Shown here: positions 1 through 64,000 of the stretch, one piece after another | Layout of the letters: each line of letters starts with the position of its first letter | Numbering within the stretch: the stretch's first letter is position 1 | Assembly: GCA_030426765.1 (NCBI GenBank) | Contig: JAUHXV010000009.1 | Coordinates: 10,633 to 74,632, forward strand | Length of the DNA: 64,000 nt | From: Bacteroidia bacterium | GTDB lineage: Bacteria > Bacteroidota > Bacteroidia > Chitinophagales > Saprospiraceae | Direction of reading: 5' to 3' | Program-made: the position numbers and the translations under genes | Notes under the pieces: generated by a model | The model's input: the letters and a program-made list of their open reading frames with translations, nothing else | Told to the model about the DNA's origin: nothing | Databases searched by the model: none

Positions 1-145
1 CGTCACGGATCATCGCATCAACCTGACGCTGTACAGTCTTGACAGAATTGTCTTAGGTGATCTCGACCCACTCATTGACGCACTCAAACTCGCTGAGAAC
101 ACAGAGCGCCTGAAGGAGATGGTATCTGATGAATCTGAAATCTAA
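1..145 (+). CDS. prfA: peptide chain release factor 1, C-terminal fragment (5' end lies outside the window)
   Basis: Frame 2 reads [47 protein letters not shown] and stops at TAA 143-145. This closely matches the conserved class-I release factor C-terminus (E. coli RF1 ...[22 protein letters not shown]...). Confidence 0.75.
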
Positions 146-148
146 CGA

Positions 149-3100
149 CTAGAAATCCGTGCCCATGGAAAACTGAAGAATGGGCTTGCGACTTGTTTCG
201 GTTTCCAATCCCCACCCGTAATCCAGTTTAAGGAAATACCCGAAGACCAGTGTGCGCACACCAAATCCGTATCCGATGATCAGCGGATTGCGATAGTAAT
301 TGACCGTCACTTCGACGGTAGGTGGATTGTACAAAACAACAGTATTCAGTGGGTTTCCGGAGGCAAAGGGGTTAGTCCCTTCCCACGCAGTACCGGCATC
401 GGCAAAGCCTACGAGTTGGATATTGCGGATAAAAGAGGAGCGAATTTTCTGTCGGGACAAGTATTGGAAAATCGGTATGCGCAATTCGGCATTTCCGAGG
501 ATGACACTACTTCCGATCCGCGCATTGTATTTAAATCCGCGCATATTGGCCGCTAAGGCTGTGTAGGCATAATTTTCATCACTGGCCGCACGCATGTTGT
601 CATCGTAGGAGGGAAACAACCAGTTTTCCACGCCTCCCAGATTGTACAGTATACGTTCAGCTCCCAGGGTAGTGGCTGCGGTAAGCCTTGCGGCGAAAAT
701 CGATCTTCCATCCAGTGAGACATAGTGTCTGGCGTCCATCGACAGGACGGTCATGAAGCCTTCGTTAAACTGAAATTTTTCATCATCCTCAAAGAGGTTG
801 AGATCAAACCGTTTGACAATTTCAGCACCAAACTTCATTCGGGTACCGGTGCGACTATTGATGTCAATCACTCGCGTATTATCATAGACCCACTCCAGCA
901 AAAGACCTATGCGCTGGGCGGAATTTGTTTTTTCGTCCAGTGAGGGCTTGTTGAGCGCCAATGGAATCTGATCATCGTTGCGTAGCGTCAGGGTAGCACG
1001 AATACTGTTGTACGCGTCAAACGGGTATCGCCACTGAGAGAGTGCAAGTAAGGTCACATACTTATACTGCTTGAGCTCGTTTGGAGATGTCTGATCATAT
1101 TCGGTCACCGATTTTCGGTATAGAGCAAACTGTTTATCAATGCGGCGTTTTTTATTGTCAAAAACCAGGAAGTACTCAGATCCGTTGAAGGTCGTGGGAT
1201 AACGCGCACCACCGGTGATCACGTAATCTTCCAGGAGATCTTTTATACTGGCTTTAAAAAGGATGCCGAGCGGAGAGGGTTCAAACTCGCGTTTCTGTCC
1301 GGCATAGCTGTTGAGTCCGCCAAACAAAAGATCGTTGTCCATGGTGACATTAAACTGATGTAGTTTAAACTTCGATCGTGCGGCTATGATTCTGGAGCGT
1401 ATAAAAGGTGTCAGGTCGCCCGGATCGTATTCCAGTTTTCCGGAGCTGGAGGGCTCGAGAATTTTTGTCAGGTCAGCCACGCCATCATCTGTGCTTAGTA
1501 TCTCTTCTGAAACCTCTTCTTCAGGTTCCGCTTCCGGTACCGGGAAAGGTGTCTGAAACAGATATCGGGGATCGATGATGGCCTCCTCCGGAATTTCTTC
1601 TTTCGACTCTTCGGCCAGTTTAATGATGAAATCAGAAATTGCTTTTTGTTTGTTGAGTGCACCGTATGTACTATCAATATGGCTGGTATAGATATAAGGT
1701 TTGTTGCGTTTTACCAGCCAGTCGATCACCATCGGGCTGGCAGGCACGATTTCATGCAGCAGGATATCGCGGTCGTAGGTGGTATGCAGCACTGATAAGG
1801 GCGGATCTTCCAGGAGGCGGCTCACTTTAACACGTTGCCATAAACCTGAAAAATCAGCCAGACAAATCAACTCGTCATTTCCGGCAATCCGGGCCTTGCG
1901 TTCACTGGCTTCTTCGCTAAACGTCAGGCGCCTCAGACTCCCACCGGATTTCTGATAGTCGAGCAGAAAAAGATCAAACTGACCAATGGGCAAAATCGTG
2001 TCGAGTTTCATCTTGCGCAGATTTTCATCTGTGCGATTAGAAGAAAACAAAATGTATCGCTGCCCTTCCAGATACACCACAGAAGCATCCAGATCGTCAT
2101 AAAAGTCTTCCGTCACCCGAACGCTTTCACGCGTAATAGGCGCGTACAGGTACAGATCCGAAAACCCATCTGTGGAAGCAGAAAGCATCAGCGTATCCGG
2201 AGACCAATAGTCCATATCATAGACGCGATGGTACTCAGGACTCAGTACATCCATAAACACATCATCTTCTTCAAGGTCATAGCGACGAACATAGATGACA
2301 TCGCGTCGTTCAAAAAGTATGGTCAGGTCTTTTCCGTCCGGACTCCAGGCGATCGCAGGATACATCGGATCTGTTTCTACCTCGTAGTTGCGTATACCAT
2401 ATCGGTAGATGACTTTTTTATCGCCGGTGACCAGATCGTAGATATAGACTCTGACGCGACCAAAGTCATTGAGCGAATATGCCAGCTGCTGTCCGTTGGG
2501 GCTCAATCGCATTCGACCGATTTCTACCGGCCGTTTTTGGCTAGTCAGCGGAAGATCATGCGTAAAAAGTCCGCCAATCCCTTCAGTGGAAAAATATTTT
2601 TTCTCGTAATACGCCTTCCATTGTACGGCGAGTTCTTTCGAGTCGATACCCAGTACATAGATCAGTCCGTTTTCCAGACTGCGTTGTATGCGCGTCAGGT
2701 ATAGAATATTGGAAATGGAGGCTTCGCCATACGTCGTCGCTAAAAAATGCCACATAGAATGCCCGGCCAGGATGGCATCGTCTTTAGTGAGCCGGTTAAA
2801 GTCTTTCTTCTTTTTTTTCTTTTTCGGATCGGAAAAATAGTCTTTGAGTTTATTGTCCAGATCCGGATTCCATTCTTCACCCACATACGACACAAGCCCT
2901 TGTTGAAACCAATCCGGCAGGTTGAGCAGGATGGCGTTCTGGACAATTTCCTGGAGGTTGTTGCCATGCAACATGGAATTGATGTACACAGCCGCTATGC
3001 CTTGCCGGAGCGATTTGCGCAGGTCATTGTGATTGCCATTGAAGTAGATAAAGACTTTGTTTTCGATGACCTTCGTGATGCCCCCTTTGCCGGCAAATTG

Positions 3101-3418
3101 TTCTTCCGTCCCCAGGTTGCTCTGCTTCATATCGGTCAGATCAAGATAGACGATGAGTTCTATCTTGTCATTCATTTTGTGCTCGAGAATATTCTGGATT
3201 TCGGGATTGTCGAGTTCGGCCAGCTGGACGACCGTGTGCGCGATGTCGCGTCCTTTGCCATACCAATAGGTGACGAAATTCTCCGTTTCGTACATATCCC
3301 AGTGGTCAAAATCATCGTGATACTGGATGCGATTTTTGCCAAATTCAGTCGCTATGGACTGTCCTTGCAGCATCGTGTGCAGCAGCAGAAGGCATATGGC
3401 TGTTACTATCTTTCGCAT
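149..3418 (-). CDS. large outer-membrane protein: TolB/PD40-like beta-propeller region plus Omp85 (surface antigen D15) type C-terminal barrel
   Basis: ORF 149..3514, trimmed to Met33 (cat at 3416-3418), where a signal peptide MRKIVTAICLLLLHTMLQGQ begins. The C-terminus has Omp85-like motifs (LGNAELRIPIF, GFADAGTAW, GYGFGVRT, final F). The middle resembles PD40 propeller repeats. There is an internal K8 tract. Confidence 0.6.
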   Translation of the reverse strand: MRKIVTAICLLLLHTMLQGQSIATEFGKNRIQYHDDFDHWDMYETENFVTYWYGKGRDIAHTVVQLAELDNPEIQNILEHKMNDKIELIVYLDLTDMKQSNLGTEEQFAGKGGITKVIENKVFIYFNGNHNDLRKSLRQGIAAVYINSMLHGNNLQEIVQNAILLNLPDWFQQGLVSYVGEEWNPDLDNKLKDYFSDPKKKKKKKDFNRLTKDDAILAGHSMWHFLATTYGEASISNILYLTRIQRSLENGLIYVLGIDSKELAVQWKAYYEKKYFSTEGIGGLFTHDLPLTSQKRPVEIGRMRLSPNGQQLAYSLNDFGRVRVYIYDLVTGDKKVIYRYGIRNYEVETDPMYPAIAWSPDGKDLTILFERRDVIYVRRYDLEEDDVFMDVLSPEYHRVYDMDYWSPDTLMLSASTDGFSDLYLYAPITRESVRVTEDFYDDLDASVVYLEGQRYILFSSNRTDENLRKMKLDTILPIGQFDLFLLDYQKSGGSLRRLTFSEEASERKARIAGNDELICLADFSGLWQRVKVSRLLEDPPLSVLHTTYDRDILLHEIVPASPMVIDWLVKRNKPYIYTSHIDSTYGALNKQKAISDFIIKLAEESKEEIPEEAIIDPRYLFQTPFPVPEAEPEEEVSEEILSTDDGVADLTKILEPSSSGKLEYDPGDLTPFIRSRIIAARSKFKLHQFNVTMDNDLLFGGLNSYAGQKREFEPSPLGILFKASIKDLLEDYVITGGARYPTTFNGSEYFLVFDNKKRRIDKQFALYRKSVTEYDQTSPNELKQYKYVTLLALSQWRYPFDAYNSIRATLTLRNDDQIPLALNKPSLDEKTNSAQRIGLLLEWVYDNTRVIDINSRTGTRMKFGAEIVKRFDLNLFEDDEKFQFNEGFMTVLSMDARHYVSLDGRSIFAARLTAATTLGAERILYNLGGVENWLFPSYDDNMRAASDENYAYTALAANMRGFKYNARIGSSVILGNAELRIPIFQYLSRQKIRSSFIRNIQLVGFADAGTAWEGTNPFASGNPLNTVVLYNPPTVEVTVNYYRNPLIIGYGFGVRTLVFGYFLKLDYGWGLETETSRKPILQFSMGTDF

Positions 3419-3566
3419 CGACCCGTCTATAACGATTAAAAGGAGCGTAAAATATAGGGGTTTTAAGGGAAAATTGGCCTTTTTCTGACTGGTCCGGCGA
3501 CTTAAGGCCTCCACAACAGCAGATATCTGACATTATCCCGGAATATTGGGATGCTTTGGGTATGGA

Positions 3567-3634
3567 GCGAAGGGCAGAGAGCTTGGGTCTCCTTCGCTAA
3601 AGCTACGGCGACTGAAAGGCGTAGGGCGGAGAGC
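3567..3634. repeat. 68-nt composite block (7-mer-type GC words flanking a type A module), paralogous to 39168-39235
   Basis: gcgaagggcagagagc-ttgg-gtctccttcgctaaagctacggcgact-gaaaggcgtagggcggagagc compared with gcgaagggcggggagc-atgt-(same 27-mer)-gaaaggcatggggcggagggc. Confidence 0.9.
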
Positions 3635-3667
3635 TTAGAATGTCCTGTCTTAAGGAGATAAATCTAA

Positions 3668-3768
3668 ATCTGTCTCCAGTAAACATCCCCTTCATCCAAA
3701 GGACTGCGCCTTCTGGACAAGCGAGGGGGATCAGCCTACGGCTGAGGGGGTTCCCCGTGACCCAGAAA
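3668..3768 (-). repeat. mosaic hairpin element, long form (copy i)
   Basis: See finding 1. Contains hairpin tcagcc-tac-ggctga at 3731-3745 and the long hairpin 3685-3731. Confidence 0.9.
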
Positions 3769-3852
3769 GGCCAGTATCAAGTGTGCGGATCTCCTTCGCT
3801 AAAGCTCAGGGCAAGGTTTTGCTTGAATTTGTTTGCTGTGTGTTGCCTGATT

Positions 3853-4301
3853 CCCGCGAGCTAAAGCACAGGGCTCCCGACACATCGGGATAAAAAAAAG
3901 GAATGATTTCTACCAGGATGGTCATGCGCTTAAGCGCGACCTGATTTATCACCTCTCACTAAAATCCCTTTCAACGCATTGAAAGGCTACCATTCATGGA
4001 ATCAAATTTCCCTCGTCCCACAGATCACCTTTTAGTCGCCGTAGCTTCAGCGAAGGAGACCATCACTCCATCACTCCCCCCGAGCTAAAGCTCGGGGCTC
4101 CCGACACATCGGGATAAAAAAAAGGAATGATTTCTACCAGGATGGTCATGCGCTTAAGCGCGGACTGATTTTTTTGATCTCACTAAAATCCCTTTCAACG
4201 CATTGAAAGGCTACCATTCATGGAATCAAATTTCCCTCGTCCCACAGATCACCTTTTAGTCGCCGTAGCTTCAGCGAAGGAGACCATCACCCCATCACTC
4301 C
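3853..4301. repeat. tandem duplication, 2 x 224 bp
   Basis: gctcccgacacatcgggat at 3873 and 4097; agtcgccgtagcttcagcgaaggagac at 4034 and 4258. The copies are identical except for one 16-nt patch. Confidence 0.95.
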
Positions 4302-4307
4302 CTCCCT

Positions 4308-6131
4308 CTATATCCCTTCAGGCAGCGTGTATGTCCGGCCTTTGTTTTCTTCTTTGAGCCAGCTCATAAGCGGATCAAAATAGCGCACCATGGCGTTGGC
4401 ATTCATCTCCTGTCCGGTGGCGTCTTTCATGACGTCCTGCCAGTCGCGGGTTGCGCCGACGCGCATCATTTCGTTGAGGAATGTTCCGATTTCCTTATTG
4501 CCGAAATAATTGGTAGCGGTGGCAGGTTGCTTCAGAATATTTTCAGCGATGTGCTGGTGGAGCTGGAACAGGATGACATAGGAGAGTGCATAGTCATAAT
4601 ACTGCGCGGCGTCATTGTTGATATGTGTTTTGGTGGCTGCATCGCAGTTCACTTCTCCGCGGTCTGACGGTGGTACGATGCCCTGATATTTCTTTGCCAG
4701 TGCCCACCATTTTTTATTGAACTCATCCGGTGACAGGTTGTCTGCATACAGCGATTTTTCAAATTCACTCATGGTGCCTGCTGCAAAAGGAATGAAAACG
4801 GCAAAATTGAGGGCTTCTTTCAGCAGGATCTGGATCGAATCTGTCTTTGCATCTGCCGGTACCAGTCCACGGCCCACCAAATAGGGTTTTTGGGTCGCCG
4901 CCATGCCCATCATACTGCCTAAAGCCTCGTGGAAGGCCCTGTTAGCCCCTTCACGAAGCAGCGGGGGTACATCCGGATTAGTATACGCGATATAGTAATA
5001 GATGTGTCCTAGCTCATGGTTGGAGGTCTCAAACCATTCTGCATTGGGCTCTACACTCATCAAACTGCGCACGTCGGTGCCGAGGTCGAGGTGCCAGGCC
5101 GAAGCATGGTTGTTTTTCTTCAACGTAGAATCCACAGGATACGGATAGAGATTGGACTTCGTCCAGAAAGACTCCGGCAGAGCAGGGAAACCCAGGCTTT
5201 TATACAAGGCTTCTCCTTCGCGGATGATCCACTCCGGACTTTTATCGGCGAGTACGGCATCCACATCAAGGCCTTCTACTTCAAGCATGGCACTCCAATC
5301 CTGCCCCCATCGGTTTGGCAACCAATGTGCCGGCAGATAATCGGGGACTTCGTCGACACCATACTTTTTGGCTAGTTCATAACGCGCATAGGTGTGTAGT
5401 TCTCTGAACAGAGGACGCAACTCCTGGTTGAGACGCTCCATCATTTCCATCATCTCATCGGTCGACAGTCCATAATTGGATACCTGGTAGGAGAAGTAAT
5501 CCGGGTAGTCGAGGGCTTGCACGGTTTCATTTCTCAAACGTCGGAGATTGACGAGGCCGTCTTTGAGTTCTTTGCCCACTTCCTTACTTGCTTCCCATGC
5601 CTTGAGTCGCTCATCGAGGTTGTTTTCGGTTTTTAGAATTTCGTCGATCGTATTGGTGGTGACATCTTTGCCATCGATTTTAAAACTAAAGCCATATAGC
5701 TTTTCAGTTTGCGCGATAGAAGCAATGATTTTTTCTTTCACCAGGTCTGCTACCGTCTGCGGGTCGCTGCCTGCGAGATATAGAATTGTTTCCAGCTGAC
5801 GCACTTGCAAGGGTGTGAGTTCGTCTTTCTGCTCGAGAAATTTTCTGGTAGTTTCGATGTTTTCCACACTTCCTGTAAAGGCAGTCATGGCTTCGTCTGC
5901 GATGCGTGAGTTGTACGCATTGAGGGTATCGCCTTCCTGAATTTCGGTGTTGGTTTTCCAGGCGGCTTTGGCTGATGTATAATAGAGGTCAACGTATTTC
6001 TCTGTATAGCTATCGAGAAATGCCTGCGCTTCCTTTTGTGCGGCTGTTTCTCCTGAGGAAGAATTGTCAGAATTGCAGGCTAACAATCCTGTCAGGATAA
6101 GAGCCAGCATAAGTAGTGTGAGATTTTTCAT
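4308..6131 (-). CDS. M2 family peptidyl-dipeptidase A (angiotensin-converting-enzyme-like) lipoprotein
   Basis: NHELGHIYYYIAYTNPDVPPLLREGANRAFHEALGSMMG aligns with the ACE zinc site HHEMGHIQYY...GANPGFHEAIGD. The N-terminus has a lipoprotein signal (LTGLLAC). Confidence 0.85.
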   Translation of the reverse strand: MKNLTLLMLALILTGLLACNSDNSSSGETAAQKEAQAFLDSYTEKYVDLYYTSAKAAWKTNTEIQEGDTLNAYNSRIADEAMTAFTGSVENIETTRKFLEQKDELTPLQVRQLETILYLAGSDPQTVADLVKEKIIASIAQTEKLYGFSFKIDGKDVTTNTIDEILKTENNLDERLKAWEASKEVGKELKDGLVNLRRLRNETVQALDYPDYFSYQVSNYGLSTDEMMEMMERLNQELRPLFRELHTYARYELAKKYGVDEVPDYLPAHWLPNRWGQDWSAMLEVEGLDVDAVLADKSPEWIIREGEALYKSLGFPALPESFWTKSNLYPYPVDSTLKKNNHASAWHLDLGTDVRSLMSVEPNAEWFETSNHELGHIYYYIAYTNPDVPPLLREGANRAFHEALGSMMGMAATQKPYLVGRGLVPADAKTDSIQILLKEALNFAVFIPFAAGTMSEFEKSLYADNLSPDEFNKKWWALAKKYQGIVPPSDRGEVNCDAATKTHINNDAAQYYDYALSYVILFQLHQHIAENILKQPATATNYFGNKEIGTFLNEMMRVGATRDWQDVMKDATGQEMNANAMVRYFDPLMSWLKEENKGRTYTLPEGI

Positions 6132-6232
6132 ATCGGAAATTTATATTTCTGCGAAAGTAAAGAATTCGGAGAGCATGGCCTTTACGCTTGTCTGTTATCC
6201 GGCGGTGTTGATCGGAAATGTTGGATTTATAT

Positions 6233-6304
6233 GGGGTGATGGAGTGATGTGGTGATGTGGTGATGTGGTGATGTGGTGATGAGGTGATGAGGTGTTGGAG
6301 TGAT
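6233..6304. repeat. 8-bp tandem array, 9 units (GTGGTGAT family)
   Basis: ggggtgat ggagtgat gtggtgat x4 gaggtgat gaggtgtt ggagtgat. Confidence 0.95.
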
Positions 6305-6323
6305 TCTTCTTCTCTTCTATGAG

Positions 6324-6515
6324 CTCCGTGCTTTAGTTCGAGACCAGCCGAACAGGACTCTTTTAGGATGATTAAAAGTCACCTTCGCTGAAGCTATGGC
6401 GACTAAGAAGAGAATGAGGTTTTTTCCATGATCCCCGAGCTAAAGCACGGGGTAACATTTCAATTTGTGGAGGTTGATTTGTCATGTCTGCCTAACTCCG
6501 AGCTAAAGCACGGAG
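6324..6515. repeat. cluster of four GC-TRAA-GC core modules
   Basis: 6324-6342 (inverted, degenerate), 6378-6404 (type A), 6433-6452 and 6496-6515 (type B hairpins). Confidence 0.85.
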
Positions 6516-6545
6516 CTAACAGATTACCCTCGCTCAATGCACCAT

Positions 6546-6657
6546 GCCCTTCGCCCTTTGCCCTTTGCCCTTTGCTCTTTGCTCTCCGCCCTCCGCCCTC
6601 CGCTCTCCGCTCTCCGCCCTCCGCTCTTCGCCCTCCGCTCTTCGCCCTTCCCCTTTT
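6546..6657. repeat. 7-bp tandem array, about 16 units (GCYCTYY)
   Basis: gcccttc gcccttt x3 gctcttt gctctcc gccctcc x2 gctctcc x2 gccctcc gctcttc gccctcc gctcttc gcccttc ccctttt. Confidence 0.95.
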
Positions 6658-6662
6658 CCCAT

Positions 6663-6670
6663 TACCTTTG
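6663..6670 (+). promoter_or_regulatory. TAccTTTG match to the Bacteroidota -7 box, only 4 nt before the MBL-fold gene ATG
   Basis: tacctttg at 6663-6670, ATG at 6675. The spacing is too short for a normal leader, so it may be coincidental. Confidence 0.2.
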
Positions 6671-6674
6671 GCCT

Positions 6675-7316
6675 ATGGCTTTACACGTACACGGTTTTAC
6701 CTTCAATCCTTTTCAGGAAAACACCTATATCATCCGTGCAGAAAACGGGGAATGCATCATCATTGATCCCGGTTGTTTTGATGCCAGGGAACAGCAGCAA
6801 CTCAAAGCATACATTGAGTCTGCCAACCTGAAGCCGGTGCGACTGATCAATACCCATTGCCACATTGACCATGTGTTAGGAAATAAGTTTGTCGCAGAAA
6901 CATATGATCTGGGATTGGAGATGCATAAAGGTGAACTGCCGGTGTTGGAAGCGCAGGTGCATACGGCTAGTATGTATGGCATACCGTATGAGGCATCACC
7001 GATGCCGGTTTCCTTTTTGGAAGAAGGCGATACGGTCGAAATTTCAGGACATGCCATGGAAGTGCTTTTCACTCCGGGGCATTCGCCCGCAAGTATTTGT
7101 CTGTATAGTGCCGAAGAAGGTTGGGTGATCGGAGGTGATGTGCTATTTTATGAAAGTATCGGAAGAACGGATCTTCCCGGTGGAGACCATCAGACGCTTT
7201 TGCGAAGTATTCGTGAAAAATTATTTGTGTTGCCCGACGAAACGATCGTGTATCCGGGGCATATGCAATCGACGAAGATCGGGTATGAGAAATTGTTCAA
7301 TCCGTTTCTGCAGTAA
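6675..7316 (+). CDS. MBL-fold metallo-hydrolase (glyoxalase II-like)
   Basis: THCHIDH (HxHxDH) motif. The start is trimmed to Met47 of ORF 6537..7316 because the upstream 46 codons are translated 7-bp repeat. Confidence 0.85.
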   Translation: MALHVHGFTFNPFQENTYIIRAENGECIIIDPGCFDAREQQQLKAYIESANLKPVRLINTHCHIDHVLGNKFVAETYDLGLEMHKGELPVLEAQVHTASMYGIPYEASPMPVSFLEEGDTVEISGHAMEVLFTPGHSPASICLYSAEEGWVIGGDVLFYESIGRTDLPGGDHQTLLRSIREKLFVLPDETIVYPGHMQSTKIGYEKLFNPFLQ

Positions 7317-7355
7317 GGCGTTGAAACAATCCGTTTGTTGATTTCGAAAAAGCAA

Positions 7356-7703
7356 TTATTTGATTTCTTCAACAATCGATTCGCCTGCCCCTTCTCCGCC
7401 AAATGTCCAGTTCCATTTTTCATGTAATCGAATACGACCATCCTGAAGAATCTCAGGCTTACTCGCGCAATGTCCGCTTTTCAGCACACCCTCCGTATCA
7501 ATGTGATGGTAGACAAAGTCAAGACTTCCATCATCATGCACATGCCCTTTCATATGTCCGTCCACGATACTGCCTCCTGAATAGTTAGCGGTCAGTGTAT
7601 TGCCCGACTGATGATAGTGAAAAACAGTGTCTCCGTTCACTTGTCCATTGGGCGTATTGGTGATCCCGCTGAATTTTCTCCCGTGATAATTTATTTTTGC
7701 CAT
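7356..7703 (-). CDS. small conserved hypothetical protein (115 aa)
   Basis: Clean ORF with ATG start. The sequence pattern (NGxVxxDTxFxYxQxGxxxxAxYxGGxIxxGxxxG...WxWTxG) resembles a widespread small family that I recall being mis-annotated as N-acetylglutamate synthase. Confidence 0.5.
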   Translation of the reverse strand: MAKINYHGRKFSGITNTPNGQVNGDTVFHYHQSGNTLTANYSGGSIVDGHMKGHVHDDGSLDFVYHHIDTEGVLKSGHCASKPEILQDGRIRLHEKWNWTFGGEGAGESIVEEIK

Positions 7704-7719
7704 TTCAAATTACAATTTC

Positions 7720-8271
7720 ATGAATCGTCACCCGATCCTGATCAGAAATATAAAACATCTTACGGATGCGCGTTACTTTGCCGCCATGGGCGTCGACTGG
7801 ATCAGTCTTTCACTTAACGATGATCCCACTTCCTTTGCATCGTGGCATACCCTGAGTGGTTGGATCGAAGGCGTTCAGCTGGCGGCTGAATTTGATGTGG
7901 ATAACGAAATGCTCTTTGCTAAAGCGATCATCGATGCCAAACCAGGTGCGATTGTAAGCGATAAGGATATTGGTGATCGCCTCCCTTCTGAGATTTCCCT
8001 TTTTTTAGAAACAGATCGGATTGATGAATCCTCTAAGCCTGATCGGACATGTTATTTGTTGCACCTTGATCACTATCGCAAACATGGACTGAGCAAGCAC
8101 ATCGATTCATCGCACATATTTTTAATGGCGGACTGGACACCGGAACTGTTAGAGGAAGTTCTTGCATCCGGATATTCCGGTGGCTTTTGTTTTTCCGGTG
8201 GTGAAGAGGAAGAAGTGGGCATGCGTGATTACGAGAGCATGGACAAGCTTCTTTATCGGCTTAACGGTTAA
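7720..8271 (+). CDS. hypothetical protein, weak resemblance to phosphoribosylanthranilate isomerase (TrpF) fold
   Basis: N-terminal IKHLTDARYFAAMGVDWISLSL and C-terminal GFCFSGGEEEEVGMRDYESMDKLL loosely resemble TrpF termini. No strong motif. Confidence 0.35.
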   Translation: MNRHPILIRNIKHLTDARYFAAMGVDWISLSLNDDPTSFASWHTLSGWIEGVQLAAEFDVDNEMLFAKAIIDAKPGAIVSDKDIGDRLPSEISLFLETDRIDESSKPDRTCYLLHLDHYRKHGLSKHIDSSHIFLMADWTPELLEEVLASGYSGGFCFSGGEEEEVGMRDYESMDKLLYRLNG

Positions 8272-8327
8272 GGGTCAAGGGTAAACGGTTTAGGCTTGCT
8301 CTATTGTTTACTGGAGGAGCATGCAGT

Positions 8328-8428
8328 GGGCGGAAAAGAGGAAGAGAGGAAGAGGCGGAAAAGCCAATTTAATTTTTATTCAAGGATAATGCAGAAATAA
8401 AACTGCGCCTCTGCGCCTCTGCGTGCGT
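8328..8428. repeat. purine-rich GGCGGAAAAGAG-type block plus a 30-nt module identical to 23241-23270
   Basis: aaaactgcgcctctgcgcctctgcgtgcgt occurs at 8399-8428 and 23241-23270 (30/30 identical), each preceded by a gg[ca]ggaaaagag[ga]aagagg block. Confidence 0.9.
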
Positions 8429-8544
8429 ATTTATATTGCGAAGTGAATTGAGGAAAAACAGGGGTCGGGGTTGCGCCGTTCCACTGATCAACAAATCGCT
8501 CTTTGCCCTTTGTTTCATTGATACTGATATTTCTGGTTCACGTA

Positions 8545-8604
8545 GAACCCCCTCGTTCTGCGAACGATCCCCCTCGAAAAGGGGATGCATTTTCCTGGAG
8601 ACGG
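8545..8604 (+). repeat. mosaic hairpin element, short form (copy ii)
   Basis: gaaccccc-tcgttctgcgaacga-tccccctcgaaaaggggat-gcattttcctggagacgg. Confidence 0.9.
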
Positions 8605-8724
8605 AAAGGGAACCCTTTTCCTTATTAAGTTTTGCACGCAGAGTCGAAAAGACGCAAAGGTGTGATATTCTCATATCAATAAATCACTCCATCACTCCCT
8701 CACGTTCCGCGCAGCGGAACTTTC

Positions 8725-10203
8725 CTAGTAATACGCAAAATCAGAAAACTGCGCACAAGACTCCATCAGGTACAGAAAGTGGAGCTCATTCGGATCATTT
8801 TCCAATCGGTCCCAATCAGAAACGAGGATGACGATGGCTAGAAAATCACCATCATTGATCATGATCTCTCCGGTAAAGTCGGCCACTACTTCGTTGTATT
8901 CGTTGTAGAATTCCTGTGACACAAACTCGGAGTAATACGGATTGTAATCATCATAACTGTAATCTTCGATGTCGTCAGGATGCGGGGTCATATTATATCC
9001 GGCCTGCTGCATGCCGTATTTAAAGTTTTCCATCGTTTGCATGCCCTGACTCATATCGTATCCGGGGGAAATATAAAAATGCATGCTGATGGATCCGCCG
9101 GGACTGGTAGTGCCCAGATAGGTGCCATACTCATTTCGATTGGCAGTCAGGTAGGTATTGCTCGGAACCATAAGTGTGACACCGGTTGACCCTTCCGTAT
9201 AGATGTCCACACTTGAATTGTACAGATTGTCAAGTGTGTAGTCGTCCTCAGATTCGAAGATGTCATCAATGTAGTGCTGATCTTCTTCAAACATAGATAG
9301 GTAGAGCTCTTCAAAGCTCATCCGGTAGTCGTGATAGATCTCGAGATTCATGCCTTCCATATTGGAAATCGATGATGATTCGAAATCAGATGCCTGATAG
9401 CGCTCTTCCTCAGAGAGAAGCGGATTGTCGGAGCGCATGCCGCTAAACATATATTGGTTGCCACTGGCACCCCCGCAGGCTTGCATGCTACCGGGATACG
9501 GCGTACCCTGACTGTAGAGTCTCAGAAAGCTTTCTGACGGAATAGCCCATACACAGGATTTTCCGCCAACAAGATTAGCACCACCGTCTACGAGGCCAAC
9601 GATCTTTCCATTGTAGGTGAGAGGAGAGCCGGAATGGGCTTTGCGAATATTAGGCTCTTTGAAGTTGATCACCTCAGCGGTCATACCAGGGTAATACTGC
9701 CCGCCATCCTGGCACAGCGCTTTGGTCAGGCCTCCTGAACTATTAGCCACTCTCGGACTGATCCTTGACAAACTTGTTTGCTCTTCAAGTACTGTGGTTT
9801 TAGGCGTAAGCTGACGGGTGTTGAGTGGAATTTCCCAAAACTGCACATTGGTATCCCACGGTGGATTTCCGGAGTAAAGGGCCAGGGGCGGGATGCCGAG
9901 TGGGGTGTGTAATTTTAACAGAGCAAGATCTGATGCTTTGTAGATCTTTTCAATGGACGCATAGGACTGCTTTCCCTGCCACATGACCAGGATTGTGCTT
10001 TTTCCGGCGACTACATGAAGTGCAGTGACAATTCTGTCGGGCAAATTCTGTGGACCTCCATATGCGACGCCATACCCCGAGCCTTTGTCGGCATGGATTT
10101 GCACAACAGAGTTTTGCTGGGCAGTTAAGGTGAGGTGAATGAACATCATGCTCACGATGAGCAGACAAGCAGAAAGTGTACGAGGCGTTATTAATTTTTT
10201 CAT
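8725..10203 (-). CDS. secreted trypsin-like (S1/chymotrypsin fold) serine peptidase with an acidic Tyr-rich C-terminal domain
   Basis: Triad context TALHVV (His), SDLALLKL (Asp), AHSGSPL (Ser). Start trimmed to MKKLITPRTLSACLLIV... (cat at 10201-10203), which gives a signal peptide. Confidence 0.7.
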   Translation of the reverse strand: MKKLITPRTLSACLLIVSMMFIHLTLTAQQNSVVQIHADKGSGYGVAYGGPQNLPDRIVTALHVVAGKSTILVMWQGKQSYASIEKIYKASDLALLKLHTPLGIPPLALYSGNPPWDTNVQFWEIPLNTRQLTPKTTVLEEQTSLSRISPRVANSSGGLTKALCQDGGQYYPGMTAEVINFKEPNIRKAHSGSPLTYNGKIVGLVDGGANLVGGKSCVWAIPSESFLRLYSQGTPYPGSMQACGGASGNQYMFSGMRSDNPLLSEEERYQASDFESSSISNMEGMNLEIYHDYRMSFEELYLSMFEEDQHYIDDIFESEDDYTLDNLYNSSVDIYTEGSTGVTLMVPSNTYLTANRNEYGTYLGTTSPGGSISMHFYISPGYDMSQGMQTMENFKYGMQQAGYNMTPHPDDIEDYSYDDYNPYYSEFVSQEFYNEYNEVVADFTGEIMINDGDFLAIVILVSDWDRLENDPNELHFLYLMESCAQFSDFAYY

Positions 10204-10335
10204 GGTATATGTTTCGTGTATCCGAAAATACAACTTTAATTTTTTTGGAAAGGGTTGCTATGTATTCCCGTCTTATCATCAGGGGTTTATAATTTTCAAC
10301 TACCTTTCCGCGTAGGTAAATACAACGTAAACCAT

Positions 10336-11430
10336 ATGAGTCAAAAGCCTGCATTTACGATTCGGGGGAAGGAGATCGAGGTGAGTCGCCCTGAACCACT
10401 GGAGGCATCTGCCGAAGTGATTCGGCTGACTAAGCGAATGGATATGGATGAAGCGCTGGAGGCGCTGGAGGAAGGCAGGTATGTGATGATCCGTGATTTC
10501 TTCAGCACGGGTTTGAATCTGCTTCGCGAACTGAAACAGCGTCTTAGCTATAAAGGAGGCAATCAGACTTTTGAAAGCCAGCGTGCATTCCGAAAAGCGT
10601 ACAGAGAACGCTCACATCGGGTATTGCTCCGCATCGAGCGACACAAGATCACTGCAAGGAAATCGCCTATTGTCGGTTGGTTCGAAATACTCTATCCGGA
10701 CGTGAGTGAATTTCTATTGCCTTTTCCGCAGGTGCAGGGGCTGAATAGTTCGTGGCAGTGGTATGAGAAAGGGATAAAATTTCCCGGATTGCGTCAGCGG
10801 ATTCACCCATATTATGGGGTCTATTTTCCGACACGATTTGATCATGTGTTGCTCTTTGATGCCTGGTTAAAAAACTATGCGGGAAAACGTGAGGTGGCTA
10901 TTGATGTGGGCACGGGCTGTGGTGTGCTTGCTTTTCTTTTGCGTAAGTATCGATTTGGTATAGTGCATGCTACGGATCATAATCCTAATGCAATTATCGG
11001 GTTGCAGCAATCATTGAAAAGTGAAAAGCAGAGTGAGGGAATTGAACTCTACTATGGAGATTTGTTTGCCGACTGTGATCAGGAGGCGGATCTGATCGTG
11101 TTTAATCCACCGTGGCTTCCGGCCGACAAGGAGATGGAGGGTTTGGATACGGCCATCTACTATGATGAGCATTTGTTTCCAGCCTTCTTTGCAGAAGCTA
11201 AGAAACATCTGAAGCCGGATGGACAACTGGTATTGTTGTTTTCTAATCTCGCCCAGGTCTCTAATCTGGCTAAGGATCATCCAATAGAAAAGGAATTGGC
11301 TTCAGGCGCTCGTTTTGAAAAAGTTGAACTACAGCAGGCGGAGGTAAAATCGGCTTCTAAAAAGACAAGAAGAAATGCGCAATGGAGAAGTAGGGAGAAA
11401 GTGGAGTTGTGGGTGTTGCGGCATAAATGA
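10336..11430 (+). CDS. class I SAM-dependent methyltransferase with NPPW motif (HemK/PrmC-like or N6-adenine-like)
   Basis: IDVGTGCGVLAFLL (motif I) and DLIVFNPPWLP (motif IV). About 190 aa of unassigned N-terminal region. Start set to ATG 10336 (MSQKP...). Confidence 0.7.
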   Translation: MSQKPAFTIRGKEIEVSRPEPLEASAEVIRLTKRMDMDEALEALEEGRYVMIRDFFSTGLNLLRELKQRLSYKGGNQTFESQRAFRKAYRERSHRVLLRIERHKITARKSPIVGWFEILYPDVSEFLLPFPQVQGLNSSWQWYEKGIKFPGLRQRIHPYYGVYFPTRFDHVLLFDAWLKNYAGKREVAIDVGTGCGVLAFLLRKYRFGIVHATDHNPNAIIGLQQSLKSEKQSEGIELYYGDLFADCDQEADLIVFNPPWLPADKEMEGLDTAIYYDEHLFPAFFAEAKKHLKPDGQLVLLFSNLAQVSNLAKDHPIEKELASGARFEKVELQQAEVKSASKKTRRNAQWRSREKVELWVLRHK

Positions 11431-11470
11431 TTTTAATCGCACAGCCAGAGGAATAAAATTTATTATGTCT

Positions 11471-11624
11471 CGTTCTGAAATCGTTGATCAGTGTTCCTTG
11501 TTCGTTAATCAAATCAGGTTTAGAAACCGAATTGAACACCGAACAAGGATTAACGATATTTGATTTTAGAAGGTTTTGTGCCGTTCTGAAATCGTTGATC
11601 GGTGTTTCTTGTTCGTTAATCACA
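11471..11624. repeat. two 43-nt direct repeats, 111 bp apart
   Basis: cgttctgaaatcgttgatc[ag]gtgtt[ct]cttgttcgttaatca at 11471 and 11582. A 9-bp complement cgaacaagg lies between them at 11541-11549. Confidence 0.85.
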
Positions 11625-11629
11625 TCCAT

Positions 11630-11792
11630 CCTGGAGCATATGTCGTTGGAGCAAACTCCAATCCCGCTGTACTGCGGGAGCCAAGCCGTTATATTGGGTT
11701 GCGGAGATTGCCGATGCACCAGATAAGGAGCGCTAGTCCGCCGAAGGCTGATGCTCCTGCATCTCTGTGTCCCGGCATCCATTTATCTAAAA
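11630..11792 (+). repeat. about 150-nt structured non-coding element, copy 1
   Basis: Shares the ordered blocks cctggag, gttggagcaaactccaa, agattgccgatgca, gctcctgcatctctgtgtcc and gcatccat with 14329-14475. Confidence 0.8.
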
Positions 11793-11903
11793 TCCTCTAA
11801 CCACCGAAAGAAAACTTCCTTAAAGAATTATTAGCCCGATAATCGAAATGATGGCAAGCAACGTAAATAAATAGTAATTTGTACAGATAAATTTGTACAG
11901 AAT

Positions 11904-12497
11904 TTGACGCAATCAATCAAATACGCATTTTTCGTTTTTTGTCTTCATGTGATTTCCATTCCGGCACAGGATATAACAGACAGTCTGGAAGCTATTACTC
12001 CCGGAAATGACTTTGAGGAGTATTATCGGGACGCACTTATATATAAAGCAGATATACTCTTAGGTGATACCATTAAGACATCTGACTCTACCGATATTGC
12101 AGACCTTGCATCATTGTGTCCCTGGCAAGGCGGAAGAGGGCTGACCGTTGCGAAAGGACTGCTCATGATGCTCACGGATTCCATTTGGAAGGCAGAACCA
12201 AATGTCTGCACTTCTCCCTCCCCATATATTGTATATCCTAACCCTAATATCCAACTCGATGAAGGGCATATTCAAACGGTCTACCCCAACCCATCGAGCG
12301 ATGTCATAAATCTTGTATCTGAATCAGTTATAGAAGTTGCCGAAATAAGATCTTCCTCGAATTCTATCTTGAAAACTTTTAATCCGAATTCAAAGAAACT
12401 ATCTGTTGATGTTTCTCTATATCCAGCCGGTATATATTACATTATTACCAAGGCTGGAAAAAGATTAGACGCCCGTAAAGTCGTTATAATTAAATAG
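11904..12497 (+). CDS. secreted hypothetical protein with T9SS C-terminal sorting domain
   Basis: Signal-like N-terminus. The C-terminus reads VYPNPSSDVINL...LYPAGIYYIITKAGKRLDARKVVIIK. TTG start as given in the ORF track. Confidence 0.6.
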   Translation: MTQSIKYAFFVFCLHVISIPAQDITDSLEAITPGNDFEEYYRDALIYKADILLGDTIKTSDSTDIADLASLCPWQGGRGLTVAKGLLMMLTDSIWKAEPNVCTSPSPYIVYPNPNIQLDEGHIQTVYPNPSSDVINLVSESVIEVAEIRSSSNSILKTFNPNSKKLSVDVSLYPAGIYYIITKAGKRLDARKVVIIK

Positions 12498-12499
12498 TC

Positions 12500-14269
12500 A
12501 TGTTTAGAACTCTACTGATTACATGTTTTCTGCTTTTATCAAGTATAGTTGCATTTAGCCAACGGCAAGGAGATTCCTGGGTAATTGGGTATTTCGATTT
12601 TGTTGGTAAAAGCAGTCATAGTTTGATGTTTTTGGATTTTACACGGAATTCAATGGAAATTGAACTTAAGTATGACATCCAAAATTACATGCTTGAAACT
12701 GGTGCCAACATATGTAATTCAGTAGGTGAGCCCATCATCTGGACCAATGGTATGGAGATCTTTGGTCCGGATGGGGCTTATATAGCTGATTCCATCGCAT
12801 TTGATGGCAATTTTGGATATTGGAGTTTTTTTTCCGGTGGAGAAAAACCCGCTTTGGGTTTTAGAAAGCCGGATGGGGCATTGATTTTACCTGTACCTGA
12901 TTCAGAAAACGAATACTCAGTTATATACCATACAGCTCAATGGCATCCTGATGAGGGATATTATCAAATTTGGAAGTTTCTTGAAGCGAGAGTGGAGATG
13001 AGTCAGGATAGCGTTTTCAGTATTGTATATCAGGATTCATTAATTGGTGAACAGCATCACTGGTATGTTGACAGAATAGAAGCCGTGCGTCATGCTAACG
13101 GAAGAGATTGGTGGATTGTGTATTTTGAGAGACTGTCTTCAAAGTATTATTGCTTTCTCCTATCCCCTGATGGAATTCAACACAGTCATACTAGAGAAAC
13201 CAAGGCTCCAGTGTATCATGGGTTAGGTCAGTCATGCTTTTCCCCTGATGGAAACTACTTCGCCAGAATGGATAGCTATGATTTTGAAATAGGGCAGTTT
13301 TTAACATTATATTCTTTTGACCGTTGTTCTGGTCATTTAGAAATTCTTGAAACGTTTAATTCAACAGCAGGCGTTTTTTCTGGTGTAGCTTTTTCCCCTT
13401 CGGGACAGTATTTGTATGGCAATAATAACGACACGCTTTGGCAGTGGGATCTCTGGGATGAGAATATACCCGATTCCAGAAAGATTGCCGGAGAGTTTGA
13501 TGGATTCGTAGAGCCCGAGTGGTTTCCAACTTATCTTGGACCACAAGTATTGGCCCCTGACGGGAAAATTTACATGATGCCAGCTTCTTCAACTAAATAT
13601 ATGCACGTCATAAATCGACCTGATTTACCTACTGATATGTGTAAGTTTGATCAGCATAGTATAAACCTGACTGTACCAAATGCTAGGACGGCTCCAAACA
13701 TCCCCAACTTCAGACTAGGCCCCCTTGACGGCAGCCCCTGCGATACGCTTGGGATTGACAATATCCCGGTGTCACGGTGGCGGTATGAGGAAGATGAGCC
13801 GGGATGGTATCATGATATCAGATTTACTGATCTGTCGTTTTACGACCCGCAGACCTGGTACTGGGATTTTGGGGACGGAGAGACAAGCGATGAGCCGAGT
13901 CCTGTCCACAGTTTTGAGGATGGACTCTACCACGTCTGCCTCACCGTCAGCAATGCCAATGGAACAGACAGTACTTGTCAGTGGATAGAAATACTTCCGA
14001 CAGGTACACATGATGCGTCTGACCCCGATACAGACCTCAGCGTCAGACCAAATCCTTTTGACACGGAGCTGCATATCGAATCAAAGAGCGGCGTGTTCAG
14101 GACTGCTTCATTTCATCTCTTCGACATGTATGGTCGACTGATCCTACATCAGCCCGAGATCCCGATCCCACTGAAGATATCCCTGCCTTCTCTTCCATCC
14201 GGTATGTACCTGTGCCGGATCGAAGAGGCAGATGGGACGAGCTATAGCTTTAAGGTGATGAAACAGTAG
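12500..14269 (+). CDS. secreted protein with PKD domain and T9SS C-terminal sorting domain
   Basis: WYWDFGDGETSDEPSPVHSFEDGLYHVCLTVSNANGTDS (PKD). C-terminal VRPNPFDTELHIES...GMYLCRIEEADGTSYSFKVMKQ. Starts 2 nt after the preceding gene. Confidence 0.7.
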   Translation: MFRTLLITCFLLLSSIVAFSQRQGDSWVIGYFDFVGKSSHSLMFLDFTRNSMEIELKYDIQNYMLETGANICNSVGEPIIWTNGMEIFGPDGAYIADSIAFDGNFGYWSFFSGGEKPALGFRKPDGALILPVPDSENEYSVIYHTAQWHPDEGYYQIWKFLEARVEMSQDSVFSIVYQDSLIGEQHHWYVDRIEAVRHANGRDWWIVYFERLSSKYYCFLLSPDGIQHSHTRETKAPVYHGLGQSCFSPDGNYFARMDSYDFEIGQFLTLYSFDRCSGHLEILETFNSTAGVFSGVAFSPSGQYLYGNNNDTLWQWDLWDENIPDSRKIAGEFDGFVEPEWFPTYLGPQVLAPDGKIYMMPASSTKYMHVINRPDLPTDMCKFDQHSINLTVPNARTAPNIPNFRLGPLDGSPCDTLGIDNIPVSRWRYEEDEPGWYHDIRFTDLSFYDPQTWYWDFGDGETSDEPSPVHSFEDGLYHVCLTVSNANGTDSTCQWIEILPTGTHDASDPDTDLSVRPNPFDTELHIESKSGVFRTASFHLFDMYGRLILHQPEIPIPLKISLPSLPSGMYLCRIEEADGTSYSFKVMKQ

Positions 14270-14328
14270 GGGGGTTGTGTAAAAGATATTTATTTCTCTG
14301 CTTCAATGCATGGCGTAATCAAATCCTG

Positions 14329-14475
14329 CCTGGAGGTTGAGTTGTTGGAGCAAACTCCAACAACGGCAATTTCATTTTTTTAAAATCAAGGAACTCTAGG
14401 ACTCAGAGCTGCAGATTGGCCGATGCAAGGAGTTTGCTCCTGCGTCTCTGTGTCCATGCATCCATCCGTGCACGC
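14329..14475 (+). repeat. about 150-nt structured non-coding element, copy 2
   Basis: Same ordered blocks as copy 1. Contains a perfect 10-bp hairpin gttgttggag-caaa-ctccaacaac. Confidence 0.8.
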
Positions 14476-14487
14476 TTGAAATTTCAG

Positions 14488-15612
14488 TCAATCCTGATCA
14501 ACGAGCAGAGCCCCCTTACTAAGTTCAAAGTGTATGAAATCAGGTGAAAAACCGAACTCATTTTGATAAGAATCCGCACACCCCTCTTCAAAATCACGAA
14601 TGGCCTCTTCTTTTATCAGGCACAACACACATCCGCCAAAACCACCACCCATCATGCGCGCTCCGTACACTCCATTGTATTTGTTCGCAAAGTCAGCGAG
14701 GTGATCGAGCTCGGGGCAACTCACTTCGTACAGCTTTCGAAGCCCTTCATGAGAAGCGTTCAGTAGTTGGCCGGCAGCCTGAGGATCGTGTGTTTCAATG
14801 GCCTTTTGCATCTCCGGTACACGGTTGTTTTCTTCAATCACAAATCGGGCTCTGTTGGAAAGTGTTTGCGGAAGTTGCATCTCTTCCAACATTCCAGGTG
14901 TCACATCGCGCAAACTTTCCACTGAAGGAAATTTTTTCCTGATTAAATCAACAGCCTGTCTGCATTCATTGGACCGTTGATTGTAATTGGTATCGATGAG
15001 ATTGTGCTGCACCTTCGTGTTGATCAACATCCACCTGCCACCTGCCAAATCCACCTTAAAGTGTTGGTATTCTTTTGTTCGGCAATCGAGTAGCATGACG
15101 TGATCCTTTTTGCTCAGGAGAATCGCATACTGATCCATAATGCCTCCCTGCACACCGATTACCTCTCGTTCCACCTGGCTGGCAATAGCCGCCAGTTGTT
15201 CGCCGGTTTCCTTTCTTTTTGTTAGTTCTTTTAGCGCGAGCAGCACACCGCAAACAAGTGCGGAGGAGGAGGACATACCGGCTCCGATCGGCAGATCACC
15301 TCCGATGAGTATGTGCAAAGACCCGATATCGGGTGCGTAAGAAGTGATGGCCCCATGAATATACTTAGCCCAGGAGGGAAGTGGTGTTTCGCCTTGAATC
15401 TCCTCTCCCAGATCACTTGCTATCCAATGGTGATCTGAACTCTTTCCCACCATTACATACTGCGACTGACTTGTTGCTCCCGGCAGAACAAATCCCTGGT
15501 TGTAATCCGTATGTTCTCCGATGATATTGACACGTCCCGGCGATCGGATAATCACCTCGGGATAGGAAGGTCCGAAGTGTTGTTGCCATTTCTGTATCAA
15601 GGTGTCGAGCAT
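14488..15612 (-). CDS. galK: galactokinase
   Basis: GRVNIIGEHTDYN galactokinase signature and the GHMP kinase motif PIGAGMSSSSAL. Confidence 0.9.
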   Translation of the reverse strand: MLDTLIQKWQQHFGPSYPEVIIRSPGRVNIIGEHTDYNQGFVLPGATSQSQYVMVGKSSDHHWIASDLGEEIQGETPLPSWAKYIHGAITSYAPDIGSLHILIGGDLPIGAGMSSSSALVCGVLLALKELTKRKETGEQLAAIASQVEREVIGVQGGIMDQYAILLSKKDHVMLLDCRTKEYQHFKVDLAGGRWMLINTKVQHNLIDTNYNQRSNECRQAVDLIRKKFPSVESLRDVTPGMLEEMQLPQTLSNRARFVIEENNRVPEMQKAIETHDPQAAGQLLNASHEGLRKLYEVSCPELDHLADFANKYNGVYGARMMGGGFGGCVLCLIKEEAIRDFEEGCADSYQNEFGFSPDFIHFELSKGALLVDQD

Positions 15613-15629
15613 GTCAGTTTTTATGTTTG

Positions 15630-15918
15630 GGCCTTTTCCTCTCTTCTGCCTCTTTCTCTTTTCCGCCTAAAATGCAAATCTTTGATTTGAGACATCCCCC
15701 GAAATCCCTCGACATAAACCTTTCTGCCCTTCCGCCCTTCCGCCCTAAAATCACATGGCAGTGTTTAGGCATAGGCCTCTTCCTCTTTTCTGCCTCTTTC
15801 TCTTTTCCGCCTAAAATGCAAATCCTTGATTTGAGACATCCCCCGAAATCCCTCAACATTAAACGTTCAGACCCTCGTCATAAACCTTTCTGCCCTTCCG
15901 CCCTTCCGCCTTTCTGCC
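15630..15918. repeat. tandem duplication, about 144-bp period (second copy carries a 22-nt insertion)
   Basis: ttccgcctaaaatgcaaatc[tc]ttgatttgagacatcccccgaaatccctc at 15661 and 15805. aaacctttctgcccttccgcccttccgcc at 15715 and 15882. Confidence 0.9.
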
Positions 15919-15927
15919 ATCACTTGA

Positions 15928-16353
15928 TCACATCCATCCTGCTCCAAGTTCCCGGAATGGCCATGGAATAGCCACAAGGATGACCAACAAAGCAATAAGG
16001 TAGAAGAGGAATACGCGTTTGGCATTTCCTTTTTTAGCATGGCCGTAGCCCAGTGTGATGAGGATAATAGCGATCAGCATCATCACAGTATGCTCGACTG
16101 TGAAGAAGCGAAACACAGAATTGCTCATGGTATTCGAAGAAAACTCCACCTTGACACTCATAAAATACAAACCCAATCCCAGCACCGCCTGTAGGTGAGC
16201 CGCTATGAGCGTGAAGAGGCTGAGTTTGCGGTCCCCTTCTGTAAAAGGTGTCTGGCCATTGCGCTTTCCAAAAACGCTGACAATCGTCAGGATAAGCAGA
16301 ATCAACAGAATCCATCGAAGTCCTGAATGAGAATGAGTAAGTGCCGGATACAT
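15928..16353 (-). CDS. small integral membrane protein (about 4 TM helices)
   Basis: The 141 aa ORF is hydrophobic throughout (LRWILLILLILTIVSVF, VLGLGLYFM, MMLIAIILITLGY, LFYLIALLVILVAI). Confidence 0.55.
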   Translation of the reverse strand: MYPALTHSHSGLRWILLILLILTIVSVFGKRNGQTPFTEGDRKLSLFTLIAAHLQAVLGLGLYFMSVKVEFSSNTMSNSVFRFFTVEHTVMMLIAIILITLGYGHAKKGNAKRVFLFYLIALLVILVAIPWPFRELGAGWM

Positions 16354-16415
16354 AGTCTATGAGTTTAGTTGTGAGGCGAAAATAATCAAATACTCATGAG
16401 GCCAAGCATTTTCAT

Positions 16416-17369
16416 CTAAGCTGTTCGCTGAAAAACTAAGTTGTCTGACTGCAGGTGTAGTTTCTCCAGATGGTCATCAATATTTTCCAACCGCATTAAT
16501 GTTCCATCCGGTTGGATGAAGTGTGGCCGGTACTGATATTGGGCAAACAGCTCAACCGCCCGGTGATGGGTGGACTGAGCATCCTTTGACACCAGATATT
16601 CCATGATGACTACAAGATCTTTGTTTTGAAGTGATTTTGTCAGGCCTTTCAAAACCGAGAGTTCCCCGCCTTCGGCATCAATTTTTATTACTGCTGATTC
16701 GATCTTTTCGCCGGTGAGCAGATCATCCAGCACAATGGTCTCTACCCTGTTAACCGTTTCCTTTACTTTATGGATCCAGCGAGTGTCTTTGTACGCATCT
16801 TTCAGGGTGGTATTGTATTCCGCAAGCGGTCCCGGATATTCATAGAAAGTGATTTCGCCTGGTGTGTCAGATGCTGCTTTTTGATAAAATGTGATGGTTT
16901 TCACAGCCTCAGTATTCTCCTTCAACAAACCAAAGGATTCAGCAGTTGGTTCGATCGCAAACACACGACCTTGCTCATCAACCATCGAAGCTGCCAGCAG
17001 AGAATAGTAACCATAATGAGCGCCTATATCTATAAAGGTGTCACCCAGTTTTAAATGCATGCACAGAAATTTTGTCAGCCGGATCTCTGAATCATGGGCT
17101 TTTATGCCATGCAGGGATATGTCGGTTCCAGCGGGAAGCAGTGTGATAAATGAAGCATTAAAAAATGTCTTAGTCTTCAATTTGATTCCTCGTTTGACAA
17201 TCGGGTAGACCAGCTTGTTGAATACCATCAGCAGGAAATATCGCAAGGGCGTCCGTACAATTTTGCCAAGCTTTCCTGCCCGGGCTGATTTTTCTGCCTT
17301 TTTCAGCTGCCTACTGAATATCGAAGGTTGATTCAAAATCGGTAGTTTTTTAATTCGAGTTGATAGCAT
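16416..17369 (-). CDS. FkbM family methyltransferase
   Basis: FIDIGAHYGYYSLLAA, VFAIEP and IKIDAEGGELSVLKG. The start is uncertain: the ORF overlaps the upstream GNAT gene by 37 nt, and Met48 at 17228 is an alternative. Confidence 0.7.
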   Translation of the reverse strand: MLSTRIKKLPILNQPSIFSRQLKKAEKSARAGKLGKIVRTPLRYFLLMVFNKLVYPIVKRGIKLKTKTFFNASFITLLPAGTDISLHGIKAHDSEIRLTKFLCMHLKLGDTFIDIGAHYGYYSLLAASMVDEQGRVFAIEPTAESFGLLKENTEAVKTITFYQKAASDTPGEITFYEYPGPLAEYNTTLKDAYKDTRWIHKVKETVNRVETIVLDDLLTGEKIESAVIKIDAEGGELSVLKGLTKSLQNKDLVVIMEYLVSKDAQSTHHRAVELFAQYQYRPHFIQPDGTLMRLENIDDHLEKLHLQSDNLVFQRTA

Positions 17370-17815
17370 TTCAAGCGCTCCGGAGGCTGGTGGTGATACG
17401 GTGGGATAACTTCAAAACCAAGTTGTGCGTACAGTGCCTGTGCAGCTTTCATTTCGTGCATAGTGTCCAGATTGATGTATGCATATCCCAGTTGATGTGC
17501 TACTTCAATCACATGCTCTGCCAACTTACGGCCAAGGTGCTGCCCTCTGTAGGAAGAATTGACAAAGAGCCGCCTCATTTCGGTGGTGTTTTCTGAAAAA
17601 TGGTGCAGCGCTACGCATCCGATCGTTTCGCGATTTTCGTCATTTGTGGCGATAAACATATACATTCCTTCACCAGCATACGTTTTCTCGAGTGATTGCA
17701 GTTCTTCATCAAAAGAAGGAAAGCATATCTGATCCGCATATGCATTTCGATAAGCACTAAGCAGGGTTATGATCTCATTCCAATCCTTGTCAGATTGAGG
17801 ATGGCGTATGGTCAT
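17333..17815 (-). CDS. GNAT family N-acetyltransferase
   Basis: RLFVNSSYRGQHLGRKLAEHVI (acetyl-CoA binding Q/RxxGxG/A) and ALYAQLGFEVI. Start trimmed to MTIRHP (cat at 17813-17815). Confidence 0.8.
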   Translation of the reverse strand: MTIRHPQSDKDWNEIITLLSAYRNAYADQICFPSFDEELQSLEKTYAGEGMYMFIATNDENRETIGCVALHHFSENTTEMRRLFVNSSYRGQHLGRKLAEHVIEVAHQLGYAYINLDTMHEMKAAQALYAQLGFEVIPPYHHQPPERLKCYQLELKNYRF

Positions 17816-17877
17816 GCGTACAGGTGTCAAAATGCAGCTGAGTTTGAAAGCATAAATTTGCCATAAAATATCTGGAT

Positions 17878-18537
17878 ATGGATAGTCATCACTTTGAAAA
17901 GTCCTCACTGAACACCGTAAAGCGGCTGCCCAAAAGAGGCGCGTATGATGCAGACACGATATTTGGGATACTCGATCAGCAGTTTTTGTGCCACATCAGC
18001 TGGGAAGATCAGGGACAACCCTATATGATTCCAACTGCCTATGGTCGTTCGGCCGACAAGCTCTATATCCACGGGAGCAGCAAGAGTCGTATGCTGCAGA
18101 TGTTGGCAGATGGCCGTCCATTATGCCTGGTGGTGACGATCCTCGATGCGTTGGTATTAGCCAGATCGGTGTTTCACCATTCGATGAACTATCAGTCGGC
18201 CGTTGTTTACGGTAGAGCGCGGCAAGTGGAAGGGGAAGAAAAAATGGAAGGCTTGCGTGTCGTCACAGAACAGATCATCCCGGGCAGGTGGGACGAAGCG
18301 AGACTGCCCAATGAAATTGAAATGAAAGCTACGTCTGTACTTGCGATTGAAATTGACACCGCCTCGGCCAAGGTGCGCACCGGTCCTCCCGGCGACGATG
18401 CGCCTGATTACGAACTTCCCATCTGGGCGGGTGTTGTTCCATTGAAAAAGCGTTATCTCTCTCCGGAATCTGATCCGTTGATGCAGCAGGATTTGCCTGT
18501 TCCCGCCAGTGTGGAAAAATTGCTCGAGGACCAATAA
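17878..18537 (+). CDS. pyridoxamine 5'-phosphate oxidase family (FMN-binding split-barrel) protein
   Basis: RGAYDADTIFGILDQQFLCHISWEDQGQPYMIPTAYGRSADKLYIHGS is typical of the PNPOx-like/NimA-like family. Confidence 0.7.
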   Translation: MDSHHFEKSSLNTVKRLPKRGAYDADTIFGILDQQFLCHISWEDQGQPYMIPTAYGRSADKLYIHGSSKSRMLQMLADGRPLCLVVTILDALVLARSVFHHSMNYQSAVVYGRARQVEGEEKMEGLRVVTEQIIPGRWDEARLPNEIEMKATSVLAIEIDTASAKVRTGPPGDDAPDYELPIWAGVVPLKKRYLSPESDPLMQQDLPVPASVEKLLEDQ

Positions 18538-18596
18538 TACCAGGCTTTGACCGATGTACGAAGTATTTGAAGGCCAGCTTTTAGCTGATCTTGCGT

Positions 18597-18604
18597 ATTT
18601 TTGC
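18597..18604 (+). promoter_or_regulatory. candidate Bacteroidota -7 promoter box (TAnnTTTG)
   Basis: tatttttg lies 36 nt upstream of ATG 18640. Confidence 0.35.
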
Positions 18605-18639
18605 CTGTCCCCGGCCATAAGATTTTCGAAAACCTGATT

Positions 18640-21600
18640 ATGCTGAAAACGTATAGCCTTTTTATTTCCCTACGGACGCTTCTTAGTTTATCCTTTTTCG
18701 TTGCCCTGCTACCTGTGCTTGTGGCGCAACAGGAGTATGCGTACGAATCGGAAAAAGATCAGGCAATGCCGGACTGGGTAACCGCCATGTATGCCCACGA
18801 TGCTGATCCGGGCGAAGTACTAAAGCTTTACGAAGCCTATTATCGTGAGCATCCTTTTGTTAAAAACCAGCATACCCAGTACTTCAAACGATGGATTTCA
18901 GGACTCAGTAAAAATGTAGTACCTCATCCAGTCTATGATTCCATTTTTCTAAACCAATATTTTCAGAATAAATATCAGCGATCTACGTCCAACTGGTCGA
19001 CAGTCGGACCAATTGACTGGGATCACGATGCTGCGGGAAGAAGTTATGCGCCGGGTTCTGCACATATCTACACTGTCGAACAAGCAGAATCAAATCCGGA
19101 TATTCTTTACGCCGGATCAGCGAATGCCGGACTTTGGAAAAGCGTGGATTATGGAGTAAACTGGGAACCACTGACCGATGATTTTTTAACCGGGGCAGTG
19201 ACAGCTATCGAGATCGATCCGGGAAATGCGTCCGTGGTGTATGCAGAACTGCTATCCAATATTTATAAAACCACGAATGGCGGTTCTACCTGGGAAGAAA
19301 CCGGTGATGCCTCATTTATGAATCTCTCTTTTGATACAAAAGATATACGTTGCAACCCGGATGATCCGGCTACAGTTTTTGCTGCAACCAGTAATGGGCT
19401 ATATCGAACAACGGATGGAGGGGCAAATTGGACGAGTGTTTTGTCAGGTGATGTTTTGGAAATAGAGTTTCACCCATCAGATCCTGATACGGTGTATGCG
19501 GTGAGACATTCCGGGGACATCACAGAATTTTTCAGATCGTTTAATGGTGGAAATACGTTTGCACAGCAAACCACCGGATGGCCTGCACCGAATACCGGAG
19601 CAGGAGAGCATCAGCGGCGAACTGAACTCGCAGTCACACCGGATGCTCCGGACAAGGTGTATGCCCTTGCCACCGGCACAGCCAATGGCGGAAGTGGATT
19701 GTATGGGGTATATGTGAGTGCAGATCTGGGAGCTACATGGACATTTCAATGTTGTGGACCACAACCAGCAGGCCCTCCGAGTGCAAGTAATATGAATCTA
19801 ATGGGGTGGAGTGATCAGGGGCTGGATGACGGCGGTCAGTATTATTACGATTTGGCATTTGACGTCAGTCCTTTTGATAAAGATTCCATCTGGGTGTGTG
19901 GTGTAAACCTATGGGTATCCGGCGATGAAGGTAATAGTTTTGTCTGCCCGGCCAAGTGGAGTCATTCCTACAAACCAAATTATGTGCATGCGGATATTCA
20001 TGATTTGCATTATGTGGCTTCGACGGGTGAGATCTGGGTATGCGGAGACGGAGGCATTTTTTATTCGGATGACTCCGGATTGAATTTTACAAGGCGCAAT
20101 GTGGGGATTGCCGGATCGGACTTTTGGGGTTTCGGTATGGGACATTGGTATGGCAATGTGATGATCGGCGGTGCCTATCACAACGGGACGTTGATGCGCG
20201 AGGAAGACACCTATATTAATGGTTGGATTTGTACAGATGGCGGTGATGGTGTCGGCGGATTTGTCAATCCGGGACTGGATCGACAGGCGTATAGCAATTA
20301 CAATATCAAGGCACTGCAAAGTGACCGGACGATAGCACCCGTCACACGTGCGTTTAATCATCAACCCAACAGCACTTATATCACCGGACGATCCAGTGAT
20401 CTGTTGTTTCATCCTCAGTACTATGGTACCTGGTATTCCGGTTCGGGGACTATCCTCTACCTGACCCGTGATAATGGATATACCTATGAAGAGGTGTATG
20501 ACTTTGGTGTCGATCTCGCGTCTATGGCGCTTTCACGCTCTGATCCTAATGTCATTTACGCAAGTACATTTCCGGACTGGTGGGCTACCAAACGTATATA
20601 CCGATCGGATGATGGAGGCACTTCATGGACTGAAATCACGCCTCCGCCCGGGATACTGAACAATGCGCGTCTTTGGGTGCCGTATGATATTGTGGTTGAT
20701 CCGGAAGATCCTATGACAGTATGGATTGCTCGCACCTCGATGTATAATGGCAATCCGGATATCAATGGGTACACTGTATACAAATCCGAAGATGGCGGAG
20801 CCTCATGGATGAATATCAGTGGTTCCGGTTTGAGCGGACAGGATCCCACATGCATACTGCATCAGGATGGCACCGATGGAGGGATTTATATCGGGACGCG
20901 CAACAGCGTATACTACCGAAACAACACTATGCCGGACTGGGAATTGTTCAGCAGCGGCCTTCCGGCAAAAACACATTCCGTAAAAACCCTTCCCTGGTAT
21001 CGAAAAGGAAAAATTAGAAATGCAACCAACCGGTCTGTGTGGGAGTCTCCTTTTTACGAACCATCACAACCGATCGCTACACCTGCGGTGCAGAAAAATT
21101 ATTTCTTCTGTGATCGCGATACCGCTTATTTTTCTGATCTGTCCATCGTGGAAGAAACCGGTGCTTCGTGGCATTGGGAATTTCCCGGAGGGACACCTTC
21201 TACGGATACTACGCGCAATCCCAAAGTGGTCTACAGTCGACCGGGTGTGTTTGATGTCACCCTGATCGTGAGTGATGTCAACGGTAGTGATACGACTACA
21301 ATTCCCGGAATGATTGTGGCAGACAATCGTTGCGCAATTGATACGACTCCGGGCAGTGCGATGCTGAATGTTTCGCATCCCGCCTATCTCACTGTGCCTG
21401 GTTTTGACTATACAGCAGATCACGTGACGATCACCGCATGGGTCAAACCGAATGGCATCCAGAATGCATATTCCGGTATTGTGATGAATGATGGCACAAC
21501 GGCCGGTATCAATTTTCGGGAAAGCAACAATACGATTGGATATCACTGGCCCGGTGGATCGTGGTCCTGGGACAGTAACCTCACCGCTCCTCCCGGCGAA

Positions 21601-23133
21601 TGGTCTTATGTAGCGATGGTGGTGCAGCCGGGTTCTGTGACGATCTATGTAAATGGGGTATCTGCGGTGCACAATACTTCTCCATCACCGGTCACCTTTG
21701 ATCAGATTCGGATAGGAAGTTATAAAGGCTGGGATGGCAGAAACTTCTTCGGTGAAATTGATGAGGTGTGTATCTGGGATCGCGCGCTGACGGAGGATGA
21801 AATACGGCTCATGCGCCATCTGGTCAAAGATCCGGATGCTGATCCTACCATCATCGGGTATTATCAGTTTGATCAGATCGCTTCCGGTGAAGTCATCGAC
21901 AAAGCCAATGGAGTTGATGGAAGCCTCACGGGAAATATTTCGATCATTCCTTCCAATGCACCTGTTGGGTCAGGTACAAGTGAGATCATTGACGTACAGT
22001 CGGATGGAGAAACACTGTGGATCGATGGTGGAGATCTCGCCATGGGATTCCGACCTACACATCCTGATGGGAAAGTGGTGGTGACTCACTTGCGTGTGTT
22101 GCCCGACACACTGCCTAATGACAAAGTGCCTCAGGGCATGTACTGGATTGTGAATAACTATGGTGTCAATCAGTTTCTTCCCGGAGTAGATAGCGTGACA
22201 TTTTTAAATGCCGGGGCGCTGAGTTATGAGATGGCAGAGCATTTGGAGTTTCAGATGTTTTTCCGTCAGACAAATGATTTTGGGTATTCCTGGCTTCAAA
22301 TGCTGAGCGACAGCATGCAGGCAGTACCGGGCGTGGAGGCGATGGTTGTGAGTCGTGGGGTTGATGTTTTGAAAAATCTTGGACAGTTTATCATCATGCG
22401 CGACACAGTGGATGTTGGACAAGCCGACGTCGTCATCAAACTACCGGAGCAACCGGATCCCGTAGTATCAGGCGGCGAGAGCGTGAGTTTGTTGCTCTAC
22501 GCGCAACATCAGGCATTGCAATTGCCTGTCCTTACTACGGGGGTTTTGGCGGATCTGGGCGCACCTTTTGAAGGGCAACTCGCTTTTCTGGAAGACAGTC
22601 TGGCGATTGTATTTTACAATGGGACTGAATGGAGAAAACTTTTGCAAGAAGGGATTCTGGTGTATGCATCACCTGACCTGCCAGAGGACTTTGCTACGGT
22701 CTCTATGGAAGGGGGTGCCACGCAAGCCTCAGCATTGCTGCGACTTGGAACCGGATTTGTTAGCCTGCCTGCATATAGCGGTGAAGATATTCCGGAGATT
22801 CAGGATTTGGCATCAGGGATGATGATCTATGACAGCACGTCTTCCACGATACGTTGTTATAATGGCAATAGCTGGCAGCCCTTGTCTTCAGTCCCAACTT
22901 CAATCCCTGTTTCTGTCAACGAGGCTACGCTCGTTCCGGGCATGGCGATCAACCAGCAAACTAAGAATGCATCATCGGTGATGGAGATCCATCCCTCTTC
23001 CGGAAAGGCATTGCTGTTGCCAAAACTCGATCCGTCACAAATCCATGCGCCGGTGAGTGGACTGATTTGTTTTAATCCAGTCATCAATAAGCTGATGTTT
23101 TTTGATGGGCTGAGTTGGAATGTGGTCAAATAG
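18640..23133 (+). CDS. very large secreted protein: BNR/Asp-box beta-propeller repeats, PKD domain, LamG/concanavalin-like lectin domain, repeat-bearing C-terminus
   Basis: Asp-box motifs (TNGGSTWEE, TDGGANWTS, SADLGATWT, SDDGGTSWTEI, SEDGGASWMNI). PKD region (WHWEFPGGTPS...GVFDVTLIVSDVNGSD). Laminin_G_3-like region (ITAWVKPNG...IDEVCIWDRALTEDEIRLMRH). Start trimmed to the MLKTYSLFISL... signal peptide. Confidence 0.75.
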   Translation: MLKTYSLFISLRTLLSLSFFVALLPVLVAQQEYAYESEKDQAMPDWVTAMYAHDADPGEVLKLYEAYYREHPFVKNQHTQYFKRWISGLSKNVVPHPVYDSIFLNQYFQNKYQRSTSNWSTVGPIDWDHDAAGRSYAPGSAHIYTVEQAESNPDILYAGSANAGLWKSVDYGVNWEPLTDDFLTGAVTAIEIDPGNASVVYAELLSNIYKTTNGGSTWEETGDASFMNLSFDTKDIRCNPDDPATVFAATSNGLYRTTDGGANWTSVLSGDVLEIEFHPSDPDTVYAVRHSGDITEFFRSFNGGNTFAQQTTGWPAPNTGAGEHQRRTELAVTPDAPDKVYALATGTANGGSGLYGVYVSADLGATWTFQCCGPQPAGPPSASNMNLMGWSDQGLDDGGQYYYDLAFDVSPFDKDSIWVCGVNLWVSGDEGNSFVCPAKWSHSYKPNYVHADIHDLHYVASTGEIWVCGDGGIFYSDDSGLNFTRRNVGIAGSDFWGFGMGHWYGNVMIGGAYHNGTLMREEDTYINGWICTDGGDGVGGFVNPGLDRQAYSNYNIKALQSDRTIAPVTRAFNHQPNSTYITGRSSDLLFHPQYYGTWYSGSGTILYLTRDNGYTYEEVYDFGVDLASMALSRSDPNVIYASTFPDWWATKRIYRSDDGGTSWTEITPPPGILNNARLWVPYDIVVDPEDPMTVWIARTSMYNGNPDINGYTVYKSEDGGASWMNISGSGLSGQDPTCILHQDGTDGGIYIGTRNSVYYRNNTMPDWELFSSGLPAKTHSVKTLPWYRKGKIRNATNRSVWESPFYEPSQPIATPAVQKNYFFCDRDTAYFSDLSIVEETGASWHWEFPGGTPSTDTTRNPKVVYSRPGVFDVTLIVSDVNGSDTTTIPGMIVADNRCAIDTTPGSAMLNVSHPAYLTVPGFDYTADHVTITAWVKPNGIQNAYSGIVMNDGTTAGINFRESNNTIGYHWPGGSWSWDSNLTAPPGEWSYVAMVVQPGSVTIYVNGVSAVHNTSPSPVTFDQIRIGSYKGWDGRNFFGEIDEVCIWDRALTEDEIRLMRHLVKDPDADPTIIGYYQFDQIASGEVIDKANGVDGSLTGNISIIPSNAPVGSGTSEIIDVQSDGETLWIDGGDLAMGFRPTHPDGKVVVTHLRVLPDTLPNDKVPQGMYWIVNNYGVNQFLPGVDSVTFLNAGALSYEMAEHLEFQMFFRQTNDFGYSWLQMLSDSMQAVPGVEAMVVSRGVDVLKNLGQFIIMRDTVDVGQADVVIKLPEQPDPVVSGGESVSLLLYAQHQALQLPVLTTGVLADLGAPFEGQLAFLEDSLAIVFYNGTEWRKLLQEGILVYASPDLPEDFATVSMEGGATQASALLRLGTGFVSLPAYSGEDIPEIQDLASGMMIYDSTSSTIRCYNGNSWQPLSSVPTSIPVSVNEATLVPGMAINQQTKNASSVMEIHPSSGKALLLPKLDPSQIHAPVSGLICFNPVINKLMFFDGLSWNVVK

Positions 23134-23185
23134 GATTTTTTCTGTTTCTGTGATACAGCTTTAAAGAATAGGCTCGTATTTATCA

Positions 23186-23270
23186 GGGCAGAAAAGGCGG
23201 AAAAGAGAAAGAGGCGGAAGGGCAGAAAGCGTTAAAAACCAAAACTGCGCCTCTGCGCCTCTGCGTGCGT
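23186..23270. repeat. purine-rich block plus the 30-nt module (paralog of 8328-8428)
   Basis: gggcagaaaaggcggaaaagagaaagaggcggaagggcagaaagc, then aaaactgcgcctctgcgcctctgcgtgcgt. Confidence 0.9.
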
Positions 23271-23396
23271 CTTTAAAGTGCTTAGTCCAGCATAGCGGGA
23301 GAACCCCTTCGCTGTCATACCGATCGATCGAGAGCACCTTTCAGGGCTCTTCTTTTATTTGGCTGTAAAAATCACTTTCGCCGCTTCCTCTTTTCC

Positions 23397-23415
23397 GCTC
23401 CCGACACATCGGGAT
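23397..23415. repeat. hairpin module gctcccga-caca-tcgggat (third copy)
   Basis: The 19-mer is identical to 3873-3891 and 4097-4115. Confidence 0.85.
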
Positions 23416-23507
23416 CTCTTTTCTGCCCAAAGCATTACTATATCAACCGTAGAATTTATCGACAACAGCCCCCTCAATACTATTAACCGATAAACTCATA
23501 AAACGCA

Positions 23508-23515
23508 TACCTTTG
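23508..23515 (+). promoter_or_regulatory. candidate -7 promoter box (TAccTTTG)
   Basis: tacctttg lies 58 nt upstream of ATG 23573. The 8-mer array 23526-23566 would then sit in the leader. Confidence 0.35.
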
Positions 23516-23525
23516 CTCACCAAAC

Positions 23526-23566
23526 CCTATAACCTTATAACCCTATAACCTAATAACCTTCTTAAC
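23526..23566. repeat. 8-bp tandem array, 5 units ending in TAAC
   Basis: cctataac cttataac cctataac ctaataac cttcttaac. Ends 7 nt before ATG 23573. Confidence 0.9.
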
Positions 23567-23572
23567 CCTCAG

Positions 23573-24424
23573 ATGATCTACCCATACATCTACATCAATG
23601 GAAAAATCCTGCCGCAGGAGAAAGCGCTTATTCCCGTTTGGGATCTCGGATTGCTGAGAGGGCTGGGCATTTTTGATTTCTTCAGAGTCATAGATGGCGT
23701 GCCGGTTTTTGTGGAGGATCACGTGGAAAGGCTCATGAACTCCATGGCGATCATGGGTTTGGATCAGGGCGTGTCAAAAGAAGAATGGATCTCACGTATT
23801 CATGAGATGATCCATGTGAATGAAGCGCAGCAGGCAGGATTCCGGATTGTGGTGACGGGTGGATTCAGTGAAGATGGGTACACGATTCCGGCAGAAAAGA
23901 ATGTCTTTATTCTGCTGCATGGATTGGGTGCTACTTCGAAAACGCAGTATGAGCAAGGTGTGAGTCTTTTATTGAAAAATTATCAGCGCGACATACCCGC
24001 AGCGAAGACCACCATCTATGTGCAGTCGATGCAGCAGCAACCGACTGTGATCAAAGCAGGTGCATTTGAAACGCTGTATCACTGGAATAATATCATCACA
24101 GAATGTTCTCGATGCAATATCTTTTTTATTGATCAAAATGGAGCTCTGCATACACCTGCAGAAAATATCCTGAAAGGCATTACGCGCAAACAGATACTTG
24201 GCATTGCTGGTAAACAGGGTATACGCGTTTCTGAGCGTGAGATAAAACTGGAAGAAATTCAGAATATGGCCGGGGCTTTTCTGACGGCATCAACCAAAGG
24301 TGCACTCCCGGTGACACGTATTGGCGATCACGTGATTGGTGATGGTTCCGTGCATCCACTCGCAGTCCAACTGGAATCGTTATTTGAAAAACGAGTCGCC
24401 GATTACATTCAGGCAAGGCGTTAG
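23573..24424 (+). CDS. class IV (branched-chain/D-amino-acid) aminotransferase family protein
   Basis: N-terminal LGLLRGLGIFDFFRV, and the length and C-terminal pattern are typical of fold-type IV PLP enzymes. Confidence 0.75.
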   Translation: MIYPYIYINGKILPQEKALIPVWDLGLLRGLGIFDFFRVIDGVPVFVEDHVERLMNSMAIMGLDQGVSKEEWISRIHEMIHVNEAQQAGFRIVVTGGFSEDGYTIPAEKNVFILLHGLGATSKTQYEQGVSLLLKNYQRDIPAAKTTIYVQSMQQQPTVIKAGAFETLYHWNNIITECSRCNIFFIDQNGALHTPAENILKGITRKQILGIAGKQGIRVSEREIKLEEIQNMAGAFLTASTKGALPVTRIGDHVIGDGSVHPLAVQLESLFEKRVADYIQARR

Positions 24425-24492
24425 AACTCCTTTTCCAATTCTTCAGACTTTATATTTGATTCACTAATTTTATTGGTGAAACCCATCCCACT

Positions 24493-26385
24493 ATGGCCAA
24501 AAAACAAAAGGCGAAAAAGAAATCTTCCATTGGTAAGCAATCGACGAAAAATGCTCAGGCCAATATCCTGCTTAAGAAGTTCAATGAGCAGCTAAAGGCA
24601 CATTCGCTCAAGGTGATGGCCGGGATTTTTGTATTGTCTTTGTTGATCAGTGGTATCTACTATGCGCAGGGAAATAAGTCTCCATTGAATAGTATTCATC
24701 ACTGGGACAACAGCGATATGGCATTCTTTGATACCTGGGCAACTTATCTGGCCAAAGGCAATTGGATGTGCGATACGGTTCTTCATCCCTATCACGACTG
24801 GCACGATGATTTTGCCGCTTCCTGGTTGCAATCCTATCCGGCAGAATCAGAAGTCTATTATCAGGATCCGGCAGGAGGTCCGAGGCGAACGGATTTGGAG
24901 GCAAAGAAGGCATTAATCAACGATATCTATAAGGGCAAAACCTTTCATCAGGAGCCACTCTACACGTATATGGTGGCGATCACATATTCCATTTTTGGCA
25001 AAAACCTGAAATGGATTCACTTCTGGAATTTCCTCCTGGCTGCCCTTACCTCAGTGCTGGTGTATCTCATCGGTCGGAGACAGTTTAATGAACTGACCGG
25101 TGTGCTGGGCGCGGTCTTCATGACATTATGTGGTACTATACTCGTCTATCAGATGGTATTGTTTCGGACGACGCTGACCAATTTCTTTACGGTCCTGATA
25201 TTGTATACCTATCTGCGTATGCGTAAAGAGCCGAACAGGAAGAATCTGATCTTGTTTGGTGTGTCTTCCGGACTCGCGTTGCTGGCACAATCGTATTTCA
25301 TTTTATTTCTGGTACCGGCATGGCTTTGGTTTGCATGGGAACAAAGACAGAATCTCAAATCATTTGCGATTCGGTTTTCCATCATTATAGCCAGCATGTT
25401 GATTGTACTCTCACCGCTGTTTATCCGAAACTATACGGTGGGAGTGCCTTTGACAGCCATGGCAGGACACGGTGCTATGGCATATATTCCGATGAATACA
25501 ACGCATGCCGGACCCATGGAGTCTTTCTATGTGCATATGCCCACACTTGTCAAATTGAGACATGACGGAAATGGAAAAATGATCAAAACGGCATTTTTGT
25601 GTCTGGATACTTTTACTTCTTTTGGTGATTTCTGGCGGATCTATAAGCAGAAGATCAACGGGATGTTTATGTGGTATGAGATCCCGAATAATATGAACTA
25701 CTACCTCTACCGTGAGTGGGCGCCTATACTCGCTCAATTGCCTGTCAGGTACTTTTTCATAGCACCACTTGGGCTGGTAGGTCTCGTACTTGGTTTTTAC
25801 CGGTATCGGTTTACGTTTATTCCCTTTTTCCTGATGGTTGTGGCTTCGATTATTCCGATTCTGATCGCGGGCAATCTGGCCCGGTATCGCACACCGCTTG
25901 TGATCCTTTTGTCGCTGACGGCAGCCTATTGTTTGTACAAACTTGTGGACTGGATCATCAGCAAATCGTATAAAGAAGCACTCATCGGTGGCGGGCTTTG
26001 TGTGGTAGCTTTTTTATATACAGCCAATACCGTCAACCAATCAGTCAATTTGGTTGGGTCGAACGACCTGCATGTTATGTATTATTTTCATTTCAGAGAC
26101 AGGCTGCTCGAACTTGAGGCGGAAGGCAATGCCATAGAATACCTTGCCACGACGACGGACCTCATGGATCATCTGCCTGACTATTATTTTGATCTCGGAA
26201 TAGCTGACCCGATCACCAATAATAATGACGCAGATGCTTCCTTGTATGCCGTCAACCTGATACGCATGCATGCAGCTGTGTTAGAGGGTGTCAACCGGGA
26301 GGAAGATGCCAGATACTACACGCAGAAAGCAGATGTATTGGCCGCTCGGGCCAACCAGTTTAAGCAACTTATGAATCTGCAGTAA
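24493..26385 (+). CDS. membrane glycosyltransferase, family 39/83 (ArnT/PMT-like)
   Basis: About 11 TM segments. EPLYTYMVAITYSIFGKN is a typical N-terminal loop region of ArnT-like enzymes. The C-terminus is soluble and helical. Confidence 0.6.
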   Translation: MAKKQKAKKKSSIGKQSTKNAQANILLKKFNEQLKAHSLKVMAGIFVLSLLISGIYYAQGNKSPLNSIHHWDNSDMAFFDTWATYLAKGNWMCDTVLHPYHDWHDDFAASWLQSYPAESEVYYQDPAGGPRRTDLEAKKALINDIYKGKTFHQEPLYTYMVAITYSIFGKNLKWIHFWNFLLAALTSVLVYLIGRRQFNELTGVLGAVFMTLCGTILVYQMVLFRTTLTNFFTVLILYTYLRMRKEPNRKNLILFGVSSGLALLAQSYFILFLVPAWLWFAWEQRQNLKSFAIRFSIIIASMLIVLSPLFIRNYTVGVPLTAMAGHGAMAYIPMNTTHAGPMESFYVHMPTLVKLRHDGNGKMIKTAFLCLDTFTSFGDFWRIYKQKINGMFMWYEIPNNMNYYLYREWAPILAQLPVRYFFIAPLGLVGLVLGFYRYRFTFIPFFLMVVASIIPILIAGNLARYRTPLVILLSLTAAYCLYKLVDWIISKSYKEALIGGGLCVVAFLYTANTVNQSVNLVGSNDLHVMYYFHFRDRLLELEAEGNAIEYLATTTDLMDHLPDYYFDLGIADPITNNNDADASLYAVNLIRMHAAVLEGVNREEDARYYTQKADVLAARANQFKQLMNLQ

Positions 26386-26404
26386 GTAAAACAGAAGAGG
26401 TGAA

Positions 26405-27022
26405 TTACCCCATTTCCTGGACGACCTCTTTGACCTCGGGGACCATGCGCTTGAGCATCGCTTCAATGCCGGACTTGAGGGTCACTGTGCTTGACGGGCA
26501 ACCACTACAAGCACCTTGCATGATCAATGTCACAATACCATCCTGGAAAGATTTGAACTCAATGTTGCCACCATCCATTTCCACGGCAGGCTTAACATGT
26601 GTGTCGATGAGCTCGCGGATGCGTGCTACGAGTTCGCCTTCATCTTCGCTATAGGTAATCTGCGACATGCGTTCCTTTTCGAGCGCATCCATGGCTTCAG
26701 CAAATCCTTCGAGGATGATGGGCTTGTCAGCGGCTATGTAGTCCTTGATGAAGTCTTTGGTGCGGATCATCAGGTCCTGCCATTCGTAGTTGAGTTCCTT
26801 GGTGATCGTCACGAAGTTGTTGCAGATATATACCGCCTTGACATAAGGCAGGTCGAAGAGCGCAGCTGCCAGTGGAGAATACTGGTCAGCGAGCTCCCGG
26901 GTTTTAAAGTCAGCCGTGCCGGAATAGAGCATTTTATTGGTCACAAACTTCAGTGACTCAGGGTTGGGCGTTTGCTCGGTATAGATAAGCACCGGATTTT
27001 TTGTTGTGGTCGTGGTTTCCAT
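26405..27022 (-). CDS. NifU/Nfu family Fe-S cluster scaffold/carrier protein
   Basis: Nfu_N-like IYTEQTPNPESLKFVTN and NifU C-terminal MQGACSGCPSSTVTLKSGIE (CxxC). Confidence 0.85.
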   Translation of the reverse strand: METTTTTKNPVLIYTEQTPNPESLKFVTNKMLYSGTADFKTRELADQYSPLAAALFDLPYVKAVYICNNFVTITKELNYEWQDLMIRTKDFIKDYIAADKPIILEGFAEAMDALEKERMSQITYSEDEGELVARIRELIDTHVKPAVEMDGGNIEFKSFQDGIVTLIMQGACSGCPSSTVTLKSGIEAMLKRMVPEVKEVVQEMG

Positions 27023-27108
27023 ATCTGTATAAATAAGATAAACCTGAAAAAGTTGTAAAATTCAACAGGGGAGGGCAAAGATGGGGAATTCTCGAAAAAC
27101 CAGCACAG

Positions 27109-27311
27109 ATCTGTCTCAAGGAAAAGCATCCCTCTTCTTCCAAAGGACTACGCCTTCTGGTCAAGCAAGAGGGATCGCCCTACGGGCGAGGGAGTTCTCC
27201 GTGACCCAGAAAAACTACCCTCACTGGACGCGGAGGATCTCCGTGACCCAGCAAAGTCTTACCATCCCTCTTCCTCCAAAGGACTGCGTCTTCTGGACAA
27301 GCAAGAGGGAT
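27109..27311 (-). repeat. mosaic hairpin element, long form (copy iii), plus a partial second copy
   Basis: 27109-27212 is the full element. 27226-27252 carries a second ggag-gat-ctcc gtgacccag module. 27264-27311 is a second long hairpin. Confidence 0.9.
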
Positions 27312-28522
27312 CACCCTCCGATTTCCCCGAGCTTATTAGAAGCAACAGACCCCACATACTCCCCAATCGACAAACAAGACGTCGCCGCGGGACTCGGTGC
27401 ATTGCAAAGATGGATCATCCGCTCCTGTTCGACGATGACGTAGTCGTCTACCAGATTGCCGTTTCGATCTACGGCCTGGGCGCGGACCCCTGACCGGCTT
27501 CGGTGGATGTCTTCAGACCTGAGGGAAGGGACGAGCGTCTGCAGACTTTTTAGAAAAGCTTTTTTGGAAAAAGAGCGCTTCATCTCGTCCATACCTTTTC
27601 GCCAATGGCGTCCGGCGAGTTTTTGAAATCCCGGGTAGGTCAGTGCCTCAAATAATTCTCCGGCATGGACATCGAGGTGTTTGTACCCTTCCCTTCGGAA
27701 AGCAAGTACTGCATTAGGTCCGGCTTCTATTCCGCCGTGAATGCGTTTGGTGAGATGCACACCGAGGAAAGGGAAATTAATATCCGGAACCGGGTAGATC
27801 AGGCCTTTGACTAAATGGGTGGCATGAGGCCTTAGCGCATAAAACTCTCCTCTGAAAGGAAGGATTTGATGGGGAGGTTTTTCTCCTGCCAGTTTAACAA
27901 GAAGATCGGAATATAGACCAGCGCATCCAATGGCCATTTGACCATGTAAGGACCTGTTTTTTGTAAAAACAGTGATGCCGTCTTTGTTGGATTGGATTTT
28001 TTCAACCTTACATCCGGTAATGATATCGCCTTTTTTTGCACGTATCAATTCTGCCAGTTTCTCTGCCACTAACCGGAAATCAATGATACCGGTTTGCGGC
28101 ACCCAAATACCCTTTACGGCATGGCAATAAGGCTCCACCTCCTTAACTTCTTTTGCATCGATGATCCTGATCCCTGAGAGTCCGTTTTGAATTCCGCGAT
28201 CGTAAATCCCTTCCAGAGTAGGAATTTGTTGTTCGTTTCCGGCAACGATCACTTTGCCGCAGAGGTCAAACGGGATTTCATGTTCAGTGCAAAAGTCAAG
28301 CAGCATCCCGTAGCCTTTTACGCAATTCACGGCCTTGGCACCTCCCGGCTTGTAATAGATGCCGGAGTGAATGACACCACTGTTGCGATCCGTCTGATGG
28401 GTTGCGAGAGAGGATTCCTTTTCGACTACACAGAGCCTGAGACCCGGTTGGTTGCTAATCAACTTCCAGGCGGTCGACAAACCGACAATTCCTCCTCCGA
28501 TGATGATGACGTCGTAGTGCAT
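27311..28522 (-). CDS. lhgO: FAD-dependent L-2-hydroxyglutarate oxidase/dehydrogenase-like
   Basis: MHYDVIIIGGGIVGLSTAWKL dinucleotide-binding start. Start trimmed from ORF 28615 to cat at 28520-28522. The stop codon lies inside a repeat hairpin. Confidence 0.75.
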   Translation of the reverse strand: MHYDVIIIGGGIVGLSTAWKLISNQPGLRLCVVEKESSLATHQTDRNSGVIHSGIYYKPGGAKAVNCVKGYGMLLDFCTEHEIPFDLCGKVIVAGNEQQIPTLEGIYDRGIQNGLSGIRIIDAKEVKEVEPYCHAVKGIWVPQTGIIDFRLVAEKLAELIRAKKGDIITGCKVEKIQSNKDGITVFTKNRSLHGQMAIGCAGLYSDLLVKLAGEKPPHQILPFRGEFYALRPHATHLVKGLIYPVPDINFPFLGVHLTKRIHGGIEAGPNAVLAFRREGYKHLDVHAGELFEALTYPGFQKLAGRHWRKGMDEMKRSFSKKAFLKSLQTLVPSLRSEDIHRSRSGVRAQAVDRNGNLVDDYVIVEQERMIHLCNAPSPAATSCLSIGEYVGSVASNKLGEIGG

Positions 28523-28710
28523 GTGTAGATATACAGAATAAGCCAGAGACAAATGTATCAAATGGAAAATTAGCCAATTGCCAAAATGAGATACATCCGG
28601 ATTTTGGATCAGCAATAAATTTGATCGTAAATGAGTTTATAAAGCAGGCAGCTTTACATCCGGGCCCCGGATAAAGCATGCGTGAGTAATGAATTTTACT
28701 TAATTCTGCT

Positions 28711-30171
28711 ATGCGCTTGAAAAACCACTTCATTTTACTAGCTATCTGTTGCCTGGCATCGGCAGGTATTTCTCAACCCAATGAGTGGCTGGACACCGAT
28801 TTTAGAGGGTCTGCGTGCCTGGGAATTGTGGAAGTTGGAGATGATTATTTTGCGATTATTTCCAATGGGGCTGTGAATGAAATTGACCCAGACATAGAAT
28901 ATAAATTATTGGTCAATGAAATTCTGATTAGTGAAAATGAACATCCTGATTTTACACTTATTGAACGCTTCACCTTAACTTCTGATGAACAATATAGCAC
29001 GATTGCCGCAAATTATATTGAGGAAACAAAAGAGTGGTTGTTCGTGCAATCATTTTCAACTGTACCAACGAGAAAATCATTTAGGGTTTTGTTGTGTGAT
29101 GAAAACTTTAATATAGAATCTTCACAGTATCTCGACACTTTAGGCATTCTCAACTTAATATTCTTTATTGATACCTACCAAGGACACACTTATGTTTTGG
29201 GAAGCCTATTGGCTCCACCTCAGGATGAAGTTTTTTTTTTAGATTATGATCATAATCTAAAAGGAGTGCTCCCACCGATTAGAATTGGACAGACCACCCC
29301 TCAGGGATCATTTTGGATTACGTCCATGCGCATTGATCATATCACTGGGGATATGTTATTATTTTTTTATAATGGTATACAGATAATAGATACATCTCTT
29401 TTTCAGAATCAACGATATGATTATTTTGATATCAATACAGCAACTCATGGAGATGTGTTATCCTTTGGCAATCATTACTATTCACATGGCGCCTACTACA
29501 GGGACAGAGAGAACAGTGGATTTAAGCTGATGCTTGTTCAAAAGTATGACACCCTGTTTAATATATTGAAGTCCGATACTCTTGGATACGATATACACGA
29601 CAATTATCCCTTTGTATTTAAATCAATTGACGAAAAAAATAATGAGATCCTGGTTGGTGCTCACCTGGACGGTCCGTTTTCACATTTTCCCACATTCGGT
29701 GTAATTAAAAAATTTTATTTAGCTAAGTATGATGAGGATCTGAATCGGATCTGGTACAGAGAATACGGAGGCAACAGAGCGTACTGGATGAATGGGCTCA
29801 AATTACTCGCTGACGGATCCGCATTTGCGTATGGATTTGTTACTGATTCGCTGGACCAGAATCGCCATGCCTATCTGTTACATGTCGCAGAAAATGGAGA
29901 TATCATAAGCTCCACGGAGTTTGATCGGGAAGCAGAGCACAATATCCGACTTGTCAATACCGGCTACAACAGGATACAGATTCTAAACCCGGACCGCATC
30001 ATAGCTCGCCTTTACCTGTTTGACCTGAACGGCCGCCCCCTTTTGGACAGGAGACTCGAACAGGAGACAGAGACTATTGATGTGAGCCATCTGCCTCCCG
30101 CGATGTATCCCTATTCTGTGGTCCAGGATGGCAGAGTGATCTCTTCCGGTAAGTGGATGAAGTTGGAGTAG
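28711..30171 (+). CDS. secreted hypothetical protein with probable T9SS C-terminal sorting domain
   Basis: Signal peptide MRLKNHFILLAICCLASAGISQ. C-terminal LYLFDLNGRPLLDRRLEQETETIDVSHLPPAMYPYSVV...KWMKLE. Confidence 0.55.
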   Translation: MRLKNHFILLAICCLASAGISQPNEWLDTDFRGSACLGIVEVGDDYFAIISNGAVNEIDPDIEYKLLVNEILISENEHPDFTLIERFTLTSDEQYSTIAANYIEETKEWLFVQSFSTVPTRKSFRVLLCDENFNIESSQYLDTLGILNLIFFIDTYQGHTYVLGSLLAPPQDEVFFLDYDHNLKGVLPPIRIGQTTPQGSFWITSMRIDHITGDMLLFFYNGIQIIDTSLFQNQRYDYFDINTATHGDVLSFGNHYYSHGAYYRDRENSGFKLMLVQKYDTLFNILKSDTLGYDIHDNYPFVFKSIDEKNNEILVGAHLDGPFSHFPTFGVIKKFYLAKYDEDLNRIWYREYGGNRAYWMNGLKLLADGSAFAYGFVTDSLDQNRHAYLLHVAENGDIISSTEFDREAEHNIRLVNTGYNRIQILNPDRIIARLYLFDLNGRPLLDRRLEQETETIDVSHLPPAMYPYSVVQDGRVISSGKWMKLE

Positions 30172-30290
30172 TACTTTCTCTCTGGCATGATCCCATCGAA
30201 AAAAGAAAAGTTGAGATCAACTTCGAATGCAGGATAATATATAGCCTACAGCATATAGCTAAAAACAAAAGACCTATTTATCTTCATATC

Positions 30291-30330
30291 CTTTTAACCT
30301 TTTAACCTTTTAACCCCTTAACCGCATAAC
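30291..30330. repeat. 8-bp tandem array, 5 units ending in TAAC
   Basis: cttttaac x3 cccttaac cgcataac. Confidence 0.9.
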
Positions 30331-30402
30331 CTGTATATCGGACGCATTTTTTTAAACAAATGCTTGTCCAGTGGTGATGAGGGTGTCATCATATATAATA
30401 AG

Positions 30403-30410
30403 TACCTTTG
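30403..30410 (+). promoter_or_regulatory. candidate -7 promoter box (TAccTTTG)
   Basis: tacctttg lies 42 nt upstream of the helicase ATG 30452. Confidence 0.4.
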
Positions 30411-30451
30411 CCCCCGACAGGAAATTATAACCTGCCGATATTCAGTATTTT

Positions 30452-32212
30452 ATGACTACGTTTCAAGAGATGGGCCTTCGCAAGGAGATCCTCAGGGCCC
30501 TGGGTGAAATGGGATTTGAAAAACCCACTTCCATCCAGTCCAAAGCCATTCCGGTGATCACCACCTCCACTCAGGACTTTATCGGACGCGCACAAACCGG
30601 AACCGGCAAAACCGGAGCCTTCGGTATTCCGATCCTGCACCAGATCGATCCGGCTTCAGAGGATGTGCAAGCCCTGATCCTTTGCCCGACGCGCGAATTG
30701 TGCCTGCAGATCACCAAAGAGATTCAAAACTTCTCCCAACATATACCGGCCATCAAAGTGGTACCGGTCTATGGAGGTTCAAGTATGGATACTCAGATAT
30801 ATGCACTGAAAAACAAAGCCCAAATCGTTGTCGGCACACCAGGCCGGACACTCGATATGGTCAATCGCAAACGCCTCAAACTGGACAATCTCCGATGGCT
30901 CGTGCTCGATGAAGCCGATGAGATGCTGTCCATGGGCTTTAAAGACGATATGGATGCGATCCTGGCCTCCACGCCGGAAGAAAAACAGACATTACTTTTC
31001 TCTGCCACCCTGCCCAAAGGTATCCGCCAGATGGTCAAGACCTATATGCATGACCCACAGGAGGTGGCTGCCGAACAAACCCAGACAGGCGCGGATAATG
31101 TGACGCACCACTATTATGAAGTGGCCGCTCGTGACCGATATGTCGCCATCAAGCGCATCCTGGATGCACACCCGAATATCTATGCCATCGTGTTTTGTCG
31201 CACCCGCGCCGAAACAAAAGAGATCGCAGAAAAACTCTCCAAAGAAGGATATAACTCCGATGCGCTGCATGGTGATCTCAGCCAGCAGCAACGCGAATAC
31301 ACCATGAGCCGTTTTCGCAGCAAGTCGCTTCAACTGCTCATCGCCACGGATGTCGCCGCACGCGGACTCGATGTCAACGACCTCACACACGTGATCAACT
31401 ACAACCTGCCGGATGATCCGGATACTTATATCCATCGTAGCGGTCGAACCGGAAGAGCACATCGAAAAGGAATTTCCGTTTCGATCATACACTCCCGCGA
31501 GCACAACCGCCTACGTGATCTGGAGAGGCGCGTTGGAAAATCATTTGAGAAAAAACTGGTCCCTACCGGTCAGGAAATATGCGAAAAGCAACTCTATCAT
31601 CTGGTCGATAAAGTGGAGAATGTAGAAGTCGATGAAAGCCAGATCGCAAAGTTTCTCCCACAGATTCACAACAAACTAAGTTGGCTCGATCGCGACGAAC
31701 TGATCAAAAGGTTTATGAGTATCGAGTTCAATCAGTTCCTTTCGTATTACAAAGACTCCCGGGACATCAACATCACATCCCGCAGGAAAGATGATCGCGG
31801 AAAGAAAGACCGGCAGAAAGATCGTCGTGATGACAGAGGCCGAAGAGAAGACCGAGATACGCGCAAAAACAGAGATGGAAAATTCGAACGACCAGAACGT
31901 AAAAAGCGTCCGGATGGCAGACCCGAACCCGCAAAAAGAGGCGCAGATAGACCTAAGGTTACCTTTGCACCCATGGTCATTAATGCCGGCTCTGTCAATA
32001 AGTTCAGCCCCAAGACGCTCCTCACGCTGATCAATCAATACCTCCCGGATCAGGAAGCACAGATCGGAAAAATCGATGTGCAGTTTTCACACACCATCTT
32101 TGATGTAGATGAAGCCTATCAGGAACAAGTGGTCCGCGCCTTTAAAAAAGCTAAATATAAGGGCCTGAAGTTGAGTGTAGATCCGATGAAGAAGAAAAAG
32201 AAGAAGAGATAG
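30452..32212 (+). CDS. DEAD-box ATP-dependent RNA helicase (DeaD/CsdA-like) with DbpA-type C-terminal domain and Arg/Lys-rich linker
   Basis: AQTGTGKT, DEAD, SAT and HRSGRTGR motifs. Confidence 0.9.
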   Translation: MTTFQEMGLRKEILRALGEMGFEKPTSIQSKAIPVITTSTQDFIGRAQTGTGKTGAFGIPILHQIDPASEDVQALILCPTRELCLQITKEIQNFSQHIPAIKVVPVYGGSSMDTQIYALKNKAQIVVGTPGRTLDMVNRKRLKLDNLRWLVLDEADEMLSMGFKDDMDAILASTPEEKQTLLFSATLPKGIRQMVKTYMHDPQEVAAEQTQTGADNVTHHYYEVAARDRYVAIKRILDAHPNIYAIVFCRTRAETKEIAEKLSKEGYNSDALHGDLSQQQREYTMSRFRSKSLQLLIATDVAARGLDVNDLTHVINYNLPDDPDTYIHRSGRTGRAHRKGISVSIIHSREHNRLRDLERRVGKSFEKKLVPTGQEICEKQLYHLVDKVENVEVDESQIAKFLPQIHNKLSWLDRDELIKRFMSIEFNQFLSYYKDSRDINITSRRKDDRGKKDRQKDRRDDRGRREDRDTRKNRDGKFERPERKKRPDGRPEPAKRGADRPKVTFAPMVINAGSVNKFSPKTLLTLINQYLPDQEAQIGKIDVQFSHTIFDVDEAYQEQVVRAFKKAKYKGLKLSVDPMKKKKKKR

Positions 32213-32348
32213 TAGAGCGCACACTACATTGCATCTTATTCTTCCTGGGATTGCTGTTAGAGTTTTAGCGTCATTTTTTCCTTTCGTATTTTTATGTCTT
32301 GGGAAATAATATTCCCAATCATTTTTTTATTTTTCAAACAATACGGAA

Positions 32349-33467
32349 ATGAAAATATTATTTGCCTCCTTCACTCTTCTTCCCCGCAGAACATCCGACT
32401 GTGTCGAATGGCGGGATCTTCGCTTCGCTACGATTTTCACCCCTGTACTACCTCGTTTTGTCGGAGTACAGGGTCTCCGCTTCGCTACGATTCTTTTATT
32501 TTTCACTTTGCAATTAGGTGCGCAGGATACGTTTTCTATAGTTGCAGCTGACTCCACGTCACGGCAGGTGGGCAGTGCAGGCGCATCATGTGTGGATCTA
32601 TTTAATACCGGGTTCTCTGATGATTCATTTTTAGGCGACCTGTTACCGGATACCGGCGCTATCAACTCGCAGGCGTTTTATATCCCGGCTAATCAGAACA
32701 ACGCACGTACGAGAATGCGCGCAGGCGATGATCCCAGCCAGATTATTAGCTGGCTGGCAAAAAATGATGTGCAGGATAACTCCTCTATTCGACAATATGG
32801 TATTGTTGGTTTTACAGGAAGTAATGTTAGTGCTGCAGGATTTACAGGAGCAAATACCAATGACTATAAAAATCATGTGACAGGAAGTATTGATGGCATC
32901 TATTACTCCATACAAGGCAATATTCTGTTAGGGCAGGAAATACTGGATTCGATGGAATCTCGATTCAGGGCTGCTCAAGGTGATCTGGCGTGTCGACTGA
33001 TGGCAGCGCTGCAAGGCGCAAAGGTAGTCGGAGCAGATACGCGATGTGCACCTAATGGCTCGTCCGCTTTATTTGCTTTTGTGAAAGTGGCTGAACCCGA
33101 TGATACGTACGGTAACCCTTCACTCAAAATGAGTGTTCGCACGCGTAACAATGCTGGTATTGAGCCTGTAGACTCACTGCAAAGTATTTTTGATGCACAT
33201 CATACATGCGGTCTGACAAAAACCCATCAGGCGAAAGAAAAAGTAACATTTCAGGTACAACCTAATCCTGCCACAGATAATGTCACTTTTATCGTGGATC
33301 AGGCCAGGATCGGGACTACCTATAAAGTCTTTGACATGAACGGCCGCGAGCTCACAAATGGAATTGTCACGGACATTGAAACTCAGATTGACATTCAATC
33401 TTACCTGCCAGGAATCTATTTGATTGAAGTTGGTCCGGGGGAAAGGCAGAGGTTTATCAAAAAGTAA
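32349..33467 (+). CDS. DUF1028 (Ntn-hydrolase fold) protein with T9SS C-terminal sorting domain
   Basis: TFSIVAADSTSRQVGSAGASC is a typical DUF1028 N-terminus after signal cleavage. C-terminal VQPNPATDNVTFIV...GIYLIEV. The 5' 140 nt contain intergenic-type repeat modules, so the start is uncertain. Confidence 0.65.
   Translation: MKILFASFTLLPRRTSDCVEWRDLRFATIFTPVLPRFVGVQGLRFATILLFFTLQLGAQDTFSIVAADSTSRQVGSAGASCVDLFNTGFSDDSFLGDLLPDTGAINSQAFYIPANQNNARTRMRAGDDPSQIISWLAKNDVQDNSSIRQYGIVGFTGSNVSAAGFTGANTNDYKNHVTGSIDGIYYSIQGNILLGQEILDSMESRFRAAQGDLACRLMAALQGAKVVGADTRCAPNGSSALFAFVKVAEPDDTYGNPSLKMSVRTRNNAGIEPVDSLQSIFDAHHTCGLTKTHQAKEKVTFQVQPNPATDNVTFIVDQARIGTTYKVFDMNGRELTNGIVTDIETQIDIQSYLPGIYLIEVGPGERQRFIKK
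32415..32492. repeat. intergenic-type repeat modules inside the annotated 5' end of a CDS
   Basis: gatcttcgcttcgctacgatt, then the 9-bp stem hairpin ccctgtact...agtacaggg (32441-32472), then gtctccgcttcgctacgatt. Confidence 0.8.
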
Positions 33468-33498
33468 ACCGAAAAATACTTTAGAAAACGTTTCCCGG

Positions 33499-33529
33499 AA
33501 GCTTATTATCTTTAGAGAATAAGCTTTTT
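33499..33529 (+). other. perfect 9-bp stem hairpin between the DUF1028 gene and the M28 gene
   Basis: aagcttatt (33499-33507) and aataagctt (33518-33526) are followed by ttt. The hairpin ends 5 nt before ATG 33534. Confidence 0.5.
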
Positions 33530-33533
33530 CAAC

Positions 33534-35273
33534 ATGAAACATTTTCTACTCTCCGTTTTCTTCCTATTGTCAGCCTGCATATTTGTTGCGGCTCAGGAGA
33601 ATATCTACTTTACCAATCCGCTTATCCTTGATATACTGAAGGGCAATTACAATCCTGAGGATTATATGCCTGATGAGGTCATTGCTGATCCGTGGGAGAT
33701 TAGCAGTCAGTTGCCCGAACAGGTGAGTGCGGATAGTATGAAAGCCACATTGCTGGCTCTGCGCCCTTTTCATACACGCAATACCGGATCAGATACGATA
33801 TCCGCAGATACCGGAATCGGAGCAGCACGGAAATGGATCCTGTCACAGTTTGATCGGTACAGCGAAGCCAGAGAAGGCAGATTGCTCACCGGATATCTTC
33901 AGTTTGACCAGGATGTATGCGACATGGGCAGACATAAAAATGTAGTAGCCGTACTCCCTGGAAGAGGTGCTTCTGATCCGTCGTCGATCATCATCGAAGC
34001 GCACATGGATAGCCGTTGTGCGGGTAATTGCGATGTGGATTGCCTCGCAGAAGGTATGGAAGACAATGGTAGCGGAACCGCCCTTGTGATCGAATTGGCA
34101 CGCGTGATGAGTCAGTATGTTTTTGATCATACGATTGTATTTATGACTGTCACAGGTGAAGAACAAGGACTGGTCGGTTCAAATGCATACGCCACCTATG
34201 CGGTTGCGGAAGGATTGCAAATCAAAACCGTTCTCAACAATGATATCGTGGGTGGTATCATTTGTGGAGAGACATCTTCTGCCCCTTCGTGTCCCGGATT
34301 GAATCACATCGACAGTACGCAGGTTCGGATTTTTTCGTTTGGTGGCTTTAACTCCGCGCACAAAGCATTAGGGCGGTTTATCAAACTCGAATATGCAGAA
34401 ATGATTGAACCGATCGCGCAGGTGCCGATGATGATTACGTTGATGTCTGCTGAAGATCGCGTTGGAAGAGGCAGCGATCACATTCCATTCAGAGAAAATG
34501 GGTACGATGCCATTCGTTTCGCAAGCGCCAATGAGCATGGAAATGCGGACGTAGGCAACGAAGAATATCACGACCGACAACATACCTCCGGCGATATCCT
34601 GGGTGTGGATACAGATGGCGATATGGAGATCGACAGCTTTTTTGTAGACTTTAATTATCTCGCGCGCAATGCAGTCATCAATGGCAATGCCGCTGCCATG
34701 GCAGCACTTGGACCGGATCGCCCATCTTTAGCCTCGGCAGGTCAGGATGGAGACTATCTCTATGTCGAAATCGATGATCCCCTCGATTACAATCATTATG
34801 TCGTAGGCCTTCGCATTCATTCCCATGACTTTGACACCTTATATTATATCACGGATGGAAAATCCGGCGTGTTTGAACTCCCGAGCCGCGAACTGAATAT
34901 TTTCATTTCTGTGGCATCAATTGATTCCAATGGTGTGGAGAGTTTGTTTTCTGAAGAAGTGTTGTCACGCCTGACCAGTACCGGTGAGCCGGATGAGACA
35001 GCCGACATCGAATTGTTTCAAAACAAACCCAATCCGTTTGATGAGTCGACGACGATCAGCTTTATGATGAACAGCCCGGGCAAGGTCCATGAGGCATCGA
35101 TTGTCATCACGGATATCAAAGGCAATCTGGTCAAGCGGATTCCGGTAGAGGTGCAAAATGGTATGAATGAAGTGCTCTACCACCACGGATACAATATGAC
35201 CGGTACCTACTTGTATACGCTTTATATCGATGGAAAGCAGATCCAAACGAAGCGGATGGTTTTTGCTAACTAA
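33534..35273 (+). CDS. M28 family metallopeptidase with T9SS C-terminal sorting domain
   Basis: HMDSR, EDNGSGTALVIELARV and VTGEEQGLVGS zinc-ligand contexts. C-terminal NKPNPFDESTTISF...GTYLYTLYIDGKQIQTKRMVFAN. Confidence 0.85.
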   Translation: MKHFLLSVFFLLSACIFVAAQENIYFTNPLILDILKGNYNPEDYMPDEVIADPWEISSQLPEQVSADSMKATLLALRPFHTRNTGSDTISADTGIGAARKWILSQFDRYSEAREGRLLTGYLQFDQDVCDMGRHKNVVAVLPGRGASDPSSIIIEAHMDSRCAGNCDVDCLAEGMEDNGSGTALVIELARVMSQYVFDHTIVFMTVTGEEQGLVGSNAYATYAVAEGLQIKTVLNNDIVGGIICGETSSAPSCPGLNHIDSTQVRIFSFGGFNSAHKALGRFIKLEYAEMIEPIAQVPMMITLMSAEDRVGRGSDHIPFRENGYDAIRFASANEHGNADVGNEEYHDRQHTSGDILGVDTDGDMEIDSFFVDFNYLARNAVINGNAAAMAALGPDRPSLASAGQDGDYLYVEIDDPLDYNHYVVGLRIHSHDFDTLYYITDGKSGVFELPSRELNIFISVASIDSNGVESLFSEEVLSRLTSTGEPDETADIELFQNKPNPFDESTTISFMMNSPGKVHEASIVITDIKGNLVKRIPVEVQNGMNEVLYHHGYNMTGTYLYTLYIDGKQIQTKRMVFAN

Positions 35274-35294
35274 TGCTTTTCTTGAAAAATAAGA

Positions 35295-36635
35295 TTAGGA
35301 TGGATCAGTCATCAGTGATTCGAAAACGGATTGCCACTCTTTCCAATCGTCAATTTCGCTGAGCGTGGAATTGTGCCAGATGAATACAAACTCCCCGTTG
35401 TGCTTTTGGACTTCTGATTTGATTTTTTCGCAGAGCGTTATGCTTTCTTCTACGGATAGTTTTTTATAAAAGCGAAGAGAGACATCCATCACCAGGAGTG
35501 GGCGTTCAAACAGATTGAGCTGACGTCGCTGATGAATATCAAAAACGGGAAACGGCCTACTTGTGCCGCAGCGAAATCCGGGTTCTGCGGCATAGCCCAT
35601 GGAACTATCTACTTTAATACCGGCTTCTGCCAAATTTCGCCACGTATCGGGAAGCTGAAATCGCAAAAAATGCTGGCGTGATGCGTTCACTGATACACCT
35701 GCGGCTTCTTCTAATGAAGTCTTTTCTTTTCGAATCTTCTCCGGATCTAAATACGTATCAAAGCTTGGGTGCAATCCGATTCGATGATTTCTTTCTTTGA
35801 CTTCGCCCAATAGTTTTTGAATGGCAGGATCCTCTAAAGAATAATACCCTTCGTACTTCGTATTTCCACCGGCGATGAAATTGAACTCACACGTGAGATT
35901 TCTTTTTTCAACCATGGACATCATGTCGCTGAAGGTGTCATACGGATCTTTCGCTTTCTGCTCTCTGACTTGTTTGTATTTTCTGAAATCGTGAATTGAC
36001 TTAATCGGATTAAAGTGTTTCCGGAAAAGCCCGGCGAGGGCTCTCCAGGCAGGTCTTCCTTTCCAGAAAAAAGGAATATCCACATCACAGGTCGGTACAA
36101 TACGAAACCTATGCGTTTCTTTTGGCAAAGGGTAGTTGAGTCTTTCCAGCCACGCCCTGATCAGTTGACAATATTCATCCACCACAGGACGCATTACAAA
36201 TCCTTCCCGAACAGCCACAGCGGCACTTGCCGGAAAACGATCGTACTGATCTTTTTTTACAGGAAGTGACTCTTCCCAGCGCGTCAGCATAAAGAAGACG
36301 CCGGCAAACAAATCCGCATGACAATCGATTTTCTCTGACTGTAGTACGACGTGATCCTCTCCGTACAGGATGGTGATATCATCCAGTAAGGCGGACTTTG
36401 CTTTGATAACTTTACCGGGAAGATTTGTGGTATGCAGGTAAGATGAGCCGGATTTGATTTTTCCAAAAAATGCATCAGCAATCCGTATGGATTTATTGTC
36501 CCACCGCAGCAAGTAATCCTCAGAACCATCCCGCACGATTATGTCAACAGGAATGCCACAGTAGTGCTCTAACAGAACACGAACTGCATAGGAGCGTTCC
36601 TCAACGTAATTGTTTGGGATAGTTACGGTCAACAT
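35295..36635 (-). CDS. polysaccharide deacetylase-like family protein
   Basis: PTCDVDIPF, GLHPSF and RQHFLRF resemble NodB-type motifs. Located next to sugar-nucleotide genes. Family assignment is from memory only. Confidence 0.45.
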   Translation of the reverse strand: MLTVTIPNNYVEERSYAVRVLLEHYCGIPVDIIVRDGSEDYLLRWDNKSIRIADAFFGKIKSGSSYLHTTNLPGKVIKAKSALLDDITILYGEDHVVLQSEKIDCHADLFAGVFFMLTRWEESLPVKKDQYDRFPASAAVAVREGFVMRPVVDEYCQLIRAWLERLNYPLPKETHRFRIVPTCDVDIPFFWKGRPAWRALAGLFRKHFNPIKSIHDFRKYKQVREQKAKDPYDTFSDMMSMVEKRNLTCEFNFIAGGNTKYEGYYSLEDPAIQKLLGEVKERNHRIGLHPSFDTYLDPEKIRKEKTSLEEAAGVSVNASRQHFLRFQLPDTWRNLAEAGIKVDSSMGYAAEPGFRCGTSRPFPVFDIHQRRQLNLFERPLLVMDVSLRFYKKLSVEESITLCEKIKSEVQKHNGEFVFIWHNSTLSEIDDWKEWQSVFESLMTDPS

Positions 36636-36680
36636 CTTCGGGTAAAGATAGCCACTCTGTCCTTCCCGAAAATGAAATCG

Positions 36681-37811
36681 TCAGGCACTAAAGAAAGCTT
36701 TGATGTGATCACAGATATACTGGATCTGCTCATCCGTCAGATCGGGATGCATCGGTAGCGACAGCACTTCATCACTGATCGTGTTGGTATGCGTCAGAGG
36801 TACACGACACTGGACCACTTCCTTGTACGCACCCTGCTCGTGCATCGGAACAGGGTAATAGATCATGGAAGGAATTTCTTTTTCAGCGAGAAACTTCTGC
36901 AATGCATCGCGGCGTCCTTCTTTGATCCGAAGTGTGTATTGATGAAAAATATGTTCGGACGATGCAGCTCGTTTTGGTGTCTCCAACTGATCGATTCCTG
37001 AGAGTTGCGCGTCGTACTTAGCTGCCGCTTCCTGTCGCTGGGTATTCCATCGTATGAGGTGGGGCAGTTTGACATTCAGGATAGCGGCCTGAATGGAATC
37101 CAACCGGCTGTTGACACCGATCGCATCGTGGTAATACCTGCGCTCCATGCCGTGATTGGCCAGCATTTTTAATCGCTGTACCAGTGCGGCATCGCGGGAC
37201 ATCACTGCACCACCGTCGCCATAGCAACCCAAATTCTTGGAAGGATAAAATGAGGTACAGCCAATGTGGCCAATCGTGCCGGCCATTTTCATTCCACCGG
37301 ATGTATCTGCGCAACGGGCACCGATGGCCTGCGCATTGTCTTCGATGACAAACAGGTTGTTTTTTTCTGCGATCGCCATAACCGATTTCATATCGACACA
37401 TTGGCCAAAGAGATGGACAGGAATGATGGCTTTTGTCTTGGGAGAAAGAGATGCCTCAATATCCTCGGTTCGCATCAGAAAGGTCTCGGGATCCACATCC
37501 ACAACCACCGGCACCATGCCCAGTAATACAATGACTTCAACACTGGCAACAAAAGTGAAGGAAGGCACGATCACCTCATCACCGGGTTGGAGATCCAGTG
37601 CCATGAGAGCGATTTGAAGTGCATCGGTACCATTGGCGCAACCGACAACCTCCGCATTATCCAGCAGGCCACCAAGGCCTGACTCAAACAATTTGACTTC
37701 CGGCCCCTGGATAAAAGCACCACTTTCAATCGTGGCAATGACGCGTGCATCCAGATCTTTTTTGATCTTTTGGTACTGGCCTTTTACATCGACCATTTGT
37801 ATTTTATACAT
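36681..37811 (-). CDS. DegT/DnrJ/EryC1/StrS family sugar aminotransferase
   Basis: SFYPSKNLGCYGDGGA (PLP lysine region) and overall family pattern. Confidence 0.9.
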   Translation of the reverse strand: MYKIQMVDVKGQYQKIKKDLDARVIATIESGAFIQGPEVKLFESGLGGLLDNAEVVGCANGTDALQIALMALDLQPGDEVIVPSFTFVASVEVIVLLGMVPVVVDVDPETFLMRTEDIEASLSPKTKAIIPVHLFGQCVDMKSVMAIAEKNNLFVIEDNAQAIGARCADTSGGMKMAGTIGHIGCTSFYPSKNLGCYGDGGAVMSRDAALVQRLKMLANHGMERRYYHDAIGVNSRLDSIQAAILNVKLPHLIRWNTQRQEAAAKYDAQLSGIDQLETPKRAASSEHIFHQYTLRIKEGRRDALQKFLAEKEIPSMIYYPVPMHEQGAYKEVVQCRVPLTHTNTISDEVLSLPMHPDLTDEQIQYICDHIKAFFSA

Positions 37812-37817
37812 GGCTGA

Positions 37818-39134
37818 TTATTTGGGTTGAATGACCTGTCTGCCGATGCTGGAGTAATAAAACTCATCGGGGATATCCTCAAGGTCATAAATATTGCGTC
37901 CGTCAAAAATGATCGGTGACTTCATGCGCTTTTTGATCTCCTGGATATTCGGCGTGCGGAACTCATTCCACTCGGTGATGATCGCAAGGGCATCCGCATC
38001 ATTCAGTACGTCGTACATGTCTTCTGTGTAGTTAACGTCTCCGTCAAACTGCGACTGAAAATTTGGTATGGCTTCCGGATCAGTCGCTGATACTTCAGCG
38101 CCGGCATCTAACAGGTCTTTTATAATATCCATCGCCGGTGCTTCGCGCACATCATCCGTATTCGGTTTGAATGCGAGTCCCCAGATGGCTATTTTCCTGC
38201 CTTTCAATTCACCGTTGAAATAGTCATTGATCTTTCGAGCCAGTATGTGCTTTTGTTTGCGGTTTACATCCATGACGGCATCCAGGATCTTAAACTCGTA
38301 ATCATGTTCTTTAGAGGTCAGGTGCAGTGCCTGCACGTCTTTCGGAAAGCAACTGCCTCCGTAACCGACACCCGGAAATAAAAATCGTTTGCCGATCCGG
38401 GAATCGCTGCCGATGCCTTTGCGCACGTGATCCACATTTGCTCCGGTACGCTCGCAGAGGTTGGCAATTTCATTCATAAAGGAGATTCGGGCTGCGAGAT
38501 ACGCGTTGGCGGCATATTTGGTCATCTCGGCAGAGCGCTCGTCCATAAAGAGAATGGGATTACCCTGTCGGACAAAGGGCTTGTAGAGTCGTTCCATCAC
38601 ACTGCGCGCGCGATCTGATGAAAGGCCCACAACGACACGGTCGGGTTTCATAAAGTCTTCCACGGCGACGCCTTCTCTGAGAAACTCGGGGTTGGAGACT
38701 ACATCAAACAAATCTTTGGAGAGCTTTTTGGAAAGTACTGCTTCCACTTTTTCGGCTGTACCTACAGGGACAGTGCTCTTGTCTACGATCACTTTATAGG
38801 AAGTAATGATGCTGGAAAGGTCTTCTGCCACGCCCAGGATATAGGACAGGTCCGCTGATCCATCGGATCCCGGGGGTGTCGGTAATGCGAGGAAGATGAT
38901 CTGCGCATCTTTGATTCCCTCTGCCAGCGATGTGGTGAAGTGTAATCGCCCCTGCTCGCGGCTGCGCTCAAACAAAACCTCAAGGCCGGGCTCGAAGATG
39001 GTGATCTTGCCGGCGCGCAAGCTGGCTACTTTATCCGCATTATTATCGATACAGGTGACGTCATTTCCGGTTTCTGCAAAACAGGTTCCCGTCACGAGGC
39101 CCACGTATCCTGTTCCAACGACTGCTATTTTCAT
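37818..39134 (-). CDS. ugd: UDP-glucose 6-dehydrogenase
   Basis: MKIAVVGTGYVGLVTGTCFAETGNDVTCID, and GGSCFPKDV with the catalytic Cys. Start trimmed to cat at 39132-39134. Confidence 0.9.
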   Translation of the reverse strand: MKIAVVGTGYVGLVTGTCFAETGNDVTCIDNNADKVASLRAGKITIFEPGLEVLFERSREQGRLHFTTSLAEGIKDAQIIFLALPTPPGSDGSADLSYILGVAEDLSSIITSYKVIVDKSTVPVGTAEKVEAVLSKKLSKDLFDVVSNPEFLREGVAVEDFMKPDRVVVGLSSDRARSVMERLYKPFVRQGNPILFMDERSAEMTKYAANAYLAARISFMNEIANLCERTGANVDHVRKGIGSDSRIGKRFLFPGVGYGGSCFPKDVQALHLTSKEHDYEFKILDAVMDVNRKQKHILARKINDYFNGELKGRKIAIWGLAFKPNTDDVREAPAMDIIKDLLDAGAEVSATDPEAIPNFQSQFDGDVNYTEDMYDVLNDADALAIITEWNEFRTPNIQEIKKRMKSPIIFDGRNIYDLEDIPDEFYYSSIGRQVIQPK

Positions 39135-39141
39135 AGGGGGG

Positions 39142-39149
39142 CAAAGATA
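39142..39149 (-). promoter_or_regulatory. candidate -7 box TAtcTTTG, 7 nt upstream of the ugd ATG
   Basis: The minus strand reads tactatctttgcccccctATG. Confidence 0.3.
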
Positions 39150-39167
39150 GTAAGCCGAGGGCAAAGG

Positions 39168-39235
39168 GCGAAGGGCGGGGAGCATGTGTCTCCTTCGCTA
39201 AAGCTACGGCGACTGAAAGGCATGGGGCGGAGGGC
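39168..39235. repeat. 68-nt composite block, paralogous to 3567-3634
   Basis: See 3567-3634. Confidence 0.9.
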
Positions 39236-39243
39236 GAAGGGGC

Positions 39244-39304
39244 GAACCCCCTCGCTCTACGAGCGATCCCCCTTAGAAAGGGGATGCCTTTCCTTGAGAC
39301 AGAT
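39244..39304 (+). repeat. mosaic hairpin element, short form (copy iv)
   Basis: gaaccccc-tcgctctacgagcga-tcccccttagaaaggggat-gcctttccttgagacagat. Confidence 0.9.
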
Positions 39305-39400
39305 ATGAATTTGTTTCCTTAAGCCAGATAAATGATTCCTCTCCGCCCTCAGCTCTTCGCCCTTCGCTTTCTGCCGTTCCACCAATCACTACTTCATTCT

Positions 39401-41251
39401 TTAGAGAATCACCAAAGATTTCCTTCCAATGACCTTCCTGTTCTGATCCCGAGCCAGTACGGTGTAGTGGCCGGGTGGGAGGCCCGCAAGAGAGATGCGG
39501 TTGCCGATGACTTTGCGCGTAGTCAGAAGACCGAAAGCATTTACAAATTCGATCTCCTTTATTCCAATGGCATCGGAAAGTTCGATGAAGTCAGAGGCCG
39601 GATTTGGATAAATGATCAAATCCTCTGGATTCAACTCCGCTACCGGTGTGATTTGTTTGATGACCTGATTGCCTTTCGACAGAATCCATTTATCCTGATC
39701 AAAAAGCATCTGGCTGACATTGTTCATGCCAACGTACATGGCGAAACGCTGATGTTCGTAGGTGTGGTTGAAAACTGTATCGGCAATTATCCCGAATCGA
39801 TATGCGGCGATGGGTAATGGCATTTCAAAGTAGGAAACCGAAGGATCTGATTGCGTCTGATCGATCCAGAGGATTACCGAATCTTGTTGTTGTTCCCAGA
39901 GGATGGTGTAGGATGGATACCCTTCTCCGTAAAACCAATCTGCAAAAAATTCATTCAGGTCGATGCCGGAGACCGTCTCCATGTGTTGCTGCAGATCCGA
40001 TGTGCGTGCAAACCCGTCATAGTGATCTGCGAGGTAATTGCGGCATCCGAGGAAAAACGCGCTGTCGCCTACCATCCATCGCAACATATGCGCGAGGTAG
40101 AAGCCTTTATTGTAGGTCAGTCTTCCATCAAAAACCACCGATAGATCATTGGTATCCTGGACATGCACTGAACCTCCCGGTTGACTCGTAATCGAATTGA
40201 TCTTTGAGGTTTTCAGGCCATTCCAGTAGGATGGGCGCAACGTTTCTACAGCAAGCCCCGACAGATATTCCGCAAATCCTTCGCTAAGCCAAATATCGGA
40301 CCACGATCCAAAGGTGACGGTATTTCCAAACCAATGGTGAGCCATTTCGTGGGCGATCACATTGAAATTAAAAAATCCCATCAGGCTCATGGTTTGTACT
40401 TCGAGCGCACCACCGGCGGTGTACTGCGCGTGACCGTATTTTTCATCCGCAAAAGGATAATTGCCAAAGCGCGATTCGAAAAACTGCATGATGTCCGGCG
40501 TGGCTTCCAGTTCTTCCCACAATTCGGCTGCGCTTTCCGGATAGAGGTAGTGGTATATGGGAAGCATGGTTCCATCCATGAGCAGGACGGAGTCTTCAAC
40601 GATGGTGTAATTGGATATCGCCAGTTCGAGCAGGTAAGTCGTAGCGATCGGATGCCGATGTTTCCAGTGGTGAACCCATGTGCCGAAGACTTCCTGGATA
40701 CCCTGCAGGGTTCCGTTACCCGCTACATATTGATCGGGCGGAGTGGTGATATACAGATCGACGGAATCAATTTTGTCGGTGAGATCTCTTTTTCCCGGAT
40801 ACCAGAGCATATCCAGATTCAGATCGGTGCTGATCACTGGCGCGCCATCATGCATTTCCATCCGAAGTATATCTGCAGCTTCGTAAGTGATGGTGAGTGT
40901 GTCGGTCTCTCCTGTCATCAAAGTTTTGTTGAGATCGATGGTGATGAGATTATCGCTGCGCGAAAAATTCAAAGGCGTGTTTCCTCTTTGGATGGACAGA
41001 ACGGGCAGTTCATCCTGGTAGTCTACGACAAATCGTTCGAGCTGATCCATCTGACTTTTAAAGTAGAAGGTGATTTCTCCTGCAACTTGATTAACCGCCG
41101 GATCAATGGTCACATACATTTCCTGGTAGTGCACATCCGTTTCCGCAGCAGCGAAGTTGCGAGTCATCGGGTTTGTTTGACTCACAAGGCTCACTGCAGA
41201 GCATATGCAAATGCAAAATAATAAGCCGGGTAACAGATGTTTGAGATTCAT
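39401..41251 (-). CDS. M1 family metallopeptidase with T9SS C-terminal sorting domain
   Basis: HEMAHHWFGN and WLSEGFAEY. C-terminal IYPNPASDFIELS...GHYTVLARDQNRKVIGRKSLVIL. Confidence 0.85.
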   Translation of the reverse strand: MNLKHLLPGLLFCICICSAVSLVSQTNPMTRNFAAAETDVHYQEMYVTIDPAVNQVAGEITFYFKSQMDQLERFVVDYQDELPVLSIQRGNTPLNFSRSDNLITIDLNKTLMTGETDTLTITYEAADILRMEMHDGAPVISTDLNLDMLWYPGKRDLTDKIDSVDLYITTPPDQYVAGNGTLQGIQEVFGTWVHHWKHRHPIATTYLLELAISNYTIVEDSVLLMDGTMLPIYHYLYPESAAELWEELEATPDIMQFFESRFGNYPFADEKYGHAQYTAGGALEVQTMSLMGFFNFNVIAHEMAHHWFGNTVTFGSWSDIWLSEGFAEYLSGLAVETLRPSYWNGLKTSKINSITSQPGGSVHVQDTNDLSVVFDGRLTYNKGFYLAHMLRWMVGDSAFFLGCRNYLADHYDGFARTSDLQQHMETVSGIDLNEFFADWFYGEGYPSYTILWEQQQDSVILWIDQTQSDPSVSYFEMPLPIAAYRFGIIADTVFNHTYEHQRFAMYVGMNNVSQMLFDQDKWILSKGNQVIKQITPVAELNPEDLIIYPNPASDFIELSDAIGIKEIEFVNAFGLLTTRKVIGNRISLAGLPPGHYTVLARDQNRKVIGRKSLVIL

Positions 41252-41267
41252 GTGTACAGTGATTGAT

Positions 41268-41571
41268 AGTCTCCTTCGCTGAAGCTACGGCGACTGATAG
41301 TCTTCTTCGCGCAAGCTATGGAAACTAAAAGTGGATTTGATGATCTACTAAAATACTATAATCCCATGGATCAGGGAGTTTGAGAGGTTTAGAGATGTCC
41401 TCTATGACGACAAGGTTTAGGGGATTAGCTACCACTTTTGGGCAGAAAAGAGAAAGAGGCAGAAAAGCATCTGGTATAAAAAGAGACCGAGTTAAAACTG
41501 CAATTAGAATTTTTATGCCCCATGCCCCATGCCCCATGCTTTTTAATTGCCGTAGCTTCAGCGTAGGAGAC
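41268..41571. repeat. intergenic region bracketed by inverted type A modules, with a (GCCCCAT)3 array
   Basis: Type A at 41268-41294 (+), degenerate 41299-41325 (+), 41546-41571 (-). atgcccc x3.5 at 41515-41539. Purine-rich block at 41440-41468. Confidence 0.85.
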
Positions 41572-41585
41572 CCTCACCCAATATT

Positions 41586-42149
41586 TTAAATAAGGTTCGA
41601 CCTGAACATCTGAATGGCAATCGCCAGCAGCAGGATCCCAAAAATTTTGCGAAGCGCCTCCGTAGCGGACTTAGAAATCTTGCGTTCTAGAAACGGAGTG
41701 GACTTGAGGACCAGGAAGATCAGCAGCAGATTGACAACGATACCGATGACAATTTCCAGCGGCTGGAAACTGGATCTCAGGGTAAGGATCGTAGTCAAAG
41801 TCCCCGCTCCGGCGATCAGTGGAAACGCAATCGGGACGATACTACCCGAACTCGGTTCGGCATCATCTGATCGGAAAAACCGGATCCCGAGCACCATTTC
41901 CAGCCCTATAAAGAAAATAATCAGCGATCCTGCCATGGCAAAAGAGCTGACTTCCAGGTGAAATACACTCAGGATAGCCACACCAAAAAACAAAAATGCG
42001 ATCATCAGAATTCCGGCCGAAACCGTGGCAGTAGTCGGATGGATCGTGACGCCCCGTTTTTTCAAATCGAGAATAATAGGGAGCGAACCGATGATGTCGA
42101 TCACGGAAAACAAAATCATGGTGACCGATAAAATTGCTGCGATGGCCAT
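41586..42149 (-). CDS. MarC family (UPF0056) membrane protein
   Basis: IGSLPIILDL and PIAFPLIAGAGTLTTIL. Six hydrophobic segments. Confidence 0.8.
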   Translation of the reverse strand: MAIAAILSVTMILFSVIDIIGSLPIILDLKKRGVTIHPTTATVSAGILMIAFLFFGVAILSVFHLEVSSFAMAGSLIIFFIGLEMVLGIRFFRSDDAEPSSGSIVPIAFPLIAGAGTLTTILTLRSSFQPLEIVIGIVVNLLLIFLVLKSTPFLERKISKSATEALRKIFGILLLAIAIQMFRSNLI

Positions 42150-42274
42150 AATGCAATTGTTTAATTTGTCTCAATATTAATGCAATATGAGTTGAATGTG
42201 TTTCATTTGAATTGATATTATGTCAAAATAAACTTAAATACTACTTTTAAGGTCAAATCGTATAAATCAGGGAT

Positions 42275-42784
42275 ATGGAATGGACGCTTGAAAATCAAAT
42301 TGACAGTACAGATAAACGCATTGTAAACGCCCTCATGGAAGATGGGCGCCTCCCGTACTCTGCCCTCGCCGATCAGATTGGTTCGTCAAATACGCTGGTG
42401 CATCAGCGGGTCCGTAAGTTGAAGGAGCAGGGCGTCCTCAAAAAGCCGGTCTTCCTGGTATCGCCGGAGCACGCCGGGTATGATACTACGGCTATAGTGC
42501 TGATCATCGTGCGGGAATCTGTACAGATACCAGAGGTGATCACAGCCCTGAAAGGGATTCCGGAGGTAGTCAATTGTATGAGTATCATGGGGCGATACGA
42601 CCTGATGGTCAGGATTTATGCCATCAACAACCGCCACCTGCAGGATATCATTCATGAAAAACTCCAGGCCATTCCGGCCGTAGAAGGGACGAATACAATG
42701 GTCGCCTTTGAGGTTTCCTTCGAAAGACAGATCAGTATCCCTGATCAGGACACCATTTCGATGTATCGCTCGTATAAAAAGTGA
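42275..42784 (+). CDS. Lrp/AsnC family transcriptional regulator
   Basis: DKRIVNALMEDGRLPYSALADQIGSSNTLVHQRVRKLKEQGVL (HTH) plus a C-terminal RAM-like domain. Divergent from the MarC gene. Confidence 0.85.
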   Translation: MEWTLENQIDSTDKRIVNALMEDGRLPYSALADQIGSSNTLVHQRVRKLKEQGVLKKPVFLVSPEHAGYDTTAIVLIIVRESVQIPEVITALKGIPEVVNCMSIMGRYDLMVRIYAINNRHLQDIIHEKLQAIPAVEGTNTMVAFEVSFERQISIPDQDTISMYRSYKK

Positions 42785-42884
42785 TTCGTGGAATTTGGCC
42801 TGTAATGCCAGAAAACAGCCACCTTTTCGGAATATTCACTTTTTCTCTCCATCGCACAATATTGAGACATAGCCCTCTGTTATT

Positions 42885-43142
42885 ATGGTGTATAAAAATC
42901 TGAGTATGAAGAAAGACTTTACCCAACTACAATTGACAAGGCTGATTTACGGAGAGACGACAAAAGCAGAAACAGACATGTTGCTGGAGTTGGTCGACAC
43001 CGTGCCACAGATCGCAAATACCCTTGAAGTGTTGAAAAAGGGAAAAGAAATGCTCGGCAAAGAGCGTTTCTCTCCTTCACAAAAGGTGATCAATGCGCTG
43101 CTCGGCTACAGTGCCTCCACCTCACCGGTCTCCGCCAGCTAA
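42885..43142 (+). CDS. small hypothetical protein (85 aa; an alternative start at 42906 gives MKKDF...)
   Basis: ORF followed by a good intrinsic terminator. No recognisable motif. Confidence 0.4.
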   Translation: MVYKNLSMKKDFTQLQLTRLIYGETTKAETDMLLELVDTVPQIANTLEVLKKGKEMLGKERFSPSQKVINALLGYSASTSPVSAS

Positions 43143-43173
43143 ATCAGACAAGGCCTTTGGTCAAATGAAAACG

Positions 43174-43199
43174 GGCTCCGATACGTCGGGGCCTTTTTT
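43174..43199 (+). terminator. rho-independent terminator
   Basis: ggctccga-tacg-tcggggcc stem followed by tttttt. Confidence 0.65.
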
Positions 43200-43277
43200 A
43201 TATGTCCGATCCTCATTGCCCGAGAAAAAAATATTAAAAATTTTGCTAATGACGAGAAATTAGTCATAAAATGTCTG

Positions 43278-43285
43278 TATATTTG
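43278..43285 (+). promoter_or_regulatory. candidate -7 promoter box (TAtaTTTG) for recA
   Basis: tatatttg lies 50 nt upstream of ATG 43336. Confidence 0.4.
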
Positions 43286-43335
43286 CCGAAGCACTTTGGA
43301 TCAACCGAATATATTAATCATCAAAATCTAACAAA

Positions 43336-44391
43336 ATGTCATCAGAAAAGGAACGCGAGTCAAGGTTGAAAGCCCTCCAACTCACAGTAGATCGTCTGGA
43401 AAAGACGTACGGCAAAGGTACTATTATGAAGCTCGGCGACAAACAAGTTGTCGATGTAGACGTCATCCCCACAGGTTCGGTGTCGCTGGACATGGCCATC
43501 GGGATCGGCGGATTCCCTAAAGGCCGTGTGGTAGAGATATACGGTCCTGAGTCTTCCGGAAAAACCACCCTCGCCATCCATGCCATCGCCGAATGCCAGA
43601 AGCAAGGCGGTCTGGCTGCCTTTATTGATGCCGAACATGCGTTTGATCGTTTTTATGCCGAAAATCTCGGGGTAGATTGTGAAAATCTCTTGATCTCACA
43701 GCCCGATAATGGTGAACAAGCCCTTGAAATAGCCGAAAACCTGATTCGCTCCGGTGCTATCGATATCATTGTCATCGACTCCGTAGCCGCCCTCGTACCC
43801 AAATCAGAAATCGAAGGTGAAATGGGTGATTCCAAAATGGGGCTGCAGGCCCGACTGATGTCGCAGGCCATGCGGAAGCTCACCGGTACCATCGGCCGTA
43901 CCGGATGCTGCTGCATCTTTATCAACCAACTCAGAGAAAAAATCGGTGTGATGTTCGGCAACCCCGAAACCACCACCGGTGGAAACGCATTGAAATTCTA
44001 CGCCTCGCTGCGCCTCGACATCCGACGCAACGGTGCCGCACTCAAAGATCGCGATGGCAATATGGTTGGCAACCACGTCAAAGTGAAAGTGGTGAAAAAC
44101 AAACTCTCTCCACCTTTCCGAATCGCCGAATTCGATATCATGTTCGGCGAAGGAATCTCCAAAGTCGGTGAAATCGTAGACCTTGGATCCGATCTCGATA
44201 TCATCCAGAAGAGCGGTGCCTGGTACAGCTATGAAGGCACCAAAATAGCGCAGGGAAGAGATGCCGCCAAGCAGTTCCTACTCGACAATCCGGAGCTGGC
44301 GCTTGAAATCGAACAAAAGATAAAGGGCAGATTTACACCACCTCGTCACGAAATGATCGATGAGGAAGAAGTAGCTGCCATAGAGAATTAG
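43336..44391 (+). CDS. recA: recombinase RecA
   Basis: [11 protein letters not shown] Walker A, full-length RecA pattern ([26 protein letters not shown]). Confidence 0.97.
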
Positions 44392-44423
44392 CATAGTGCA
44401 ATTTTGAGATTTTGAGACCTTAA

Positions 44424-44457
44424 TAGGGAAGTTGTAGTGGCTTCCCTATTTTTTTTT
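44424..44457 (+). terminator. rho-independent terminator of recA
   Basis: tagggaag / cttcccta 8-bp stem followed by a T9 run. Confidence 0.8.
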
Positions 44458-44565
44458 GCCTTTATGCCATCGGGAAACATAGTGCGTGATTCGTTTTAGC
44501 TCTTCTGCACTGTAAACATTCCCCGAAGTATCTTTGTGCCCCATTATGATCTTGTAAGCATTCAA

Positions 44566-47151
44566 ATGATGAATAAGACCTCTTGTTTTTTTGTGCTGTT
44601 TGTGATGACCACCTTCTTGCTGGCATGCAAGAGCACTCGCCAATCACAAACTTCCACGCCGAGCACCATGCCGGATTCTTTATTCATCACCCTCGACACC
44701 ATGGTGGTAAAGGCTGACGAAGAATGGGAGCCCGCGGTTGAAAAAGAATACCAGGCTACCCGAGAGCGCAAATGGGATTTGTTGCACACAAAATTAGACC
44801 TGGCGTTCGATTGGAAAAACGAAACCGTAATGGGTACAGCGACGCTTACCCTGACACCTCTTTTTTATGAGCAGTCCGTACTGGAGATCGACGCGGTCAA
44901 TTTTGACGTCCAACATCTTACAGTCAATGAAAAACACCTCAATTCATATGGCAACACAGGACGAGTGCTGGTGATTCCGTTGGACAGGAAGTATAAAAAA
45001 GGAGAAGAAGTCATCGTCGATATTGATTATAAAGTACAACCCCGAGCGACTGCACTGACTCCCGGTGGAGCGATTACGAGCAACAAAGGTTTGTTTTTTA
45101 TTGACCCGCAGGATACGATTCCCGGAAAGCCTCAGCAGATATGGACACAAGGGGAGACGCAGTACAGCAGCCAATGGTTTCCCACCATTGACAGTCCTAA
45201 TGAACGCGGTACTCAGGAGATCATACTCACCGTGAGCGATACGATGATGACCTTATCCAACGGATTGCTGGTGGCTTCCGAATCACTGTCCAACGGCATG
45301 CGCAGAGACCACTGGAAACTCGATATTCCCCATGCCCCGTACCTGGCCATGATAGCCGTCGGACAATGGGACAGAGAAGTAGATTACTGGCGGGGACGAA
45401 CTGTCGATTATTATGTTGATCCGGGATATGGTCCTTCTGCACGCACGATCTTTCAACATACGCCGGAGATGATAGAGTTTTTCTCAAAGGTCCTGAAATA
45501 CGATTTCGTTTGGCCTAAATATTCTCAGGTGATCGTAAAGGATTTTGTCACCGGAGCCATGGAAAATTCTTCCGCAGTGATCTACGGTGATTTTGTTCAG
45601 TTTAACAAAGATCATGTCTTTGAAGAAGGGATCAATGACTACATCGTCGCACATGAATTGTTTCACCAGTGGTTTGGCGATGTCGTCACATGTGAATCAT
45701 GGTCACATCTGGCGCTCAACGAAGGCTTTGCCAACTACGGGGAATACTTGTGGCAGGAGTTTAAGTACGGGAGGGAACAGGCAGACCTTACACGATTGAA
45801 TGAACTCAGTGGATATTTTGATCAGGCGGAAAACGAAGTACACCCGCTCATTGATTTCTACTATGATGAGGCGCAGGATATGTTTGACGCACACAGTTAT
45901 AATAAGGGTGGACTCGTGCTGCACATGCTGCGTGATATGGTTGGAGATGAAGCTTTTTATGCATCACTCAATCGCTACCTGAAGAGAAATGAATTTCAGG
46001 CCGTGGAGGTAGACGACCTGCGAAAAGCATTTGAAGATGTCACCGGTAAAGATCTCAGATGGTTTTTCGATCAATGGTATTTTGGCCTGGGTCATCCTGT
46101 TTTGAATATTTCTCATACCTACTTACCGGAGAAAAAGCAATTACAAATTGATGTCGAGCAGGTGCAGGCAGAAGAGGGATATACAGATCGGTTTATACTT
46201 CCCTTTGAAGTAGCGGTTTTGACAGAGTATTTAGAGATCTTCATTGAACAACTCCGGCTGACAAAGGTGTCGCAACGTTTTGTGATTGATGTTCCCTCTG
46301 TTCCTTCGGCAGTGATCATTGATCCCAGAGATATACTGCTTGCAGTAGTACACCATGATATGCCTTCTTCTGAGTATCCCATCCGGTCGCTGGCGCCTGT
46401 ATCCATCAATCACAGACTTTCTGCATTTCGTTTGATCGAGGAACCTGGCGATGATCTGATCGAAACCCTCCTGACAGATCCTTCCTATACCATGCGATTG
46501 CTGGCGATCAATCACCTGATTGAAGAAGGAGAAACCAACCGCGTGTATCAGGCCGCTAAATTTGAGACTAACCCCGAGATTCAATACTACGCCATGCAGG
46601 CGTTGTTTGAAAATGATCCGGCCAAAGCGAAAGACATTGCGATAAAACTTCTGGAGAAAACAAAGAAAGTGCCTATCATCTACGATGCGCTGATGGTGGT
46701 GGCAGAAGAAGACATTGATGAAGCTGTGCATTGGCTTGCACATTTTGAGAGCAATACATCGGAAGCATTATATGTAGCGCGTGCGTTTATTCGAGTCAGA
46801 AATGAATCCGCCCTAAGCCTGGATTTTTTTATGACCGATGAAGCTGCGCAGATTTCGGATGATTATCTGGAAGACCTGATCGCTGCCATGGCCCTTTGGT
46901 TGTCTGATCAACCTCAGCAAATGCAGGCAAAGGGTTTGGAGGTGATAGAGTCACCCTTTTATCTACAGTCCTCAGATTCTGAATACAGAAGATTCTACTT
47001 GATCACCGGTCTTCTGCCCCAGTATGTACAGGAAGACAATATGGTGTACCGGGAGATGATTCGACAGACGATTAACAACCTGTATCAAAAAGAATCAAAT
47101 CCGTATCTCAAAAATGTGTTAAAAGAAGGATTGGGAGATCTGTTGGATTAA
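44566..47151 (+). CDS. M1 family aminopeptidase N-like lipoprotein
   Basis: HELFHQWFGD and LNEGFANYGEY. Start set to MMNKTSCFFVLFVMTTFLLACKS (lipobox). Confidence 0.85.
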   Translation: MMNKTSCFFVLFVMTTFLLACKSTRQSQTSTPSTMPDSLFITLDTMVVKADEEWEPAVEKEYQATRERKWDLLHTKLDLAFDWKNETVMGTATLTLTPLFYEQSVLEIDAVNFDVQHLTVNEKHLNSYGNTGRVLVIPLDRKYKKGEEVIVDIDYKVQPRATALTPGGAITSNKGLFFIDPQDTIPGKPQQIWTQGETQYSSQWFPTIDSPNERGTQEIILTVSDTMMTLSNGLLVASESLSNGMRRDHWKLDIPHAPYLAMIAVGQWDREVDYWRGRTVDYYVDPGYGPSARTIFQHTPEMIEFFSKVLKYDFVWPKYSQVIVKDFVTGAMENSSAVIYGDFVQFNKDHVFEEGINDYIVAHELFHQWFGDVVTCESWSHLALNEGFANYGEYLWQEFKYGREQADLTRLNELSGYFDQAENEVHPLIDFYYDEAQDMFDAHSYNKGGLVLHMLRDMVGDEAFYASLNRYLKRNEFQAVEVDDLRKAFEDVTGKDLRWFFDQWYFGLGHPVLNISHTYLPEKKQLQIDVEQVQAEEGYTDRFILPFEVAVLTEYLEIFIEQLRLTKVSQRFVIDVPSVPSAVIIDPRDILLAVVHHDMPSSEYPIRSLAPVSINHRLSAFRLIEEPGDDLIETLLTDPSYTMRLLAINHLIEEGETNRVYQAAKFETNPEIQYYAMQALFENDPAKAKDIAIKLLEKTKKVPIIYDALMVVAEEDIDEAVHWLAHFESNTSEALYVARAFIRVRNESALSLDFFMTDEAAQISDDYLEDLIAAMALWLSDQPQQMQAKGLEVIESPFYLQSSDSEYRRFYLITGLLPQYVQEDNMVYREMIRQTINNLYQKESNPYLKNVLKEGLGDLLD

Positions 47152-47167
47152 ACCAAACCATCGTGGG

Positions 47168-47686
47168 TTATTCAAAATAGTCTGAGTAAGTGGCCAGATG
47201 CGATCGTATGACCAAAATTGCTTCCTTGCGTTCTGCTGTGTCAGCAGACACTATATATTTTGATGCAAACACGACATTCTTAAGAAAGTTAGCGTACTGC
47301 TTTTTTGCTTCTCCTTCATATTTATTTGAATAATAGGCATTATCCAGGGCTGCAGAGCAATCGGACATCATCTTTTTGTACACCTCATCGGTAGCCAGAG
47401 GGTCAACTTCCTTAATTACGGAGTCCAGTTTGAAAACATTATCGGCTGAAACACCATCGGACTTCCATTTTTCACCGTTATTTAATTCGACCGGAACAGT
47501 TTGCAATTGCAATTTTCCTGAATACGTTTCTGCAGGATCGGGAGTTGGTACCGGAGACACTTGTTCCTGGGGTGGCTCAGATTGATTTTCTTTTTCATCC
47601 ACATCTTTGGATGGGCCACAGGCCATAAAAAAAGGAAAGAAACAAAGGCTCAATAGTATTGAGCGGAAAGATATACGCATGTTCAA
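47168..47686 (-). CDS. hypothetical lipoprotein
   Basis: Signal plus lipobox FFMACGPS. No recognisable domain. Confidence 0.5.
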   Translation of the reverse strand: MNMRISFRSILLSLCFFPFFMACGPSKDVDEKENQSEPPQEQVSPVPTPDPAETYSGKLQLQTVPVELNNGEKWKSDGVSADNVFKLDSVIKEVDPLATDEVYKKMMSDCSAALDNAYYSNKYEGEAKKQYANFLKNVVFASKYIVSADTAERKEAILVIRSHLATYSDYFE

Positions 47687-47923
47687 AATAGGTGTTGAAG
47701 ATTGGCTGCAAAGGTAACGAATCTCTTACATTGTTATAATTAATCCTTTGGGGTCAAATTGAACACTAAGTTGCAGACGAAGATTCACAGTACCATCAAT
47801 GAATTGCACTTAGGCGAATCATACCTATATCTGAAGCCTGAACAGAAGAAGGGCCAAAGGGATTTGGCTGACGAGGATTACAAATGCGAGACCGGATACT
47901 TTTAACAGAGATCGGGTCTTACC

Positions 47924-47968
47924 CAAAAAGTAAAGAGTAACTGCCTGTTACAGCAGCTACTCTTTTAC
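47924..47968 (-). terminator. rho-independent terminator downstream of the RIC gene
   Basis: About 15-bp imperfect stem (gtaaagagtaactgc / gcagctactctttt ac). On the minus strand it is followed by ttttt. Confidence 0.6.
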
Positions 47969-47998
47969 CTTACTATGAAAACACACATTTTTTCACCG

Positions 47999-48712
47999 TT
48001 AATTTACATAATCGTCCTCGATTTTCAAAGCCATTGGAAAGAGAATGTTATTCTCCAGATGGATATGAAGGTGAAGATCCTGCTCAAATTCTTTCAACAT
48101 GGCAAAAGCAACGCGATACGTAGTACATCCGTCCTTGGGAGCCTGATAATGATCAGATAGTGCTGCTATCGTTCTGAACCGCTCGCCTTCCGTATCGTGC
48201 TCGTGCATCATAACCGAGACCGGACTGCCGATTGCACCTCTTGTCGTTTCCCCATAACTTCCTGAAGTCATCTTTCGAATACGCGGAAACAAAATCAATT
48301 CTTCTTTTTTCATGTGCTGAGCCAGGTCTCCGGCACATGCCTGAAACAGTTCATATATCTGAAACAGTTCAGGATGTCTTTCGCCATGAACCTTACAAAG
48401 TTTTTGCAGGAACTGCAGAATGACCGGTATCTTCTCCTCGACATAGCGATGATGTTTGGATTCAATATGATCGATCAGTCTGTCAGCCGACCATGATTTG
48501 TAATCTTCCTCATCAGACACTTCTGTGGCCAGTTGATTAATTTCCGACAGGACCGTAGCCACATCCAAATCCCGCTTTTCACATGCTTTGGTTAAGGGTG
48601 TGTTGCCTTTGCAACAAAAGTCAATTCCGTATTTGTCAAAGACTGCTGCAGTCCGAAAATTGCTTGCCACCACTTCTCCGACAGTTTTTTGATCATATGC
48701 TTCCATATTCAA
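47999..48712 (-). CDS. iron-sulfur cluster repair di-iron protein (RIC, ScdA/YtfE family)
   Basis: ScdA_N-like IDFCCKGN and hemerythrin-type His/Glu repeats (HHRYVEE, HMKKEE, HEHDTEGE, HIHLEN). Confidence 0.85.
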   Translation of the reverse strand: MNMEAYDQKTVGEVVASNFRTAAVFDKYGIDFCCKGNTPLTKACEKRDLDVATVLSEINQLATEVSDEEDYKSWSADRLIDHIESKHHRYVEEKIPVILQFLQKLCKVHGERHPELFQIYELFQACAGDLAQHMKKEELILFPRIRKMTSGSYGETTRGAIGSPVSVMMHEHDTEGERFRTIAALSDHYQAPKDGCTTYRVAFAMLKEFEQDLHLHIHLENNILFPMALKIEDDYVN

Positions 48713-48740
48713 TGTTTGTATTTAAATGTTTTCGATATAA

Positions 48741-48748
48741 CAAAGATA
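48741..48748 (-). promoter_or_regulatory. candidate -7 promoter box (TAtcTTTG) for the RIC gene
   Basis: The minus strand reads tatctttg, 28 nt upstream of ATG 48712. Confidence 0.4.
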
Positions 48749-48848
48749 GGGAATTTATATAATAAAGGACAAAAATGTCTTTTATTATATGGTGATCGTC
48801 AACACAGGCTTTTACACCCTCGTTTGTATTAGGAATTCAGCAGGCATG

Positions 48849-48885
48849 AAAAAAAACAAGCCGACCTGTTATGCAGATCGGCTTG
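48849..48885 (-). terminator. rho-independent terminator of the copper-monooxygenase-like gene
   Basis: The minus strand reads caagccga-loop-tcggcttg followed by a T8 run. Confidence 0.8.
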
Positions 48886-48909
48886 CCGAAAATGTATGTT
48901 GTATGTACG

Positions 48910-50487
48910 CTACTTAACCACGACCAGCTTTTGCGCCTGGATAAAATTTGTCCCCTCCATCTGCACAAAATAGGTGCCGGAAGGCCAGTGATTGAGGTCC
49001 ATAGTCTCGGTATGGCTGCCGGCCAACATCCATTCCTCAGAGGCCAGCGTTCGGATCACCTGACCGTTCATATTCATGACGCGAAGTGTAATATGATCAG
49101 CCTGTTCCAATGCAAAATTGACATACGCCAGATCATTGGCCGGATTGGGCACCACAGGCGATAAATGGTGATTGACAAAACTCAGGTCCGGATCATCCAC
49201 CGAGGTCGTTTCATCTTCAAAAACCACATTCTCATCGCCGTTTTGATACAACACAAATGAAATAGGGAGGAACAACATCTCATCTGTAGTTTTCTCACCC
49301 CAGGTTACAAAATTTGGAGGGTTATTCGGGTTGCTCGGGTTGTTCGTTGTATTATCATACGTGGCATACGCATGCAGCGTGGTTCCCGGTTCGATGATGA
49401 TGTATTTTTTAAAATTATAGGATCCCTGCCAATTGAAATCCCAATCCGGAATCCGGATCAGATTAGTCGTATCCCCTTGCGCGTTTACAGTGTACACCTC
49501 AAACGACTGACCGAGCAAGTGGGCATGCGGCCATATGGCAAATACACTCACCTTGATGGGAGAGGTAAACTCACAATGGAATGTTTTGACAGTATTGGGA
49601 GCAATGATAAATGGTCCGTTTGTGATGTACGGGGCAAACGGTAAGAAGATGATATTCTGCACCTGTCGTGTGACGGGTTCTTTCTTGAAGAAAATATTGA
49701 CCGTAGAACTGTCCTTTTCCGGAAACGGTTTTGGACCGTAATGCATTTGCATCAGGATATCTGAGCCCGCAGGCAATATCTGTCCCGTGCCTTCCGGATA
49801 GGGTATTGGTTTCTGACCCGGGACATAGCCCGGAAACATTCTTTCAAACGCGCTATTCACTCCAAAACCACCAAATCCATCGTAGCCGTATCCGGGATCC
49901 GCTTCGTCCAGCGCACGGGCTTCTCCAGTATTGTCAGAACTGAACAAAGCATGGTGAACGATACTCGTATTGCCTGGACGCAATTCAATTGTTGAAATTT
50001 GTTTGTCTTCATTGAGACCGGTGGGCAAAACAAATACCCTGTACTCATCCTGATTGCCTCCCACATGTTCAAAGGCTTCCGCCATAGAAAGCACCAAATC
50101 CGGTGTGCCGATTTGCGATCCGGTTGGAAATTCTGGCAGATCCGGTTCTTCAGCTGCATTCCCATAAGGTGTTCCAGCCTCAACCCACTCCGCGATCAGG
50201 TCAATATCCTCCTGCGACAGAAATCGCTCACCCTGAAAGCGGGAGTACTCAGGATCTGCCTTCCACGGGGGCATGTATCGGATAGAGGTAACGTATTCGA
50301 TCATCGGCGCCCAGGGTCTGATCTCATCATAATTTGTCATGGAGAAAGGTCCGATCTCATTGGGACGGTGACACTGCGTGCAGTTGTTATAGATGATCGG
50401 CGCGATATCTTTTGTAAAGGTCACATCCTGCGCCGTTGCAAAAGCGGTGCCGGCCAGAAAAATGAGCGTGGAGAATATGTACTTCAT
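48910..50487 (-). CDS. cytochrome c domain fused to a PHM/DBH-like copper type II monooxygenase fold, with T9SS C-terminal sorting domain
   Basis: CTQCH haem site. IVHHALF, MQMHYGP, WPHAHLLG and TTDEMLFLP match the CuH (HH..H) and CuM (HxH..M) ligand pattern. C-terminal VVPNPANDLAYVNF...GTYFVQMEG...KLVVVK. Confidence 0.65.
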   Translation of the reverse strand: MKYIFSTLIFLAGTAFATAQDVTFTKDIAPIIYNNCTQCHRPNEIGPFSMTNYDEIRPWAPMIEYVTSIRYMPPWKADPEYSRFQGERFLSQEDIDLIAEWVEAGTPYGNAAEEPDLPEFPTGSQIGTPDLVLSMAEAFEHVGGNQDEYRVFVLPTGLNEDKQISTIELRPGNTSIVHHALFSSDNTGEARALDEADPGYGYDGFGGFGVNSAFERMFPGYVPGQKPIPYPEGTGQILPAGSDILMQMHYGPKPFPEKDSSTVNIFFKKEPVTRQVQNIIFLPFAPYITNGPFIIAPNTVKTFHCEFTSPIKVSVFAIWPHAHLLGQSFEVYTVNAQGDTTNLIRIPDWDFNWQGSYNFKKYIIIEPGTTLHAYATYDNTTNNPSNPNNPPNFVTWGEKTTDEMLFLPISFVLYQNGDENVVFEDETTSVDDPDLSFVNHHLSPVVPNPANDLAYVNFALEQADHITLRVMNMNGQVIRTLASEEWMLAGSHTETMDLNHWPSGTYFVQMEGTNFIQAQKLVVVK

Positions 50488-50507
50488 GTTGGAAAGTTTC
50501 TATGGTG

Positions 50508-51056
50508 TTACTCCTTGTGCTGATCAAAGTTAATAAAACATCCAATGGCCTGTGTTTCTGTGAGTTGCTCCGGCACCCTGCCATCGATCCAGGATTCGAT
50601 CATGTCTTCCAGATCATGATGTTGCGGATGCAGCTTGCGCTTACCTACGCGCACATAACTATCGTCGATACGGCCCCGATAGATGAGGCGATCGGAACGA
50701 TGATCCCACACGGCTACCTCAGGTGTCACGGTGATATTGAATTTTTCTACCCACGTTTTATCATAATCGCCTTCCAGCGGAAAAGACAGATGATATTCTC
50801 TGCCAAAATCAGTGATGCGCTCAGGCGATGAAATCGCATTCGGGAAATAGCCGATAAAACCCACATGCTTCTCCTGGTAGGTATCATACAGACGTGTCAA
50901 CTCCGGAGTAAAGTACTGACTGATCAGGCATTCATCAAGCAGAAAAACATAAACGGTCAGACTATCCTGCTCAAGGGCCGAAAGTTGATGGCTGTCACGC
51001 CTGACTTCTGGTTGAGACAGGGAACACAATAAAGAAATAAGGATTGCAGTCAACAT
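50508..51056 (-). CDS. thioredoxin-fold (redoxin/AhpC-TSA-like) protein with CxxS in place of CxxC
   Basis: VYVFLLDECLISQYFTPEL at the position of the redox motif. Lies 20 nt upstream of the monooxygenase-like gene on the same strand. Confidence 0.5.
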   Translation of the reverse strand: MLTAILISLLCSLSQPEVRRDSHQLSALEQDSLTVYVFLLDECLISQYFTPELTRLYDTYQEKHVGFIGYFPNAISSPERITDFGREYHLSFPLEGDYDKTWVEKFNITVTPEVAVWDHRSDRLIYRGRIDDSYVRVGKRKLHPQHHDLEDMIESWIDGRVPEQLTETQAIGCFINFDQHKE

Positions 51057-51249
51057 CTGTTCAAAGGTAAGGTCGTCAACCCCAACACGCCAGCTATTAA
51101 CGTATAATTAATGTGTTGATAGGCTCGATAAGTAGGGCGGTAAGTCAAAACCGATATGATTCGTGTGTTGAATTCATCACGTTAACCTTTTCTTAATCTG
51201 CTTGTTATTAGGTAGGAAATTAAAATTCCCCCTATTTTTGTCATCGGAT

Positions 51250-51687
51250 ATGGCCAGAGTATTCAGCACATATGTCTTTACAGCCGTCATGCTGCTTTCG
51301 CAGCTTGGCCTGCCACTGCAACTGCATTATTGCAAAGGGATGCTGGAGTCTGTGTCCGTCTTTTTCAGCTCGGGATGCGAGCACCATGCCGAACCACCCG
51401 TGACTATTTCAAAGAAATCATGTTGCCAGGCAGAAGCGCCTACAGGTTGTGAGGCAACAGATAACGGGTGTTGTGATGACGAATTAAAGTTCATATCTCA
51501 GGACATTACCTTGGTCCTCTCCCAAATCGTAAAATGGACGGATGTCCAACAGATTTGGCCAACTACCGTATTGCCTGAAATTTCTGATGATCAGTCCGGT
51601 GAGGACCACCATCTCTTTTTGCATGCAGGCACTGATTCGGGTCCACCGATTTATATTCTGCAACACGCCCTGATTTTCTACGGCTGA
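51250..51687 (+). CDS. HYC_CC_PP-type small membrane-anchored protein (family name recalled, not verified)
   Basis: LQLHYCKG, GCCDDE and SGPPIY motifs in that order, after one N-terminal TM segment. Confidence 0.55.
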   Translation: MARVFSTYVFTAVMLLSQLGLPLQLHYCKGMLESVSVFFSSGCEHHAEPPVTISKKSCCQAEAPTGCEATDNGCCDDELKFISQDITLVLSQIVKWTDVQQIWPTTVLPEISDDQSGEDHHLFLHAGTDSGPPIYILQHALIFYG

Positions 51688-51796
51688 TGAATGATTAAAC
51701 CGCTTTAACCTTCTCGATGGGAGGTTGACCTTGTACTGTTTCGCACATGTGCAAGGTGAAATGTAATACAGTGTTTAATTATTCAATCCTTAAGTC

Positions 51797-52174
51797 ATGA
51801 AATCAATTTATAAAATTCCACATACAATTATTCTAACGCTTCTTATGCTGTTCGGTACAGCGCTTTCGCTATCAGCTCAGTCCGACCAGTCAAAAGGAAA
51901 TCAAACCATCTCTTTTAAAGTGTATGGGGTCTGCGACGACTGCAAAGAGCGCATTGAGTCCGCTGCGATGGATTCGAAAGGGGTTAAGAAGGCGGAATGG
52001 GATAAACAATCCAATGTCCTCGTACTTGTCGGCTCACCCAAAATGGACAAGATGAAAGTCGCCAAGTCCGTATCCAAAGCCGGCTACCATTCAGAGTATA
52101 TGGAAGCTGATGAAAAGGCATTTGCTAAACTTCCCGGGTGCTGCCAGTATGAAGACGGCGTCGAAAAGCACTGA
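51797..52174 (+). CDS. heavy-metal-associated (HMA) domain protein, secreted
   Basis: Signal peptide, then ISFKVYGVCDDCKERIESAAMDSKGVKKAEW (HMA fold with CxxC). Confidence 0.7.
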   Translation: MKSIYKIPHTIILTLLMLFGTALSLSAQSDQSKGNQTISFKVYGVCDDCKERIESAAMDSKGVKKAEWDKQSNVLVLVGSPKMDKMKVAKSVSKAGYHSEYMEADEKAFAKLPGCCQYEDGVEKH

Positions 52175-52179
52175 TTTGT

Positions 52180-54444
52180 ATGAAGACGCGTAGTGTATTA
52201 ATTGCTATTCTGTTGGGGGTAGCATGGATAGGGTATGGACAGAGCATTTCCGTCAAAGGCGTCGTCATGGAAGAGCGGAAAAATGGTTCGCTGATCCCGA
52301 TGGAGTTTGTGACAGTGTACTGGCAAAAAAGTTCAACGAATACAACGACGGATTCGACTGGCTACTTCTTTATTGCCCATGGTCCGGAAGACGGAGATGT
52401 GCTCATCTTCCAGTTTCTCGGATACACACCAGACACAGTTAAAGTAGAACCGGGACAATACCTGTCGGTGGTGTTTAAAGAACAAGCCAGCCAACTGGAT
52501 GAGGTCGTTGTTGGGTATCGAAAGCGTACAACCGAAATCTCTTTTTTGGATCCGCTGCAGGTACAGAATATCTCGAAAGACGAACTGTTTAAAGCCGCCT
52601 GCTGTAATCTGTCGGAAAGTTTTGAAACCAACGCGACGGTGGATGTGAGTTTTACTGACGCAGTAACCGGAGCAAAGCAAATTCAGATGCTGGGCCTGTC
52701 GGGAAAATATACGCTCATCAGCCAGGAGCAAATACCCGGAGTGAGAGGGATTGCCAATCCTTTCGGCATGGTGTATACTCCCGGTGCCTGGATTGAATCC
52801 ATACAAATCAGCAAAGGAGCAGGTTCCGTAGTGCAGGGGTATGAAAGTATGACCGGACAGATCAATGTCGAAGTTAAAAAGCCGGCAGATGAAGACAAAC
52901 TCCTGTTGAATGGATATTTCAACGAGTCCACCCGGGCAGAACTGAACCTCTTCTCCAGAGCAAAGCTGAGTCCGATGCTCAGTACTGCATTTTTGGGGCA
53001 CTACAGTGCCCGTCCCACAGAGCACGACCGCAACAATGACAGCTTTATGGACATGCCAACAGGTAGCTTGCTCACATTGGCGAATAAATGGGATTATCAC
53101 AATAACAAAAGCGGAGTTGAAGGTCAGCTAAACGTCCAATGGCTGCAGGACAGAAAAGAAGGAGGTCAAACCGATCACCAGGAACATCACCATCCTCTGT
53201 ACCGCACAAAAATCGACGCTGATCGGATTGATGCGTATGCCAAACTTGGATACGTGTTTGCCGATAAGCGCTATAATTCCTTAGGATCACAATGGGGATT
53301 TACACGCCATACGCAACAGGCCACAATAGGCAACAATGAGTATGATGCCGCCCAGACTTCGCTCTACGGCAACTGGCTTTATCAATCCATTTTTGGCGAT
53401 ACCCGACACAAGTATGTTACAGGCCTGAGCTTTCGGTATGAGGACTACGATGAAACATTTCGCGGAACCAAATACGATTTTGAGGAAATCGTACCAGGTG
53501 CTTTTTTCGAATACACCTACGTGCCGGATGATCGCTTTACGCTCGTCGCAGGCATACGATCTGACCACCACAATCTCTACGGCTGGTTGATCAATCCGCG
53601 ACTTCATCTGAGATATGCGCCGAGCGAATCAACCGTCTTTCGCGCTTCGGCCGGAAGCGGTATGCGCACCCCTTTACCTTTCGCTGAAAATCTGGGCTGG
53701 ATGGCAAGTTCCAGAGAATGGACTGTGGGTAAGCCGGGACAGACACAGAACAATTATCCGTACAACGGACTTGAGATGGAAAAAGCCTGGAACATGGGCG
53801 TAAGCGTGACGCAGGAATTTACCCTTGACTATCGAAGTGGATTACTGGCTGTTGATTTCTTTCATACGCGCTTTACAGATCGGGCTATTCCCGACCTGGA
53901 TATTAGTCCGCAGCAACTCGTGGTATACAACCTGGACGGCAATGCCTATGCCAATACCTTTCAGATCGAAGCCCAGTACGAAGTGTTGAAAAGGCTGGAT
54001 CTGAAGGTTGCGTATAAATTGCAGGATGCACAAATTGCATATCAGGATAAGGGGTTAAGGAGACAGATCTTTACACCGGAGTCAAGGTTTTTTGTTAACC
54101 TTTCCTATATCTCCAGCTTGGCATTGTATAAAGGCCATTGGCGCATCAATGCGACCGCACACTACACCGGACAGCAGCGTATCCCAGATACCTACACCAA
54201 TCCGGAGGATTTTCAATTGAAAAGTCAATCGCCCGGTTACTGGTTGTTCAACTCCCAGCTGACGCGAGTATTCAGTAAGCAGTTTGAAGTATATATTGGT
54301 GTTGAAAACATAGCCAATTACAAACAGGCGCCGGTCATCATAGATGCTGAAGATCCGTTTAGCCCCTATTTTGACAGTGGATTGATCTGGGGCCCGATTT
54401 TTGGAAGAGAGTGGTATGTAGGATTTCGGTATATGTTGAAGTGA
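52180..54444 (+). CDS. TonB-dependent receptor with CarboxypepD_reg-like N-terminal domain
   Basis: SISVKGVVME...FLGYTPDTV (carboxypeptidase-regulatory-like), plug region, and C-terminal barrel ending WYVGFRYMLK. Confidence 0.85.
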   Translation: MKTRSVLIAILLGVAWIGYGQSISVKGVVMEERKNGSLIPMEFVTVYWQKSSTNTTTDSTGYFFIAHGPEDGDVLIFQFLGYTPDTVKVEPGQYLSVVFKEQASQLDEVVVGYRKRTTEISFLDPLQVQNISKDELFKAACCNLSESFETNATVDVSFTDAVTGAKQIQMLGLSGKYTLISQEQIPGVRGIANPFGMVYTPGAWIESIQISKGAGSVVQGYESMTGQINVEVKKPADEDKLLLNGYFNESTRAELNLFSRAKLSPMLSTAFLGHYSARPTEHDRNNDSFMDMPTGSLLTLANKWDYHNNKSGVEGQLNVQWLQDRKEGGQTDHQEHHHPLYRTKIDADRIDAYAKLGYVFADKRYNSLGSQWGFTRHTQQATIGNNEYDAAQTSLYGNWLYQSIFGDTRHKYVTGLSFRYEDYDETFRGTKYDFEEIVPGAFFEYTYVPDDRFTLVAGIRSDHHNLYGWLINPRLHLRYAPSESTVFRASAGSGMRTPLPFAENLGWMASSREWTVGKPGQTQNNYPYNGLEMEKAWNMGVSVTQEFTLDYRSGLLAVDFFHTRFTDRAIPDLDISPQQLVVYNLDGNAYANTFQIEAQYEVLKRLDLKVAYKLQDAQIAYQDKGLRRQIFTPESRFFVNLSYISSLALYKGHWRINATAHYTGQQRIPDTYTNPEDFQLKSQSPGYWLFNSQLTRVFSKQFEVYIGVENIANYKQAPVIIDAEDPFSPYFDSGLIWGPIFGREWYVGFRYMLK

Positions 54445-54621
54445 GTTTGGCGCCTGATGGCAAGATATTTTATGAATAAATCATTGCTTCGGGAACTTTT
54501 TTAACCCATTCCTGATATCGATGGAAGGCCTTCGTTTGTAGAAAACACCATGTGTGATTTGATTTTTTACATTACTTTGGAGTTGTACAATACGATTCCT
54601 TCACCATCAAAACGAAAATAA

Positions 54622-54960
54622 ATGGATGCGCAAAAAGTAGACATGTTTATCATGAGCAACAGCAAGTTTTTTGAAACCAACCATCTGGCATGGGTCAGAG
54701 AGCAATTGGTGCAGCTGGATGATGAACGTTGGCCTGCCCTTCAAATGGTACAATTTAAAGACCCGACCACATACCTCATTATTTCCCTTCTCGGAGGAAG
54801 TCTTGGCATTGACCGCTTTCTGCTCGGTGATACCGGCATGGGTATTGGGAAACTTCTCACATGCGGCGGCCTTGGTATCTGGACGATCATTGACTGGTTT
54901 ATGATCATGCCGGCTACGCGCGAAAAAAATATGCAGCAGTTTCAAAGTGTGCTTGCATAG
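54622..54960 (+). CDS. TM2 domain-containing protein
   Basis: LLGGSLGIDRFLLGDTGMGIGKLLTCGGLGIWTIIDWFMI. Confidence 0.8.
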   Translation: MDAQKVDMFIMSNSKFFETNHLAWVREQLVQLDDERWPALQMVQFKDPTTYLIISLLGGSLGIDRFLLGDTGMGIGKLLTCGGLGIWTIIDWFMIMPATREKNMQQFQSVLA

Positions 54961-54969
54961 CCACCTGCC

Positions 54970-55377
54970 ATGAGTAGGAATAAACTCTATATCCCCATCC
55001 TCATCTTTTGTCTGGGAGGACTTTTTTGGATCAAGTATCATATGCCCCAGGGTGGACACACCCCGCATGTCACGGTATGTCCGGTTAAAAAAGTAACCGG
55101 TCTGCCTTGTCCATCCTGTGGGTCTACACGTGCAGTCGTGTCGCTTGTGCAGGGTGATGTTAAAAAGTCTTTTCTAGAAAATCCCATCGGCATTTTACTG
55201 GTGTCCCTGATCGTACTGGGGCCCCCATGGATCGTATGGGATTTTCTGTCCGGCAATGCTACCTTCTTGTATTGGTATGAACGAACAGAAGCATTTATCC
55301 GGCGGCGTAGTGTAGCCATTGTGCTGATCGGACTCGTGGTGATCAACTGGATATGGAATATTGTCAAAGGCCTATGA
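54970..55377 (+). CDS. DUF2752 domain-containing membrane protein
   Basis: CPVKKVTGLPCPSCGSTRA motif. Confidence 0.75.
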   Translation: MSRNKLYIPILIFCLGGLFWIKYHMPQGGHTPHVTVCPVKKVTGLPCPSCGSTRAVVSLVQGDVKKSFLENPIGILLVSLIVLGPPWIVWDFLSGNATFLYWYERTEAFIRRRSVAIVLIGLVVINWIWNIVKGL

Positions 55378-55805
55378 GATTTCACGCTACTTTCGATTAC
55401 GTGCCTGCGGAACATGAAGCGGAGCGGGCATCCAACAGCTATCTGATGTCGCTGATTGCGGTGATGGCTGGGTTGCCACTACCCATCATCAATCTCATCG
55501 CCACTCTCATTTTTTTTCTGGGTAACCGCAAGGGCACATACTTTGTAAGGTGGCATTGCACACAGGCTTTGCTCTCCCAACTCTCATTGCTGATGATCAA
55601 TACGGTGAGCTTCTGGTGGACCGTATCAATACTGTTTCGTGATGGTGTAGTGACCAACCCCTATATTTCCTACATGATCACCGTGGTGCTGTTTAACCTT
55701 ATCGAACTGATTGCCACGATTTATACAGCGATCGAAACGCGCAAAGGGCATCACGTAGCATGGTGGTTTTACGGTGATCTCACGGATATGATTTGTAAAA
55801 AATAA
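55374..55805 (+). CDS. DUF4870-like membrane protein
   Basis: ERASNSYLMSLIAVMAGLPLPIINLIATLIFFLGNRKGTYFVRWHCTQALLSQLSL. ATGA start/stop overlap with the preceding gene. Confidence 0.55.
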   Translation: MRFHATFDYVPAEHEAERASNSYLMSLIAVMAGLPLPIINLIATLIFFLGNRKGTYFVRWHCTQALLSQLSLLMINTVSFWWTVSILFRDGVVTNPYISYMITVVLFNLIELIATIYTAIETRKGHHVAWWFYGDLTDMICKK

Positions 55806-55806
55806 C

Positions 55807-56607
55807 ATGAGAAAACTCTTCCTTCAGTCTCTGGTGATCGTTGCCTCGTTTTTTATGACCTGGCTGCTCGTCAGTCGTGTAGACTGGATGGATATTTTTA
55901 ATGTGCGGGAAAACACCAATCGGCTCGAGCGTAAACTGGGTGATCTCTACTGGGAGTTTTTTAATAAAACCGAAAAAGAAATCCTGGATCACGAGATCGT
56001 CACCCCTCTTGATCAATTGCTGTCCGCACTGTGTGAAGCTAATAACATCCCCCGCGATGAAATTAAACTGCACATTGTGGATCGGGAAGAAATCAATGCC
56101 TTTGCACTTCCCGACAATCACATCGTAGTCTTTTCCGGATTGATTCGGGAAAGTGAAAATGAGGCCGAACTCTGCGGTGTGCTGGCGCATGAATTGGCAC
56201 ACCTGGAATTGGGACATCTGATGCGCAAACTCGTGAGAGAGGTGGGTCTGTCAGTACTCATTTCGATGTCTGCCGGAAGTGGCAGTCCGGGAATGATCAA
56301 GCAGGCCATGCAAGTGCTTACATCCTCAGCGTTTGATCGACAACTCGAGCGTGATGCCGATCAGAAGGCAGTACAATATCTTGTCAACACCAAGCTTCAT
56401 CCGGAAGGCCTGGCTAACTTTCTGTATAAAATGTCCACCACCGAAAATCGAATTCCCGATCAATTGTTTTGGCTAAGTACACATCCCGGAGGTGAAGAAC
56501 GAGCCATGGATATTCTGAAAGAAGCAGAAGGTATGACCATCGAAGAGGAAAAAATCCTTTCCGATGATGCATGGGATGAACTCCAGGCACAATTGGAGGA
56601 GTTGTAA
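55807..56607 (+). CDS. M48 family metallopeptidase
   Basis: LAHELAHLELGH (HExxH) after an N-terminal TM segment. Starts 1 nt after the preceding stop. Confidence 0.8.
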   Translation: MRKLFLQSLVIVASFFMTWLLVSRVDWMDIFNVRENTNRLERKLGDLYWEFFNKTEKEILDHEIVTPLDQLLSALCEANNIPRDEIKLHIVDREEINAFALPDNHIVVFSGLIRESENEAELCGVLAHELAHLELGHLMRKLVREVGLSVLISMSAGSGSPGMIKQAMQVLTSSAFDRQLERDADQKAVQYLVNTKLHPEGLANFLYKMSTTENRIPDQLFWLSTHPGGEERAMDILKEAEGMTIEEEKILSDDAWDELQAQLEEL

Positions 56608-56638
56608 TTGATTTTCAGGCATAGTTTTTTATTTTAGA

Positions 56639-56677
56639 GACCATACCAGCAAATCGGTATGGCTTAGTTTTTATTTT
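56639..56677 (+). terminator. probable rho-independent terminator
   Basis: ccatacc-loop-ggtatgg stem followed by the T-rich cttagtttttatttt. Confidence 0.55.
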
Positions 56678-56694
56678 CAAACAACATTTCACAT

Positions 56695-57147
56695 ATGCAA
56701 TCAGACGCAAAGACACCTCAGGAATATATCGATGGTCTCCCGGAAGAACGCAAAGCCATCATTTCAAAATTGCGTAAAGTGATCCTGAAAAATCTTCCGA
56801 AAGGATTTGAAGAACAAATGAACTACGGTATGCTGGGCTATGTCGTACCCCACAAGTTGTACCCTCCGGGATATCATGTCAATCCCGAACTCCCATTGCC
56901 TTTTATCGCTTTGGCCTCTCAGAAAAACCATATTGCCTTTTATCACTCAGGCCTGTATGCGGGAAGACATCTCAAATGGTTTGAAAAAGAATGGGGCAAA
57001 CATTCCGATAAAAAGCTGAACATGGGCAAAAGCTGTGTTCGGTTTAGAAAGCCTGAAGATGTCACCGTAGAATTGTTGGGAGAGCTATGTACCAAGATCA
57101 CACCTCAGGAGTGGATTGATATTTATGAAAAAAACCTGAAAGGGTAG
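56695..57147 (+). CDS. DUF1801 (YdhG-like) domain protein
   Basis: TPQEYIDGLPEERKAIISKLRKVILKNLP and downstream pattern. Confidence 0.65.
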   Translation: MQSDAKTPQEYIDGLPEERKAIISKLRKVILKNLPKGFEEQMNYGMLGYVVPHKLYPPGYHVNPELPLPFIALASQKNHIAFYHSGLYAGRHLKWFEKEWGKHSDKKLNMGKSCVRFRKPEDVTVELLGELCTKITPQEWIDIYEKNLKG

Positions 57148-57269
57148 CGCTCTTTATCCCACGCCATAAGTATAAGCGTTCGGTTTAAGCACAACAAATA
57201 CACGAGTCCGGTTGATCCAATTTGTTGGTTTTGACAAATTCGGGTATAAAATTTGTACTGCACCGGGGT

Positions 57270-58079
57270 ATGAGCGTAAGCTTTCCTGTTCGAGTACTGG
57301 CTTTATTCGTCCTGCTGACTTGTGCATCAACCCTTGATGCGCAGATTGTCAATATTGAAAGTCAACGTATCAGAACGGACACGACAGGTTTTTTTGGCGG
57401 ACTCTACTTCAGTTTTGCGGGATCAAAAACCACCAAATCCATCATCGCGTTTGGCGCCGGCGCTTTTCTCGAATACAAACCGGTCAGAAAAAAAGACCAC
57501 AACTATAGTCGGGATCTCTGGTTGTTTATCACAGACTTTGATCTGGTCAGCGGAGATAATGAGAAGTTTACCAACTCGGGATTTGGTCATCTGCGATTTA
57601 TCCGAAAACTTGGAAGAGATTACAGCAAACTGGGTAATCACGTACGCTGGGAAGTGTTTTCGCAGATACAGTATAACGGCCTGACTAAAATCGGGACCCG
57701 GAGGTTGTTTGGAACCGGACCGCGTATCAAACTCACAGATTCTGAAGTTTCAAAATTCTATCTGGGCATTGCGTATATGTATGAATATCAGGAACTCATT
57801 GAACCGACTATATATTTAAATGAGCATCGGATGTCCAGTTATTTTAGCTTTACGCTGCTGCCGGAAGAGACCGTGACTTTTGTGAGTACCACTTACTTTC
57901 AGCCGGTGATCAACAACACGAATGATTATCGATTCAGCAATGAAACATCCCTGATGCTGAACATTACGAAACAATTCACCTTTTCTTTTGCATTCAACTA
58001 CAATTTCAATTCCACTCCTCCGGAAGATGTACCGAGCAGCACCTATTATTTCCGAAACAGAGTCGCATATAATTTCTAA
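57270..58079 (+). CDS. outer-membrane beta-barrel protein, DUF481-like
   Basis: Signal peptide, alternating beta-strand pattern, C-terminal aromatic residue (YNF). Confidence 0.45.
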   Translation: MSVSFPVRVLALFVLLTCASTLDAQIVNIESQRIRTDTTGFFGGLYFSFAGSKTTKSIIAFGAGAFLEYKPVRKKDHNYSRDLWLFITDFDLVSGDNEKFTNSGFGHLRFIRKLGRDYSKLGNHVRWEVFSQIQYNGLTKIGTRRLFGTGPRIKLTDSEVSKFYLGIAYMYEYQELIEPTIYLNEHRMSSYFSFTLLPEETVTFVSTTYFQPVINNTNDYRFSNETSLMLNITKQFTFSFAFNYNFNSTPPEDVPSSTYYFRNRVAYNF

Positions 58080-58191
58080 TTCGCTGGCTGTCAGGAATTC
58101 ACTTATTACGCTTTTTTAATTGTCAGCATATCGTGTTGCTCATAGGGTCTGATCAAGGGGATCAGGGCCAAATGTTAAAATTTCCTTAAAA

Positions 58192-58252
58192 TACGAAGAG
58201 CTTCGTACTAAATGCCCGGATTCCTCTATTATTGTGTACGAAACACTTCGTA
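58192..58252 (+). promoter_or_regulatory. two TACGAA-N4-TTCGTA inverted repeats, candidate BlaI-family operators
   Basis: tacgaagagcttcgta at 58192-58207 and tacgaaacacttcgta at 58237-58252. The second ends 4 nt before the repressor ATG 58257. Confidence 0.6.
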
Positions 58253-58256
58253 TATC

Positions 58257-58652
58257 ATGATGAAAGAAAATATTCAACCCACACAGGCCGAACTGGAGAT
58301 TCTGCAGATTCTCTGGAAGAAAGGTCCCAGCACCGTAAGGGAGGTCAATGAGAGACTCAACGATAGTCAGGAGAAATCCATCGGCTATACGACTACCCTG
58401 AAGATCATGCAGATCATGTTTGAAAAAAACCTGCTCTCGCGCAACGATTCGCAACGCACGCACGTCTATGCTGCAGAGGTCAGAGAGGGAAACATTCAGT
58501 CCGCTCTGCTCGACCGCTTTTTGCAGGCCGCCTACAAAGGCTCTGCCTCTAAGCTGGCCCTGCACCTGCTTGGCAACCATAAGACAACGCCTGATGAGCT
58601 CGCAGAAATTAAAGCCCTGATCGATCAACTCGAAAAAAATAAACCGTCATGA
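58257..58652 (+). CDS. BlaI/MecI/CopY family transcriptional repressor
   Basis: AELEILQILWKKGPSTVREVNERL...GYTTTLKIMQIMFEKNLL winged-helix pattern. Start trimmed to ATG 58257. Confidence 0.85.
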   Translation: MMKENIQPTQAELEILQILWKKGPSTVREVNERLNDSQEKSIGYTTTLKIMQIMFEKNLLSRNDSQRTHVYAAEVREGNIQSALLDRFLQAAYKGSASKLALHLLGNHKTTPDELAEIKALIDQLEKNKPS

Positions 58653-60697
58653 ATCTCAATCTAACCTGGATGGAATCTGAATGGGCACAGGCTCTCGGAT
58701 GGACTTTTGTCCATTCAATATGGCAAATCGCCCTCATTGGCCTGGCCCTATTTATCGTACTGCGCTACATCCCCAAACGAAAGGCAAATTTGCGTTACAC
58801 CCTATCAACCCTTGCGCTATGGCTAATCGTTTGTACAACCTTGTCAACCTTCCTGGTGATGTTGCCGGGAAAAGGGACTATCCTGGAGACAGCCGGTGAA
58901 TATATTTTTGTGCAAGGCTCAACTACCCTTTCTTTTTCCGATCAGATATCAGCCTGGATCGAAAGACATCTGCCGGTCATGCTGACTGTTTGGGCCGGTG
59001 GTGTTGCGATATTGATGATTCGCCTGCTCTTTAGTCTTAGCTGGGTGCGTCATATCCGGAAATCCACAAAACATGAACCCGCTATACAGGACGCCCTGAA
59101 CGCAATCGTTGAGCGCCTTAAGCTCAAAATCAAACCGGAGGCCGGCAGCAGTCCATTTGTCTCTTCCCCGGTGACTATCGGACACCTTAAGCCCCTGGTG
59201 TTGTTTCCTATAGGGATTCTCAATCAGCTGTCTCCGGCAGACGTCGAAGCTATTTTGACGCACGAACTCGCGCACATCGTTCGAAAGGACTATCTGTCAA
59301 ACCTGGTGCAGTCATTTATTGAAACGCTCTTCTATTATCATCCGATCACCTGGTGGATCTCTGCTGTAGTCAGATCGGAAAGAGAAAACCGAGCGGATGA
59401 TCTTGCTATTGCCTGGTGTGGCGATCACCTTGGATATGCCAAAGCCCTGATGACCGTCCAGGAAATTCAGGTGACCCAGGGACCATCGCTGGCCATAGGC
59501 TTCGCCTCCCGAAAAGGCGCTATGCTGGCGCGCATTAAACGCATTCTCAACGTACCATATAAAAATCACAATCAAATGGAAAAAACAGTTCTTCTCAGCC
59601 TGACCACGCTTTGCTTCCTGGCCTTTTCACTGACCAGCCATACGACAACCGACAAGCCGTCAAAGGATGAAGTGACCGTTGTGACCGACATCATCCTCAC
59701 CGAAGCTGTAGCGGACTCTATTCCCGCCAAAGGAACTTACCGCCTGCATAAAAAAACCGAAGAGCAGGATATCAGTGTCGAAGTGGAAGATGGTGCCATC
59801 AAACAACTCAAGGTAGACGGCGAAGAAGTTGAGCCTGCAGAATACGGCCGGTACGATATTGTAGTCAACGAATTGTTTGGCAATATCCGCGCCCCAAAAT
59901 CAGCACATGAATTTCATTTCGAAATGCCGGATGTGCCTGCAGCACTTTACGAATATGATTTCGATTTCGAGATGCCCCCCATGCCCGCTATGCCGGAATT
60001 GCCCGAAATGCCTGAATTTGAATACTTCATGGACGGGAATGCTTTCATCCTGGATGGAGCCCCTACCGGAGACATCAAAGTCATCACACGCGGCGCAGAT
60101 GGAGACAACGAAGAGATCATCATCATGATCAATGGCGATACCACGATTCATGAGATTAAGTCCGGCAACTACTTTAAGATGAATGATGATTATTTCAAGG
60201 AATACAAATTGCAGTGGGAAGAAAACGCGGAGGAATGGAAAGAAATGGGTGAGCGCTATCGCGAAGCTATGCGCATAGAACGTGATGCAGCCCGCGATCG
60301 TGACGACGAAATCCGCTATGAGATCAGAAGTAGAAACAAAGAACTGGAAGAAGCAGAAAAAATGCTGCAATATGATATCAGAAGGCAGCAGGGGGATGTG
60401 GAAAGAAGCCAGCGGATCATTGAGGAGATGTACGAGCTTGAAAGTACTTCACCTGAACTGTTCCAATTGCGTTCACACCGACTCAGCCTCAGTGAGGAAA
60501 TGGTGAACGACGGTCTGGTAGAGCCCGGAGAAGAAATTGAAATCCAGTTGACCCCGGACAAACTCAAAATCAATGGAAAGAAAATGCCGGATGAGGTGCA
60601 CCAGAAATACCTGGAGATGTATGAAAAGAAGCAGGGTGTGGAATTGTCCGGTAAATCCAGAGTAGAGTTTACGACCAAAAGTAAACAACGCCTGTAA
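58649..60697 (+). CDS. M56 family (BlaR1-like) membrane metallopeptidase/signal transducer with long acidic coiled-coil C-terminal region
   Basis: THELAHIVRKDY (HExxH) in the TM region. ATGA overlap with the repressor gene. Confidence 0.8.
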   Translation: MNLNLTWMESEWAQALGWTFVHSIWQIALIGLALFIVLRYIPKRKANLRYTLSTLALWLIVCTTLSTFLVMLPGKGTILETAGEYIFVQGSTTLSFSDQISAWIERHLPVMLTVWAGGVAILMIRLLFSLSWVRHIRKSTKHEPAIQDALNAIVERLKLKIKPEAGSSPFVSSPVTIGHLKPLVLFPIGILNQLSPADVEAILTHELAHIVRKDYLSNLVQSFIETLFYYHPITWWISAVVRSERENRADDLAIAWCGDHLGYAKALMTVQEIQVTQGPSLAIGFASRKGAMLARIKRILNVPYKNHNQMEKTVLLSLTTLCFLAFSLTSHTTTDKPSKDEVTVVTDIILTEAVADSIPAKGTYRLHKKTEEQDISVEVEDGAIKQLKVDGEEVEPAEYGRYDIVVNELFGNIRAPKSAHEFHFEMPDVPAALYEYDFDFEMPPMPAMPELPEMPEFEYFMDGNAFILDGAPTGDIKVITRGADGDNEEIIIMINGDTTIHEIKSGNYFKMNDDYFKEYKLQWEENAEEWKEMGERYREAMRIERDAARDRDDEIRYEIRSRNKELEEAEKMLQYDIRRQQGDVERSQRIIEEMYELESTSPELFQLRSHRLSLSEEMVNDGLVEPGEEIEIQLTPDKLKINGKKMPDEVHQKYLEMYEKKQGVELSGKSRVEFTTKSKQRL

Positions 60698-60818
60698 TTC
60701 GTCCGACCATTGCTACCGTCTATCGAATAAAGACCAGTTTAACTTGACATCTGAACCGAAACCGACTAATTTTTCATGCATAAAACCAATTCGTTTTAAC
60801 CTTTCAACCTTCTTTCTT

Positions 60819-61925
60819 ATGAAACATGCAAGTTTACTGATTGCCTTAATCGCGCTTTTTGGTTTGTCGGCCACAGCGCAGTCCGCAGCCCCGGAGGACA
60901 GCAAAACCAAACGTATTACGATCACCACCAAGAAAACAGACGATAACGGAAAAACCATTACGGAAACATGGATCGCAGAAGGCGATAATCCGGATCAGTT
61001 GCTCAAAGAAATGGCGATAGATCCGAGTGTGATGCAACAAGTGGACATAGACATCGATGTCGAAACGGAAGGCGAAGAGCGTCTGTTTTTGTTCCGCTCT
61101 GCCGGTGATAACGTCATCATTGAGGGTACACTCAACGAAGATGTGGATGAAGATGAGCAGGAACGAATCGTGATCATATCCAAAAACGCTGAAATGGACA
61201 ATGATCGGAAAATTGAGCATGTGTACACATGGACGTCCGATCACGCTCGCCCACATGCCGCTGTGTATCGTACAGCACACAAACAGGAATCCAACTGCGC
61301 AGCCCTGGGTGTGTACGCCCATAATCGCTCAGATGAATATGGTGCCACAATCAACCGCATCATTAAAGACAGCGGAGCGGAAGCAGCCGGTTTGCAGCAA
61401 GGTGATGTCATTAAAAAAATAGAAGAATTTGATGTCAGCGATTTTCAGTCACTTCACTTTGCCCTGGCAAATTTTCTGCCCGGCGATAAAGTGAATGTAG
61501 ATTACATGCGGGATGGTCAATACATGCACACCACAGCCGTATTGAAAAACTGGTCTGAAATACCCGGCCATGAATACAGGTCGAGATCCGATTGCGGAGA
61601 GCCTGAACCTCCAATAGAAACCACAAGAGATGAACCGGATGGTCCTACCGGATTGCATCAGATCCAGGCCCTCGAACTGGCAGATGCCCGAATCTATCCT
61701 AATCCAAGTGATGGTGTGTTTTCTCTTTCATTTACTCCGGAAGCAGGACCAGTATCCGTGACCATCTCGGATGTCAACGGTAAAGTGGTGTATGAAGATC
61801 ACCGTCTGGATGGTGCTGGTCTGTACACAAGAGATGTCAATATTTCGGATGTACCTACAGGCAACTATATCATCTCCGTGACACAGAACGGAAAAGTCTT
61901 TACACATCAGATATCAAAACAGTAA
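60819..61925 (+). CDS. secreted PDZ domain protein with T9SS C-terminal sorting domain
   Basis: GATINRIIKDSGAEAAGLQQGDVIKKIEEFDV (PDZ). C-terminal IYPNPSDGVFSLSF...GNYIISVTQNGKVFTHQISKQ. Start trimmed to the MKHASLLIALIALFGLSATAQS signal peptide. Confidence 0.7.
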   Translation: MKHASLLIALIALFGLSATAQSAAPEDSKTKRITITTKKTDDNGKTITETWIAEGDNPDQLLKEMAIDPSVMQQVDIDIDVETEGEERLFLFRSAGDNVIIEGTLNEDVDEDEQERIVIISKNAEMDNDRKIEHVYTWTSDHARPHAAVYRTAHKQESNCAALGVYAHNRSDEYGATINRIIKDSGAEAAGLQQGDVIKKIEEFDVSDFQSLHFALANFLPGDKVNVDYMRDGQYMHTTAVLKNWSEIPGHEYRSRSDCGEPEPPIETTRDEPDGPTGLHQIQALELADARIYPNPSDGVFSLSFTPEAGPVSVTISDVNGKVVYEDHRLDGAGLYTRDVNISDVPTGNYIISVTQNGKVFTHQISKQ

Positions 61926-61953
61926 ATGGTCTTCACAGAGTATTTATACGAAG

Positions 61954-61983
61954 AGCCGGAAGTGATCACTTTCGGCTTTTTTT
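61954..61983 (+). terminator. rho-independent terminator
   Basis: agccggaagt-gatc-actttcggct (10 bp including one G-U pair) followed by a T6 run. Confidence 0.8.
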
Positions 61984-62037
61984 ATGCCCTGTACAGTATG
62001 TCGCTAATGGGTTTTCGACGAATGCGGGAGCTGTAGA

Positions 62038-63084
62038 TTACACGGAGGGTTCCTGCTGACTTAAACAGTGAAAACTCCCGAGTCCCCAGATAATGTCCGT
62101 GGAGTCAATGCCCACCACTTCTCGATCCGGAAAACAGGTGGCCAGAATATCGATGGCTTCCTGATCCCGCTTAGATCGGAACGTGGGCATGATGACATGC
62201 TGATTGGAAATGTAAAAATTAGCATACGAAGCAGGGAGTCGCTGGCCTTCATAAAAGACCGCTTCAGGCATCGGCAGTTCAACAATATTCAATACCCGTC
62301 CATCTGCCAGCCGCATCTCTTCCAGTTGTTTGAGATTGCGTTTTAGCAAAGCATAGTTTTCATCACTCTTGTTGTGTTCGATGACGGTGATGACAGAGTC
62401 CTCATTAAAAAACCGGACGGTATCATCAATATGGCCATCCGTATCGTCGCCGATGATACCTTCATCTACCCAGAGGATTTGTTCAACCCCATAATAGTCG
62501 ATCAGGTATTGTTCGATTTCTCTTTTCGTGAGATGCGGATTACGATTGGGATTGAGCAGGCATGAAGTGGAAGTCAGGAGAGTACCGGCACAATTGAAAT
62601 CCACACTGCCGCCCTCCATGACGATCCCGGGATGATACACCGGCATATTATATGCTTCACCGATTCTCGTTGGGATGACATCGTCGAGATCAAAAGGTGG
62701 ATATTTTCCGCCCCACGCATTGTGCTTCCAATCCACGATTACTTTTTTCTGTTCAGCATCGGGGTTGATTAGAAATGCAGGTCCATGATCCCGACACCAG
62801 GCGTCATTGGTTGGGTGATGAAAAAAACGCACGCGATCGAGGTTGACCTGATGTTTGTCAAGAATCTCTTTTGCTTTTAGTTCCAGCTTCTCGTCGGCTA
62901 CATTGATGTGTACCCTTTCTCCTGCTGTGAGTGTTTTAACAAACAAGGCATAGGAAGGAAAAATCGAATCAATTTTCCCGGGCCAGGTGTCAGGATTGTG
63001 GGGCCAGCTCAGCCATGTAGCATCATGTGGCGCCCATTCTGCCGGAAAGAAATAACCAGCCGCGCGCGGCGTCATCTTATTCAT
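62038..63084 (-). CDS. aguA: agmatine deiminase
   Basis: FPAEWAPHDATWLSWPH N-terminal motif and C-terminal GSFHCLSQQEP catalytic Cys. Start trimmed to MNKMTPRA (cat at 63082-63084). Confidence 0.85.
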   Translation of the reverse strand: MNKMTPRAAGYFFPAEWAPHDATWLSWPHNPDTWPGKIDSIFPSYALFVKTLTAGERVHINVADEKLELKAKEILDKHQVNLDRVRFFHHPTNDAWCRDHGPAFLINPDAEQKKVIVDWKHNAWGGKYPPFDLDDVIPTRIGEAYNMPVYHPGIVMEGGSVDFNCAGTLLTSTSCLLNPNRNPHLTKREIEQYLIDYYGVEQILWVDEGIIGDDTDGHIDDTVRFFNEDSVITVIEHNKSDENYALLKRNLKQLEEMRLADGRVLNIVELPMPEAVFYEGQRLPASYANFYISNQHVIMPTFRSKRDQEAIDILATCFPDREVVGIDSTDIIWGLGSFHCLSQQEPSV

Positions 63085-63949
63085 CCAGGTATCGTTTGGT
63101 AATGGGTTTGTACGATTCAATACGCCGGTCGCGCAGGAATGGCCAGTGCGTCCGATAGGTATCGGTTTGTTTGGTGTCAATCTCCACGACCATGTTTTCT
63201 TCCTCCTCATGCGATGCCTGATGCAGAATGGAACCGAAAGGATTGGAAACAAAAGATCCGCCCCAGAATTTCATCCGTCCTTCCTGTTCGAAACCCACGC
63301 GGTTGACACTGACCACATGCACGCCATTGGCAACCGCATGACTGCGCTGAATCGTCTGCCAGGCATTGTATTGTTCGCGATTGGTCGCTTCATCCTGTGA
63401 CGTGGCCCATCCGATAGCCGTGGGGTAGAAGAGGATCTCCGCGCCCATGAGTGACGTGATGCGTGCGGCTTCCGGGTACCACTGATCCCAGCATATCAAA
63501 ACCCCAATCGTGGCAAACTTGGTTTTAAATGTTTTATAGCCGAGATCACCCGGTGTGAAATAAAATTTTTCGTAATAATTCGGATCATCCGGAATGTGCA
63601 TCTTTCTGTATTTGCCTAAATAGGTGCCATCCGCATCGAGTACAGCTGTAGTGTTGTGATACAATCCTTCAGCACGTTTTTCAAAGAGTGAAGCGATGAT
63701 CACTACACCTAATTCTTTCGCTACACTCGAAAGCGCATCTGTTGAAGGTCCCGGAATAGATTCCGCCAATAGGAAATTGTCATAATCCTCCTCATCACAG
63801 AAATACAGGGAGGTAAATAATTCCTGGAGACAGACTATCTGTGCACCTTGCTGTTGTGCGGATCGGATGCCGTCAATTGCTTTTGATAGGTTCTGGTCTT
63901 TTTGAGCCGAACAACTCATCTGCACAAGACCGATTTTTATTTTGCCCAT
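63077..63949 (-). CDS. aguB: N-carbamoylputrescine amidase (carbon-nitrogen hydrolase family)
   Basis: LICWDQWYPEAAR catalytic Cys context and the E-K-C triad pattern. Immediately upstream of aguA. Confidence 0.9.
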   Translation of the reverse strand: MGKIKIGLVQMSCSAQKDQNLSKAIDGIRSAQQQGAQIVCLQELFTSLYFCDEEDYDNFLLAESIPGPSTDALSSVAKELGVVIIASLFEKRAEGLYHNTTAVLDADGTYLGKYRKMHIPDDPNYYEKFYFTPGDLGYKTFKTKFATIGVLICWDQWYPEAARITSLMGAEILFYPTAIGWATSQDEATNREQYNAWQTIQRSHAVANGVHVVSVNRVGFEQEGRMKFWGGSFVSNPFGSILHQASHEEEENMVVEIDTKQTDTYRTHWPFLRDRRIESYKPITKRYLDE

Positions 63950-64000
63950 ACGCGTTGTGTTAGGACAAAAGTACTTGATTCCATTGTTTTATGTCGCTCT

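Follow-up and report, generated by a model that had tools for sequence, protein, structure and literature searches.

The DNA examined here raises the question of what the short palindromic modules are that recur between its genes in almost unchanged form, and whether they are to be regarded as signals of the host, as sites for a chromosomal protein or as mobile DNA. The window, by which we mean the whole 64-kb stretch that was analysed and that comes from a Saprospiraceae bacterium (Bacteroidota), contains two families of such modules, which are referred to as type A and type B.

Repeated modules in the window

The type A 27-mer GTCTCCTTCGCTRAAGCTACGGCGACT has seven matches with at most three mismatches in the window and none in 100 shuffles. 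These strong copies start at 3587 (+), 4034 (-), 4258 (-), 6378 (+), 39188 (+), 41269 (+) and 41545 (-); five of the starts are exactly those given in the first-pass annotation, and the last two had been placed one position away (41268 and 41546). A covariance model recovers the identical seven copies with E <= 1e-9 and adds weak partial matches at 41305-41320, 3790-3814 and 3466-3511, and two to three copies in the window can be classed as degenerate. Type B, CCCCGAGCTAAAGCWCGGGG, matches four times (3854, 4078, 6433 and 6496) with none expected, and one degenerate copy brings this family to five. The octamer GCTRAAGC occurs 14 times compared with 3.15 expected, 12 of these occurrences lying within type A or type B modules. 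All copies of both types are found in the approximately 11% of the window outside long ORFs, with seven or more type A copies per 64 kb and both orientations represented, and the repeated modules first described there are thus real and all intergenic. As a 224-bp tandem duplication links copies 4034 and 4258 of type A as well as copies 3854 and 4078 of type B, these are not independent, and about 12 independent copies rather than 14 have to be assumed.

With respect to transcription, type A is co-oriented with the gene at two independent sites past stop codons (three copies, of which one arose through the 224-bp repeat), and a further three sites with four copies are antisense and upstream of start codons. 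The A1 units at 3587 and 39188 are both embedded in GGGCGRA tandem repeats. An intrinsic-terminator scan called none of the type A copies of the window, which are weak hairpins without a T run, and a tRNA scan of the window detected no tRNA genes. The individual features are compiled in Table 1.

Table 1. Type A and type B modules of the window and the repeats that contain them.
Position	Strand	Feature	Evidence
3496..3511	+	Possible type A 3' fragment GGCGACTTAAGG, weak	Model R1 match 3466-3511, E 0.38
3558..3634	+	77-nt composite holding an A1 unit within short tandem repeats of GGGCGRA type; paralogous to 39159-39235	Repeat family D11, 86% identity
3587..3619	+	Subtype A1 of type A (TAAA loop): imperfect palindrome of 26 nt (3587-3612) followed by tail TGAAAGG	Exact match; model R1 54.9 bits, E 2.6e-14
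3789..3814	+	Chimera: type A left arm and apex ATCTCCTTCGCTAAAGCT fused to type B-like right arm CAGGGC	Model partial match
3853..4302	.	224-bp tandem duplication, 2 copies, 95% identity	Repeat family D2
3854..3873	+	Type B hairpin with 2 mismatches, in first copy of 224-bp repeat	Pattern match
4028..4060	-	Type A unit, subtype A2 (TGAA loop), tail TAAAAGG; first copy of 224-bp tandem repeat	Mismatch search; 53.3 bits
4078..4097	+	Type B hairpin with perfect 8-bp stem, in second copy of 224-bp repeat	-15.6 kcal/mol, z -5.5
4252..4284	-	Type A unit A2, duplicate of 4028-4060 via 224-bp tandem repeat; 24 nt past M2 peptidase stop, co-oriented with the gene	Mismatch search and covariance model
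6324..6343	-	Degenerate type B copy, 4 mismatches	Mismatch search
6378..6410	+	Type A unit, subtype A3 (GTCACC...GCTATGG, 2 mismatches); divergent spacer between M2 peptidase and metallo-beta-lactamase-fold gene	48.5 bits
6433..6452	+	Type B hairpin	Pattern match
6496..6515	+	Type B hairpin; compensatory C-G to T-A change relative to 6433	Pattern match
39188..39220	+	Type A unit A1, 27-mer identical to 3587-3613; ~53 nt upstream of UDP-glucose dehydrogenase start, antisense	52.8 bits
41269..41299	+	Type A unit A3, first of head-to-tail dimer, 31-nt period	50.8 bits
41300..41330	+	Degenerate second unit of dimer, GTCTTCTTCGCGCAAGCTATGGAAAC, 6 mismatches	Repeat family D6; model partial, E 0.44
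41539..41571	-	Type A unit (3 mismatches); 15 nt past MarC gene stop, co-oriented; adjoins ATGCCCC tandem repeat	39.2 bits

Type B is a second, genome-specific hairpin family that has the apex GCTAAAGC in common with type A. Two of its features had been read correctly from the start, since folding bears out the perfect stem of copy 4078 and the difference between copies 6433 and 6496 is indeed compensatory. The proposal that both types belong to one superfamily built on a GC-TRAA-GC core is reduced to a common apex of 8-9 nt and to the single chimera with a type A left and a type B right arm; type B would have recombined with type A at least once. Nothing more connects them, and no type B-like hairpin was found in the approximately 100 other loci compared, which leaves the family known from this window only.

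Each 224-bp copy contains one type B and one type A2 module together with two hairpins, CTCCCGACACATCGGG and the terminator-like CCTTTCAA..TTGAAAGG, and the palindrome GCGCTTAAGCGC. More generally, the modules of both types are intermixed with at least ten other repeat families and with tandem repeats of 7-8 nt, and together with these they form a BIME/NIME-like intergenic mosaic in this genome. The first comparison with BIME/REP mosaics is therefore apt as a description of the layout, but type A is not itself regarded as belonging to the REP, REPIN or BIME families, as explained below.

Unit boundaries, covariation and folding

The type A unit comprises about 31-32 nt, consisting of a 26-nt imperfect palindrome with the consensus (G)GTC-N-CC TTCGC TRAA GCTAY GGCGAC(C) and a conserved tail of 5-6 nt, YRAAGG, which is complementary to the CCTTCG of the left arm. 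Positions that were unconstrained by the search pattern also agree, namely the 5' GGTC and the tail C/T-G/A-A-A/G-G-G (45-62 of 72 copies). The GC-TRAA-GC core is accordingly too narrow a definition of the conserved part, which spans about 32 nt including the 3' tail.

The variant found in the window folds weakly (-5.9 to -7.0 kcal/mol, z = -1.26), and the GTCGCC variant of other genomes, which has a fully paired stem, reaches -15.5 to -16.1 kcal/mol (z about -3.4). Across genomes, the outer stem covaries from GTCGCC/GGCGAC to GTAGCC/GGCTAC or ACCACC/GGTGGT and the middle stem pair from T-A to A-T, and the two mismatch columns do not pair in any of the 60 copies compared, which come from many genomes. 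The pyrimidine-pyrimidine mismatches that had been noticed in the window do recur, the same three each time. On this basis it had been suggested that type A is a recognition sequence rather than a plain hairpin, which is reasonable in view of the weak fold and the constant mismatches, but the covariation of the outer stem and the middle pair indicates that the hairpin matters as well. G-T and A-C pairs are about equally frequent (24 versus 34), and neither strand looks RNA-specific, which fits an element that acts at the DNA level.

Several structural ideas were dropped. Wobble pairs could not be used for choosing the folded strand, as no asymmetry was seen. A mimic of a tRNA minihelix or RNase P substrate is unsupported: stem and internal loop do stack to 12 layers, but no NCCA follows. 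A pseudoknot of the H type, in which the tail would pair with the left arm, is geometrically impossible with loop lengths of zero, and the tail can form an alternative hairpin only. An origin from the tRNA-Ser 3' end was considered because the A1 flank GGCGGAGAG resembles the complement of the acceptor end, but this likeness is too short.

Distribution across genomes

The 22-nt core of type A is found exactly in 46 stretches from 27 of 185,579 GTDB species genomes and in 53 metagenome stretches, where by our estimate about 0.3 chance matches are expected over 596 Gb; type A is thus not restricted to this genome. By record title, which is also the only source for the phylum of the MAG contigs, 17 of the 27 GTDB carriers are Bacteroidota and 10 belong to other phyla (four CPR lineages, Proteobacteria, Acidobacteriota and Kiritimatiellae). 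The copies in other genomes are nearly all intergenic, and type A is the only intergenic module of the window that is common to other genomes. Rfam 15, searched at gathering and permissive thresholds with the window, the region 3500-4320 and 26 related loci, gave no family over type A or type B, and the literature search found no paper matching the exact type A sequence, the topic of Bacteroidetes or Saprospiraceae repeats leading to the general REP literature only. Type A is an undescribed family of intergenic hairpin repeats of about 32 bases with a near-identical core in several phyla. The side matches in Rfam were chance ones and unrelated nhaA-I and fluoride riboswitches. The repeats also break short-read assemblies, as seen from contigs L047 and L019, which end at type A copies.

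Three syntenic relatives (L050-L052) have the gene order of the window, an M1 peptidase that is 73-76% identical and regulatory spacers that are still 88-93% identical, and neither the mismatch search nor the covariance model finds a type A copy in them. Absence despite conserved flanking genes, which had initially been named as an argument against a functional module, is thus what these relatives display, and it points to the lineage-specific expansion of a mobile element and not to a conserved regulatory site, with the reservation that relatives at this genus-level distance (73-76% protein identity) could in part have lost their copies. Viral contigs and phages contained no type A, plasmids gave no credible match (a single partial hit, E 0.9, inside a coding gene), and no vector for cross-phylum transfer was found among the three.

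Arrays, insertion sites and gene context

Neighbouring type A copies within 120 nt form 22 direct and only 3 inverted pairs, so that the paired inverted, REPIN-like arrangement that was to be checked is not the prevailing one. Within the head-to-tail arrays the units repeat every 30-32 nt or at multiples of this distance, and the array junction CGAAGGA-TC-TCCTTCG is a perfect palindrome. Evidence for insertion comes from a Saprospiraceae MAG, where L026 contains a 31-nt unit that is lacking in the paralogous repeats L032 and L043; the unit is placed in the loop of the hairpin GTTCTTTTTT-GCGG-AAAAAAGAAC. This is the one clean pair of filled and empty sites, and it belongs to another genome than that of the window. 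Flanks pair around type A beyond permuted controls (8.8 versus 6.8 +/- 0.8 pairs, with none of 20 permutations reaching the observed value), and type A caps longer palindromes in L015, L020, L023, L011 and L074, and a rod-like palindrome of about 200 nt in L057, L070 and L090. Such longer elements with type A at the apex exist in other genomes and differ in their flanks.

A tRNA-Ser gene is abutted in 7 of 89 independent contexts, always with the same orientation and spacing (4 nt past the gene). These GTCGCC copies are stable, with three to four T after the hairpin in some cases. In seven cases, CCGC(C) precedes TTCG and the hairpin. Single copies with the fully paired GTCGCC stem are also found at convergent gene ends, and convergent contexts are commoner than divergent ones. 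A Flavipsychrobacter MAG has arrays 100-280 nt upstream of T9SS cargo genes and co-oriented with them, behind a conserved leader. When the neighbouring ORFs were compared all against all by BLAST and 139 neighbours were scanned with Pfam, no recurrent gene family, transposase or integrase appeared.

Relation to known small repeats

The REP, BIME and REPIN-RAYT systems of E. coli and Pseudomonas consist of strictly extragenic, imperfect palindromes of 20-40 nt, which are regarded as miniature mobile elements recognised in the form of single-stranded hairpins (PMC2817692, PMC3116915). Type A resembles them as an extragenic imperfect palindrome of high copy number that occurs near gene ends and in mosaics with other motifs. 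It differs from them in that the unpaired 5'-terminal GTAG/GTGG is missing, GTAG being found only inside the bottom-strand arm (GTCGCC-GTAG-C) and the termini GGTC...GACC being paired, in that its neighbours are arranged head-to-tail with a 31-32-nt period instead of as alternating or inverted doublets, in its conserved 3' tail complementary to its own left arm, and in a core that is near-identical across phyla, whereas REP sequences are species- or genus-specific. Moreover, no cognate RAYT was found flanking type A. The search for such enzymes used phmmer with IS200 TnpA and YafM queries, which gives it limited sensitivity, and found no Y1 transposase in the window or the 53 metagenome loci. 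Among the approximately 100 loci, it matched an unrelated IS200 in L028, 5.5 kb from a type A copy, and a RAYT in L019 (NCBIfam REP_Tyr_transpos, E 1.9e-21), only 117 nt away from one of the type A arrays of the genome richest in copies. This RAYT carries a frameshift and lies between 28-nt inverted repeats of its own, GGTCGAAGCGTCTCGCTTCGTC, which are unrelated to type A and occur nowhere else in the loci or the window. As no cognate RAYT was found in the window or these loci, the terminal GTAG tag is missing and the neighbours are head-to-tail, type A is not regarded as a member of these families.

CGTC-tagged REPs (Di Nocera et al. 2013) possess a terminal CGTC (or TGTC/CCTC) tag, an 8-9-bp stem beginning with A-T pairs and a CCA tail (PMC3733652). 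Like type A, they are small palindromes found in several phyla including Bacteroidetes, have loops of 4-5 nt and short conserved tails, lack a transposase of their own, and are sometimes nested in longer palindromes or large mosaics (PMC3733652). The type A consensus GGTCNCC...GGCGACC YRAAGG, however, lacks the CGTC tag, the A-T stem base and the CCA tail and has fixed internal mismatches, and CGTC elements are mostly head-to-head dimers (PMC3733652).

By analogy, the fixed irregularities of the hairpin would permit recognition in single-stranded DNA, as for IS200/IS605 ends and PATEs. The short flank complementary to an internal segment resembles the pairing of guide and cleavage site, and insertion by a short target and without target duplication would likewise agree with such a mechanism. 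Type A differs in being a single hairpin of about 32 nt instead of two different ends, and no TnpA or TnpB is linked to it. MITEs derive from IS elements and have 100-500 bp, terminal inverted repeats and target-site duplications, whereas type A has 31-32 nt and no consistent flanking duplication. A CRISPR array, whose direct repeats alternate with unique spacers of similar length, was rejected, since the 31-32-nt period with a 26-nt repeat leaves only a conserved linker of 5-6 nt.

The SDR4-6 repeats of Nostoc/Anabaena, described by Elhai and colleagues in 2008, are reportedly intergenic repeats of 21-27 nt that have hallmarks of mobility, occur in one genome but not in its relatives and are said to be nested in other repeats and in heptamer tandem repeats; they are not known to have a transposase. 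Type A shares with them a size below 35 nt, discrete presence and absence (L026 versus L032 and L043), the lack of copies in syntenic relatives and nesting in other repeats, and the window likewise combines 7-8-nt tandem repeats with tiny modules. Phylum and sequence differ, as do the tail, the tandem arrays, the association with tRNA-Ser and the cross-phylum spread. In the NIMEs of Neisseria, RS units are flanked by dRS3 repeats, which are 20-bp units with 6-bp terminal inverted repeats that serve as integration sites of phages and IS elements. Type A recalls them by module layout alone, in that long intergenic regions are made up of interchangeable short modules bounded by small inverted-repeat units; the sequences differ, and the role as integration site belongs to dRS3. 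The latter is part of the CGTC-1 family (PMC3733652).

Possible nature of the type A element

We think that type A is a very small non-autonomous mobile DNA hairpin, similar in kind to REP and SDR elements, and estimate the probability of this reading at about one half. On this reading, copies increase within a genome as whole units insert between genes, and they are often found in the loop or at the tip of a pre-existing hairpin or palindrome, in short tandem repeats or directly past tRNA-Ser genes. Local head-to-tail duplication is a second route of increase, and occasional transfer between distant lineages may take place. The conserved apex, the tail and the pair of mismatch positions that always stay unpaired could constitute the recognition surface of the folded single strand, which would be read by an enzyme acting in trans, most plausibly a single-strand DNA transposase of the HUH/Y1 type. 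Consequences for the host, for example 5' or 3' UTR hairpins or terminator-like caps past tRNA-Ser genes, would then be by-products or secondary co-options. The GTCGCC hairpins at convergent ends and 4 nt past tRNA-Ser, with their T runs, do look like terminators of the host, and this counts against mobility, as do the negative searches for a mobilising enzyme and for a vector and the single clean pair of filled and empty sites.

Alternatively, type A could be an RNA hairpin under selection that terminates transcripts, blocks 3' exonucleases or directs processing, for example at the ends of tRNA-Ser or convergent genes, a conserved protein being bound to its apex and to the internal loop, which is invariant (G.A / U-A / A.G on the bottom strand). 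The stability of the GTCGCC variant, the fixed tRNA-Ser junction with TTT after several copies, the excess of convergent contexts, the covarying stems with invariant mismatches and the co-oriented Flavipsychrobacter arrays would all agree with this. In the window, however, the orientation relative to transcription is not fixed, and the variant is weak, has no U tract and is followed by a separate terminator-like hairpin. G-U pairs are not in excess over A-C pairs on either strand, Rfam has no match, the element is missing from close syntenic relatives and the exact core is very patchily distributed, so that we regard this explanation as rather unlikely. It is still less probable that a true REP/REPIN family is mobilised by a cognate RAYT encoded elsewhere in the genome. 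The short extragenic palindrome, its copy number, the mosaic, the bottom-strand GTAG (GCC-GTAG-CTT) and the RAYT beside the array in the highest-copy genome speak for such a family, but that RAYT has inverted repeats of its own, and the GTAG is internal and partly paired and provides no unpaired terminal tag. Direct neighbours prevail over inverted ones, head-to-tail dimers being rare in REP families (PMC3733652), and no Y1 transposase other than those of L019 and L028 was found in the window or the approximately 100 loci.

A similarly low probability is assigned to a duplex or cruciform DNA site for a chromosomal protein or a site-specific recombinase. Gyrase, IHF and Pol I bind BIMEs, the sequence is conserved also where it does not pair, such a function would be independent of orientation, and the array junction is perfectly palindromic; an exchange at the apex would explain the A/B chimera, which is joined at the common GCTAAAGC. 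On the other hand, the compensatory stem changes argue for an intramolecular hairpin over a duplex, the patchiness and the absence in relatives do not suit a conserved chromosomal protein, and no recombinase or integrase recurs nearby. Finally, the copies could be passive products of local duplication or slippage in repeat-rich spacers, without any dispersal of their own. The 224-bp duplication does account for 2 of 7 strong type A and 2 of 5 type B copies, and head-to-tail arrays exist, with 7-8-nt tandem repeats beside many copies, but identical units 35 kb apart in different contexts of the window and the same core in unrelated genomes have already largely refuted this explanation. The discrete 31-nt insertion within a paralogous repeat in L026 also speaks against it, and we consider it very improbable.

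If type A is, as we prefer, a mobile hairpin, it might even be the first recognised element of about 32 nt that spreads horizontally across phyla (Bacteroidota, CPR/Patescibacteria, Proteobacteria, Acidobacteriota and Kiritimatiellae), targets hairpin loops and the 3' end of tRNA-Ser, and is moved by an undiscovered widespread enzyme or by ubiquitous replication or repair functions of the host; this wider proposal is speculative, and we hold it to be doubtful. A core that is near-identical in phyla as distant as Bacteroidota and CPR is unexpected, as REP families normally differ between genera, and if the proposal were true, type A would represent a category of mobile DNA below the size of all those whose mechanism is known. 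Small extragenic palindromes count among the most poorly understood components of bacterial genomes, and type A offers handles on their origin and movement, namely sharp boundaries (26 nt plus tail, with a 31-32-nt array period), a discrete insertion into a hairpin loop and a junction with tRNA-Ser that is fixed and recurs. Some carriers are available in culture (Niastella soli, Aequorivita vitellina and Aureibaculum), and, should the mobility reading be true, type A would be a tractable substrate for finding the enzyme that mobilises such tiny elements.

Type A and type B modules in the window

The 27-mer GTCTCCTTCGCTRAAGCTACGGCGACT, proposed for type A by the first-pass annotation, has seven matches at up to 3 mismatches in the window and none in 100 shuffles, and a covariance model constructed afterwards recovers these seven (E <= 1e-9) and, elsewhere, only weak fragments. 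With four type B hairpins and the degenerate copies of both types, the proposed modules are real, and the type A coordinates are right in general, two being off by one (41269 and 41545 are correct). Every copy lies in non-ORF space, which makes up about 11% of the window, in agreement with the description of all copies as intergenic. The octamer GCTRAAGC occurs 14 times against 3.15 expected, with 12 of the 14 inside these modules. As positions 3853-4302 are a 224-bp tandem duplication (95% identity), the copies 4034/4258 and 3854/4078 are not independent. Five distinct hairpins or palindromes of small size are packed into each 224-bp copy, including one type A and one type B module. Within this unit, reading along the minus strand, type A2 is followed by another hairpin that resembles a terminator; GGAGTGATG-type tandem repeats are found at the junction of the duplication. 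The host is a member of the Bacteroidota with about 47% G+C, T9SS sorting domains are encoded in the window, and named homologues of the window genes place it in the Saprospiraceae.

Coordinates of modules, accompanying repeats and recurrent contexts (L numbers are loci from other genomes or metagenomes)
Feature	Sequence	Positions	Remark
Type A, strong copies	window	3587+, 4034-, 4258-, 6378+, 39188+, 41269+, 41545-	<=3 mismatches to the 27-mer
Type A, degenerate unit	window	41300	directly after the 41269 unit
Type A, truncated unit	window	3789-3814	
Type B	window	3854, 4078, 6433, 6496	CCCCGAGCTAAAGCWCGGGG
Type B, degenerate inverted copy	window	6324-6343	
82-nt repeat unit	window	3687-3768, 27131-27212, 27267-27348	
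53-nt repeat unit	window	8545-8597, 39244-39296	
CTCCCGACACATCGGG repeat	window	3874-3891, 4098-4115, 23399-23416	
Further intergenic repeat	window	8399-8444, 23241-23286	
Further intergenic repeat	window	15610-15876	
7-8-nt tandem arrays	window	6231-6294, 6546-6655, 15631-15918, 23523-23560, 30290-30323, 39158-39177, 41515-39	
Leader-type A-trailer composite	CAZBAP01	L007 1130-1380; L034 5120-5260, 5950-6170; L019, L024, L025, L029, L039	
tRNA-Ser/type A sites	various	L001 650-766; L038 4052-4167; L063 199-313; L086 493-602; L095 3865-3977; L100 3441-3555	

Type B forms a clean 8-bp hairpin (-15.6 kcal/mol) with one compensatory variant, and was seen in this window only, not in the other loci searched. 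The superfamily with a GC-TRAA-GC core that had been proposed for both types stands as far as the identical GCTAAAGC apex and one chimera (3789-3814) are concerned, in which the left arm is type A and the right arm type B-like. The chimera hints at recombination at the apex, or at template switching there, but apex and chimera together do not establish common descent.

The spacers that carry these modules are mosaics with at least ten other repeat families and 7-8-nt tandem repeats, and at least five further window families of 18-120-nt intergenic modules have no copy in the other approximately 100 loci. The 7-8-nt arrays that flank or enclose modules are built from GGTGATGT, GCCCTTC/GCCCTCC, TTCCGCCC, AACCTTAT, CCTTTTAA and ATGCCCC. 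The array at 6546-6655 lies inside the predicted 5' end of the ORF at 6537-7316, whose true start is probably later, as its Pfam match starts only at residue 58. Repeats of ATGCCCC and TGCCCCAT adjoin type A both in the window (41515-41545) and in an array-carrying Flavipsychrobacter MAG (L006, L024, L033, L034). Subtype A1 (TAAA loop; 3587, 39188) sits within a 77-nt composite, A2 (TGAA loop; 4034, 4258, 41545) has the common inner flank TTTTA and outer flank CATCAC, and A3 (6378, 41269) is preceded by TGATTRAWA. Orientation towards genes is variable: the copies at 4258 and 41545 lie 24 and 15 nt past stop codons, in the same direction as the gene that they follow, and those at 3587, 39188 and 41269/41300 lie upstream of gene starts in antisense.

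Anatomy and fold of the type A unit

Positions that the search pattern had left free agree among copies (5' GGTC; 3' tail C/T, G/A, A, A/G, G, G), and the unit is therefore (G)GTC-N-CC TTCGC TRAA GCTAY GGCGAC(C) followed by YRAAGG, about 32 nt in all. The YRAAGG tail is complementary to CCTTCG of the left arm. Position 4 is a paired G in most single copies, and this form folds well (-15.5 and -16.1 kcal/mol, z ~ -3.4); it is a mismatched T in the amplified lineages, namely the window, Flavipsychrobacter and a second Saprospiraceae MAG, and the window variant folds weakly (-5.9 and -7.0 kcal/mol, z = -1.26). Covariation supports the stem: the outer stem changes to ACCACC/GGTGGT in one locus (L030) and to GTAGCC/GGCTAC in another (L005), A-T replaces T-A as the middle pair in L005, L085 and L102, the loop begins and ends with T..A, C..G or T..G, and immediately outside the stem there is G-C (n=23), G-T (n=9) or A-T (n=6). 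Two mismatch columns are unpaired in all 60 distinct copies, being T.C or T.T and C.T on the top strand (C.C or C.A in 2 of 60), so that G.A and A.G are the common forms on the bottom strand. Since G-T and A-C occur in similar numbers across copies (24 and 34), neither strand looks specifically like folded RNA.

Two related Chitinophagaceae have orthologous spacers of about 90% identity (L003 6050-6560, L005 6850-7250) with four type A copies each. One of these copies differs at 7 of 26 positions with four paired substitutions within the hairpin, and the differences are mutually compensatory throughout stem, middle pair and loop ends, which points to an exchange for a different subfamily or to selection acting on the fold.

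Distribution and relatives

A scan of one genome per GTDB species (596 Gb) with CCTTCGCTRAAGCTAYGGCGAC gave 46 stretches across 27 genomes, against a chance estimate of about 0.3 matches; the genome of the window is not among the 27. By record titles, the only source of the phylum labels and repeated in the cluster names, 17 of the 27 are Bacteroidota (Chitinophagales, Saprospirales, Flavobacteriales, Cytophagales, Bacteroidales), with the isolates Niastella soli, Aequorivita vitellina and Aureibaculum among them. Four are CPR (Levyibacteriota, Moraniibacteriota, Yanofskybacteria, Minisyncoccia), four Proteobacteria, one Acidobacteriota (Ca. Angelobacter) and one Kiritimatiellae. Metagenomes added 53 stretches, and 89 independent contexts were left once near-identical flanks had been removed. 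There was no credible copy in the viral contigs, phages or plasmids searched, no matching Rfam family and no match to the sequence in the searchable literature.

The M1 peptidase adjoining three of its copies has a best homologue of at most 76% identity apart from the same strain, whose contigs carry identical modules and end at repeats. Three syntenic relatives (L050-L052) keep the order MarC, M1 peptidase, UDP-glucose dehydrogenase at 73-76% identity, but they contain no type A at up to 6 mismatches or with the covariance model and no type B at up to 4 mismatches; their spacers carry other modules and, at the same places as in the window, different 8-nt tandem repeats (L051 5490-6000, L052 5726-6000). 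A conserved functional site should remain recognizable at this distance, because the regulatory spacers 42160-42204 and 43225-43331 are still 88-93% identical to the relatives. The first-pass annotation had held that restriction to the window, or absence from close relatives, would speak against its proposal; the modules are not restricted to the window, but they are absent from the syntenic relatives. The window by itself shows an ordinary, lineage-specific expansion. When all its intergenic sequence was compared with the other 100 loci, the matches were type A and one 29-nt stretch (93%; 14341-14369 against L037 621-649 of the second Saprospiraceae MAG), whose window partner belongs to a spacer repeat family at 11617 and 14316.

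Arrays, indel and nesting

Among neighbouring copies, 22 pairs have direct and 3 inverted orientation, with spacings of 30-32 nt or multiples, and the paired inverted, REPIN-like arrangement that had been considered is thus not the prevailing one. In the Flavipsychrobacter MAG (CAZBAP01), arrays of 1-5 units recur in a composite with a leader hairpin ATGATAGTACGGATT.C.GTCTATCAT plus AGTTTG and a trailer CAATTCAGTGGTTGTTG...CAACAA, mostly co-oriented with genes of T9SS-sorted proteins (Por_Secre_tail) and 100-280 nt upstream of them; in one locus (L034), a pair of small ORFs is enclosed between two composites.

A filled and an empty site are seen in a Saprospiraceae MAG, where a repeat of about 250 nt exists in three paralogous copies. 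One of them (L026) contains an extra 31-nt unit, CTCTCC...GGCGACCGAAG, that is missing from the others (L032, L043) and occupies the loop of the hairpin GTTCTTTTTT-GCGG-AAAAAAGAAC. The two flanks of a single copy form more base pairs with one another than permuted controls do (8.8 versus 6.8 +/- 0.8 pairs; 0 of 20 permutations reach 8.8), most clearly in L015, L020, L023, L011 and L074. A rod-like palindrome of about 200 nt tipped by the type A core (L057 1890-2085, L070 2122-2317, L077 14482-14656, L090 4935-5164, the last equal to L094) has the helices TGCAATAG/CTATTGCA, GAATCAG/CTGATTC and CATAGC/GCTATG. It has no Rfam match, its gene contexts differ between loci, and it is either a MITE-like element or a novel structured RNA.

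Paralogous longer repeats containing type A are also found in the metagenome JACCDQ01, where L054, L087, L104 and L106 differ from L059, L064 and L084 in the presence or absence of a 21-nt hairpin, TGTCTGCC-NNGC-GGCAGACAC, immediately behind the type A tail. Here, too, a tiny hairpin module has come or gone.

Gene contexts

In other loci, almost every type A copy is intergenic, convergent gene neighbourhoods are more frequent than divergent ones, and no gene family recurs beside them among the loci examined. At six loci, in different organisms, the 3' end of a tRNA-Ser gene is followed after precisely 4 nt (TTCG) by a type A unit in antisense, the anticodons of these genes being different; at a seventh (L088 2481-2672) the unit lies between tRNA-Arg and tRNA-Ser, just 5' of the latter. 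These 7 of 89 contexts are far above the share of tRNA-Ser genes among intergenic boundaries. Tail and tRNA-Ser end together (CGAAGGCG) form an 8-nt complement of the left arm. Some metagenome contigs with type A also carry unrelated riboswitches (nhaA-I, L102 613-668; fluoride, L071 8968-9037 and 11802-11869).

What type A may be

Considering the anatomy, distribution, indel and context statistics observed for type A, we think, with a probability of about 0.5, that it is a very small non-autonomous mobile DNA element that is read as a folded single strand. This is based on the bounded unit, the tandem and dispersed copies, the filled and empty site, the nesting in hairpins and tandem repeats, and the patchy occurrence of a near-identical core in distant lineages with neither a linked gene nor a strand-specific RNA signature. 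The main rival, a selected RNA hairpin acting as terminator or processing cap, draws support from the single copies with the stable GTCGCC stem, which follow tRNA-Ser genes or stand where genes converge; we consider it unlikely, given the free orientation, the patchy distribution, the weak fold in the window and the absence of a wobble bias. Each of the two readings may hold for a part of the copies, single ones then serving as co-opted terminators.

That type A belongs to a true REP/REPIN-RAYT system is improbable, as three of the four defining features were not found in the window and the loci searched. The sole RAYT encountered (L019 2183-2734; NCBIfam E 1.9e-21) has a frameshift and stands between its own perfect 28-nt inverted repeats CCCACTGGTCGAAGCGTCTCGCTTCGTC, which are unrelated to type A; 117 nt separate it from a type A array, on a contig that ends in such arrays on both sides. 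A duplex-binding or recombination site is at odds with the compensatory changes, and we give it equally little credence.

As a mobile element, type A would be moved by an enzyme acting on it, through a single-strand intermediate, and would have passed horizontally between lineages. HUH/Y1-type enzymes use irregular hairpins as substrates together with short complementary guide segments, and for this reason such an enzyme would be the natural candidate.

In kind, type A belongs with REP/BIME elements, CGTC-tagged REPs, Neisseria NIMEs and the cyanobacterial small dispersed repeats reportedly described by Elhai in 2008. The comparison with REP/BIME, CGTC-tagged REPs and NIMEs is drawn from PMC3733652 and PMC3116915. 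Type A differs from all four in its head-to-tail arrays, its fixed internal mismatches, a tail complementary to the left arm, the association with tRNA-Ser genes and a core that is near-identical across phyla. What is surprising about type A is its spread across phyla and its mechanism.

Follow-up and report, generated by a model that had tools for sequence, protein, structure and literature searches.

Composite palindromic repeats, probably of a REP/BIME- or MITE-like kind, in intergenic spacers of a Saprospiraceae-like chromosome

The REP families described by Di Nocera et al. (PMC3733652) have stems of 5-13 bp and loops of 2-3 nt, and their sub-families differ by alternative complementary stem residues. 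They include loop variants in which the inner regions are self-complementary (up to 27 bp), and REPs both cluster into mosaics and insert inside other palindromes (PMC3733652). All of these features are present in the intergenic element analyzed here, and the traits noted in it are thus hallmarks of that kind of repeat. The definition of REPs also includes an unpaired GTAG or CGTC tag at the foot of the stem (PMC3733652), a point that is taken up at the end.

The element was studied in a 64-kb stretch of DNA (hereafter, the window), which is ordinary chromosome encoding RecA, a NifU-like protein, UDP-glucose dehydrogenase, peptidases and several proteins with T9SS sorting domains. Among the named homologues of its L-2-hydroxyglutarate oxidase-like protein, the best are from Saprospiraceae. 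To our knowledge, dispersed palindromic repeats have hardly been described in the Saprospiraceae (Bacteroidota), and the lineage is poorly studied. Four full copies and one partial copy of the element were found in the window; it is modular, with partial and nested forms, and occurs in both orientations and exclusively in intergenic DNA. On balance, we consider it probable that these copies form a new family of intergenic repeats, composite and palindromic, of an already known kind (REP/BIME- or MITE-like), in which the complementarity of the arms is kept at the DNA level.

The copies share a common layout, in which GAACYCCC is followed by a 6-3-6 hairpin (B), by a second hairpin (C) starting with ATCCC, and by a T-rich stretch that ends in GAGACAGAT or GAGACGGA, belonging to module D. 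Copy 1 (39244..39327, + strand) consists of GAACCCCC, hairpin B (39252-39266), a short hairpin C (39266-39285), the T-rich GCCTTTCCTT, hairpin D (39296-39317, with two G·T pairs) and a CTTAAGCCAG tail. Copy 2 (8530..8621, + strand) begins with module A (TTTCTGGTTCACGTA, 8530-8544) and continues with GAACCCCC, hairpin B (8553-8567), a short hairpin C (8567-8586), a D-like segment (GCATTTTCCTGGAGACGGA, 8587-8605) and a distinct 3' hairpin (8603-8621). The other two copies are located on the - strand. Copy 3 (27109..27212) comprises module A (27198-27212), hairpin B (27175-27189), a long hairpin C (27128-27175) and D (27109-27127), the terminal part of which forms, together with the flank, the palindrome ACAGATCTGT. 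Copy 4 (3645..3768) similarly comprises module A (3754-3768), hairpin B (3731-3745), a long hairpin C (3685-3731), D (3654-3677) and a CTTAAGACAG tail. Partial copy 5 (27264..27311, - strand) is a long hairpin C by itself and starts at the A of the TGA stop codon of the upstream L-2-hydroxyglutarate oxidase-like gene, while an additional A-like module with the hairpin CTGGGTCACGGAGATCCTCCGCGTCCAG (27224..27251, - strand) lies between copy 5 and copy 3. Module A (TTTCTGGKTCACG) forms the 5' part of copies 2, 3 and 4, and the 3' hairpin D is common to copies 1 and 4 (GAGACAGAT/ATTTGTTTC and GGAGACAGAT/ATTTATCTCC, respectively, then CTTAAG).

Two forms of hairpin C were observed: in copies 1 and 2 it is short (ATCCCC, an 8-nt loop and GGGGAT), whereas in copies 3 and 4 it measures 47-48 nt and contains an inner hairpin, TCCA(G)AAGG/CCTTTGGA. 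The long form equals the short form with an imperfect palindrome of ~29 nt placed in the loop, and the pattern of this insert had three matches versus none expected. The copies fall into two sub-families according to the loop of hairpin B, which is TAC or TGC in copies 1 and 2 (with the short C) and GTA in copies 3 and 4 (with the long C). Between copies, blastn produced alignments of 44-79 nt at 86% identity, with E values of 1e-5 to 1e-14, i.e., far beyond chance. The copies scored 51-57 bits with a covariance model (R1), versus ≤12 bits for the rest of the window, and the same model, run with its filters off, revealed no divergent further copies in the window. An earlier, sequence-only reading had reported four copies of a recurring, mosaic non-coding element at these sites and on these strands, with short and long forms of hairpin C and an inner fold in the latter; direct reading, an exact module search and the above scores bear this out. 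The element proved longer and more modular than had been described, owing to modules A and D, copy 5 and the additional A-like module, and the proposed 3' consensus, GCYTTTYCCTKGAGACAGAT, is exact in copies 1 and 3 but only rough in copies 2 and 4.

Hairpin B is the sole stem that is perfect in every copy: TCGCTC-TAC-GAGCGA in copy 1, TCGTTC-TGC-GAACGA in copy 2, TCGCCC-GTA-GGGCGA in copy 3 and TCAGCC-GTA-GGCTGA in copy 4. All 24 stem cells of the four copies are Watson-Crick pairs, with no G·T, and in three of the six pairs both partners have changed (5 cells). Of 500 column shuffles of the ungapped alignment (A3), only 2 equaled the observed covariation or pairing, and the pairing fell to 21-42% when the 3' arm was slid by 1-3 columns. 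A star-tree calculation in which substitutions are neutral and independent gives P < 1e-7 for four or more compensated cells without any mismatch (rates of 0.075-0.15 per lineage, chosen to bracket the ~14% divergence between copies). One of the changes is a CG-to-GC transversion pair, with no wobble intermediate, and copies 3 and 4 differ in two adjacent compensated pairs. Moreover, the TAC loop of copy 1 is the reverse complement of the GTA loop of copies 3 and 4, i.e., a loop inversion. The earlier claim that both arms of this hairpin change together thus withstood these controls. The broader claim that the stems are always complementary holds for hairpin B but not for the others, since hairpin C of copy 4 contains one C·A mismatch, the inner stem of copy 5 one uncompensated A·C, and hairpin D three G·T pairs and one C·A. 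The window shows no excess of TC-N4-N3-N4-GA hairpins, their density being ordinary in comparison with other loci. Elsewhere in the window, the hairpins CCCCGAGCTAAAGCACGGGG (6433-6452) and CTCCGAGCTAAAGCACGGAG (6496-6515) differ by a compensated pair (C-G to T-A), so that hairpin B is not the only compensated palindrome of this genome.

All of the copies are located between ORFs with ordinary housekeeping domains, and the genes that flank them have unrelated functions. Relative to both of their neighbors, copies 3 and 4 are in the sense orientation and copy 1 is antisense, and the ORFs around copy 2 are convergent; copies 2, 3 and 4 are downstream of, and sense to, the upstream ORF. No transposase or RAYT (PF01797-type or other) was found among the ~48 ORFs of the 64-kb window, a small fraction of the genome, nor were any tRNA genes found in the window. 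Rfam gave no match at the gathering score in the window, and none at the copies even at E ≤ 5. The ends differ from copy to copy, and neither consistent terminal inverted repeats nor target-site duplications emerged from the four copies. Copy 4 is flanked by direct repeats of 20 nt and copy 1 by inverted heptamer arrays. Neither an empty site nor a presence/absence polymorphism was seen for the element.

The spacers of this chromosome harbor additional repeats. Copy 1 is embedded in a larger imperfect palindrome (39150..39385, 236 nt; DNA fold of -49.5 kcal/mol, z -3.1), the left arm of which consists of purine-rich heptamer arrays (GGGCGAA type) and a hairpin of a family termed X, and the right arm of pyrimidine-rich arrays (CTCTCCG/CCCTTCG). 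Tandem arrays of 7-8-nt units (ATGTGGTG, CCCTTCG/CTCTCCG, CCTTATAA, CCTTTTAA and GCCCCAT) were observed in intergenic spacers at 6231-6302, 6533-6665, 23524-23560, 30281-30325, 39150-39180, 39339-39380 and 41527-41547, often as inverted pairs around hairpin cores. Related genomes have heptamer-type arrays of their own, e.g., ATCACTAA/ATCACCTC at positions 1-373 of the related contig L159 (GCA_037969625.1, JBBKXT010000168.1). A region of 246 nt (23185-23430) forms a single long hairpin (DNA MFE of -58.2 kcal/mol, z -6.9), with arms of purine-rich and pyrimidine-rich heptamer arrays and a core that includes a segment, GCGGGAGAACCCCTTCGC, similar to the Y element described below; this region looks MITE-like. 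The second dispersed hairpin family, X (GTCTCCTTCGCTAAAGCTACGGCGACT), is represented by at least eight copies in both orientations, including those at 3586-3619, 4028-4061, 4252-4285, 6378-6410, 39188-39220, 41264-41300 and 41541-41577. X hairpins adjoin copies 1 and 4 of the element, and the orientation of the element relative to X is opposite in the two cases. Small hairpins such as CCCCGAGCTAAAGCTCGGGG also crowd the spacers of the element. Downstream of an M2 peptidase gene, two tandem units of 224 nt (3853-4300, 95% identity) each carry the perfect hairpins CCCCGAGC-TAAA-GCTCGGGG, TCCCGA-CACA-TCGGGA and CCTTTCAA-CGCA-TTGAAAGG. The tetranucleotide GATC occurs 504 times in the whole window, ~2 times the number expected from base composition, and is present at the B/C junction of all copies (CGATCCC), in the A-like hairpin (GGAGATCCTCC) and at the end of copy 3 (CAGATCTG).

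In three samples, the Logan assemblies break off at window position 27176, within hairpin B of copy 3; the end point of two assemblies is 39217, shortly before copy 1. Repeats would cause such endings, which suggests that more copies of the element occur elsewhere in the genome; the contig breaks could alternatively reflect strain variation. In a collection of genome contigs, a search in which the 15-nt hairpin was left free returned 103 matches, a number expected by chance, and none had the features of the family. Among metagenome contigs, leaving the three inner pairs free produced 48 matches, nearly all in coding or high-GC DNA; in a few of them (L114/L121, L124/L143, L128 and L146) a genuine hairpin occupies the corresponding spot between different flanks. 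Two exact-pattern scans of viral contigs gave chance-level matches and nothing useful, and the joined six-frame peptides of all copies, used to search for spurious ORFs over further copies, had no match at E ≤ 10.

Two of these metagenomic loci are described here in their own right. In L114 (984-1030) and L121, both JGI metagenome contigs with a GC content of 0.40-0.43, the sequence GAACCCCC-TCCCGCTCCGCGGGA-TCCCCCTAAAGTGGGA is similar to the GAACCCCC-B-TCCCCC..GGGGA core even outside the bases that the search pattern prescribed, and could be either distantly related to the element or coincidental. In L124 (Ga0208047_1001065, 502-531; an unrelated metagenome contig with 44% GC) and L143, two adjacent hairpins of 15 nt each, TCCCGC-AAA-GCGGGA and TCCCGC-TCC-GCGGGA, are situated in frame within a coding region for an S1 domain, with a further five TC-SSSS-NNN-SSSS-GA hairpins in the same 10 kb. 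The L124 hairpins look like mini-palindromes inserted inside genes.

Relatives with 75-78% protein identity in the oxidase retain the oxidase-NifU gene order, and no copy of the A-D element was detected by model R1 in ~70 kb of their sequence. Instead, the oxidase (DAO)-NifU spacers of the related contigs L157, L159 and L163 contain a different element of ~165 nt, designated Y, with one copy in L157, one in L163, and four full copies plus a partial one in L159; those of L161 and L162 carry other GGCT..AGCC hairpins. The Y consensus is multi-hairpin and shows a few compensated pairs (e.g., CCCCAG/CTGGGG versus CCCCTG/CAGGGG). Y and the A-D element can be aligned over TTTCTG..GGAGAACYCC.TCGC, which amounts to partial homology. 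Furthermore, a Y fragment (GAGGAAAAACAGGGGTCGGGGTTGCGCCG, 8450..8478, + strand) is located in the window ~50 nt upstream of copy 2, in an order that matches the tandem Y arrays of a relative, and a second fragment site occurs at 23295-23312. Given the occupation of orthologous spacers by Y and this partial homology, the A-D family looks, on sequence comparison, like a lineage-specific branch of a wider set of rapidly turning-over, multi-hairpin spacer elements.

The same spacers display other features. In L159 (11213-12540), the oxidase-NifU spacer has grown to 1.4 kb, and a gene for a DUF559 protein (Vsr-like endonuclease fold) is located within its Y array; the product may be a nuclease that targets, or travels with, the Y repeats. 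A block, AATTCCCCATCTTTGCCCTCCC ... TTTTACAACTTTTTCAGG, upstream of the NifU-like gene is kept in all of the relatives (window 27030-27085; L157 11405-11476; L159 12580-12650; L163 2806-2876; L161 11403-11416), while the remainder of the spacer is replaced, and is probably the promoter or leader of that gene. A similar motif, ATCTTTGCCCC, was observed directly 5' of the start of the UDP-glucose dehydrogenase gene in L159.

According to the explanation that we favor, the element would be a string of small hairpins (A, B, C and D) dispersed between the genes of an uncultured, Saprospiraceae-like bacterium (Bacteroidota). Its copies would have spread by a process acting on DNA. One conceivable route is transposition by an enzyme encoded elsewhere that recognizes folded single-stranded DNA; another is recombination and duplication between repeats. 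The complementarity of the arms would be kept because the hairpin must form in DNA, and template switching, in which one arm is copied from the other, may aid this process or account for it entirely. Hairpin C and the T-rich run resemble a weak intrinsic terminator, such that individual copies may incidentally end or stabilize transcripts, but this activity would be a side effect rather than the reason for the existence of the family.

The alternative that survives best, although we consider it rather unlikely, is that the copies are structured RNA modules (a terminator, a 3'-end stabilizer or a multicopy small RNA) maintained by selection at the RNA level. Hairpin C, together with the T-rich GCYTTTYCCTT, was matched by a loose intrinsic-terminator scan on the sense strand of copies 1 and 2, and three of the copies (2, 3 and 4) lie downstream of and sense to an ORF; however, copy 1 is wrongly oriented for its neighbors, being antisense to both adjoining genes, and the T runs that follow hairpin C are short (4 T). 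In all four copies the predicted RNA fold is more stable on the sense than on the antisense strand (-31.7/-28.9, -33.0/-31.3, -55.2/-44.9 and -50.2/-48.5 kcal/mol), which leaves room for an RNA role, but the fold z-scores are modest (-1.4 to -3.0). The strong covariation of hairpin B would likewise fit an RNA structure, as would the G·U pairs of hairpin D, which occur on the sense strand only. Against this, hairpin B lacks G·U pairs altogether and the C·A mismatches of hairpin C would wobble only on the opposite strand; the total is three wobble-type mismatches for the sense strand (G·T, all in D) versus three for the antisense strand (C·A), i.e., no strand preference. The lack of G·T in hairpin B and the inversion of its TAC/GTA loop are fitted at least as well by a process at the DNA level as by RNA selection. 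In addition, no Rfam match was obtained, the flanking genes are functionally unrelated, some copies are partial or rearranged, and the orthologous sites of the relatives are devoid of the element. An RNA function is thus possible but not indicated.

Mönttinen and Löytynoja (PMC8794818) showed that one template-switching event during replication can generate a perfect stem, compensatory changes at several bases or an inverted loop, and the mechanism offers a non-selective route to the pattern of hairpin B. The sequence-only reading had taken conserved pairing with diverging sequence as a sign of selection on folded RNA or ssDNA; the non-independence of the pairing stands (P < 1e-7), but template switching would explain it as well (PMC8794818). 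Carried to its limit, this leads to a reading in which the copies are inert leftovers of duplication, without mobility or function, and their complementarity is purely mutational, through template switching, quasi-palindrome correction or small hairpin inversions. The two adjacent compensated pairs that distinguish copies 3 and 4, the loop inversion between copy 1 and copies 3/4, and the strict Watson-Crick pairing of hairpin B all agree with such events, and other palindromes of the window, e.g., those at 6433 and 6496, behave alike. The reading nevertheless leaves unexplained the occurrence of copies of 60-120 nt in four unlinked spacers and in both orientations, the assembly breaks at the copies, and the tolerance of mismatches in hairpin C (copy 4), inner C (copy 5) and hairpin D but never in hairpin B. 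We therefore regard it as an improbable account of the family as a whole. Finally, the notion that the arms pair by coincidence, at four low-complexity matches unrelated to one another, is refuted with near certainty by the alignments of the four exact matches, their R1 scores and the covariation controls that they passed, even though the anchor GAACYCCC N15 TCCC, with up to two mismatches, was found 8 times versus the 7.95 expected from shuffled sequence.

A further and quite doubtful proposal concerns the origin of the individual units. In three of the four copies, a CCCCC run stands on either side of hairpin B, and deleting this hairpin gives back a CCCCTT..AAGGGG hairpin similar to the CCTT..AAGG one of the Y element. 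Both hairpin B (15-16 nt) and the ~29-nt palindrome carried in the loop of hairpin C might accordingly be ultra-small units that insert themselves into the arms or loops of hairpins already present, the Saprospiraceae spacers being built up by repeated nested insertion. If true, nested insertion of mini-palindromes would be the Bacteroidota counterpart of the small dispersed repeats of cyanobacteria, and template switching during replication, in place of a transposase, could possibly be the direct source of the mini-palindromes.

What is new here is a repeat family, together with a hint of a superfamily, in the Saprospiraceae, and not a new kind of system. Such repeats fragment the metagenome assemblies of these organisms. 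The family also offers a compact natural case for telling selection on hairpin structure from template-switch mutation as the origin of compensatory substitutions.

The element shares features with several known systems. Two assignments were considered and rejected: cyanobacterial repeats (HIP1, Nostoc), since GCGATCGC occurs only twice and the T9SS sorting domains point to Bacteroidota, and an integron attC, CRISPR or riboswitch, since no integrase, cas genes, arrays or conserved gene context were found. Small dispersed repeats and STRR heptamer arrays were reportedly described in heterocystous cyanobacteria by Elhai and colleagues in 2008 and by Mazel and colleagues in 1990. As in that case, very small nested units stand beside heptamer arrays in the spacers, but the phylum and the sequences are different, and the nesting in the present element is deduced from short and long loops and from the comparison with Y rather than from many independent insertions. 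The subterminal hairpins of IS200/IS605 elements and the attC sites of integrons, which act as folded single-stranded DNA substrates, likewise combine a conserved structure with a varying sequence, as expected from the recognition of folded single-stranded DNA; in contrast to them, the window contains no Y1 transposase, integrase or cassette organization, and the flanking genes are ordinary chromosomal ones. MITE-like palindromes (ERIC/IRU, Correia, RUP and BOX) are similar in size (60-250 nt), in their long hairpins, and in their occurrence as several intergenic copies, and BOX is also modular, with a variable middle in its boxA-boxB-boxC arrangement. They differ from the element in that no clean terminal inverted repeats or target-site duplications are evident from the four copies and no matching transposase is known.

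The element is also close to REP/BIME sequences. The earlier statement that the element belongs to no named family is correct for its sequence, which lacks an Rfam match, but its kind is known (PMC3733652). The REP definition calls for several extragenic copies of 20-40 bp, to which hairpin B (15 nt) and hairpin C (20 or 47-48 nt) correspond, and for clustering in mosaics, as seen in the A-B-C-D chain, in the extra A and C modules, and in the X hairpins and heptamer arrays that share the spacers. REPs number tens to thousands in a genome, which also encodes a cognate RAYT (Y1 transposase), often with REPs on either side of its gene; four and a half copies of the element are present in the window. 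No unpaired GTAG or CGTC tag is found beside the stem: the bases adjoining hairpin B are CCC on one side and TCCC on the other. Here GTAG is confined to two settings, where it spans the junction of loop and stem (copies 3 and 4) or precedes the stem by seven nt (copy 2), and the nearest equivalent of a tag is G[T/G][A/G]G, seven nt upstream of the stem. The host is a Saprospiraceae-like member of the Bacteroidota, whereas REPs are best known from proteobacterial groups, and, unlike REPs, the units of the element are embedded in heptamer-array palindromes. With the tag absent, and with RAYT sought, and not found, in the 64-kb window only, the element is classified as REP/BIME-like rather than as a member of that family. 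In both cases the units are short, GC-rich palindromes located outside genes, with 6-9-bp stems and 2-4-nt loops, and occur singly or chained in mosaics, in either orientation and mostly between unidirectional or convergent genes; both comprise sub-families with complementary stems and with short versus long, self-complementary loops (PMC3733652), and both may act, as a side effect, as terminators or mRNA stabilizers.
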